From contig NC_017034.1 in the NCBI RefSeq assembly GCF_000251105.1, forward strand, positions 505,350 to 537,349: 32,000 bases of DNA, in the 5' to 3' direction. The translations under genes were made by a program, and so were the position numbers. Below the pieces are notes generated by a model. It was given only the letters and a program-made list of their open reading frames with translations. It searched no databases and had not been told where the DNA came from. Within the stretch, counting starts at the first letter, position 1, and every line of letters begins with the position of its first letter. Below, piece after piece: positions 1-32,000 of this stretch. This stretch comes from Methanocella conradii HZ254 (GTDB lineage Archaea > Halobacteriota > Methanocellia > Methanocellales > Methanocellaceae).

Positions 1-915
1 ATTTAACACTACTTCTTTATTCAAGACGCCAGTACCACCTGCCATGACCGTGCCCACGATGCTCGACGATATGACGTGCGTCGTGCTGATGGGCGCGCCT
101 ATGTGAGAGCCGACCGCTATGGTGAGCGCGGTGGCGGTCTCGGCGGCGAAGCCCTGGGACGGCGAAAGTTCCTCCTTTCCGATGCGCTCGCCAAGTGTCC
201 TGATAATCCTCCACCCTCCCATGGCCGTGCCCAGGCCTATGGCTGCGGCGCAGGCGACCACGATCCACGGCTCTATGACAGGCGTGCTATTATAGGTCAC
301 CGCCACGAACATGGCGATTATCCCCATCGTCTTCTGGGCGTCGTTTGAGCCGTGGGTCAGGGATACGGCGGCCGATGAGAGCACCTGTATCCTCTTAAAG
401 ATGGAGTGCGCCCTCTCGCGGCTCATCCTTGATATTATGAACCTGCCTATGAGGTACATGAAGGCCAGGCCCAGGGCTATGCCCACGACCGGCGATATGA
501 ACAGGGCGAGAACGATGTTGGTAAGGCCCCCCAACTTAACGCCCGATATGCCTATTGCGGCCAGGCCGCTGCCCACCAGTCCCCCTATCAGGGCGTGGGA
601 AGAGCTCACGGGGAGGCCGTAGTACCAGGTTATAAGGTCCCAGATGATGGCGCCCATGAGGCCGGCTATGACGATGGCTATCGTAAGCCTTTCCGGGGGG
701 ATTATGCTCGTGGCGATGACCTTTGCCACCGCGGTGCCCAGCAGGAAGGGGCCCACCATGTTCATGAGAGCGCACATGCCAATGGCCACCTGTGGAGGCA
801 GGGCCTTCGTATATATGACCGTGGCGACGGCGTTCGCAGTGTCGTGGAAGCCGTTCATAACGTCGAATAGAAGGGCCACTATTATAGCTATGACCATTAG
901 CAGGAATGGGTCCAT
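1..915 (-). CDS. pitA: Inorganic phosphate transporter, PiT/PHO4 family (PitA-like); N-terminal 305 codons, C-terminus beyond the window edge
   Basis: Absent from the ORF track because it runs off the window. My reverse-strand translation from the ATG at 915 reads MDPFLLMVIAIIVALLFDVMNGFHDTANAVATVIYTKAL...LTHGSNDAQKTMGII...STTHVISSSIVGTV. The NGFHDTANAVAT and GSNDAQKTMG motifs are the duplicated PHO4 signature, and the sequence is hydrophobic throughout. Confidence 0.85.
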   Translation of the reverse strand, partial: MDPFLLMVIAIIVALLFDVMNGFHDTANAVATVIYTKALPPQVAIGMCALMNMVGPFLLGTAVAKVIATSIIPPERLTIAIVIAGLMGAIIWDLITWYYGLPVSSSHALIGGLVGSGLAAIGISGVKLGGLTNIVLALFISPVVGIALGLAFMYLIGRFIISRMSRERAHSIFKRIQVLSSAAVSLTHGSNDAQKTMGIIAMFVAVTYNSTPVIEPWIVVACAAAIGLGTAMGGWRIIRTLGERIGKEELSPSQGFAAETATALTIAVGSHIGAPISTTHVISSSIVGTVMAGGTGVLNKEVVLN

Positions 916-971
916 CGCTCAAGCCACCAGAGACTAATGAACCAGGTTTATGGCATAGGATAAATTGTTTG

Positions 972-997
972 CTATATATTTCTATATAGTCTATATA
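972..997. promoter_or_regulatory. Divergent pitA/pyrC promoter region with three tandem CTATATA boxes
   Basis: CTATATA occurs at 972-978, 982-988 and 991-997, inside the AT-rich spacer between the divergent genes. These are TATA-box-like elements. Confidence 0.35.
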
Positions 998-1131
998 TTA
1001 AATCATTAATGAAAAATCATTATAGCTGTGAGCGTTTCGTCTTCTTGGGCCCTGGCCAGTCAGCCTGAATTTTATGATTATATAGCGGAAAGACGCAAAC
1101 TAGTTATCCAGGTAGGAGGCTGTCTATATTA

Positions 1132-2460
1132 ATGCACGAGCTAGTCGTTGAGAATGCACGGGTGCTCTTCGAGGATGTGGTGACATGCTCGATAGGCGTG
1201 GACGAGGGCAGGATAACGAGGATAGCAAAGATACTCAAGGGCGAGCGGAGGTATGATGCACATGGGCTGCTCGCCCTGCCTGGAATAATCGATTCTCATG
1301 TGCATTTCCGCGACATGGGCCAGGAGGAGAAGGAGGACTGGCTTTCCGGGAGTAAGTCTGCCATCTATGGCGGAGTGACCATGGTCGTCGACATGCCTAA
1401 CACAGACCCCCCCACGTTCGATGAGGAAGCCTTCCAGGATAAGCTGGCAGTTGCCCGGAACCGCTCCATGGTGGACTTCGCCATCAACGCCGGCGTGTCT
1501 AGTAACCTTAAAGAGCTTTCAGCCATGTGGAGGCGGGGCGCCCTCGCCTTCGGCGAGATATTCATGGCGAAGAGCACTGGAGGCTATAGCGTGGATGGCC
1601 CCACGCTCAAGGCCGCGCTCCTCGAGATAAAAGGGATGGGCGCCACAGCGAGCATCCACGCCGAGGATGAGGAGCTAAGCTCGCAGAGGGCTAAAGAGCT
1701 GATAAATGACAATGGCGAGGACGTCTACTCGCGCATGAGGCCCCCTGAATCCGAGGCCAGCGCCGTACAGGAGGCCATAAGGCTGGGGCAGGAGACGGGT
1801 GCGGCCATACACATCACCCATGTCAGCACCTCCAGGGCGGTGGAGCTCATCAGAAGAGAGCCTGTAACCTGCGACGTGACGCCCCATCACCTTTTATTAA
1901 ACATGCATCATTGGGGTAAGCTAAAGGCCTATGCTAAGATGAACCCGCCATTGCGGCCTAAAAGGGACGTTGAGGCGCTCTGGGAAGCGGTCAGGGATGG
2001 CACAATAGACGTGCTCGCATCTGACCACGCCCCGCACACGAAAGACGAGAAGGCGGCGGACGTTAAGGCAGCCCCCGCCGGCGTGCCCGGCGTAGAGACG
2101 ATGGTGCCGCTTATGCTCAAGGAGGTCGCAGATGGAAGGATATCCCTGCAAAGGCTCATCGACATGACGTCCGCCAACCCCGCGAGGATATTTGGAATAC
2201 CTGGCAAGGGCCGGATCGAGGAGGGCTGCGATGCTGACATGGCATTCTTCGACATCGGCGCCCGCAGGGTCATTCATGGCCACGAGCTCCACAGCAAGGC
2301 CGGGTGGACGCCCTTCGAGGGCTTCGAGGGCATCTTCCCCGTGGCGGTGATGCAGCGTGGCGAGCTCCTCCTGGAAGGGAAGGAGTTCTATGGCAGGCGG
2401 GGGGCAGGCAGGTTCATAAGAGGGAAGGGCTATACAAGAGGCCTGCAAAATATACAATAA
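1132..2460 (+). CDS. pyrC: Dihydroorotase (amidohydrolase superfamily)
   Basis: 442-aa ORF. It has the IDSHVHFRD metal-binding HxH motif, a later SIHAED, and an ASDHAPH motif, all typical of dihydroorotase/allantoinase-type amidohydrolases. Confidence 0.8.
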   Translation: MHELVVENARVLFEDVVTCSIGVDEGRITRIAKILKGERRYDAHGLLALPGIIDSHVHFRDMGQEEKEDWLSGSKSAIYGGVTMVVDMPNTDPPTFDEEAFQDKLAVARNRSMVDFAINAGVSSNLKELSAMWRRGALAFGEIFMAKSTGGYSVDGPTLKAALLEIKGMGATASIHAEDEELSSQRAKELINDNGEDVYSRMRPPESEASAVQEAIRLGQETGAAIHITHVSTSRAVELIRREPVTCDVTPHHLLLNMHHWGKLKAYAKMNPPLRPKRDVEALWEAVRDGTIDVLASDHAPHTKDEKAADVKAAPAGVPGVETMVPLMLKEVADGRISLQRLIDMTSANPARIFGIPGKGRIEEGCDADMAFFDIGARRVIHGHELHSKAGWTPFEGFEGIFPVAVMQRGELLLEGKEFYGRRGAGRFIRGKGYTRGLQNIQ

Positions 2461-2499
2461 GTCAAAAGCTTTATAAGGCGCAAAAAGAGATAATATGCT

Positions 2500-2746
2500 G
2501 CTCTCCACGAGGACGGGCGTGAGCACATCAGCCAATGATCCCGTGATCGCCCGTGCATGAGGGGAGCTAAAGTTACCGTGTTGTAAGGTCCTTGCCCGAG
2601 TTAATGGGACTCCCTATCTGTGAGGGACAAGACAACCTCAACGCGGCATAGCGCCCCGGTCACGGGGTTTACCGGGAAGGACGGCGAGGCGCCTCATTAG
2701 GATGATATCCCGGAGTTAGTGACGCGGGGATACCTATCATATTTTT
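2500..2746 (+). ncRNA. Candidate structured non-coding RNA or long 5' leader upstream of the CDF transporter (unclassified)
   Basis: No ORF of 60 aa or more on either strand across 2536-2744, although the segment is GC-rich. A TATA-like TTTATAAG lies at 2470-2477. Hairpins: TCCCT/AGGGA at 2611-2627 and CCCCG/CGGGG at 2654-2667. A terminal bipartite stem pairs ATGAT-ATCCC (2702-2711) with GGGAT..ATCAT (2727-2740) and is followed by T5 at 2742-2746. Confidence 0.35.
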
Positions 2747-2807
2747 GACGATTAACTTTAAGGGGCATCAAAGACTATCATCTTTCTACCACGGTCGGTG
2801 GACGATT

Positions 2808-3770
2808 TTGGAAAGCGAAGGAGCGGCAAGCGATAAGGTAGAGAGGGCGAACCAGCTAAAGAGGTCGACGGCCCGCCTGTCCATATTATCGAATACCATG
2901 CTGGTCATGATGAAGCTCGCGGTGGGCTTCGCCATAGGCTCGGTGAGCGTCATCTCTGAGGCCATCCACTCGGGGATAGACCTTGTGGCCGCACTCATAG
3001 CATATTTCTCGGTGAAGAAGTCCGGGGAGCCTCCGGACGAGGGCCACCAGTTCGGGCACGGGAAGTTCGAGGACTTCTCGGGCCTCATCGAGGCGCTGCT
3101 GATATTCATCGCGGCCATACTAATAATAAGGGAGGCGGCCCTGAAGCTGATGGGCCAGGGCGAAGGGCTTGACATAAGCCTGCTAGCCGCGGGAATAGCG
3201 GTCATGCTAGTCTCCGCACTGGCGAACTGGTACGTATCCAGCAGGCTCATGAAGGCGGCGAAGGCCACCGAGTCGATCGCCCTCGAGGCCGACGCCTGGC
3301 ACCTGCGCACCGACGTGTACACGTCTTTGGGCATATTCGCCGGGCTTGTATTGATTAACCTCACCGGCTGGAAGTTCCTGGACCCGCTCTTCGCCATCGC
3401 GGTTGCGCTTTTCATCATGAAAGCCGCATACGACCTCACCAGAAGGGCGACGTCTGACCTCGTGGACACCAGGCTTCCAGAGGCCGAGGAGGAGAGGATT
3501 AAAAGCATCCTGTCCGAGCACTACCTGCAGTACGCTGGCTTCCACGAGCTTCGCACCCGCAAGTCCGGCTCCGACAGGTTCATGGACCTGCACCTGGTCG
3601 TGCCCAGAAACCAGACCGTGAGCGATGCCCACCACCTGTCGGACCACCTGGAGGCAGACCTCAGGGAAGAGTTTCCAAGGTCGAGCATCACCATCCACTT
3701 CGAGCCATGTGACGGGGAATGCGATAAGTGTGAGTGTAACTCGACGTGTAAGAGCAGGAATGGCTCGTAG
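2808..3770 (+). CDS. Cation diffusion facilitator (CDF) family divalent-metal efflux transporter
   Basis: The ORF track gives 2745..3770 from a TTG start. There is no in-frame ATG before TM1, so the start is non-ATG: TTG at 2808 (preceded by GGTGGA) or TTG at 2745. CDF hallmarks are SVISEAIHSGIDL, HQFGHGKFE and DAWHLRTDV, with six hydrophobic segments and a C-terminal cytoplasmic domain. Confidence 0.8.
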   Translation: MESEGAASDKVERANQLKRSTARLSILSNTMLVMMKLAVGFAIGSVSVISEAIHSGIDLVAALIAYFSVKKSGEPPDEGHQFGHGKFEDFSGLIEALLIFIAAILIIREAALKLMGQGEGLDISLLAAGIAVMLVSALANWYVSSRLMKAAKATESIALEADAWHLRTDVYTSLGIFAGLVLINLTGWKFLDPLFAIAVALFIMKAAYDLTRRATSDLVDTRLPEAEEERIKSILSEHYLQYAGFHELRTRKSGSDRFMDLHLVVPRNQTVSDAHHLSDHLEADLREEFPRSSITIHFEPCDGECDKCECNSTCKSRNGS

Positions 3771-3830
3771 GGCCTTTTGGAGTGACATCGAACCAGAATG
3801 TTTTTACTGGTTAAAAACGACTTTTATTTG

Positions 3831-4142
3831 ATGTCTTTTGAGGATGCCATCAGGGCTATACAGGGCGGCGTCGTGATAGACTTTGAGGTTTCGCCAGGGG
3901 CCGGGGTGACGAGGGTTCCATGTGGCTACAACGAGTGGCGAAAGCGTATCGAGGCCAGGCTTAGGGCACCCCCCGAGAGGGGCAGGGCCAACGAGGAGCT
4001 GATGGTAGCGCTTTCCCGGCTATTCAGGGTGCCCCGGGCCAGCGTCGAGATCGCGTCGGGCGTGGCGAACGGTAAAAAGTCAGTAAAAATAAGGGGCATC
4101 ACAAGAGAAGACGCCATAAATGCGCTCAGGGGTATGCTATGA
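3831..4142 (+). CDS. DUF167/UPF0235 (YggU-like) family protein
   Basis: The ORF runs 3798..4142. The ATG at 3831 gives about 103 aa, the usual family length. GRANEELMVALSRLFRVPRASVEIASGVANGKKSVKIRG matches the conserved DUF167 core pattern (G.AN.eL...Ls..l.v....v.i.sG..s..K.v.i). Confidence 0.7.
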   Translation: MSFEDAIRAIQGGVVIDFEVSPGAGVTRVPCGYNEWRKRIEARLRAPPERGRANEELMVALSRLFRVPRASVEIASGVANGKKSVKIRGITREDAINALRGML

Positions 4143-4561
4143 TGGACGAGCGTGAGCGCCTGGCGGAGATTCAGGCCATCCTGGACGAGCTGGCGAGCAG
4201 GGCGGCGGAGGGCGCGGTCATACTGGTCGAGGGGCGGAGGGATAAGGCATCCCTCGAGGAGCTTGGCGTGAAGGGCAACATAGTCATGACCTCCCAGAAG
4301 CAGCTTTTCAACCTTGCGGAGTGCGTGTCCAGGCAGCACAAGGACATAATAATCCTATCGGACTGGGACGTGCGTGGCGATGAGGTGGCTCGGAGCGCTG
4401 AGGCCTTCCTCAAGTCAAACTGCGCCCGCCCTGACGTTGAGATAAGGAGAAGGCTTCGCCTCTTGACCCAAAAGGAAATCATGGACGTCGAGAGCCTGTA
4501 TGGCTACATGGAGCGGTTAAAAAGTCAATGCATTACTAAACAGGCAGGCACGCGCCGATAA
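4139..4561 (+). CDS. Small Toprim-domain protein (archaeal UPF0292 / RNase M5-like family)
   Basis: 140 aa. It has the Toprim glutamate in ILVEGRRD and the DxD motif in LSDWDVRGD. Its start overlaps the upstream stop as ATGA at 4139-4142. Confidence 0.7.
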   Translation: MMDERERLAEIQAILDELASRAAEGAVILVEGRRDKASLEELGVKGNIVMTSQKQLFNLAECVSRQHKDIIILSDWDVRGDEVARSAEAFLKSNCARPDVEIRRRLRLLTQKEIMDVESLYGYMERLKSQCITKQAGTRR

Positions 4562-4818
4562 ACCAAAATCTTATTAAACATTCACGACAAAGAATAACAA
4601 GGTAAATATATACCATCGCATCCTATAGATGGTCGTATTCCGAAAAATGGTCATACGACCATTTAGGGCCTCAAAGTGGCAATAAGCAAATGGCACCCTA
4701 CCAATAGTCTGGTAATAATCATCACTCATCATGTTCAGAAAGCGGCAAGAAGAGCGCCGTTTATTTGGAATGGGCATGGATTAGCGGATAACCCATGCCA
4801 TAAGCAAAAGGAAGAAAA

Positions 4819-4864
4819 GCGGAGTAACACGGCTACTAGGCCTGTTACAGCTACCGCCTTTTTT
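4819..4864 (+). terminator. Terminator-like hairpin plus T6 in the intergenic region upstream of dnaG
   Basis: GCGG-A-GTAAC (4819-4828) pairs with GTTAC-AGCTA-CCGC (4844-4857). An inner GGC/GCC pair is present. The stem is followed by TTTTTT at 4859-4864. Confidence 0.4.
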
Positions 4865-4935
4865 ATTACCGACTATTTTAGGGAAGGCCACAGGCTTAAA
4901 AAATTGGGAAAAATGAAAAAAGGAAGTGCATAAAA

Positions 4936-6264
4936 ATGGAAGAATCTGACACTACAAAGTACGTGATTCACGCTCATATCAGTGCTGAGGGCGTCGTCGA
5001 GCGCCCGGACGTGGTAGGAGCCGTGTTCGGCCAGACGGAAGGGCTACTGGGCGCCGATCTGGACCTGAGGGAATTGCAAAAGACGGGGAGGATAGGCCGC
5101 ATCGAGGTGAACATAACCTCCAAGTACGGCAAGTCGAGCGGCAATATACTAATACCCTCGAGCCTCGACAAGGTGGAGACGTCGATACTGGCCGCCGCCC
5201 TTGAGACCATCGACAGGGTCGGCCCGTGCATCTCAAAGATATCGGTCACCAAGATAGAGGACGTGAGGTCCTCGAAAAGGCAGCAGATCATCGAGAGGGC
5301 CAAGCACATATTGACGGCCATGTTCGACGAGACCGTGCCCGAGAGCCAGGAGCTCACCGAGGCGGTCAAGTCGGCCGTGAGGGTCGAAGAGGTCACCTTT
5401 ATAGATAACCTGCCGGCCGGCCCGGATGTGCTCGACTCGGACGCCATCATAGTGGTCGAGGGGCGGGCGGACGTGCTTAACCTTCTGAGGGCTGGCATAA
5501 AGAACGCCATCGCAGTCGAAGGCACCAACGTGCCGCAGCTCGTCGCCGAGCTGAGCAAGAAGAAGACCGTGACGGTGTTCACCGACAGCGACAGGGGCGG
5601 AGACCTGATATTAAAGGAGCTCCTCCAGGTGGCTGACGTGGACTACATCGCCAGGCCCCCTGAGGGCAAGAGCGTGGAGGACCTGACCCAGAAAGAGATA
5701 ATAAAGGCCCTTCGCAGCAAGGTGCCCGTGGAGCAGGTCGTCGAGGTGCCCCAGCGCAGGCGCAACAAGCAGCAGCAACAGCAGCAGGAGGCCGCCAGGG
5801 CGGAGCAGAACGGCAAGCATGATGCCCAGCAGCGCGAGTACCAGCGGCCCGAGCGGCCTGAGCGGGAGAGGGGCGAGACGCCCCGCCGCAAGAGCCTCCG
5901 CCGCATGGAGGAGCGCCCGGAGAGGCGGGAGCCTCCAAAGGAGCAGGAGCAGCAGCCCGAGGCAAAGAAGCCCGAGCCCAGGGAGGCCGGGGAATTCGCC
6001 GAGATAATGAAGGACCTGGCGGGCACGCTGAGCGCGAAGCTGCTCGACGCCAACAAGAACGTCCTGCAAAAAGTTGCGGTCAGGGACCTGGCCAACGTGC
6101 TCAAGGAGACCAATGGCGAGGTCAAGAGCGTCGTGTTCGACGGCGTAATTACGCAAAGAATGCTGGACATCGCGGCCGAGAAGAACCTCGAGTACCTGGT
6201 CGGCGTCAAGATGGGCAGCATCGTGAAGCAGCCCGCCAACGTGAAAGTTATAACCACGGAATAG
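4936..6264 (+). CDS. dnaG: Archaeal DnaG-type primase / exosome-associated Toprim protein
   Basis: The N-terminus [51 protein letters not shown] is the conserved archaeal DnaG N-domain. The Toprim motifs are IIVVEGRAD and FTDSDRGGD. Confidence 0.9.
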
Positions 6265-6273
6265 ACAGGTTGT

Positions 6274-6297
6274 CGGGCCGTAAGGCCCGCCTTTTTT
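6274..6297. terminator. Hairpin plus T-run between convergent dnaG and rimI
   Basis: CGGGCC (6274-6279) pairs with GGCCCG (6284-6289) across loop GTAA. T6 follows at 6292-6297 and overlaps the rimI stop codon. Confidence 0.5.
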
Positions 6298-6754
6298 ATA
6301 GAAGTAATGTCATGTTTTCCATGGGCTTAACCATGATGTAGGCATTATCGCCGTTCCTGTAGTAATTGCTCACCATGCCAAGGAACTTGAAGCCCTGCTT
6401 AAAGTAAAAAGTCTGGGCCGCCAGGTTGCTCGCCCTCACCTCCAGGCGCACCATGCTCGCCCTACCCCTCACCGAATCGACGTACTCTTTTACGAGCATG
6501 GAGCCTATGCCCCTGCGCCGGTACCCCTCCTTAACGGCAAGGAGTAGGATCCTAGCCTCGTCCATGTACAGCGCCCCGAGCAAGTAGCCCACCACCTCGC
6601 CGCCCTCCTCGGCCACGATGAACCCCTCCATAGGCCTGCTCTCTATCATGGCGTACAACAGCGGGTTTGGCTCGTGGAAAACAGCCTCCTCAATCTCGAG
6701 TATCTCTCTCGAGTCGTCCAGCTCGAAAGGCCTAATCCTGACCAGGCGTGACAC
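6296..6754 (-). CDS. rimI: GNAT N-acetyltransferase, ribosomal-protein-alanine acetyltransferase (RimI-like)
   Basis: 152 aa with a GTG start. The GNAT acetyl-CoA motif is LLAVKEGYRRRGIGSMLV, followed by the LEVRASNLAAQTFYFKQGF pattern. Confidence 0.75.
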   Translation of the reverse strand: MSRLVRIRPFELDDSREILEIEEAVFHEPNPLLYAMIESRPMEGFIVAEEGGEVVGYLLGALYMDEARILLLAVKEGYRRRGIGSMLVKEYVDSVRGRASMVRLEVRASNLAAQTFYFKQGFKFLGMVSNYYRNGDNAYIMVKPMENMTLLL

Positions 6755-6793
6755 CCCATTTTATATATGGCTAGTTTCATAATATGCATGCTC

Positions 6794-7249
6794 ATGTCAA
6801 TTATAGGTTATGAGGGCATCGCGGCCTTCATTAAGGGTAGCTATCCTCTCGGCTCAAGGATTGTGGAGGTGGGGGTAGGCCAGCACCCGGAGGTCGCGCA
6901 TCTCCTGCAAAACGACTTCGACGTCATATGCACCGACATCACGGAATCGGGGCCGGAGGGCGTGCGCTACGTCAAGGATGACATATTCAAGCCTGACATG
7001 GCATTATATAAAGGCGCGTCGCTCATCTACTCGATACGGCCTCCAGTGGACATTCAGGATGCCATGGCCTCGGTGGCAAAAAAAGTAGGCGCAAGCTTGC
7101 TTATTCGACCCTTTTCATCCGAGCGCGCTGACCTGAAAAAATACTTCAGGAGCTTTAAGGTGATCAACTACCAGGGCGCGGCCTTTTACGTTTACAATGA
7201 TGGCTATCGTCCCTGCTATCCTCAGCCGCCTTCATGGCAGCCTCCCTGA
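6794..7249 (+). CDS. UPF0146 family protein (Rossmann/methyltransferase-like)
   Basis: The ORF runs 6767..7249. IVEVGVGQHPEVAHLL looks like a GxGxG nucleotide-binding loop, and SIRPP is conserved in UPF0146. The start is uncertain: ATGs lie at 6767, 6788 and 6794. The TATA-like TTTTATATAT at about 6759-6768 favours a leaderless start at 6788 or 6794. Confidence 0.55.
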   Translation: MSIIGYEGIAAFIKGSYPLGSRIVEVGVGQHPEVAHLLQNDFDVICTDITESGPEGVRYVKDDIFKPDMALYKGASLIYSIRPPVDIQDAMASVAKKVGASLLIRPFSSERADLKKYFRSFKVINYQGAAFYVYNDGYRPCYPQPPSWQPP

Positions 7250-8861
7250 CGCTCGTATAAATACTCTTATTGTAAATGCAGAACCCCTTGAACTTCATGG
7301 CTATAGCCGATAGCTGCTCCGGGGACATGAACCTGGTCTCGAATCCAAGGTCTGAGGCCATCTTCTTACCCTCCGGGGACCAGGTGCTCACCACGTATCC
7401 CTTTTGGACGTTGCCAATTGTGCAGCTAAGCGTGCACTCCTCGCCATGCCTTGAAATTCTATATAATGGCTTAAGCCCGTCGCCCCCGAAGCAATACGAG
7501 CCATCGCCAATCAAAATGTACTCCTTGCCCAGCACCGAGCACTCCCTGGCGGCGTCGATGGCCATATAGGCTGGATAGCCCGCCCCCAGCATTAAATAAA
7601 AATTCCTGCACACATCCACAGCCGCCTCCTCAAGCACCCTGTAGAACGTGGCAACCCCGCATGCCGACCCATTATCCACGAGCTTCGCCGCCTCAGCGTG
7701 GCTGGAGCACGAATTGAAGAAAAACATGGGCGTATTATTCTCCTCAATGTCCCTCGCCTTCGCGAACCCGTCGCGGCATTTAAACCCCCTCTCATCGCAA
7801 TGCCCTATAAGCTGTATGATGTCGAATCCTCTGGCGAAAACGCGGGAAAAGCCGGAAACGTCGAGGCCCCAAAAGACCTGCATGGCTGACGCCGCATCGG
7901 ATAGGGCCTCTATCACCACGTCTACCTCCTCCGACATGTCGGCCTCGTTACAGATTATGCCCACCCTTACCTTCTTCTTACGAGGGTATCTCTGCGAGTT
8001 CATGAAAGCGCGCGGGGTAGCTTTAACAGCATCAACCGGATATCCCTCAGAAAACCATAGCTGGGAGCGCGCAGGCATTAACGATGGCACCACTACAGAG
8101 CGCTCGCCCTTATCTACGCCAGGGAGCGCCACGCCCTGCCGGCCAAGAAAACCGTTGACCGACAGCGATACAAGGCTCCTCTCAGTCATAGGAGAAGAGC
8201 GAGGAGAATATATGGCAGATAGCGAGTGCAAAAGGTAAGGGAGCGCCTCCACGCTCTCCGGAACAGGGTCGAGGTACGCCGCCATATGCCAGACGGGAAG
8301 CTCATCCAGGTTAGGACCCGCGTCATGATAAAGGAGAAGGCGCTCATCCGGCCGCATGTAAAAAACGTCCACGGCCGGCCTGCCGAGGGCCTTTCTGACG
8401 TCCAGGCCATTCAGGGCTCCGCCCGAAGCCACCGCATATCTCACGGCGCAATCTAAGTAGAAGGTCCGCCGCAGCATATCCCCCATCCAGAGCTCAATCT
8501 CAGGAAAATTCGGCAGCACGATGCGCCCTCCAGAGCCTAGCTCAATAAATGCCGCGCCATCGGCCTCCAGGGATGCTCCGAGGTAGTAGGCGAGCGTCGC
8601 TGCCGGGTATAGAAAACGGTAGTCTGGCGGCAGGTGGAATGAGAACCGTTCCCTCTCTACCGCCCTTTTATCAAAAGCGACATCTGAGACCCGGATCAAT
8701 GGTGGCGGTCGCCTGTATAATGGGTTGCTCTTCTGGGGGCTATTTAATCGCCCCGCCGTGCATATCGTTGATAGGCATCTGAAAACGTCTTCGACATCCC
8801 TTGAAGTATATATAACGCCACTCTGGCCTGACATCGAAGGACCATACCCACTTTCATACAC
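7164..8861 (-). CDS. Hypothetical protein with a C-terminal CHAT/caspase-like (His-Cys dyad) peptidase domain
   Basis: 565-aa ORF with a GTG start at 8861; the first ATG is at 8834. Residues about 297-440 (nt 7542-7973) read VRVGIICNE...FDIIQLIGHCDERGFKCRDGF...TPMFFFNSCSSHAEAAKLV..GSACGVATFYRVLEEAAVDVCRNFYLMLGAGYPAYMAIDAAR. This follows the CHAT pattern: hfaGHg..g..l.dG, then lvvLsaCeS, then G..svva....v.d.aa..f...fY..l..G.....Al. I did not recognise the N-terminal ~295 aa. Confidence 0.55.
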   Translation of the reverse strand: MYESGYGPSMSGQSGVIYTSRDVEDVFRCLSTICTAGRLNSPQKSNPLYRRPPPLIRVSDVAFDKRAVERERFSFHLPPDYRFLYPAATLAYYLGASLEADGAAFIELGSGGRIVLPNFPEIELWMGDMLRRTFYLDCAVRYAVASGGALNGLDVRKALGRPAVDVFYMRPDERLLLYHDAGPNLDELPVWHMAAYLDPVPESVEALPYLLHSLSAIYSPRSSPMTERSLVSLSVNGFLGRQGVALPGVDKGERSVVVPSLMPARSQLWFSEGYPVDAVKATPRAFMNSQRYPRKKKVRVGIICNEADMSEEVDVVIEALSDAASAMQVFWGLDVSGFSRVFARGFDIIQLIGHCDERGFKCRDGFAKARDIEENNTPMFFFNSCSSHAEAAKLVDNGSACGVATFYRVLEEAAVDVCRNFYLMLGAGYPAYMAIDAARECSVLGKEYILIGDGSYCFGGDGLKPLYRISRHGEECTLSCTIGNVQKGYVVSTWSPEGKKMASDLGFETRFMSPEQLSAIAMKFKGFCIYNKSIYTSVREAAMKAAEDSRDDSHHCKRKRPRPGS

Positions 8862-9099
8862 TATATCTGCTCCCCGCTCAGACTCATGGTTTTCAAACCC
8901 AGCTATAGCATCCTATCGCTCTTAATACTTTCTATTTTGAAATTTCTATTACTATCCTCCATGTTTGCCCCTCATAGCAAAACCTATAAATAGCAAGAAC
9001 GGGTTATAAGAGAATCCGCCGCCTGGGCTGCAATGCAAAAGCTTGTGGCAAAGGACGGCGATATATAGCTAAAGCATCCTGGAATGCAAAACCAGGGAT

Positions 9100-9116
9100 G
9101 AAAAACTATATATATG
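9100..9116 (+). promoter_or_regulatory. Candidate rRNA operon promoter (BRE/TATA); further TATA-like boxes lie upstream
   Basis: GAAAAAC-TATATATAT at 9100-9115, about 220 nt upstream of the 16S 5' end. Other TATA-like boxes are at 8985-8992 (TATAAATA), 9004-9011 (TTATAAGA) and 9061-9068 (ATATATAG). Confidence 0.35.
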
Positions 9117-9335
9117 AAAGACAGAGTATGTATGATTCCCGAACATTTCGGGAACTCAGCCACAGTCCGCTCATACGGCTTGACCCTGTGTAACAAACAC
9201 GGGATGAATTGCCGCTCTAAGGCTGTGGCAAATATGAGGATTCGAGGGGCGCACCTTTTTGGTGTGGTCGCGATTCTGATGTTGTTTGGTTGGTTGTTCG
9301 AGTAGTCTTTGTTTCTTGGTTTGTGGTGTGCGATA

Positions 9336-10808
<1,473 letters not shown>

Positions 10809-10903
10809 AACGAATAACACAGACAAGAACGACAAGAAACAAGACTCGAAAAACAACCAAACAAACAAAGACACACGACTGGGCGTGCCAACGCCTTGAA
10901 AAG

Positions 10904-10979
10904 GGGCTTGTAGATCAGCAGGAAGATCGCCGCCTTTGCAAGGCGGAGGCCCTGGGTTCGAATCCCAGCAAGTCCACCA
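10904..10979 (+). tRNA. tRNA-Ala (anticodon TGC) in the 16S-23S spacer, with encoded CCA
   Basis: GGGCTTGTAGATCAGCAGGAAGATCGCCGCCTTTGCAAGGCGGAGGCCCTGGGTTCGAATCCCAGCAAGTCCACCA. The acceptor stem pairs GGGCTTG with CAAGTCC and carries the G3:U70 alanine identity pair. The anticodon loop is CTTTGCAAG and the T-loop is GGTTCGAATCC. Confidence 0.95.
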
Positions 10980-11009
10980 AAAACAAAAACAAAAACAAAA
11001 ACAAAAAAA
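10979..11009 (+). repeat. (AAAAAC)n microsatellite directly after tRNA-Ala
   Basis: C residues fall at 10984, 10990, 10996 and 11002 within an A-run, giving a period of 6 and about four units. Confidence 0.8.
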
Positions 11010-11279
11010 TAAAAGAATATAAACGTTAAACTAATAATGTTGATCGCCCCTATAAGAGGGGCTTGTCAGTGCACCTACCCACCGCGTGGTGAGTGGGGAA
11101 GATGTTGATGCACAACAACGGGGACACGGCGTCGACGAATGATCCTCGACGAATGATCATCGACGAAGCGTCCCGGGTTGTGCGTGTGATGCTGTGTGTA
11201 TGCGAGTCTCTGGACGTAAAATTGGATTGTAATTCACGCCTCGCACATGAGGCGTAGGTGTCACAGCGTATGCTAGTGT

Positions 11280-14204
<2,925 letters not shown>

Positions 14205-14313
14205 ACAACAAGACAAAAACACAAGGTTACAATCCAATACGCAAACCAAGAGACCCGCAAACACACAGCAAAACAACAAGGACAACCACCTCTCATGTTC
14301 AACACATGACTGG

Positions 14314-14437
14314 TTTTGGCGGCCAAAGCGGCGGGGAACCACCCGGACCCACACCGAACCCGGAAGTTAAGCCCGCCCACGTACCAGGGAGTACTCGGGT
14401 ACGCGAGTCCCCGGAAAACCTGGAACGCCGCCAAACC
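14314..14437 (+). rRNA. rrf: 5S ribosomal RNA
   Basis: The terminal helix pairs TTTGGCGGC (14315-14323) with GCCGCCAAA (14427-14435). Internal conserved blocks are CCGAACCCGGAAGTTAAGCCCGCC and GAGTACT. Confidence 0.9.
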
Positions 14438-14469
14438 ACCCTACACGACACCTTTGATAATACATCAAT

Positions 14470-15024
14470 TTATTTATTGTATATCCCCTTATTTTCAATC
14501 GTCCACGTAGTTGTAATTTTTACCTTATAGGTACCATTTGGATAACTCCGATCCTCAAACCTCGTCTCAACATTAGGTGATTCCCATTTTTTCCCGACGT
14601 CTAGAGGGATGGTTTCATTGTTATAAGATAATATTATTGTACCATTATGGTTTGTTCCAATTATTTTTGCCCCTGATTCTAGTTGATAAGGATATTCATA
14701 TATTCCGCTTATATTTAAATCCCTCCACATTCCCTCAGGCATGTCGTGGGAATGATAGAAACCATACAATATTTTGAGGCTATTGTTATTTTCTACATAT
14801 TTTCCTGCACTGTCATACTCAACAATAGGGGCTGGCACGGCTTCTCTTATATACTCAAAATAACCTTCGACCACTACACCGTGATCCCAATGAATTTCCT
14901 CCACGGCAATATATTTATTAGTTGGTAATTCATTCTGTTTATTATCGCCCACTATACAACCACCAAATAAAATCGTGCACGTTAATAAAATAAAAAATAT
15001 AACTTCCAATGATGCCTTTACCAT
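14470..15024 (-). CDS. Hypothetical secreted protein or lipoprotein (AT-rich block)
   Basis: 184 aa. The N-terminal hydrophobic segment ends in the lipobox-like LFGGC. GGTGAT lies a few nt upstream of the ATG, and the gene starts 22 nt after the upstream gene's stop, so the two look like an operon. Codon usage is visibly AT-rich compared with the flanks. No family recognised. Confidence 0.6.
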   Translation of the reverse strand: MVKASLEVIFFILLTCTILFGGCIVGDNKQNELPTNKYIAVEEIHWDHGVVVEGYFEYIREAVPAPIVEYDSAGKYVENNNSLKILYGFYHSHDMPEGMWRDLNISGIYEYPYQLESGAKIIGTNHNGTIILSYNNETIPLDVGKKWESPNVETRFEDRSYPNGTYKVKITTTWTIENKGIYNK

Positions 15025-15046
15025 CTAATCACCATTCATATGTTTA

Positions 15047-16039
15047 TCAAGGATGTGGCGGAGGGGAGTATCTTGGATCATATCTCGTTATGTATATATT
15101 TCCATAATACCCGTACAGGTCCCTGTAGTAATAATTCGCTACATTATCCGTGTAATATTCAAATATATGCTCGTTGTTAGGCAGATTCAACATTGACCCG
15201 GATAGGTCATAGGCATGGAAGTCCCTTACATACTTCCACGAGTTGACCATGCCAGGTCTAGGCTCTCCGTCCTCGTAATATTTTTCAAGTGCAATATCGA
15301 CATCTTTTATGTGCTCAGCTCTAGGTAGTGTAAATGTCTTGACATATGCAGTGTTCGTATCCAAGTCATATACACAGTATTCCACTCTATTGTAATTGCC
15401 ATTACCGTCTATGCCTACTGGTCTGACATAGATCATAAAATCGTGGATCGAGGGGAAATAGCACCAGTCTATCCATGGATATGCAAATGCTTTACTATAA
15501 ATTGTGAATGTTATAGTATTATCGTATCTCGTCATCTGGATACAATTTTCAGCATCACCATCCCCCCACTGGTGCATTACAAATTCTTCTTTGCCATTGT
15601 TCTCCAGATCGTATAACCAATCGACAACGCCATCTACAAACCATGCTCTTGGTCCACCATCTTTATTACCGAATCCGATATAGGTATTCGACCAGTGTGG
15701 ATCATATACCCTTGTCGGCGTAGTACTTATTGACATACTGCTTACATTACCTCTACTATACGTGTCATTATATATAAACGGTCTAGTGGCTTCTCTATAC
15801 GTTGGTTTTATATTATTCTCCCCAGAACTTTTATATTCATTATACGGCGGGAGTTTATCGGATTTACCAGTAAGGTAATCCCTAATCGCCTTTACGAGTT
15901 CCGCGTGTTCACCATACCCTGAATCTTTATCTGCCAATCCATCTATCCGGGATCGTGCACCAGCCATTCCGGGCGCTGTTATCGCTAGTATGAAAATAGC
16001 CAATATGAACAGCGCTCCAAGCTTTATATTAGTCTTCAT
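15047..16039 (-). CDS. Hypothetical secreted protein, Tyr/Asn/Asp-rich (AT-rich block)
   Basis: 330 aa. The signal-peptide-like N-terminus is MKTNIKLGALFILAIFILAITAPGMAGA and the C-terminus is YDPRYSPPPHP. No family recognised. It is preceded by leader cassette copy A. Confidence 0.65.
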   Translation of the reverse strand: MKTNIKLGALFILAIFILAITAPGMAGARSRIDGLADKDSGYGEHAELVKAIRDYLTGKSDKLPPYNEYKSSGENNIKPTYREATRPFIYNDTYSRGNVSSMSISTTPTRVYDPHWSNTYIGFGNKDGGPRAWFVDGVVDWLYDLENNGKEEFVMHQWGDGDAENCIQMTRYDNTITFTIYSKAFAYPWIDWCYFPSIHDFMIYVRPVGIDGNGNYNRVEYCVYDLDTNTAYVKTFTLPRAEHIKDVDIALEKYYEDGEPRPGMVNSWKYVRDFHAYDLSGSMLNLPNNEHIFEYYTDNVANYYYRDLYGYYGNIYITRYDPRYSPPPHP

Positions 16040-16256
16040 TCAATTCCTCCCTTACTAGCGCCGCATCGGGGAGGCTCAAACAAGGCTTTATCTATGATAA
16101 AGTCTAACTTCTCATTGCCTTCGGGTTCCTGGGCCGGTCTTCTCTGGACGGACGGCCGGACCCAGGATTAGACGACGCTCACTATACAAGCTATTACCTA
16201 CCAATATTTATAATTTCTATCACGAACTGCTAACTGTGAAAATAAGACGTTAAAAG
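16040..16256 (-). promoter_or_regulatory. Promoter plus structured 5' leader cassette, copy A
   Basis: Aligns along its whole length with 17245-17462. Read on the minus strand, the elements in order are: TTTTCACAGTTAGCAGTTCGTGA, then the TATA box AAATTATAAATAT (plus 16204-16216), then a hairpin (plus 16128-16166), then the conserved CCCGAAGGCAATGAG, then the hairpin CCTCCC/GGGAGG (plus 16046-16074) that occludes the SD, then the ATG at 16039. Confidence 0.6.
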
Positions 16257-16300
16257 CTGAAAAGATGTACAGATAGCGATAACTAAAAAACAATTACAAA

Positions 16301-16416
16301 TTTATCGGCAAAAGTGGCGATTTTTCGACCACACCGAACCCGAAAGTTAAGCCCGCCAACGATCCATCGAGTACTAAGGTATGCGAGTCCTTGGGAAAAC
16401 GGAACGCCGCCAAACC
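16301..16416 (+). pseudogene. Degenerate second 5S rRNA copy (5S-like pseudogene or orphan)
   Basis: Collinear with the 5S gene at 14314-14437. Identical blocks are CACACCGAACCCG, AAGTTAAGCCCGCC, GAGTACT, GCGAGTCC and GGAACGCCGCCAAACCA. Several helices are disrupted without compensation: helix I is TTATCGGC against GCCGCCAA; ACTAA replaces the ACTCG that pairs with CGAGT; and the helix II/III region is shortened. Confidence 0.6.
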
Positions 16417-16496
16417 AACCAAAAACAAAAAAACACATCTGAAATAAATTTTACAATTGGGACAATAGATTCCTCCAGTCATATACCTGAAAAAGA

Positions 16497-16898
16497 CTAT
16501 ATTGGCGATGTGGACAAGTTCGCATTATCGATATCGATTACCAGTTCATTCCTTCCGTCAACGATCGCGTAAGCTTCTATTTTTTTGCTTGAGCCGTCAA
16601 ATTTAAACCGGTATATCGTGTTTAGTTTTATAGTTTCATTTGCCGATGGGGGAGAACTGTCCTCACCAGTACTACCGGAAATGACATCTAAGCCCTTAAT
16701 TTCCTTTGCTGAGCCAAAATCCACACATCTGATATTGAGATAAGTCCCACTTGCGTCGCTGGTCTTATTTGCTATGAATGCCGGCGGAATATATACGCTG
16801 CCGTGTCCCGCGAGCCAGGCATTTACCGTATAAACAATTAATATGAACAGTATAAACAGTAAGGTAGCGCATGCCATCATTTTAATATCTACTTTCAT
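16497..16898 (-). CDS. Hypothetical membrane-anchored or secreted protein (AT-rich block)
   Basis: 133 aa with the N-terminal hydrophobic segment ACATLLFILFILIVYTVNAWLA. The SD-like AGGTGAGG lies directly upstream of the ATG. No family recognised. Confidence 0.55.
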   Translation of the reverse strand: MKVDIKMMACATLLFILFILIVYTVNAWLAGHGSVYIPPAFIANKTSDASGTYLNIRCVDFGSAKEIKGLDVISGSTGEDSSPPSANETIKLNTIYRFKFDGSSKKIEAYAIVDGRNELVIDIDNANLSTSPI

Positions 16899-17001
16899 AA
16901 CCTCACCTATATGTTACGATTGTATGATCCATAAAAATAAAAACGTAGAAGTCATTTATATTCATTTATTTCCGCTACTTCTCCGGTCATTGCATCAATC
17001 G

Positions 17002-17244
17002 TTACACTTCCTCCATGATATCGTCTTTAGGCTCGCCGAGAACATCTACGATCCAGGCGACTTTTTGCTTTTCATCCGGTGTGTATATGACGTTTAGCGT
17101 TGCATCAGCTCTGGCAACAGAAATGTTATCAAATTGGGCAGATGCGATCGTTATGGCTTTATCTTCAGTTGCGAAAGCTTCGGGGATGCCTGTTACTCCT
17201 AATAGCATGTAAAAAAATAAAATCGTCACTATTCTTTTCGTCAT
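17002..17244 (-). CDS. Hypothetical small secreted protein (AT-rich block)
   Basis: 80 aa with the signal-peptide-like MTKRIVTILFFYMLLGVTGIPEAFA. It is preceded by leader cassette copy B. Confidence 0.5.
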   Translation of the reverse strand: MTKRIVTILFFYMLLGVTGIPEAFATEDKAITIASAQFDNISVARADATLNVIYTPDEKQKVAWIVDVLGEPKDDIMEEV

Positions 17245-17462
17245 TTTCTTCTCCCCTCTATAGCGCCGCTTTCAGGGGAGCTCATAGGCTGAATTTATAT
17301 ATGAAATCCCAACCCCTCATTGCCTTTGGGCACCTGTGTCCGGTCTTCTTTCCAGGGGCCGGACTCCGGGATTTGACGGCGCTTGTATAGCAAATTATTA
17401 CTAAGCAATATATTTATAATTTCTCTCATGAACTGTTAACTGTGAAAATAAGATGTTAAAAG
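17245..17462 (-). promoter_or_regulatory. Promoter plus structured 5' leader cassette, copy B
   Basis: Paralogue of 16040-16256. It has the same order of conserved blocks and the same TATA box (plus about 17409-23). Its hairpin core is GTCCGG/CCGGAC (17338-17364). Its SD-occluding hairpin is CTCCCCT/AGGGGAG (17251-17280), with the loop core GCGGCGCTA conserved. Confidence 0.6.
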
Positions 17463-17546
17463 AGATATGCCACAAGGCTTAAGCCCCGCATCCAATCCTG
17501 TCAATCGCAAACTTCTTATCGAATCCTCTTATAATTTCATACAGCT

Positions 17547-18020
17547 ATGGATTTAAACGATATAACGAGAGACATCGAGCGCATCGGGCTTCCGAAGCGC
17601 CCTCGCGAGAGAATGCCTGACTTATCAGTAAAATATGGCAAGGTCAAGGCTTTAATATTTAGATTGCTGGCGTTATCGCTATTGGCGGTCATAGCGGCCT
17701 TCAGCATCCTCGTATTATCGCACTACAGGTCCTCCATAATGGCGCTCATCGTTTTAGTTTATGTGGTTCTGGGAGGGCTCCTGGCGTATAAGCTCTTTAG
17801 CCTTACGTATACTGGGTGGGTCTACACATTTTTCCTCTCATTGGCCGGCGTGATCCTGCCTTTGCTCGCCCTCGCCACCAGGGGCTTTTCCAATCCAGCG
17901 TTGACGATGGGGGCGGCGGCCGTATTCATTTTATCAGTCATATCGGCCGCCCTGCTGTGGTGGGCCAAAGACCTCCTGGGGATAAAAAGCTATAAGGATG
18001 TCTTCACGCCTTACGCCTGA
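17547..18020 (+). CDS. Hypothetical integral membrane protein
   Basis: 157 aa. A charged N-terminus is followed by about four hydrophobic helices. The TATA-like CTTATAATTT lies about 20 nt upstream. No family recognised. Confidence 0.55.
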   Translation: MDLNDITRDIERIGLPKRPRERMPDLSVKYGKVKALIFRLLALSLLAVIAAFSILVLSHYRSSIMALIVLVYVVLGGLLAYKLFSLTYTGWVYTFFLSLAGVILPLLALATRGFSNPALTMGAAAVFILSVISAALLWWAKDLLGIKSYKDVFTPYA

Positions 18021-18021
18021 C

Positions 18022-19908
18022 TTATTTCTTGAGCTCCGCCATGACCTCTTCTTTGAGTATGCGGCTGATTAGCTTGCCGTCGGCCTTTCCCCGCAGCTTC
18101 GACATGGCAAGCCCCATCAAGCCGCTCTGAGAAGCCTCGCCCTTCTCCCTGACGAAGTCCTTTTTGGACTGCACGATCTCGTGGATGACTGCCCTTACCT
18201 CGCCTTCGCTTATGCCGCCCAGGCCCAGCTTTTTGACGGCCTCTTCTATGGAGGCTCCGCGGGCCATCTCGGCGAGCACCTTAGGTATTGCTTCCTTAGC
18301 TATCCTGCCTTCGGACAGGCACTTAAAAAGCTGCTTATAGTGCTCCCCCGTCAGGCTCTCCACGGGCACGCCCTCCCGCCTCAGCTCGACCGTGGTGCCG
18401 AGCATCGTCCTGGCGACGAGCGTGGCATTGCCATAAGACCGGGCAATCTCCTCGAACTCCTGGCTCACGGTGGAGTAGGCGATGCCGCCGGCGAGCTCCT
18501 CATTCAGGCCGTACTCCCTCATGAGCCGGGCTTTCTTCTCGGGCAGCGTCTCGGGCAGCTCCTTCCTGAGTTTTTCGAGGAATTCTGGCGTAATCTCCAC
18601 GGGCGGCACGTCGGTCTCAGGGTACATGCGGGCCCTTCCAGGAAGAGGCCTCATGTACTCAGTGCTCCCGTTAGGCAGGGCACCCCTTGTCTCCTCTGGC
18701 ACGCCTATCAGGGCTTCCCTCGCCCTAGCCTTGACCGCCTCCACGGCCCTCTCCGCCTTCTCCCTTGAGTCTGCCACCATGACGAAGGCGTCGCCCGCGC
18801 CAAGGCCCAGCCTCGCCGAAACTGCGTCCACCTCTTCCTGCGTAATGCCATATCCGGGCAGCTCATCTATATGGAATATCCCCCCAACGCCCGCCGCCCT
18901 CTTCGCACGGTCAGAAAGCTCCGAGCCAAGGCGTCGGCCAGGCTGTATCTCCCTGCCCACAAGCCCCCTGAAGCCTCGCAGCCTCACAGCCATGGCGATG
19001 CCGCCAGAGGATATAGCTTTTTTAATCACCTTCGAGCCCGTATTTCTGAAAACATCTGTTATGTCGAAGGCCTCGTCGTCCACACTGGCACCCCTCGCCA
19101 CCAGCTCATCCCTTATGGCAAGCAGGTTTACCTGCCTCAACGCCTCGCTCTCCACCGCCTGCTCGACAAGGTCCAGGGTTTGCACGCCCTTTATCTCTAC
19201 GCGGGCGCCCCTGGCTATGGAGACGTTCACGTCCTGCCTTATGGTGCCCAGGCCGCGCTTCACCTCCGGCAGGCTCCTCAACAGGGTGCCTATGTGCAGC
19301 GCCACCTCCCTGGCCTGGGCGGGGGTGCGGATATCGGGCGCGGTGGCTATCTCGATCAAAGGGATGCCCAGCCTATCCAATGAGTATACGATTGCGTCGC
19401 CCTTCGCCTCAACCCTGGATGCGGCGTCCTCCTCCAAACATAAAGTATCAACGCCCACCCGGCCCGAGGCGGTCTCGACGTGGCCTCCAGAGGCGACAAA
19501 GCAGGTGCGCTGAAAACCAGTCGTGTTAGAGCCGTCCACCACTATCTTACGCATGGTGAAGGCCTCGTCCACCGGTTTCATATTAAGCATCAGCGCCGCC
19601 TTGAGGGCCACGGATAGCGCCTCCATGTTCAAGGGCCTCGGAGGCTCCTCGTCGTTCTCGACGAGGCACGTCGTGTCATAGGCCTTATATATAAACCTCT
19701 TTTTGGCCATTGCCTGCTCCGCCGCGGCCCTGTCCACCTCCCCGAGCTCGCTCTCCCTCGCCCTCAAGTACCTGAAAAACTCGAAATTCGACTCTCTCAC
19801 ATCCCTGTCCCGGGGCGGGCAGTAGCAGTACAGCTTGTGCCTTGTGGCAAGCTGCTGGTGTATCTCGAGCCCGGCCTTCAGCCCCAGCGCTGCGTAATCC
19901 AGGCTCAT
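18022..19908 (-). CDS. gatE: Glutamyl-tRNA(Gln) amidotransferase subunit E
   Basis: [20 protein letters not shown] is the characteristic GatE N-terminus, and the protein is about 628 aa. The ORF track starts at a GTG at 19923. I prefer the ATG at 19908, which overlaps the gatD stop as ATGA. Confidence 0.9.
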
Positions 19909-21146
19909 ATCGTGGACCTCCACTCTATCTCTCCCGCATAGACCGTTTTCATCATCCTCTTAGCCTCCTCGGCGTCCCTGGCTTGCCCGAGCGCCCACAT
20001 GAGCTTGACCAGGGCAGTCTCGGGCAGCATGTCCTCCCCTTCGACCACGCCGGCCTTCAGGAGGTCGATGCCCGTCGAGTACACCCGGTCGCATATCCTG
20101 CCATTCATGCACTGGGAGGCCATCACGAAAACCATGCCTGCATCCGTTGCCTTCTTGATAACTGGTATCCATTTCGTGCTCACGTGGCCCAGGCCGGTGC
20201 CCTCCAGCACTATGCCCCTGTAGCCCTTTTCCATATAATATTCTATGATATCCGGGGACATGCCCGGGTAGAACTTGACGAGGGCACACCTGGCCTCCAT
20301 GTTGTCCATTAGTTTTAATTCCTGCTCGCCCCGCTTCGTGTAGCCCGTTATGGGCGTAATCTTCCTGGTAGCATAGTCGACTTTGGCGATTGGGGGCACG
20401 TTCACGCTCTGGAACGCAGTCCTCATGGAAGTGTGGAGCTTACGGACCTTGGTGCCCCTGTGCACGTAGCAATAATCGTCAGAAGTGGCGCCATGCATGA
20501 CCACTGTGACGCCGGCTATGTCTGACTTAGCCACTTCAGCGGCGCAGAGCATGTTCATGGCGTTGTCGCTTGAAGGCCGGTCTGAAGACCTCTGGGCCCC
20601 GACGAGCACTATTGGAACAGGCGTTCTTATCATAAAGGAGAGCGCCGCTGCAGTATAGCCCATCGTATCCGTCCCATGCGTCACTATGACGCCATCCGCC
20701 CCATTCTTTATCTCCTCGTAGGCAGCCCTGGCGAGGCTCTGCCAGGTCGAGGCCTCCATGTCCTCGCTGAATATCATGCTCAAGACCCTGCCCTTGAAGT
20801 TGGCCATCTCCTCGAGCTCCGGTATGGCGTCCAGGATGTCGTCGGCGGTGAACTGGCTCGAGACGGCCCCTGTCCTGTAGTCCACCCGGCTCGCTATTGT
20901 CCCGCCCGTAGATAATATTGAGATGCTCGGCAGCCCTGGCCTATGGGGGTGCTCCCTTCGGGCGGGCTTGGGGGGCTGGGGCGCGCGCTCAAGCAGCTCG
21001 ACTTTCGTGCCATCGAGCGACAATCCCACGTTGTAGCCGCTCTTGAGCTTTAGCACTATCTTATCCGTCCTGGAGGGCATCACTATTCCCGTGTACTCCC
21101 TCCCCTCCTTAACGACCCTTACAATGTCCCCTTCTTTATAATCCAT
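19905..21146 (-). CDS. gatD: Glutamyl-tRNA(Gln) amidotransferase subunit D (asparaginase-like)
   Basis: From the ATG at 21146 the protein reads [12 protein letters not shown].... It has the asparaginase-type motifs [10 protein letters not shown] and [17 protein letters not shown]. The longer track ORF (to 21257) would overlap argH by over 100 nt. Confidence 0.9.
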
Positions 21147-22638
21147 GATGCGCCTCCAACACGATTTCATCGACAATCCTGGATAGCTCGCCGCTTGCCT
21201 CGTCCAGCTTCTCCCTGAGGGCGGCCAGCGCCTTCTCATCTGCCTTAAGCCTTGCATTTTCCGCCGCGAGCTTCTTTCTTATGGCGGACTTCGCAGGGCC
21301 TCCAAGTATCTTCCTGCGCTCTACGTTCTTCATGGGGTCCTTGGCCTCTTCGAGCATTTCTTCGGTTAGACCCATGTCGCTGAGCTTCCTCCCTATCATG
21401 GCCATCGAGGCCTCGTCCACGTCATCTAGAGAGGGATCGCCGCCGCCCCTTGCCAGGCGCCCCACGATGCCGTGGGCGGTCCTGAATGGCAGCCCGGTCG
21501 CCCTGACTATTGTGTCCGCTATCTCCGTTGCCGTGGTGAATCCCATCGTGCTCTTCCTCGCCATCTCATCCCTATTTACTTTAAGCGTGCTCACCGCCCC
21601 GGCCAGTATTCTCGTAGATGACCGGCTTATCTCGAATGAGCGCAATAGCTGGGGCGTGACCTCTTGAAGGTCGCTATTATAGCTATAAGGAAGCCCCTTT
21701 ACTATGGTGAAAGCTGAGACCATGTGGCCTATCACGGTGCCGCACCTGCCCCTTACAAGCTCTAATACGTCCGGGTTCTTTTTCTGGGGCATTATCGAGC
21801 TAGTCGAGGCGTAGGCGTCGTCGAGCTCCACGAAGCCGAACTCTGGCGTGCTCCACAGGACGAGCTCGTCGGCCAGCCGGCTCAAATCCGTCTCCAGGAT
21901 GGCGATTGCGCTCAGCGTAGTTAAGATGAAGTCCCTGGATGAGACGCCGTCCATGGAGTTGTCCATGGGCCTGTCGAAGCCCAGCAGCCTCGTCGTATAT
22001 TCCCTGTCTAATGGGAAGCCCGTTGAGGCAAAGGCTGCGCTTCCTAATGGATTAAGGTTAACATACTTGTAGGCGTCCAGAAGGCGCTCGAAGTCCCTGT
22101 CCATGGCGGAGGCGTGCGCCATTAAATGGTGTGCGAGCGTGGTGGGCTGGGCATGCTGTAAATGAGTAAAGCCCGGCATCACCGTGTCGACGTTGTCTTC
22201 GGCGAGCCTTACAATTGCACTTCGTAATTCCAGCAGGTCTGTCATCAGGCCTAAAAGCTCATTTCGTGCAGAGATGCGGATGCAGGTCGCCACCTCGTCA
22301 TTGCGGGAGCGCCCCGAGTGCATCCTTCCGCCCACGCCCTCGCCAACCCGCTTTATCAGCCTTGACTCGATGGCCATGTGGACGTCCTCGAATTGCTCGA
22401 TGTGCACGCTGTCCACTCCTTCTGCCTCTATCTCGCCAATGGCTTTCAGTATAGAGGCAGCATCCTTTTTTTCTATGACCCCCTGCTTCGCCAGCATTGC
22501 CGTATGGGCCTTATCGACCATAATGTCCGATGGGAAAATCCACCGGTCAGCCTGCAACGAGGAAGTAAAAGCGTTGATTTCCTCGCTTTTTGCGGCGGAA
22601 AGCCTGCCCCTCCGCAGTATGTCCTCTTTGTTATCCAT
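21136..22638 (-). CDS. argH: Argininosuccinate lyase
   Basis: The fumarate-lyase signature is [12 protein letters not shown], and [11 protein letters not shown] is also present. The first ATG is at 22638; the track ORF starts at a TTG at 22659. A C-terminal coiled-coil-like tail overlaps the gatD start by 11 nt. Confidence 0.9.
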
Positions 22639-22699
22639 CGTGACGCCTCTGTTACGCAAATACTTCTAACGTCATCATATATGATTGTTTATGTGTTGG

Positions 22700-24300
22700 A
22701 TGTTTAGGACGGTGGGGTCAAGGGGCGGAGAATCCCCTTGAAACGGCGGGATGAATCCGTCCCTTGCTCTCCTGTACAAAAAGTAATAATATTTTCGGCA
22801 AGCACAGGCAAAGTATATGAACGATTGCATAATATTTTTTTTGTATGCTTGTGAGGAAGACGGTCAGGATACCCGTCCACTATGAGACTACGAAGAGCAA
22901 GCTGGACAGGCTGGGCAGGCTGACCGCCAGGCTGACCTATTGCATATCGTTAATCAACGGTCTCGTCTCCCCTGAGACGAGTCTAGACCGGAAGACGTTG
23001 CGGAGGCTGGTCAAGGATAATAATATAGCGAGAAAGACTGGCCTATCCTCCGGGTATGTTGACCAGTGTATCGACAGGGTACTGTGGGCGTGGCGGAGCT
23101 ACGAGGACAGGCACGGCGAGTGGCGGTACAGGTATGACAGGGCTTTGGAAGAACTCCAGAACGCCGGAGACGACGGGCGGGAGAAGCTTGAGAAGAGGGT
23201 CAAGAGGCTCCAGGAAAACGAGCCGTCCACTCCGGTATTCCTCCACAAGGTCTCCTGTCGATTGGATTTTCGCACCGGGAGGATAGAGCGGGGCGAGAAC
23301 TCCTTCTTGTTGTGGATGCATGTCAGCACGCTAGAGAAGGGGGAGACGATGGACGTTCCCCTGAACCCTTCTTATTATCATCTCAAGCAACTCGAAGGAG
23401 CCATGATAAGCGACTTCGAGATAATACGGAAGAACGGCAAATACTACGCTCACATATCCACGACGAGGTTCGTGGATACTAGAATAACAAGTTCCTATGG
23501 GGGCATCGACCAGGGCCTGAACAGGACGCTGGCAATCGTATTGCTGGACGAGGTGCCCCGTGAAGAGCTATTGTACGATGAGAAGCGAAACATGCTGGAC
23601 AAGTACGACGACATCATCGCCTCGCTACAATCGGCTATGGCGTCGGCGAGACACGTCGAGCCAAGGAAGCTCGTCGAATACCACAAGATGTCGAGAAAGC
23701 TCAAGCAGCTACGAGGCAAGAGGAACAACGTGTCCGTGTACCACGATTGGCTATTGGCAAACAAGGCTGCCGAATACACCGACGGCTACGACATAGCCAT
23801 TGGCAACACGAAGTTCCGGCAGACACAGTATCGTGGGAATGGTATGCCATCGCTCCGAAAGAGAATAGGCAAATGGAGCTACGGCAGGCAGAGGATATTC
23901 ATAGCCCATAAGCGGGCCGAAAGAGGATTAACCACGATGCTCGTCGATGAGAGGAACACGTCGAACACATGCCGTTGTGGGAGCAGGCTGGTCGCGAGGA
24001 AGTACCATGACGGTGCTTCGTGGCTCCTGTGCCACTCCTGTGGCTCGAAGCTCGACGCGGGCCTCAACGCGGCGTACAACATAGCTCTTCGATGCCGAGA
24101 TGACCGGCTGAAAGTGCGGATGAACGCGGCGGAGAACCGCGCGAGCGCATAACATGGGATGCCCGCCAATAAAATTGGCGGGAGGATGTCACCATGTAAT
24201 AGCAATGGTCGGGCAAGTGGTTCTTTTGCACTAGAAAAAGAAGATGTGGTGCCGAACCATCCATTAACGAATAATAAAACCCCCTCAGTCACTAGAAATC
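22700..24300 (+). mobile_element. IS200/IS605-family element lacking tnpA (IS1341-like, tnpB only); ends approximate
   Basis: The tnpB ORF is flanked by subterminal hairpins. The left side has nested stems: GGACGG/CCGTCC (22707-22762) around TCAAGGGG/CCCCTTGA (22718-22741). The right side has the perfect 9-bp stem CCCGCCAAT/ATTGGCGGG (24162-24182). No Y1 transposase ORF is present. Confidence 0.6.
22845..24152 (+). CDS. tnpB: TnpB-like (IS605 OrfB family) RuvC/zinc-finger protein; RuvC-II Glu position is Gly
   Basis: 435 aa. RuvC-I is GGIDQGLN (D222). The zinc finger is CRCG...CHSCG. RuvC-III is KLDAGLNAAYNI (D404). The expected I-x-I-E-D/N-L motif reads DIAIGNT (G320, codon GGC at 23802-23804). 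Confidence 0.8.
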   Translation: MLVRKTVRIPVHYETTKSKLDRLGRLTARLTYCISLINGLVSPETSLDRKTLRRLVKDNNIARKTGLSSGYVDQCIDRVLWAWRSYEDRHGEWRYRYDRALEELQNAGDDGREKLEKRVKRLQENEPSTPVFLHKVSCRLDFRTGRIERGENSFLLWMHVSTLEKGETMDVPLNPSYYHLKQLEGAMISDFEIIRKNGKYYAHISTTRFVDTRITSSYGGIDQGLNRTLAIVLLDEVPREELLYDEKRNMLDKYDDIIASLQSAMASARHVEPRKLVEYHKMSRKLKQLRGKRNNVSVYHDWLLANKAAEYTDGYDIAIGNTKFRQTQYRGNGMPSLRKRIGKWSYGRQRIFIAHKRAERGLTTMLVDERNTSNTCRCGSRLVARKYHDGASWLLCHSCGSKLDAGLNAAYNIALRCRDDRLKVRMNAAENRASA

Positions 24301-24314
24301 ACGGCAAGGCCACC

Positions 24315-24521
24315 CTATAGTTTTTTTAGCTTTTCCGCCTTTTCCATGCGGTATTTGTATGAGAAGATGAGGGAGCCGCCCAGGAGCATCGCCGAGGCCA
24401 GGATGATCAGGCCGAGCGCCAGGTAGTATTGGTGAAAGTATGAGGCCACGATGGCGCAGAGAGCGGCTATAAATGATATGGAGATGTAAGCGGTCTTTAT
24501 CGTCCTTGAATCCATTTTCAT
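24315..24521 (-). CDS. Small two-helix membrane protein, translationally coupled to purE
   Basis: 68 aa with two hydrophobic segments and a basic C-terminus. Its start overlaps the purE stop by 4 nt (24518-24521). Confidence 0.45.
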
Positions 24522-24907
24522 GCGTTCACCTCCAGTATGCGTATGGCCAGGTGCGCCGCGTTCTCGCCATTATCGATGCCGACGCACGCCACTGGCACGC
24601 CCCTGGGCATCTGCACGATCGATAGGAGGGCGTCGAGCCCGCCTAGCTTCGCCGAGACAGGGACCCCGATGACAGGCTTATTCGTCTTTGAGGCCACCAC
24701 GCCGGGCAGGGCCGCCGATAGCCCTGCTATGGCTATGAACACCTTAGCTTCAGACTTCTTAACGTAGGCGTCCAGGTCCTCCGGGTTTCGGTGGGCCGAC
24801 AATACCTGAAGGTCGTAAGAGACGCCATTCTTTGTCAGGACGTCAACGGCCTTATCCGCGATGGCGCGGTCCGAGGCCGAGCCGAGTATGATTGCCACGT
24901 CTACCAT
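24518..24907 (-). CDS. purE: N5-carboxyaminoimidazole ribonucleotide mutase / AIR carboxylase catalytic subunit (PurE)
   Basis: Contains the PurE motifs [25 protein letters not shown] and PVIGVP. At 129 aa it is short. Confidence 0.8.
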
Positions 24908-24914
24908 GAAAGCC

Positions 24915-25097
24915 TTATATGTTGGCTGGGTACTCTTTAAACTTTTTATAGGATAACAGTATATCCAGGGAAGCCATCTCCTCGATGAGCTTCAGGAACT
25001 TTTCCCTGTCCGACTTTTTAAGGCTGATGAGCTCGTTCAGGTCTTTTGCCGTTATCATGCCTATCACTTGAAGTAGCAACCGCAATATCCCGGGCAT
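24915..25097 (-). CDS. Small hypothetical protein (start uncertain)
   Basis: 60-aa ORF; an internal Met gives [43 protein letters not shown]. It sits 7 nt upstream of purE on the same strand. No family recognised. Confidence 0.3.
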
Positions 25098-25188
25098 GAT
25101 ACAAAAACCTTCCGCTTATATTTCGATGCGGCGAAAACTACTCGATGTTTTGGAAAGGTAAATTAATTTTTAACTTATTTTATATATT

Positions 25189-26940
25189 ATGAGCGTGATT
25201 GGTGAGCTGAGGAGCCAGCGCCTCAGGAGAGTAGGCCCTGAGATAGACCCCCTGAAGATATCGATTGACTGGACCCTAGAAGATTTAGAGAAGCCGCAGG
25301 TGCTGGTGGAGGACGTATGGGGCGACGCCCTGCCCGGCAGCTATCACCTGCTGCGCCTGTCGGAGATGGCGTGCAGGGGCGTGTATGCTAGTGGGGGTAA
25401 GCCCGCGAAAATGCACGTGACTGACATGTGCGATGGCATCGCGCAGGGCACTGAGGGGATGGGCTACTCGCTATTGTCTCGCGATATAATATGTGACATG
25501 GTGGAGATACACTGGAGGGCGCAGCCGCTCGACGGCATGGTGCTCCTGTCGAGCTGCGACAAGAGCGTGCCCGCCCACCTCATGGCCATGGCGAGGCTGG
25601 GCGATGCGCCGGCGATTCATGTGCCTGGCGGCACCATGATGGAGGGGCCGGGCATGTTCACGCTGGAGCGGGTGGGGACCATCTATTCCCAGCTTAAGCG
25701 CAACGAGATATCTGAAGATGAGTATTTATTCCTGCAGAGGAGGGCCTGCCCGACGGTGGGCTGCTGCTCGTTCATGGGGACGGCAAACACGATGCAGGCC
25801 ATGTCGGAGGCCCTGGGACTGGCCATGCCCGCCTCCGCCAGCATGCCCGCCTTCATGAACGATATAAGGCAGAGCGCGGAGGCGTGCGGGCGCCGCATCG
25901 TTGAGATGATAGAGGAGGGCCTGACAACCTCTAAAATCTTGAGGCGCGAGTCTTTCGAGAACGCCATCATGGTGCACGCAGCCATTGGCGGCTCCACTAA
26001 CGCCTTGCTGCACCTTCCCGCAATAGCCCGGGAGGCGGGCATTAAAATACATCCAGGCCTGTGGAACGAGCTGAACAGAAGTGTGCCGTTTTTGCTAAAC
26101 TGCAGGCCAAGCGGGGCATACCCCGCCATCTTTTTCTGGTATGCGGGGGGCGTGCAGGGCATCATCCGGGAGATAAAAGGCCATCTTCACCTGGATGCCA
26201 TGACGGTGACCGGCAAAACGCTGGGAGAAAACCTGAAAGAGCTTGAGAATGCGAATTATTTCGATAAAGTCAGGCGGTATCTTGTCAACTATAGGGTGGA
26301 TGCTGAGGACGTCATTGCCTCCGCGAGCCGGCCAAGGGGCGAAGGGTCTATCGCCATCTTGAAGGGGAACCTGGCGCCTTCTTATGCCATGGTGAAGTAT
26401 TCCGCAGTGCCCCCGGAGATGCTCAGGCATGTGGGGCCTGCAGTCGTGTTCGAGAGCGAGAAGGAGGCGTTTGATGCAATAGTGGGCGGCAAAATAGAGA
26501 GAGGCTCGGCCATCGTAATACGGTATATGGGGCCGAGGGGCTGTGGCATGCCAGAGATGTTCTATCCTACAGAGGCGCTCGCATCGAGCCCTGAGCTTCA
26601 TAGTACAACGGCACTGGTGACCGACGGCCGCTTCTCAGGAGCCAGCCGCGGCCCATGCGTGGGGCATGTCTCCCCCGAGGCCATGGCTGGCGGGCCTATC
26701 GCCATCGTCGAAAGAAATGACCTCATCGAGATAGACATTCCGGGAAGAAGCCTCGACCTGGTGGGAGTTAATGGAAAAAGGGAAGATGCGGATACCATGG
26801 CTAAAGTAATCCGTGAGCGCCTTTCGAAATGGAAGAAGCCACCAGAGAAGTACCGTGGAGTATTGGGGCTCTACACCAGGCTGGCCGCATCTGCCATGGA
26901 GGGAGGCTACATTGATTTTGGCGCGTGCCCGGTGAGGTGA
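25189..26940 (+). CDS. IlvD/Edd family dehydratase (dihydroxy-acid / sugar-acid dehydratase-like)
   Basis: 583 aa. Family motifs are MCDGIAQGTEGMGYSL and SSCDKSVPAHLMA, followed by a C-terminal TDGRFSGASRGPCVGHVSPEA. The N-terminal ~45 aa differ from the canonical IlvD I remember, so the substrate is left open. Confidence 0.75.
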   Translation: MSVIGELRSQRLRRVGPEIDPLKISIDWTLEDLEKPQVLVEDVWGDALPGSYHLLRLSEMACRGVYASGGKPAKMHVTDMCDGIAQGTEGMGYSLLSRDIICDMVEIHWRAQPLDGMVLLSSCDKSVPAHLMAMARLGDAPAIHVPGGTMMEGPGMFTLERVGTIYSQLKRNEISEDEYLFLQRRACPTVGCCSFMGTANTMQAMSEALGLAMPASASMPAFMNDIRQSAEACGRRIVEMIEEGLTTSKILRRESFENAIMVHAAIGGSTNALLHLPAIAREAGIKIHPGLWNELNRSVPFLLNCRPSGAYPAIFFWYAGGVQGIIREIKGHLHLDAMTVTGKTLGENLKELENANYFDKVRRYLVNYRVDAEDVIASASRPRGEGSIAILKGNLAPSYAMVKYSAVPPEMLRHVGPAVVFESEKEAFDAIVGGKIERGSAIVIRYMGPRGCGMPEMFYPTEALASSPELHSTTALVTDGRFSGASRGPCVGHVSPEAMAGGPIAIVERNDLIEIDIPGRSLDLVGVNGKREDADTMAKVIRERLSKWKKPPEKYRGVLGLYTRLAASAMEGGYIDFGACPVR

Positions 26941-26965
26941 GGGCCTATCCAGGCCAAATTTTCTA

Positions 26966-28135
26966 TTATTTAGTCGTGGCAACGTACACGTTATCGGTGG
27001 TCCGGGTGATCTCTGCTGGCACGGCTGCTCCCACCGGCTTGTCGGTGAGCACCCCGATGACCCGGCCCCGCTCGACGGCGAGCATCTCCCCGAACACCCG
27101 CCCGGGCGCCACGAGCTTTAGCCTTAGCCTCTCCCCCTTCCTGAAGGCTTTAGGGAGCGATGGAGCCTTATGTATATTAAAGTCGGCCGGTGAGAGCCTG
27201 AGCTTCAATCCATACTGCTTTTCATATTCCTCAAGGCGCCTGAAAAACTCCGCGAACTTCATGGGCCTGCCCCTCACCTTTTTGCCGAACTGGTAGCGTA
27301 CATAGTTCTGGATGCCGAGCGGGGGCCATCGCTTGCCCGCCCCTATCTCCAGGCCGAACTCGATTATCCTGGGGATTTCTTCGTCGTTGAACCCCGGCAC
27401 CCAAACCGGGGCGAGCAGCAGGTCTATCTCGCTCGATGCGATAGCCCTCGCCACATCCTTCACATGCCCCACGTCATACAGATTGGTGCCTGCAAGCATG
27501 CGCGCCTTTCTGTCATCCAGCGCAGAAATCGAGAGGTTAATCCTGTCGAGAAGCCCCTCCATCTCCTTTATTTTCTCGGCGTCGAGGAGCATGCCGTTTG
27601 TCTGCACCGATATCACTTTTACCTGTGGCACCTCCCGCAGCTTCTTAAGCAGCTCCACCATGTAAGGGTAGATGAAAGGCTCCCCCTGGCCGTCGATGTG
27701 CGCCTCCACGTCGTCGCCCTTAATCTCCGCCACCTTTTTAAACTCGTCCACAAGGTAATCCGTGTCTACGATAAAATCCGTCCGCCTGCTCTTGCTAACC
27801 CCCTCGTCCACGCTACAAAAAATACAGTTCAAGTTACAGCCCGACACGGGCCGCACCTGTATCAGGTTGGTGCCGCGGTCGATGAGTCCGAAGGCCGTGT
27901 GGCCGATAAGCGGAAGCCCCGACTCCCTCGTCACGTATACGAGCTCGCGCTTCGTGTGGTGGTGCCTTAAAACCTTGGGCTCCTGCATGGACACGATCTC
28001 CTCGTCCGAGTACTTCCTCTTGAGCTGCGTGTAGAAGTTCATGGGGATGCGGGCCTCTATGGCGCCCCTTATCACGAACACCTTATAATCGCCTTCATCG
28101 TATATCTCTGAAAAGACCGCCATACCATGCACCAT
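26966..28135 (-). CDS. Radical SAM domain protein (archaeal, uncharacterised subfamily)
   Basis: 389 aa. It has the CNLNCIFC (CxxxCxxC) cluster motif early in the sequence. A C-terminal ~70-aa beta-rich extension may be OB/TRAM-like, but that is a guess. Confidence 0.7.
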   Translation of the reverse strand: MVHGMAVFSEIYDEGDYKVFVIRGAIEARIPMNFYTQLKRKYSDEEIVSMQEPKVLRHHHTKRELVYVTRESGLPLIGHTAFGLIDRGTNLIQVRPVSGCNLNCIFCSVDEGVSKSRRTDFIVDTDYLVDEFKKVAEIKGDDVEAHIDGQGEPFIYPYMVELLKKLREVPQVKVISVQTNGMLLDAEKIKEMEGLLDRINLSISALDDRKARMLAGTNLYDVGHVKDVARAIASSEIDLLLAPVWVPGFNDEEIPRIIEFGLEIGAGKRWPPLGIQNYVRYQFGKKVRGRPMKFAEFFRRLEEYEKQYGLKLRLSPADFNIHKAPSLPKAFRKGERLRLKLVAPGRVFGEMLAVERGRVIGVLTDKPVGAAVPAEITRTTDNVYVATTK

Positions 28136-28217
28136 TGAGGCTTATGGCAGAAAAACATTTTCTAAATGCATTGATAGCCCTTCTTGAATAATAGAGACCC
28201 TCAGTCATTTTTATGTT

Positions 28218-29516
28218 TTATGCCCCTCGCTGATCTGATTTATCCATAGCCTTCTGATTTAATGCGTCTCTCACCAACTTTATGGCGCACAGGTCACTGC
28301 ACATGGAGCACGTCTCGCCCTCGGGCATGCGCGTGCCCCTGATACGCTCTGCTCTCTCAGGGTCGATCGCCAGGCCCATCTGCGCCTTCCAGTCCAGGTC
28401 GCCCCTGGCCCGCGACATGCGCTCATCGAGAAGCCTGGCCCGCTCACGCTGGCCCTCCTTGACCGTATCAGCCACATGAGCGGCTATCCTTCCTACGATA
28501 ACGCCCTCCCTGATGTCGTCAACCGTAGGAAGCGCCAGGTGCTCCGAGGGCGTCACGATACACAGAAAATCTGCGCCGGCCATTCCTGCGACGGCGCCAC
28601 CTATGGCGCCCACTACATGGTCATAGCCGGGGGCGATGTCCGTCACCAGCGGCCCGAGCAAATACAAAGGAGCGTCGCCCGTAAGCTTCTTCATGGCCCT
28701 GACGCTCAGCTCCACGTCGTCGAGAGGGACATGCCCGGGCCCCTCGACTATGCACTGGACGCCCTTCTCCCGGCACCGCCGCACCAGCTCGCCCAGGGTG
28801 ATGAACTCCATGAACTCAGGCCTGTCCGTGGCGTCGGCCATGCAGCCGGGCCGCATGCCATCCCCTAAACTCAAGGTGAGGTCATACTCGCTGGCTATCT
28901 CCAGCAAGTAGTCGAACTCCTCGTAGAATGGATTATCCTTCCCATTATGGAGCATCCAGGCCAGGGTGAGGGCGCCGCCCCTGCTCACTATGTTAAGAAG
29001 CCTGGGGTCGTTCTTTAGGCGCTCCAGCGAGTTCCTGTTGACGCCGCAGTGGACCGTCACAAAGTCTACGCCATCCTTCGCGTGCTCCCTCACCGAGTTA
29101 AAAAGGTCGTCAGAGGTCATGTCCACCGCGTTCCTCCTTTTGCGGGCCGCGTGGTAGATGGGCACCGTGCCCACAGGCACGTCTAGCTCTTTTATGAGGC
29201 TTTTGCGCACGCTATCCCTGTCATGGCCCGTCGAGAGGTCCATCACGGCGTCCGCCCCGTACTGCACCGCTATTTTCGCCTTCCGCACCTCCTCATCGCA
29301 GTCATCATAGTCCTTCGAGGTGCCCACGTTGGCGTTAACCTTAGTGGACATGAGCATTCCGACTGCACGGCCAGGGAAGTCCCTGCCGGCGTTCCGCGGC
29401 ACGGCGACCAGGCCTCTGGCTATCAGGGATCTCAAGCGCTCCGGCTCAACTCCCTCAACCTTCGCTATCCTTTTGACCTCGTCGCTTAAGCCGTTTTTAG
29501 CCTCTCTCATCAACAT
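28218..29516 (-). CDS. thiC: Phosphomethylpyrimidine synthase (thiamine pyrimidine moiety)
   Basis: 432 aa with ThiC-typical blocks ([33 protein letters not shown]) and the C-terminal [11 protein letters not shown] cluster motif. Confidence 0.9.
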
Positions 29517-29573
29517 GGCACTTAAACCTTTTATACGTAGAATTTATGCTATATGAACTTTTAACCGTATTTG

Positions 29574-30197
29574 ATGCGCGTGAAGAACATTGGCGGGTTT
29601 TCCTACGATTCCAATGCTTATCTAATTGACGCAAAGCGTAAAACCCTTGTGGACGCGGGCATGGACGCATCCAGGGTGCTTAAGGGTATCGGGGATGGGC
29701 TGGAGCTCATCGTGCTAACGCATTGCCACTATGACCACGTTGGGGCGGTGCCCGATATAGTGCGAGAGACGGGGGCGAAGGTGGCCATGCATGGCAAGGA
29801 CGTGCTGCTATTGCGTAGCGACAGGGCTTGCGTTGCGTCCATGTTCAACGCTCCCAGGCCCGAGTTTAAAGTGGACATCGTGCTCAAGGATGGCGATACC
29901 ATCGACCTCGGCGACTCCTTTTTAGCGGTCATCCACACGCCCGGCCACACGCCGGGCAGCATCTGCCTCTACAATGAGGAGACGAAAGAGATGTTCACCG
30001 GGGACACCGTCTTTGAGGGCGGGGGCTTTGGCCGCACGGATTTAGGCGGCGACGAAGGGCAGATGGTGGCGTCCCTGCAAAAGTTGGCCAAAATGGACGT
30101 TTCTATCCTGTACCCTGGCCATGGCGGCATTGTGGCTAACAGGGCAAAAGAGTCACTGCTAGCGTCTTACAATAATGCCAGACACATGTTTTTTTAA
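29574..30197 (+). CDS. MBL-fold metallo-hydrolase (glyoxalase II-like)
   Basis: Contains the HxHxDH motif (THCHYDHVGA), then HTPGHTPGS and the later YPGHG. The ATG at 29574 lies just after the track's TTG at 29571. Confidence 0.8.
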   Translation: MRVKNIGGFSYDSNAYLIDAKRKTLVDAGMDASRVLKGIGDGLELIVLTHCHYDHVGAVPDIVRETGAKVAMHGKDVLLLRSDRACVASMFNAPRPEFKVDIVLKDGDTIDLGDSFLAVIHTPGHTPGSICLYNEETKEMFTGDTVFEGGGFGRTDLGGDEGQMVASLQKLAKMDVSILYPGHGGIVANRAKESLLASYNNARHMFF

Positions 30198-30211
30198 AAA
30201 AGTTTTAAGCA

Positions 30212-30234
30212 CCGGGAGGCTTAATGCCTCCCGG
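30212..30234 (-). terminator. Perfect 9-bp hairpin between convergent genes
   Basis: CCGGGAGGC (30212-30220) pairs with GCCTCCCGG (30226-30234) across loop TTAAT. Read on the minus strand it is followed by a T-rich run (CTTTTTT). Confidence 0.5.
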
Positions 30235-30265
30235 ACAAAAGCTCTACCCCTGTATGGCTAGTTTA

Positions 30266-31243
30266 TCACTTCTTCCTGCAGACCAGCGCAAGCGCCGCTA
30301 TCATGCCTACAGTGGCCAGGACAATCTCGAATCCCGGGGACTGCGTCTTGGTGGGCGTGGGCGCGGACGGCGTAGCGGTAACGTTGGCCTGCACGGTCGG
30401 GCTGGCCGTCACGTTCGGCTTCACGGTTACTGTCGGGCTGGCCGTCGGGGTCGAGACCTTGGTGCCATTTATGACCTGCTTTATGGTGCCGTCAGGGTTG
30501 TAGATGATCGACTGGTCTGACATTGGCATGGGCGGTTGATTGGCGTAGAAGTCCCTTATGGCCTGCAGGTCGACATAGCGCTTGACCGTGCTGGTCGTGT
30601 TGTTGGGCTGCGGTGATGGAGAGGGCGAGGGTGAGGGGCTTGCCGTAGAGGTCGACTTGAAGTTCACGGAGTATATGATCGGCCCGTTCGTAGCATTATA
30701 ATTGTTTATAAACACTACTACATATCCGGGCTTAAAGCCCGACACAGTTGCTTTTTTGCCTACCTGTGTTCCGCCGCTGTAAACGCTGCATTCGAACGTG
30801 CTGCCATTCGTCGACGTAATTTTTGCCGTGTATACTGCATTAGGATCAAGCGTGCCTCCCAGCTGCGCTAATACGTCAGTGTCGTCTTTAACTACGATGA
30901 ACTGGTTCCAGGCAGCGCTCCATCCAACGCAAATATCCGGGCTATAGGGGGTCGATGACACGCCAACGTGTACGTCGCTGCTCTTATTATTCACTTTAAA
31001 CCTGGACTCGAAGCTGAACGCCCCCGATGGATCAGTCGTTACCTGATGGACTGCTCTGCTTGGGAAATCAACAGTGGAGGATATGCCCCCCTCGTTAGCG
31101 CGGAAAATGCCGCCAGTCGTTAGCCAGCCGCTACCGGATACGCTCGTCAATGGATCGACAACGAAGTCATCGGCGATAGCAATTGACGTCCCAAGCACTA
31201 ACGCCATCATCAACATTAATAGCATTGTGGCTTTACTTTTCAT
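30266..31243 (-). CDS. Secreted surface protein with a PGF-CTERM archaeal sorting signal
   Basis: 325 aa with the N-terminal signal MKSKATMLLMLMMALVLGTSIA. Internal SPSPSPSPSP and Thr/Pro-rich linkers are present. The C-terminus SPGFEIVLATVGMIAALALVCRKK has the PGF motif, a TM helix and a basic tail. Confidence 0.75.
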   Translation of the reverse strand: MKSKATMLLMLMMALVLGTSIAIADDFVVDPLTSVSGSGWLTTGGIFRANEGGISSTVDFPSRAVHQVTTDPSGAFSFESRFKVNNKSSDVHVGVSSTPYSPDICVGWSAAWNQFIVVKDDTDVLAQLGGTLDPNAVYTAKITSTNGSTFECSVYSGGTQVGKKATVSGFKPGYVVVFINNYNATNGPIIYSVNFKSTSTASPSPSPSPSPQPNNTTSTVKRYVDLQAIRDFYANQPPMPMSDQSIIYNPDGTIKQVINGTKVSTPTASPTVTVKPNVTASPTVQANVTATPSAPTPTKTQSPGFEIVLATVGMIAALALVCRKK

Positions 31244-31776
31244 TTTCTTCCTCCTATGAGTGCTTATTATACAGGGGTTTATTCCCTAGCACTTCTCTAC
31301 TAACGGCAAAAGCATCAGCCTTGCTTGGAAATATAGCGGTTTATATTGTTTTTACCGAATAATAAGCGGTTATATAAAAAAAATATGATAATCAAACATT
31401 TATGCAACGATGTCATTTATTTTTTAATGTGCCATTAAAAAATATCTATTAAATATAAAAAATATTATATATTAAGAGTCCGCAGGATAGACAGGGTTCA
31501 GGTACACGGAGCCTTCATCCTATATAAATGTTGTTGGTCTCGCCTCAATTAGCCAGCCAGCAGCATGCCCTATAGTGAATCGCGTCCGAGCACATGCATT
31601 TATCGCCCCCCTCAACGAGCGGAAAAAAGCAAGCGCTACATAAAAATTATTAACTTTTATCCCGTATAAATAACATATTTTACATTATAAGGCCGATTTT
31701 TCTTTTATTTTATTACGCTTCTTTCGCTATTTACAACACGAACGCTTTCAACTCAAGACAATTAATATTAAAACCG

Positions 31777-32000
31777 ATGAATATGGCCTATAAATCTATC
31801 AGAGACCTCGATGCCATTGATATAAAAATTATAGAGAAGCTATGCAAGGATTCAAGCGCGTCGCTCAACGATATTGCCCAGGAGCTGGGCATCTCCGCGT
31901 CCACGGTGCATAAGCGTATCAACACCCTGAAGGAGAATAACATAATCGAGCGCTTTACCATCCTATTCGACCCGATGATACTTAACCTGAAGACCGTCGC
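31777..32000 (+). CDS. Lrp/AsnC family transcriptional regulator, N-terminal part (runs off the window)
   Basis: My translation is MNMAYKSIRDLDAIDIKIIEKLCKDSSASLNDIAQELGISASTVHKRINTLKENNIIERFTILFDPMILNLKTV. This is the classic Lrp/AsnC HTH (D..D.kIl..L..d.r.s...iA..lg.s...v..Ri..L...gvI). It is not in the ORF track because it is partial. Confidence 0.8.
   Translation, partial: MNMAYKSIRDLDAIDIKIIEKLCKDSSASLNDIAQELGISASTVHKRINTLKENNIIERFTILFDPMILNLKTV

Follow-up and report, generated by a model that had tools for sequence, protein, structure and literature searches.

Proteases with a CHAT or caspase fold act as decisive switches in several cellular programs, among them the cell cycle (separase), immunity (Craspase and SAVED-CHAT) and the release of a sigma factor (DdvA). 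SAVED-CHAT belongs to the context of type III CRISPR and CBASS-like signalling. In the canonical layout of clan CD, a His and then a Cys follow two neighbouring strands of the core. The regulatory parts of separase, Csx29 and DdvA are HEAT or TPR repeats or a transmembrane sensor, and pseudo-caspase domains are common beside the active ones in separase and Csx29. The gingipains, which share the clan, are secreted and carry a prodomain and a C-terminal sorting domain.

Here we analyse a gene of Methanocella conradii HZ254 that the original prediction, made from the sequence alone, had described as an orphan with a CHAT/caspase-like domain. The analysis places this orphan hypothetical protein in a large and so far unstudied family of predicted archaeal CHAT proteases. 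For the window, by which we mean the whole 32,000-nucleotide stretch of DNA that was analysed, this amounts to a corrected annotation and not to a new system. The kind of protease is known; the architecture and the family are unnamed in Pfam, NCBIfam and PGAP.

The gene and its position beside the rRNA operon

The complete genome from which the window is taken is a single contig of 2,378,438 bp (2.38 Mb), in which the gene is present once, and composition is ordinary. The frame of 565 aa that had been proposed at 7164-8861 on the minus strand is indeed free of interruptions.

7164..8861, minus strand: whole open reading frame, 565 codons from GTG 8861, uninterrupted; the alternative ATG 8834 gives the 556-aa form in the protein database
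7164..7249, no strand: tail-to-tail overlap of 86 nt between the protease gene and the convergent UPF0146 gene (6767-7249, plus strand)
8862..9335, no strand: divergent intergenic region of 474 nt between the protease gene and the rRNA operon, with A/T-rich TATA-like elements in both directions

The ATG at 8834 is residue 10, nine codons downstream of GTG 8861, and the database copy begins there. Because of this 556-aa copy, and because residues 1-13 are disordered in the AlphaFold model, the gene may begin at ATG 8834 rather than at GTG 8861. Only in four digester metatranscriptomes were parts of the stretch recovered, with just three short RNA contigs inside the gene (7150-7300, 7321-7479 and 8301-8467), which are insufficient to establish its expression, start or strand. 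The overlap with UPF0146 spans the C-terminal tail of the protease, which is basic, disordered and poorly conserved.

The genes before the protease on the plus strand encode PHO4, an amidohydrolase, a CDF transporter, DUF167 and two Toprim proteins, the larger of them DnaG-like; a GNAT gene on the minus strand and then UPF0146 on the plus strand lie between these and the protease gene. The two Toprim frames stand close together on the plus strand (4139-4561, 140 aa; 4936-6264, 442 aa, DnaG-like), separated by a gap of 370 nt with a low GC content (42%). On the other side, a 16S-tRNA-23S-5S operon starts at 9336 on the plus strand, so that the gene does stand between a housekeeping gene and the rRNA promoter region, as had been proposed, with UPF0146 and the rRNA operon leader as its neighbours. 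High-depth metatranscriptome contigs cover the rRNA leader at 9023-9330 on the plus strand, from about 9023 on, downstream of a TATA-like element at about 8985, in keeping with a promoter at this point. Two more TATA-like elements are at about 9062 and 9108. A second, weak 5S rRNA match (16301-16415, plus strand; 38.5 bits against a gathering score of 38) lies about 1.9 kb past the operon's own 5S (14315-14436).

This position is a core-genome, syntenic one in Methanocellaceae. A complete genome of the same genus (G005) has the same order and orientation of DnaG, GNAT, UPF0146, the gene and the rRNA operon, and the same convergent overlap with UPF0146, there of 35 nt. The block from DnaG and GNAT through the gene to the rRNA operon is also kept in the other Methanocellaceae genus, in three genomes. 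In that genus the gene and the rRNA operon share a strand (L001 8001-9647, L003, L009), while in the window's genus the two diverge, as if the protease gene alone had been inverted relative to the other genus.

A predicted CHAT-type core with a conserved His-Cys pair

The following parts of the protein were delimited, from the N-terminus on.

7974..8822, minus strand: family-specific N-terminal alpha/beta domain, residues 14-296, without a sequence match in Pfam, NCBIfam or PDB
8700..8741, minus strand: most conserved loop of the N-terminal domain, SPQKSNPLYRRPPP, residues 41-54, holding S45, P47 and R50; invariant columns
7992..8291, minus strand: third lobe of the N-terminal domain, residues about 191-290
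7482..7994, minus strand: predicted caspase-hemoglobinase-fold (CHAT-type) protease core, residues about 290-460
7800..7802, minus strand: candidate catalytic His354 in the motif LIGHCDERGF, directly after strand 348-352, aligned to the H of FIGHG in 8tl0
7707..7709, minus strand: candidate catalytic Cys385 in the motif FFFNSCSS, directly after strand 379-383, aligned to a Cys of LNACC in 8tl0
7203..7481, minus strand: C-terminal beta-rich domain and final helix, residues 461-553, from the secondary structure of the model

Taken alone, the protein matches zero Pfam families (hmmscan, E<=10), PF12770 among them, and nothing in NCBIfam, and PF12770 has no match in the whole genome of the window. 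The family behaves differently: Pfam CHAT (PF12770) is matched by 10 of 31 homologues, with a best E of 3.6e-7, Peptidase_C25 is matched weakly by 4 of the 31, and one protein-database homologue carries a precomputed PF12770 assignment. Against PDB sequences, a profile of the 31-sequence alignment matches 8tl0, a 'CHAT domain-containing protein', at E 4e-5, and pairs IGHCDERGF with FIGHGTALGV and FFNSCSSH with LNACCTHE. Because Pfam CHAT misses the protein by itself, its link to CHAT needs homologues or a profile, and the search for CHAT similarity that had been suggested succeeds at the level of the family, not with the single protein.

The AlphaFold2 model, built from the 31-sequence alignment, has a mean pLDDT of 88 and a pTM of 0.89. 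The top Foldseek hit is the activated SAVED-CHAT filament (E 5e-9), followed by gingipain R, separase, Csx29/TPR-CHAT and MALT1, and caspase-7 is also among the structural matches of the full model; the well-fitting alignments (rmsd 3.2-4.2) span only about 200 columns. Matches of the full model to AfAgo/PIWI (E about 5e-4, TM 0.13-0.16, rmsd about 19) were treated as noise.

Coordinate arithmetic on the translation places His354 and Cys385 at the nucleotides originally named for them. Among 90 family members taken from genomes, each of the two is kept in 89, which agrees with the expectation that both would be conserved; G353, G359, C362 and S387 are kept in 90 of 90 and N383 in 89. The sole exception for both His354 and Cys385 is a long-branch Methanocellaceae homologue, L088 (G006:C33:304051-305691), which has Arg and Asp at the aligned positions (QFIGRHNAQG, FFLCTDSS); its active site may be inactivated or register-shifted.

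The core combines a caspase-hemoglobinase fold in the model, CHAT homology at the level of family and profile, and the conserved placement of a His-Cys dyad. The reading of this domain as a CHAT/caspase-like His-Cys domain stands, since profile and fold searches find such similarity (the 8tl0 match, PF12770 in 10 of the 31 homologues, the modelled fold) and the candidate His and Cys are nearly invariant.

An N-terminal domain without a match and a shortened form

The N-terminal region of about 295 aa had been left unassigned, and it stays so by sequence in Pfam, NCBIfam and a PDB profile search, and by Foldseek with a model of the domain. Its profile retrieves nothing from PDB sequences at E<=10. 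Folded alone, the domain reaches a pLDDT of 86, and the structural search that had been proposed for it gives no believable PDB match; the best hit, a GST-like fold (E 0.06, TM 0.14), was rejected as noise. A search of the ESM Atlas with the domain returned only unnamed archaeal 'hypothetical protein' clusters, and comparison of its three lobes by hhalign detected no sequence repeat.

Tblastn and alignment find residues 14-296 conserved in 90 of 90 loci, with S45, P47, R50, Y93, R141, W191 and P275 invariant or nearly so. The loop SPQKSNPLYRRPPP is, from its conservation, a candidate site for binding a ligand or partner. The model aligns structurally with RgpB, Kgp, separase and Csx29 from about residue 190-200 onward in every case, and the third lobe is paired with the part of gingipain, separase or Csx29 that precedes the active caspase-like core. 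Given this starting point at about residue 190, the third lobe (191-290) packs against the protease core in the model.

Among 1.84 billion representative sequences, the profile of the N-terminal domain matches 640 clusters, 614 of them at E<=1e-10. Most of the 150 matches listed of these 640 are about 680-740 aa long, with the domain at about 140-440, and the shorter ones among those listed resemble the short form described below or fragments. Among these 150 listed matches, then, the domain occurs in this architecture alone.

After the core come about 100 C-terminal residues, at the place where an Ig-like domain stands in gingipains; the structural alignments to RgpB (chain 1cvr) and Kgp reach only to about model residue 490. 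At the other end, typical family members, of about 700 aa, start with an extra beta-rich leading domain of about 140 aa, which the window's protein and two relatives of the same genus (548-565 aa) lack. The domain has been lost from the shortened form found in the window's genus, and a search upstream of the Methanocella gene detected no remnant of it. The architecture of the family (a leading beta domain, an unmatched three-lobed domain, a CHAT core and a beta domain) has no name in the libraries searched.

Neither an N-terminal hydrophobic segment or signal peptide nor a convincing transmembrane stretch was found in any of 90 members, the family's maximum Kyte-Doolittle 19-mer being 1.7 and lying inside the folded core. 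With no signal peptide and no transmembrane segment in the whole set, the protease is taken to be cytoplasmic.

A family of two archaeal lineages

The label of orphan does not survive the searches: 52 database homologues, 364 genome stretches and the 640 representative clusters belong to the same family. The 52 come from a word-indexed protein database search, extend down to 26% identity and are all unnamed or called 'hypothetical protein', which is also the PGAP annotation of a Halorussus homologue. The 364 related stretches were found by scanning one genome per prokaryotic species; the best 80 of them are Methanocellaceae at 38-40% identity and many genera of Halobacteriales at 27-34%. All named matches are Methanocellaceae or Halobacteriales, and none bears a functional name. 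In a sample of 30 relatives, the gene occurs in 10 of 14 Methanocellaceae genomes and in 2 of 2 of one other family, while none of the other 11 families sampled yielded it. It is absent from 3 of 5 genomes of the same genus, and those three are only 70-75% complete. A literature search on CHAT proteins in haloarchaea, Halobacteria and Haloferax returned no paper on this protease family.

In a FastTree phylogeny, with SH-like support only, the family splits into one Methanocellaceae clade and two haloarchaeal clades of 43 and 33 rows. Methanocellaceae and two paralogous clades of Halobacteria alike retain the whole architecture. Two identical gene copies (L024 and L029) lie about 550 kb apart on the chromosome of Haladaptatus pallidirubidus, and their identity within one chromosome points to a recent duplication that included the family gene.

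Recurrent neighbours in 80 loci are glyA, TbsP, YcaO and DUF7504. The clade of 43 rows largely follows taxonomy and holds a conserved chromosomal block of glyA (minus), the gene, TbsP and YcaO; in 20-odd haloarchaeal loci TbsP and then YcaO follow the gene on the same strand. This block is absent from all Methanocellaceae loci and from the clade of 33 rows, and TbsP was not found anywhere in the window's genome. The contexts of the 33-row clade are variable; one copy is on a plasmid, with an IS5 transposase and a PD-(D/E)XK nuclease gene next to it. At least 12 loci of this clade (L015, L030, L075 and nine more) have a DUF7504 gene directly upstream, and 4-nt start/stop overlaps between DUF7504 and the protease occur in three haloarchaeal loci, which suggests a two-gene operon in one haloarchaeal clade. 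The similarity of DUF7504 to KaiC is weak (E about 0.2).

As an obligatory partner in Methanocellaceae DUF7504 was rejected: it is present without the protease and missing from three genomes that have the protease. The window's genome carries it 265 kb from the protease, in front of a KaiC-GTPase-Roadblock gene. At that locus (L092 1417-3485; G000:C1:777.7-779.8 kb) the stop of DUF7504/DUF7090 shares 4 nt with the start of a large open reading frame, in which a KaiC-like ATPase is joined to a small Ras/Arf-like GTPase and a Roadblock/LC7 domain, and the pair looks like a signalling operon.

Proposed function and alternatives

What the protein does beyond its active site we infer as follows. 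It is probably a soluble cytoplasmic cysteine endopeptidase of the CHAT type in clan CD, latent and regulated by a signal, with a role as a cellular regulator or in stress. By analogy with every characterised CHAT protease (separase, Csx29, SAVED-CHAT and DdvA), the protease would be held latent until the N-terminal module binds a ligand or partner, perhaps via R50, Y93, R141 and W191, and so switches it on; once active, it would cleave a single cellular protein or a few specific ones. Its role would lie in cell-autonomous regulation or a stress response, which is favoured over that of a mobile anti-virus effector because the gene is syntenic and single-copy and lacks defence partners.

The original prediction had pointed to prokaryotic conflict systems, and an effector of the abortive-infection type would work much as Craspase, SAVED-CHAT or the gasdermin-activating proteases do: the N-terminal domain would sense infection and the CHAT protease would cleave host proteins or a toxin precursor. 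In favour of this are the SAVED-CHAT defence protease as closest relative in sequence and structure, the duplicated copies L024/L029 in one genome and a patchy distribution, with the caveat that the three same-genus genomes without the gene are incomplete; the haloarchaeal clade with variable neighbourhoods, plasmid copy included, keeps the idea alive. The neighbourhoods nevertheless speak against it. PADLOC gave no match at the protease gene, and no CRISPR, CBASS, gasdermin or other defence gene lies beside it in the window or recurs in the 80 loci of the neighbourhood analysis that had been proposed; likewise, no cyclic-oligonucleotide synthase or CRISPR locus is nearby in the window or these loci. 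Linkage to type III CRISPR, CBASS or gasdermin and a TPR or SAVED sensor domain, which mark the CHAT proteins of conflict systems, were not found. The gene instead sits single-copy among housekeeping and rRNA genes, in a position that is fixed in two Methanocellaceae genera; the glyA/TbsP/YcaO clade largely tracks taxonomy, and composition is unremarkable. The link to a conflict system is thus unsupported here, and we consider an anti-virus role, the second-ranked reading, unlikely.

The haloarchaeal loci in which TbsP and YcaO follow the gene would also suit a maturation or processing protease tied to a YcaO/TbsP peptide-modification pathway, the Methanocella copy being an orthologue split from its partners. 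Against this stand the lack of the block in every Methanocellaceae locus and in the other haloarchaeal clade, and the lack of TbsP in the window's genome, which make such a role very improbable. A non-catalytic pseudo-protease that keeps the caspase fold as a scaffold or binding protein finds a precedent within the family in L088, with its Arg and Asp in place of His and Cys. Elsewhere the sequences are only 27-40% identical overall, yet His354, Cys385, G353, N383, S387 and G359 either never vary or are retained in 89 of 90. A functional active site should show just this conservation, so that we find a general loss of catalysis hardly credible. The regulated cytoplasmic protease described above remains our preferred reading.

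Haloferax species carry family members (L018, L034, L080), and Haloferax is a genus with a well-developed genetic system. With about 640 sequence clusters, named matches only from two archaeal lineages and an unmatched sensor-like domain, the family is one whose trigger and substrate could be tested there. A 2012 paper noted that a lack of gene homologues had kept archaea out of the discussion of caspases, and reported strong caspase-like activity in Haloferax volcanii (PMC3615174). The family members in Haloferax species make it possible to test for a link to that activity, and the result could bear on the old report of caspase-like activity in haloarchaea. A broader and quite improbable extension would make the family a clade-wide archaeal 'caspase', a ligand-gated intracellular protease whose three-lobed N-terminal sensor reads a metabolic or stress signal, with the haloarchaeal members a candidate source of the Haloferax volcanii activity and the translationally coupled, KaiC-like DUF7504 protein as a regulator.

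Comparison with known systems

The gingipains RgpB and Kgp (clan CD, family C25) resemble the Methanocella protein in fold at only 9-10% identity. Unlike them it has neither a signal peptide nor a transmembrane segment; a Pfam match to Peptidase_C25 and a prodomain are likewise lacking, and its sequence signal points to CHAT and not to C25. Separase, Csx29 (TPR-CHAT, Craspase) and the anti-sigma factor DdvA differ from it in their regulatory parts, and we identified no counterpart of their partners securin, Cas7-11 and the sigma factor. The triple CWB2 trefoil of C. difficile Cwp6, Cwp8 and SlpA belongs to wall-bound proteins, whereas the Methanocella protease is predicted to be cytoplasmic. 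The closest relative in both sequence and structure is SAVED-CHAT (8tl0), from which the Methanocella protein differs in an N-terminal module that is not SAVED and in an extra C-terminal beta domain.

Follow-up and report, generated by a model that had tools for sequence, protein, structure and literature searches.

A repeated promoter and 5' leader at the head of unrelated secreted-protein operons in Methanocella: a probable expression module and recombination boundary

Background

In Methanocella conradii HZ254, two neighbouring operons (loci Mtc_0518-0521) start with nearly the same stretch of non-coding DNA and continue with unrelated genes. They lie in the 32-kb stretch of DNA that was analysed here, called the window throughout. 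This arrangement raises the question why a control region should be shared by genes that have no common origin, and which part of it, the promoter, the transcribed leader or the repeat as such, accounts for its conservation. Among translational riboswitches and leaders that sequester the Shine-Dalgarno (SD) sequence there are pseudoknot types, for instance SAM-II and preQ1-II, and to our knowledge archaea have so far yielded few examples of structured cis-regulatory RNA. In the orphan toxin/immunity arrays of CDI/Rhs systems, conserved upstream homology serves the swapping of variable modules, and some eukaryotes possess tandem repeats of 5S rDNA and spliced leader genes. The original prediction for this locus was a shared control module, either an RNA element or a transcription-factor site. 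By combining comparative genomics, RNA structure analysis and public transcript data, we found it probable that the repeats constitute an expression module of Methanocella, in which a leader switch doubles as the recombination boundary of swappable cargo operons.

Results

Two repeats with homology ending at the start codons

Cassette A (16040..16256) and cassette B (17245..17462), both on the minus strand like all features below unless stated otherwise, proved to be matching repeats over their full length, as predicted, with 73.9% identity across ~234 nt (blastn, E 1.3e-29). Both contain, in the order originally described, an upstream block, a BRE/TATA element, a GC hairpin, a conserved block and an SD hairpin. 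Their best-matching part is a 53-nt promoter block (16204-16256 and 17410-17462) that is 92% identical, and the motifs TTTCACAGTTARCAGTTC and CCCRAAGGCAATGAG each occur twice in the window, compared to 0.01 and 0.26 occurrences expected by chance. The alignment fades just past the ATGs at 16039 and 17244, in agreement with the claim that homology ends at the start codons. On the other side, the homology of cassette A with 5S-adjacent cassettes of other genomes runs on to ~16300. Neither terminal inverted repeats nor target duplications were found at the repeats.

Cassette A (165 bits with the covariance model) supplies promoter and ~145-nt 5' leader to the operon of Mtc_0519 (15047..16039; 330 aa, signal peptide) and Mtc_0518 (14470..15024; 184 aa, lipobox FGGC). 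Cassette B (132 bits) does so for Mtc_0521 (17002..17244; 80 aa), a chimera formed by deletion from two longer genes found in another M. conradii genome, and Mtc_0520 (16497..16898; 133 aa). The N-termini of all four cargo proteins carry a signal peptide, a lipobox or a transmembrane segment. Consistent with the expected lack of relationship, BLASTP found none between the two first proteins (E 1.5), nor between the second proteins of 184 and 133 aa (E 1.6); hidden homology among the cargo proteins was considered and discarded, as BLASTP found none. The fold predicted for Mtc_0519 resembles that of glutamic peptidases.

A family of copies in front of unrelated cargo

The two repeats are members of a larger family: at least 11 close copies were counted across M. 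conradii, M. paludicola and one metagenome. The module precedes at least eight unrelated cargo sets across three genomes and this metagenome, and other genes of the Mtc_0519 family are preceded by diverged relatives of the cassette. This directly observed family argues for the predicted control module and leaves no room for the view that the window holds the only two copies, left by a recent segmental duplication that included coding sequence. A search of the window and 120 kb of related loci yielded no copies beyond those counted. When contigs were scanned with the pattern of the conserved block, viral contigs gave 0 matches and genome contigs 16, all of them chance matches in unrelated bacteria, while the metagenome scan gave three real copies and four chance matches. 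The diverged L023 copy escapes the covariance model. The module is so far specific to Methanocella.

A 5S-interleaved array beside the rRNA operon

Most copies sit in a hypervariable low-GC array that extends from gatE to the rRNA operon, a setting which the original interpretation had missed. Each unit of this array consists of a 5S rRNA gene or remnant, a divergent promoter with ~145-nt leader, and two to three unrelated signal-peptide proteins. Next to the rRNA operon, such an alternation of units with 5S genes or remnants is seen in HZ254, in an M. conradii metagenome-assembled genome (MAG; four units) and in M. paludicola (two units, three intact 5S genes), and a metagenome contig with alternating units is syntenic with gatD-gatE. 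One copy is located after aspS, with no 5S in the 3.5 kb of that contig that were examined.

In the window, the array and the exchange of cargo A (see below) are limited downstream by the 5S rRNA of the rRNA operon (14315..14436, plus strand). Between the two units, divergent from cassette A, lies a degenerate 5S rRNA copy (16301..16415, plus strand) that scores 38.5 bits against the RF00001 cutoff of 38. As its 5' third is degenerate, it is probably a 5S remnant; in the MAG, the corresponding copy reaches 85.9 bits. The last unit of the array is that of cassette B, which lacks a 5S on its upstream side. The interleaved arrangement explains the 'extra' 5S rRNA genes that were noted in the genome paper of M. 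paludicola (PMC3146512).

Promoter and transcription

In its sequence, the promoter block fits an archaeal BRE/TATA promoter, and each unit of the array has its own TATA box. In cassette A, a BRE-like ATAGAAA and the TATA box TTATAAAT occupy 16206..16220 (TATA 16213-16206), with a transcription start predicted from spacing at ~16183; in cassette B, the BRE-like GAGAGAAA and the TATA box TTATAAAT occupy 17412..17426 (TATA 17419-17412), with a predicted start at ~17387. GAnAGAA-TATA is retained in all copies. Upstream of it lies the motif TCACAGTT (16232..16239 in A, 17438..17445 in B), a candidate factor site. A tandem CAGTT repeat had been proposed here, of which solely the TCAYAGTT portion is kept across all copies; the second CAGTT is confined to M. 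conradii copies. The promoter blocks of A and B are better conserved than the leader, which could reflect gene conversion or control at the promoter level.

Public reads assemble into transcript-like contigs that match the window at 100% identity; they begin 129-135 nt before each ATG, and one begins at 175 nt. They cover both leaders, so that, in answer to the doubt whether the region is part of the mRNAs at all, the leader is included in both. Counted from the 3' end of the TATA box, the contig 5' ends at 16174 (A) and 17373-17375 (B) are 32-39 nt further downstream, inside or just past the 5' strand of the closing helix P1 described below; if these were the true starts, P1 could not form. 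Since TATA spacing predicts starts ~9-12 nt further upstream and one contig extends to 16214, we attribute these ends to loss of 5' coverage. The operon-B transcript contig ends at a T-run (TTTTTTTGTTTTT, 16421..16433), likely an archaeal terminator. According to published RNA-seq (PMC6046458 supplement), expression of both first genes is raised 2.5-3.2-fold under syntrophic coculture, a modest change. We infer that runs SRR6014205-210 are the RNA-seq of that study; looking up the run ids in papers returned no mention.

Conserved fold of the leader

The leader RNA has a conserved fold. In cassette A, the closing helix P1 pairs AGCGUCGU (16172..16179) with CGGCGCU (16057..16063) and encloses the GC-rich hairpin P2 with the conserved loop ...AGAGAAGA (16128..16166), the conserved block CCCGAAGGCAAUGAG (16111..16125) and the AU-rich hairpin P3 (16083..16105), which has double changes in three pairs. 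The block comprises the mini-hairpin P2a, of the pattern GCC-NRAA-GGC (GCC/GGC in most copies), followed by the invariant AAGGCAAU. Further downstream, an anti-SD CCUCCC (16069..16074) pairs with the SD GGGAGG (16046..16051) ahead of the start codon (16039-16037). Cassette B has the same layout: P1 between AGCGCCGU (17376..17383) and CGGCGCU (17262..17268), P2 (17333..17370), the conserved block CCCAAAGGCAAUGAG (17316..17330), a P3 unlike that of A in sequence (17287..17314), and an anti-SD CUCCCC (17275..17280) that covaries with the SD GGGGAG (17251..17256; start codon 17244-17242).

In the alignment, 90.5% of cells are paired in the consensus fold, compared to 30-42% with slid partners, and P1, P2 and P2a were recovered independently by RNAalifold. 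The anti-SD:SD helix is 6-8 bp long in 11/11 copies, changing from CCUCCC/GGGAGG to CUCCCC/GGGGAG and CCUCCU/AGGAGG. Double (compensatory) changes affect six pairs, and the P1 column pair 18/134 is CG in four copies, UG in four and UA in two; the covariation score was matched by 8/500 shuffles, and since the alignment is shallow, with an effective sequence number of 1.95, these covariation counts are inflated by relatedness. Mismatches occur in the copies MAG_4 (in P2) and Mg_b (in P1). The stability of single-sequence folds is unremarkable (z -1.2 and -1.9). Distant relatives retain the P2/P2a/anti-SD architecture despite changed sequence: in L023, L040 and L042 the P2 stem sequences are wholly different, and the AGAAG loop and GCC/GGC hairpin are kept.

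The 3' strand of P1 lies within the loop of the anti-SD:SD hairpin, so P1 and SD sequestration must either compete or form a pseudoknot. In five of the 11 copies, both window copies included, the predicted gap between the P1-closed and SD-closed folds is at most ~1 kcal/mol. This crossing of P1 with the SD-sequestering helix, together with their near-equal predicted stability, suggests that the leader may act as a translational switch. The cargo points to no metabolite, and a search of Rfam 15 in 15900-17600 at E up to 10 returned only the 5S match and nothing on either leader; no family matched the related leaders either.

Three other features of the leader were considered and dropped. A short upstream ORF (AUG in AAGGCAAUGAG) was rejected, since one copy has AUA in place of the AUG and the frames range in length from 3 to 12 codons. 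Pairing of the conserved block, as a mimic of the SD, with the anti-SD did not exceed that of shuffled controls among the 11 close copies; only the distant leaders L041 and L042 show strong pairing of this kind. For a K-turn/L7Ae site in the P2 loop, the stem-adjacent bases were unsuitable on inspection.

Apparent exchange of cargo between conserved boundaries

For cargo A, the identities between M. conradii and M. paludicola are 95.6% and 98.0%, compared to 88.6% for 23S, 90.8% for 5S and 73.9% for the cassette, and identity jumps at ~16053, at the SD. With cargo at 96-98% and cassette at 74%, cargo A appears, judged by these identities, to have been exchanged recently with M. paludicola between leader and 5S homology arms. 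Within M. conradii, the cassettes of HZ254 and the MAG are 87-98% identical, and at the position of cargo A the MAG has 7.2 kb of other units. The pattern described originally, regulatory DNA better conserved than the genes it drives, has its source in replacement of the cargo and not in differential decay. The locus has the properties of a replacement flexible genomic island, i.e. one site, strain-variable content, atypical composition and breakpoints in conserved flanks. No integrase, transposase or recombinase was found among the ORFs of the 32-kb window that were compared with Pfam or in the examined flanks of related arrays.

Discussion

Our preferred reading is that each unit combines an archaeal BRE/TATA promoter, with TCAYAGTT upstream, and a structured ~145-nt 5' UTR folding into P1, P2 with its purine-rich conserved loop, P2a and P3, in which the CCUCCC anti-SD would pair with the ribosome-binding site. 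Some signal, be it a ligand, a protein or temperature, would shift the balance between P1 and SD pairing and hence the output of the secreted cargo protein. The module and the flanking 5S copies would form the conserved edges of a hypervariable array by the rRNA operon, and homologous recombination in leader and 5S would swap entire cargo operons. As whole operons are replaced in this mechanism, an incoming operon would inherit the same promoter and leader control. A bolder extension, which we put forward only tentatively, is an integrase-free 'plug-and-play' array, in which archaeal riboregulators of a new class would serve together with spare 5S genes as portable homology arms, and any recombined secreted-protein operon, even from another species, would at once be transcribed under one translational switch.

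Control could instead reside in the promoter, with TCAYAGTT and neighbouring bases as the activator site of a transcription-factor regulon and the leader as a passenger with an ordinary SD hairpin. The strong conservation of the promoter block between A and B, the presence of TCAYAGTT and GAnAGAA-TATA in all copies, the joint rise of both first genes in coculture and a FilR1/HVO_A0261-type regulator gene that adjoins a diverged copy in one genome are in line with this. The blastn matches of Mg_a and Mg_c, however, span the leader without the promoter block, the leader helices covary around invariant loop and junction bases, and distant relatives keep the P2/P2a/anti-SD layout with other sequences. 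We therefore regard a passenger leader as rather unlikely; promoter and leader control are compatible with each other.

Two further explanations deny the repeat a regulatory role of its own. Plain tandem segmental duplication of 5S, adjoining operon and upstream region, with later decay of the genes and gene conversion, would account for adjacent units that each have a 5S or a remnant of one behind them, for the near-identity of the promoter blocks (through gene conversion) and for Mtc_0521 as a deletion remnant. It is improbable given that the cargo proteins of different units share no similarity, that the module precedes at least eight cargo sets, spread over three genomes and a metagenome, and occurs at loci with no 5S in the sequence examined, and that helices show compensatory changes; moreover, between species the cargo is better conserved than the cassette, the reverse of post-duplication decay. 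Least plausible, to the point of being very improbable, is a recombination site of a site-specific mobile system, an integron-like array or MITE-like element with incidental RNA features. Precise cargo replacement between repeat boundaries and an array of low GC at a conserved chromosomal site are what such a system would produce, but neither recombination enzymes (in the window and examined flanks) nor terminal inverted repeats or target duplications accompany the repeats, each unit has its own promoter, and the breakpoints fall within extended homology (leader, 5S), as homologous recombination predicts.

Compared to known systems, the leader resembles translational riboswitches in its position in the 5' UTR, its conserved junction and loop bases, its covarying stems and its anti-SD:SD expression platform with two competing pairings that are predicted to be near-isoenergetic. 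It differs from them in being archaeal and so far restricted to Methanocella, in having no Rfam match or known ligand, and in governing unrelated secreted proteins instead of a metabolic pathway. With its clear SD-sequestering platform, it could represent a new class of riboregulator in key rice-field methanogens. The array shares with replacement-type flexible genomic islands a constant site (gatE to the rRNA operon), strain-variable content, low GC and sharp flank breakpoints. Since its flanks are internal repeats, leader and 5S copies between every unit, it is a modular array, unlike typical replacement islands, and each swapped unit is joined to a promoter and leader already in place. Integron gene-cassette arrays likewise place unrelated short cassettes in tandem with a recurring element between them, whereas the Methanocella array has a promoter and leader per unit and 5S rRNA spacers, and lacks integrase and attC. 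As in CDI/Rhs arrays, conserved sequence lies 5' of variable pairs of a secreted protein and a small partner, and there is evidence that modules move between genomes; the part conserved in Methanocella, promoter and 5' UTR, is non-coding, and the cargo has no demonstrated toxin/immunity function, one member resembling a glutamic peptidase by predicted fold. By analogy only, the alternation of 5S genes with a common mRNA 5' leader unit recalls the repeats of 5S rDNA and spliced leader genes, but the Methanocella leader is fused to each gene at the DNA level, with neither homology nor evidence of trans-splicing.

The array thus illustrates how a non-coding regulatory module may double as a recombination boundary, and it would provide a concrete mechanism for fast turnover and inter-species exchange of secreted or surface proteins that dispenses with mobile-element enzymes. 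Testable targets are offered by the response of both operons to syntrophic growth.

The shared cassette and its setting

The best-supported reading of the two repeats is a promoter-plus-leader control module that, with 5S rRNA copies, bounds the units of an array; no such module is described in Rfam or in the literature searched. A conserved promoter and a structured leader sequestering the Shine-Dalgarno sequence (SD) would place interchangeable secreted-protein operons under common control, and cassette and 5S copies would delimit units of a recombining array. The original prediction of two cassettes with one order of elements, unrelated cargo and homology ending at the ATG was borne out. 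Cassettes A (16040-16256, minus strand) and B (17245-17462, minus strand) are 73.9% identical over 234 nt (E 1.3e-29), including a 53-nt core with 92% identity, and have the same element order; similarity fades just past both ATGs, and neither the first-gene proteins (330 versus 80 aa) nor the second-gene proteins (184 versus 133 aa) are related. Each of the two diagnostic motifs is present at exactly two places in the 32 kb, where 0.01 and 0.26 occurrences would be expected by chance. The observation stands, and the cassettes have features beyond those it described.

Exact protein matches assign the window to Methanocella conradii HZ254 and its four ORFs here to Mtc_0518 through Mtc_0521; gatE and gatD come next. 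Both cassettes lie within a 3-kb stretch of ~40% GC (flanks 55-63%), bounded by the 16S-tRNA-Ala-23S-5S operon and the gene adjoining gatE. A degenerate 5S rRNA copy (16301-16415, plus strand; 38.5 bits against a cutoff of 38, 5' third diverged or deleted) is located 45 nt upstream of cassette A in divergent orientation, which gives the local order 5S, cargo A, cassette A, 5S remnant, cargo B, cassette B. Its M. paludicola equivalents are intact (86 bits), and one 5S copy in an M. conradii metagenome-derived genome (MAG) scores 85.9 bits, yet is only 80% identical to the operon 5S. Mtc_0522 (17547-18020, plus strand), retained beside gatE in every array, encodes a membrane protein of 157 aa that matches nothing in Pfam.

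The two cassettes belong to a larger family. Of two cassettes in M. paludicola SANAE, one lies before a near-identical cargo A whose Mtc_0519 homologue is broken into two ORFs and the other before an unrelated 42 + 296 + 239 aa set; three intact 5S genes alternate with these units, adjoining the rRNA operon; the genome paper mentions only two extra 5S genes (PMC3146512). Four units occupy the space between gatE and the rRNA operon in the MAG (240+278+133, 94+209+133, 412+222 and 378+167 aa); a 5S or a fragment of one follows each set. Scanning metagenomes with a pattern derived from eight copies added three: a pair separated by a 5S in an array syntenic with gatD-gatE, and a third after aspS, with no 5S within its 3.5 kb of contig. 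A covariance model search of 120 kb returned exactly the known copies and no additional ones. By BLASTP the cargo sets of different units are unrelated, except for the paralogous first genes of the third and fourth MAG units. All first genes encode signal peptides, and the only Pfam domains in the cargo are CarboxypepD_reg and DUF4901, in a few proteins.

Promoter and transcription

Transcript evidence came from short contigs, shaped like transcripts, of public read sets SRR6014205-210. They match the window at 100% identity, and the runs most likely belong to the strand-specific RNA-seq data set GSE103596 (Liu and Lu 2018). Operon-B contigs start at 17373-17375 and end in a T-run at ~16428; operon-A contigs start at 16174 (two contigs), 16214 and 16142 and extend into Mtc_0518. 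The leader is part of both operon mRNAs. TATA boxes at 16213-16206 and 17419-17412 (minus strand) predict starts near 16183 and 17387, and contig 5' ends lie 9-12 nt downstream of these, a gap attributed to coverage loss at 5' ends and a caveat for helix P1 of the leader. The gatD-gatE contig ends at the Mtc_0522 start, leaving the promoter DNA uncovered; since this end falls within a few nt of the start codon, the Mtc_0522 mRNA may be leaderless. In syntrophic coculture, log2 fold changes were +1.34 for Mtc_0519 (p 2e-22), +1.12 for Mtc_0518 (p 1.75e-13), +1.67 for Mtc_0521 (p 2e-11) and about 0 for Mtc_0520 (p 0.97) (PMC6046458 supplement).

Common to all copies are TCAYAGTT, a BRE-like GAnAGAA stretch and a TATA box rich in AT. 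The tandem CAGTT repeat proposed as a factor binding site survives in part: TCAYAGTT is kept in all copies, the second CAGTT being specific to M. conradii. As cassette homology extends to the 5S 5' end in 5S-adjacent units, the ~150-bp spacer is probably a bidirectional promoter region. In another M. conradii assembly (L023), a gene for a FilR1/HVO_A0261-type winged-helix regulator (8796-9578) lies directly upstream of a diverged copy of the cassette and may encode its cognate regulator.

A leader that may sequester the Shine-Dalgarno sequence

In a shallow 11-copy alignment, RNAalifold unaided predicted P1, a long-range closing helix of AGCGYYGU with a partner ~115 nt downstream, P2, a GC hairpin, and a GCC-NRAA-GGC mini-hairpin (P2a); the AU-rich hairpin P3 was added to these. 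With P3 included, 90.5% of alignment cells are paired, compared to 30-42% with partners slid. Six pairs have changes on both sides, the covariation score was reached in 8 of 500 shuffles, and P1 column pairs vary as CG 4, UG 4, UA 2 (18/134) and CG 9, UA 1 (19/133). Two unpaired stretches, AGAAGA in the P2 loop and AAGGCAAU, vary little or not at all. Diverged leaders preceding other Mtc_0519-family genes (L023, L040/L041, L042) retain, by direct sequence reading, the layout of these copies with entirely different P2 stems (CAUGAGACACAGC / GCUGUGUCUCAUG, CAUGGUCCCGA / UCGGGAACCAUG and CAUAAGGCAC / GUGCCUUAUG). No Rfam family matches the leader, and single-sequence folding stability is unremarkable (z -1.2 and -1.9 for the window leaders).

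In each of the 11 copies the SD is paired over 6-8 bp with an anti-SD located upstream of the P1 3' strand, and the two co-vary (CCUCCC/GGGAGG, CUCCCC/GGGGAG; CCUCCU/AGGAGG in L040). Because the P1 3' strand lies inside the anti-SD:SD hairpin loop, the two helices cross. Under forced-pair folding the P1 and SD-closed states differ by no more than ~1 kcal/mol in five copies; both window copies are among them (-47.8 vs -47.8 and -46.2 vs -47.1). We infer that the leader acts as a switch, which would respond to a putative trigger. In the distant leader L042 (113-176), AUUGAGGCAUG at the P2a/junction is perfectly reverse-complementary to CAUGCCUCAAU, which also pairs with the SD AUUGAGG; this clean three-segment layout is absent from the window copies.

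Cargo replacement

M. conradii and M. paludicola are 95.2%, 88.6% and 90.8% identical in 16S, 23S and 5S rRNA, and 73.9% in the cassette before cargo A; the cargo A genes reach 95.6% (330 aa) and 98.0% (184 aa) (window 14470-16039 versus 10001-11627 of the M. paludicola locus). Identity jumps at ~16053, at the SD, the other edge lying between the Mtc_0518 stop and the 5S. Cargo DNA 96-98% identical while 23S rRNA is at 88.6% points to a recent inter-species transfer of cargo A between thermophilic and mesophilic Methanocella. Between HZ254 and the MAG, cassette B with its flank is 97.7% and cassette A 87-98% identical, and from ATG to operon 5S the MAG holds 7.2 kb with three other cargo sets where HZ254 holds cargo A. 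HZ254 also lacks 1.2 kb of the MAG at Mtc_0521 (17002-17244, minus strand), so that this 80-aa gene is a deletion chimera whose 5' end comes from a 240-aa gene and whose 3' end comes from a 278-aa DUF4901 gene. The HZ254 arrangement is independently confirmed by the RNA-seq contigs, that of SANAE by a metagenome contig identical to a SANAE unit. No recombinase or transposase gene is found nearby, and homologous recombination with leader and 5S as arms is the simplest reading of a presumed mechanism.

The M. paludicola split cargo genes look like pseudogenes: the Mtc_0519 orthologue (MCP_1521/1522, 10001-10993) forms 191- and 129-aa ORFs, and the other unit's first gene (7461-8496) 42- and 296-aa ORFs. 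The Mtc_0519-type gene on a metagenome contig (L033) is likewise in fragments.

Putative function of Mtc_0519

Mtc_0519 (15047-16039, minus strand) has 38 representative relatives, and residues H156, E164, D225, D248 and E252 are invariant. Its AlphaFold model is confident (pLDDT 84, pTM 0.81) and most resembles glutamic peptidases of the eqolisin, neprosin and YncM kind: the nearest structures are scytalidoglutamic peptidase (E 9.5e-7, TM 0.67 on target), neprosin and B. subtilis YncM. Mtc_0518, the lipoprotein encoded downstream, may act as a partner or inhibitor.

Follow-up and report, generated by a model that had tools for sequence, protein, structure and literature searches.

A structured mRNA leader family with a Shine-Dalgarno-sequestering hairpin in Methanocella-type methanogens

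To our knowledge, natural cis-acting translational switches are scarce in archaea and consist of a few bacterial-type riboswitch classes and of repressive leaders in which L7Ae recognizes a kink-turn (K-turn). Archaeal L7Ae binds K-turns in 5′-UTRs and regulates translation (PMC5539422, PMC6298567), and the known leaders of this kind are those of the l7ae and nop5-fibrillarin mRNAs (Daume et al. 2017, PMC5539422; Huang, Ashraf and Lilley 2019, PMC6298567). They are short stem-loops upstream of L7Ae and box C/D genes, in which the K-turn hairpin itself occludes the Shine-Dalgarno (SD) sequence, so that L7Ae represses. Among the translational ON riboswitches with an SD-sequestering platform is the add adenine riboswitch of Vibrio vulnificus. 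K-turns are also contained in the SAM-I, lysine, c-di-GMP-II and T-box stem I leaders, where they are static and do not compete with the expression platform.

Here we describe a leader element that occurs twice in a 32,000-nt stretch of the Methanocella conradii HZ254 genome (NC_017034.1, positions 505,350 to 537,349; hereafter the window). It represents a new family of structured leaders equipped with an SD-sequestering platform and belongs to no described family. Unlike the L7Ae leaders, it consists of a ~150-nt multi-helix domain with a long-range helix (P1), and the genes behind it encode secreted orphan proteins.

Two leader copies and the genes behind them

The window contains a 16S-tRNA-23S-5S operon at 9336-14436 as well as the GatD and GatE genes. 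Between the 5S gene of this operon and a gene for a 157-aa membrane protein lie two minus-strand operons of small signal-peptide proteins, of 330 and 184 aa (copy A) and of 80 and 133 aa (copy B). Each operon is preceded by a ~200-nt block, with 81% identity between both blocks. The promoters, SD arms and regulated ORFs are arranged as follows.

16218..16256, minus strand: type I promoter block of copy A with tandem ACAGTT/GCAGTT, 92% identical to copy B over 53 nt
16206..16217, minus strand: BRE/TATA-like element GAAATTATAAAT of copy A, its 3′ end 26 nt upstream of AGCG
16046..16051, minus strand: SD GGGAGG of copy A, 3′ arm of the hairpin, from the sequence and the 16S 3′ end (CCUCCU)
15047..16039, minus strand: regulated ORF of copy A, 330 aa, orphan, with signal peptide; followed by the 184-aa ORF at 14470-15024
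17412..17462, minus strand: type I promoter block and BRE/TATA of copy B, from the sequence and its similarity to copy A
17251..17257, minus strand: SD-containing arm AGGGGAG of copy B, from the sequence and the hairpin in homologues
17002..17244, minus strand: regulated ORF of copy B, 80 aa, a deletion-fusion remnant; followed by the 133-aa ORF at 16497-16898

NCBI assigns protein homologues to Methanocella conradii. The assembly contig L093 (GCA_030019315.1) is syntenic with the window, and the neighbouring proteins are 97-98% identical. The 80-aa ORF at 17002-17244 matches a 240-aa protein (L093:2259-2981) with its N-terminus and a 278-aa protein (L093:2997-3833) with its C-terminus, and both of these genes are intact in L093. 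Hence, a deletion removed most of both genes in the window and left the leader intact. Between the two leader operons, outside of the rRNA operon, lies an additional 5S rRNA gene (window 16301-16415, plus strand) with counterparts in L007 (7747-7862, minus strand) and L093 (7072-7192, minus strand). It scores 85.9 bits in L093, 58.2 in L007 and 38.5 in the window, compared to 87.4 for the operon's own 5S gene (14315-14436). The low window score points to decay of a duplicated 5S gene in this lineage.

In each of the two promoter types driving the leader, a TATA-like box is located 24-26 nt upstream of AAGCG. Given this distance and the start-site spacing generally known from archaeal promoters, P1 probably begins at the mRNA 5′ end, and transcription of copy A would start around 16180-16185. 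The promoter block CTTTTAAYRNCTTATTTTCACAGTTARCAGTTCRTGAKAGAAATTATAAAT (window 16206-16256 and 17412-17462, minus strand) is 92% identical, more conserved than the leader itself. The copies L093a-d and L007b have it in common, whereas it has diverged in L098; the remaining leader copies are driven by another promoter (..TTTATATACAGCCAAATAAATGCTT..). Judged from its sequence, the ACAGTT-repeat block is a candidate site for a transcription factor, and control would then be exerted at two levels.

The downstream genes consistently encode signal-peptide proteins, often followed by CarboxypepD_reg-like partners. Because the leader lies ahead of at least four unrelated families of such proteins and behind two promoter types, it behaves like a portable cis-regulatory module. 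The regulated proteins had no sequence match in Pfam, NCBIfam or PDB, and homologues of the 330-aa protein were found only in Methanocella. Two AlphaFold models, with pLDDT values of 38.6 and 45.6, were too poor for a fold search.

Directly upstream of both operons, the leader can hide the ribosome-binding site. Copy A (16046-16074, minus strand) reads CCUCCC-cgauGCGGCGCUaguaa-GGGAGG followed by aauuga-AUG, with 17 nt between the arms, and copy B (17251-17280, minus strand) reads CUCCCCU-gaaaGCGGCGCUauag-AGGGGAG followed by aagaaa-AUG, with 16 nt between the arms. The resulting anti-SD:SD hairpin of 6-7 bp ends 6 nt upstream of the AUG in both leaders. The host 16S rRNA ends with ...GAUCACCUCCU, in which CCUCCU complements the SD sequence; the upstream arm is an internal mimic of this 16S 3′ end, paired to the SD. 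The distance from GCGCU to the AUG is 17 nt in both copies, and the arms therefore align without gaps. Between copies A and B, two adjacent pairs are swapped in a compensatory manner (C-G to U-A and U-A to C-G) and a third is gained (C.A to U-A). Hence, the observation of the initial annotation that the change in the SD is matched by a change in the anti-SD arm holds, as two compensatory exchanges plus one gained pair.

A bare 4-bp CUCC..GGAG arrangement occurs 22 times in the window compared to 16 expected, which is not above chance. A 6+6 arrangement within 8-30 nt is expected ~0.09 times per 32 kb, assuming uniform base composition. Folded as single sequences, the leaders showed no significant extra stability over shuffled versions (z = -1.2 and -1.9). 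Because 4-bp hairpins are common by chance and the single folds are not significantly stable, the case rests on the homologues.

Homologous leaders and their common helices

We scanned metagenomes with the pattern GAAGACCGGN{1,25}AAGGCAATGAG and obtained 60 matches, of which three were true homologues and 57 were chance matches; a fourth homologous leader was found on reading one of these three loci. A covariance model built from six copies (R1) was then run on loci reached via the downstream protein families and via the 157-aa neighbour gene. In total, we identified 11 distinct full-length copies scoring 104-165 bits with R1 in assemblies and metagenomes related to Methanocella; L093 alone contains four of them within 8 kb. 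The window contains no further copies beyond A and B. A scan of the GTDB representative genomes with CCCRAAGGCAATGAGNNNTTRG gave 26 matches, all bacterial or due to chance, and no extra copies; the three matches in viral sequences (IMG/VR) were all negative with R1. The leader family is so far known only from Methanocella-type methanogens.

The suggestion that the motif matches no known family was borne out by Rfam 15. At the gathering threshold, only rRNA, tRNA and 5S were matched in the whole window, and at E≤10 the region 15900-17600 yielded, besides the 5S-like gene, just a fragmentary chance match to sR39. Text searches of the literature found no description of such a leader motif.

The 157-aa gene, used as an anchor to reach more lineages, added only one diverged leader (L098 9708-9860, minus strand; 22.9 bits), which occupies the syntenic site in a lineage farther away, where the 157-aa protein shares 55% identity with that of the window. 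This leader keeps P2, P4 and a K-turn-like top strand (AAUGC-AAC-GA) and lacks the anti-SD and the P1 3′ strand; its 5′ strand GUCUUAU pairs instead with AUAAGAU at the annotated AUG. Most other contigs reached in this way end in the rRNA operon or have another gene at the leader site. The metagenomic contigs L096, L100, L101 and L102, which carry GatE/157-aa genes, stop 84-180 nt upstream of the 157-aa gene, and L100/L101 and L102 enter rRNA-operon spacer or 5S sequence there. In these three, the rRNA operon consequently adjoins the 157-aa gene without a leader-operon insert. In another assembly (L087), the M. conradii homologue of the 330-aa/184-aa pair is present without such a leader. Upstream of it lies a perfect 13-bp hairpin CAUGAGACACAGC...GCUGUGUCUCAUG followed by GGCCAAAAAGGCAGGCC (~9789-9830, plus strand), which may be an unrelated or replaced regulatory structure.

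The helices recovered from the comparison are located in the window copies as follows, 5′ to 3′ within each leader.

16172..16179, minus strand: P1 5′ strand AGCGUCGU of copy A, pairing with 16057-16064, from the RNAalifold consensus and covariation
16128..16166, minus strand: P2 of copy A, CCUGGG-U-CCGG ... CCGG-CCCAGG, with a conserved loop 3′ half AGAGAAGA
16111..16127, minus strand: junction AACCCGA and putative K-turn bulged strand AGGC-AAU-GA-G of copy A, the most conserved block; its GGC can alternatively pair with the preceding CC as small P3
16078..16110, minus strand: AU-rich hairpin P4 of copy A with the core CUUUAUC-AUA-GAUAAAG, NC helix of the proposed K-turn
16069..16077, minus strand: putative K-turn non-bulged strand GA-GCCU of copy A, overlapping the anti-SD CCUCCC (16069-16074)
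16057..16064, minus strand: P1 3′ strand GCGGCGCU of copy A, initially taken as a loop core, from RNAalifold and covariation
17376..17383, minus strand: P1 5′ strand AGCGCCGU of copy B, from RNAalifold and the alignment
17333..17370, minus strand: P2 hairpin of copy B, from fold and alignment
17316..17332, minus strand: junction UGCCCAA and putative K-turn bulged strand AGGC-AAU-GA-G of copy B, from the sequence
17284..17315, minus strand: P4 hairpin of copy B, from fold and alignment
17274..17283, minus strand: putative K-turn strand GA-GCU(C) of copy B, overlapping the anti-SD CUCCCCU (17274-17280)
17262..17269, minus strand: P1 3′ strand GCGGCGCU of copy B, from sequence and alignment

Folding of the homologues by RNAalifold recovered a multi-helix leader. 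Without any hint given, the program paired the presumed loop core with AGCGYCGU at the extreme 5′ end of the conserved block, forming P1. It further predicted three hairpins, of which P2 is long, P3 tiny (GCC-CGAA-GGC) and P4 AU-rich and variable. P1 closes a domain of ~120 nt that comprises P2, the small P3, P4 and a near-invariant AAGGC-AAU-GA-G ... N-GA-GCCU core. In the 11-sequence model alignment, 87% of the cells of this nested structure are paired, compared to 32-42% with slid partners, and nine pairs are changed on both sides, a number reached by none of 500 shuffles. With the SD helix added as a pseudoknot, these values become 87.8% and 13 pairs. All of these counts stem from few, closely related genomes, and identical halves in some copies point to gene conversion, so that the 11 copies are not independent.

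P1 alone, which joins the loop core to the leader 5′ end (AGCGYYGU), has 94% of its cells paired. It covaries as AGCGUUGU/GCAACGCU in L093:4604 and as AGCGUCGU/ACGAUGCU in L091, and its fifth pair alternates between U-A, C-G and U-G. Compensatory changes in P2 replace UCCGG/CCGGA by UCCAG/CUGGA in L007b and CCUG/CAGG by CCCGG/CCGGG in L010 and L091, and in P4 five of the 12 pairs are changed on both sides across the homologues. All 11 copies have the anti-SD:SD helix; its length is 6-8 bp and its energy -6.7 to -13.3 kcal/mol, and orientation and distance are constant, the 3′ arm ending 5-7 nt from the AUG. For this helix a second covariance-model alignment (R2) replaced the MAFFT alignment of the 3′ tails, which was out of register; here, 89% of the cells are paired and four of the eight pairs are changed on both sides. 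The SD helix crosses P1 in a pseudoknot topology. The linkers measure ~4 nt from the anti-SD arm to the P1 3′ strand and mostly 5-6 nt from there to the SD arm. An all-against-all search for column covariation indicative of additional tertiary pairs was too noisy with 11 sequences and gave many spurious covariations.

The comparison of the 11 copies thus shows, at the level of sequence, that P1, P2, P4 and the anti-SD:SD helix are real. It confirms two claims of the initial annotation, the SD-pairing hairpin itself, found in both window copies and in 11 of 11 homologous leaders, and the covariation of its stem in a structure-aware alignment. The loop core stated there to be identical is so between the two window copies and varies in the homologues (GCGGCGCU, ACGACGCU, ACGAUGCU, GCAACGCU). 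Its reading as a conserved loop has to be abandoned, because the pairing and covariation with the leader 5′ end identify it as the 3′ strand of the long-range helix P1. Of the whole element of ~150 nt, the SD hairpin described before thus represents just the 3′ fifth.

A putative kink-turn and a two-state model

The best-conserved block of the leader is AAGGCAAUGAG, with a mean column identity of 0.98. Together with N-GA-GCCU beyond P4, it matches the sequence signature of a simple K-turn, for which we used the definition and folding rules from PMC6298567. The signature consists of a C-helix AGGC:GCCU with C:G at -1b:-1n, the 3-nt bulge AAU, tandem G.A/A.G pairs, a variable 3b:3n position and the covarying P4 as NC helix. 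It is canonical in nine of the 11 copies, including both window copies; the deviants are L010 (1n = C) and L093:4604 (1b = A). The C-helix has 4 bp in nine copies, four pairs with one G.U in L093:2155 (GCUU) and 3 bp in window copy B (GCU). Three C-helix pairs beside the bulge match Haloarcula Kt-7 (GGC/GCC). The invariant top strand leaves no room for covariation in the C-helix, and the signature alone is not rare, with seven matches in the window compared to 3.1 expected. From the arrangement in the leaders we infer that the invariant strands flanking P4 form a K-turn.

In L010 (9486-10648, plus strand, and 9337-9488), the leader, the sole copy with the A-to-C change at 1n, precedes a gene split into ORFs of 77 aa and 284 aa, in place of the single ~380-aa protein of its relatives. 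This leader/gene pair may be a pseudogenising copy. We also considered a three-codon upstream ORF, AUG AGN NNU UAG, that several copies contain within the core (window 16103-16114, minus strand). It was rejected, since L093:4604 has lost the AUG and both window copy B and L007b have lost the stop; probably it merely results from the sequence of the K-turn and P4. A role of the conserved core as target of a trans-acting RNA was likewise considered, and a gene for a complementary RNA was not found in the window.

The GCCU segment opens the anti-SD element GCCUCCC and is at the same time one strand of the proposed C-helix. This overlap suggests a two-state switch, in which GCCU would pair either with AGGC (ON) or with AGGU (OFF). 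The SD hairpin would be the OFF-state helix of a bistable ~150-nt 5′ leader controlling translation initiation. In the OFF state, GGC would be held in small P3, and GCCUCCC would pair with GGGAGG(U), hiding the ribosome-binding site. In the ON state, P1 would close and AGGC:GCCU would build the K-turn and a three-way junction, setting the SD free. In constrained folds, the P1-enforced and the SD-hairpin-enforced structures are -4.7 to +2.1 kcal/mol apart in nine of the 11 copies, and the AGGC:GCCU pairing arises unprompted in five of the P1-enforced folds. Mutually exclusive pairings involving the SD, as in riboswitches, are thus present in the predicted structures.

The SD helix with its 6-8 bp outweighs a C-helix of 4 bp, so that an outside stabiliser should be required for the ON fold. 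Since archaeal L7Ae is known to bind K-turns in 5′-UTRs and to regulate translation, a protein of this family is the most economical candidate. An L7Ae-type protein, which in this leader would activate translation, is, by analogy, our best guess for the effector; the chief alternative is a small ligand bound in the junction. The bistable leader with a K-turn-driven ON switch and preferably an L7Ae-type effector is accordingly the model we favor, tentatively and with confidence somewhat short of even. We hold more doubtful the wider proposal of an effector-driven translational ON switch in which the K-turn and three-way junction strip the anti-SD from the SD and thereby control a secreted or cell-surface regulon, although it is a serious possibility. 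Several points speak against the model: P1 might form together with the SD helix in a pseudoknot rather than alternate with it, the C-helix lacks covariation, the signature is common with two copies deviating from it, and diverged L098 has neither the anti-SD nor the P1 3′ strand. Moreover, L7Ae is abundant and constitutive, so that the signal it could carry is hard to see. The K-turn, the two-state logic and the effector are what we infer beyond the helices themselves.

If this model is true, the leader would represent an undescribed class of archaeal riboregulator, stabilised by L7Ae or a ligand and coordinating a small Methanocella regulon, and the first natural case in which formation of a K-turn competes with an anti-SD and thereby activates translation. 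Uncharacterised secreted proteins of rice-field methanogens would become accessible through it, and archaeal synthetic biology would gain a new part. The element is compact, present in multiple copies and divisible into P1, K-turn strands, anti-SD and SD. Should the SD hairpin alone hold up, Rfam would still gain a new family of structured leaders.

Alternative readings and comparison with known systems

The initial annotation had left open whether the hairpin belongs to a riboswitch platform, a thermometer or a protein-operated switch; the predicted behaviour is that of an expression platform, and the strong, perfect stems make a thermometer unlikely. A metabolite- or ion-sensing riboswitch, in which the three-way junction of P1, P2 and the K-turn with P4 is the aptamer, the K-turn is architectural and ligand binding stabilises P1 to free or trap the SD, is an unlikely reading that nevertheless deserves weight. 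The leader is a covarying multi-helix domain with conserved unpaired nucleotides, as seen in only 11 related sequences, with invariant junction nucleotides (CCCGA, AGAAGA, AAGGCAAUGAG), an expression platform with near-isoenergetic alternatives, and a position ahead of unrelated genes. Against this reading stand the extremely narrow distribution, the missing Rfam match and the orphan secreted beta-rich and CarboxypepD_reg-like genes, among which no transporter or enzyme points to a ligand.

A constitutive structured leader is somewhat less probable still. Here, P1 and the SD helix would form a pseudoknot that damps translation and/or stabilises the mRNA 5′ end without any effector. Both helices are conserved in the same molecules, and P1 at the extreme 5′ end could shield the mRNA from 5′-3′ exonucleases. 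The linkers of 4 and 5-6 nt do not strictly forbid a pseudoknot, but they are short for crossing a P1 of 8-10 bp. Furthermore, a hairpin that damps translation could do without a ~100-nt domain bearing invariant unpaired nucleotides, nor would it explain why GCCU has two conserved alternative partners, AGGC and AGGU.

It is quite improbable that the leaders have no RNA function and are the residue of a recent duplication or gene conversion of promoter-plus-leader cassettes, with incidental SD/anti-SD complementarity. Some copies do share identical 5′ halves and promoters, the genomes are few and related, and the region is changing, as the deletion-fused ORF and the additional, decaying 5S gene indicate. 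However, divergent copies keep all helices by compensatory changes while the P4 and linker sequences drift, and the leader is kept behind two unrelated promoter types and ahead of unrelated ORFs. Least probable of all is an RNA thermometer whose SD hairpin melts at higher temperature: the SD is paired beside the AUG and Methanocella species range from mesophilic to moderately thermophilic growth, but the stems are G+C-rich, perfect over 6-8 bp and reach -6.7 to -13.3 kcal/mol even with loops of 16-23 nt, lack the mismatches typical of ROSE or fourU, match no Rfam thermometer and leave the large upstream domain unexplained. The static pseudoknot, the thermometer and the non-functional duplication are thus less likely than the L7Ae or small-ligand readings.

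Compared with ROSE and fourU thermometers, the leader shares the pairing of the SD in a hairpin just upstream of the start codon; it differs in its strong and perfect stem, its conserved alternative pairings and the conserved ~120-nt domain upstream, since a weak and imperfect SD hairpin does not make up the whole element. Like the SAM-I, lysine, c-di-GMP-II and T-box leaders, it would place a K-turn, predicted here, in one arm of a multi-helix junction of a cis-regulatory leader, but it matches none of them in sequence or structure. The add riboswitch is similar in that closure of the junction by P1 competes with an SD-hiding helix and that the folds are nearly isoenergetic. In the Methanocella leader, however, the P1 3′ strand is not the anti-SD itself and lies in the loop of the sequestering hairpin, and the family is archaeal, of narrow distribution and absent from Rfam 15. 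The L7Ae leaders have in common with the Methanocella element the location in an archaeal 5′-UTR, the simple K-turn signature with a 3-nt bulge and tandem G.A/A.G beside the ribosome-binding site, and a conformational change, predicted for our element, that decides on SD accessibility. In the Methanocella leaders, which do not belong to l7ae or nop5 genes, the putative K-turn strand overlaps the anti-SD and not the SD, and K-turn formation should therefore release the SD and activate translation.
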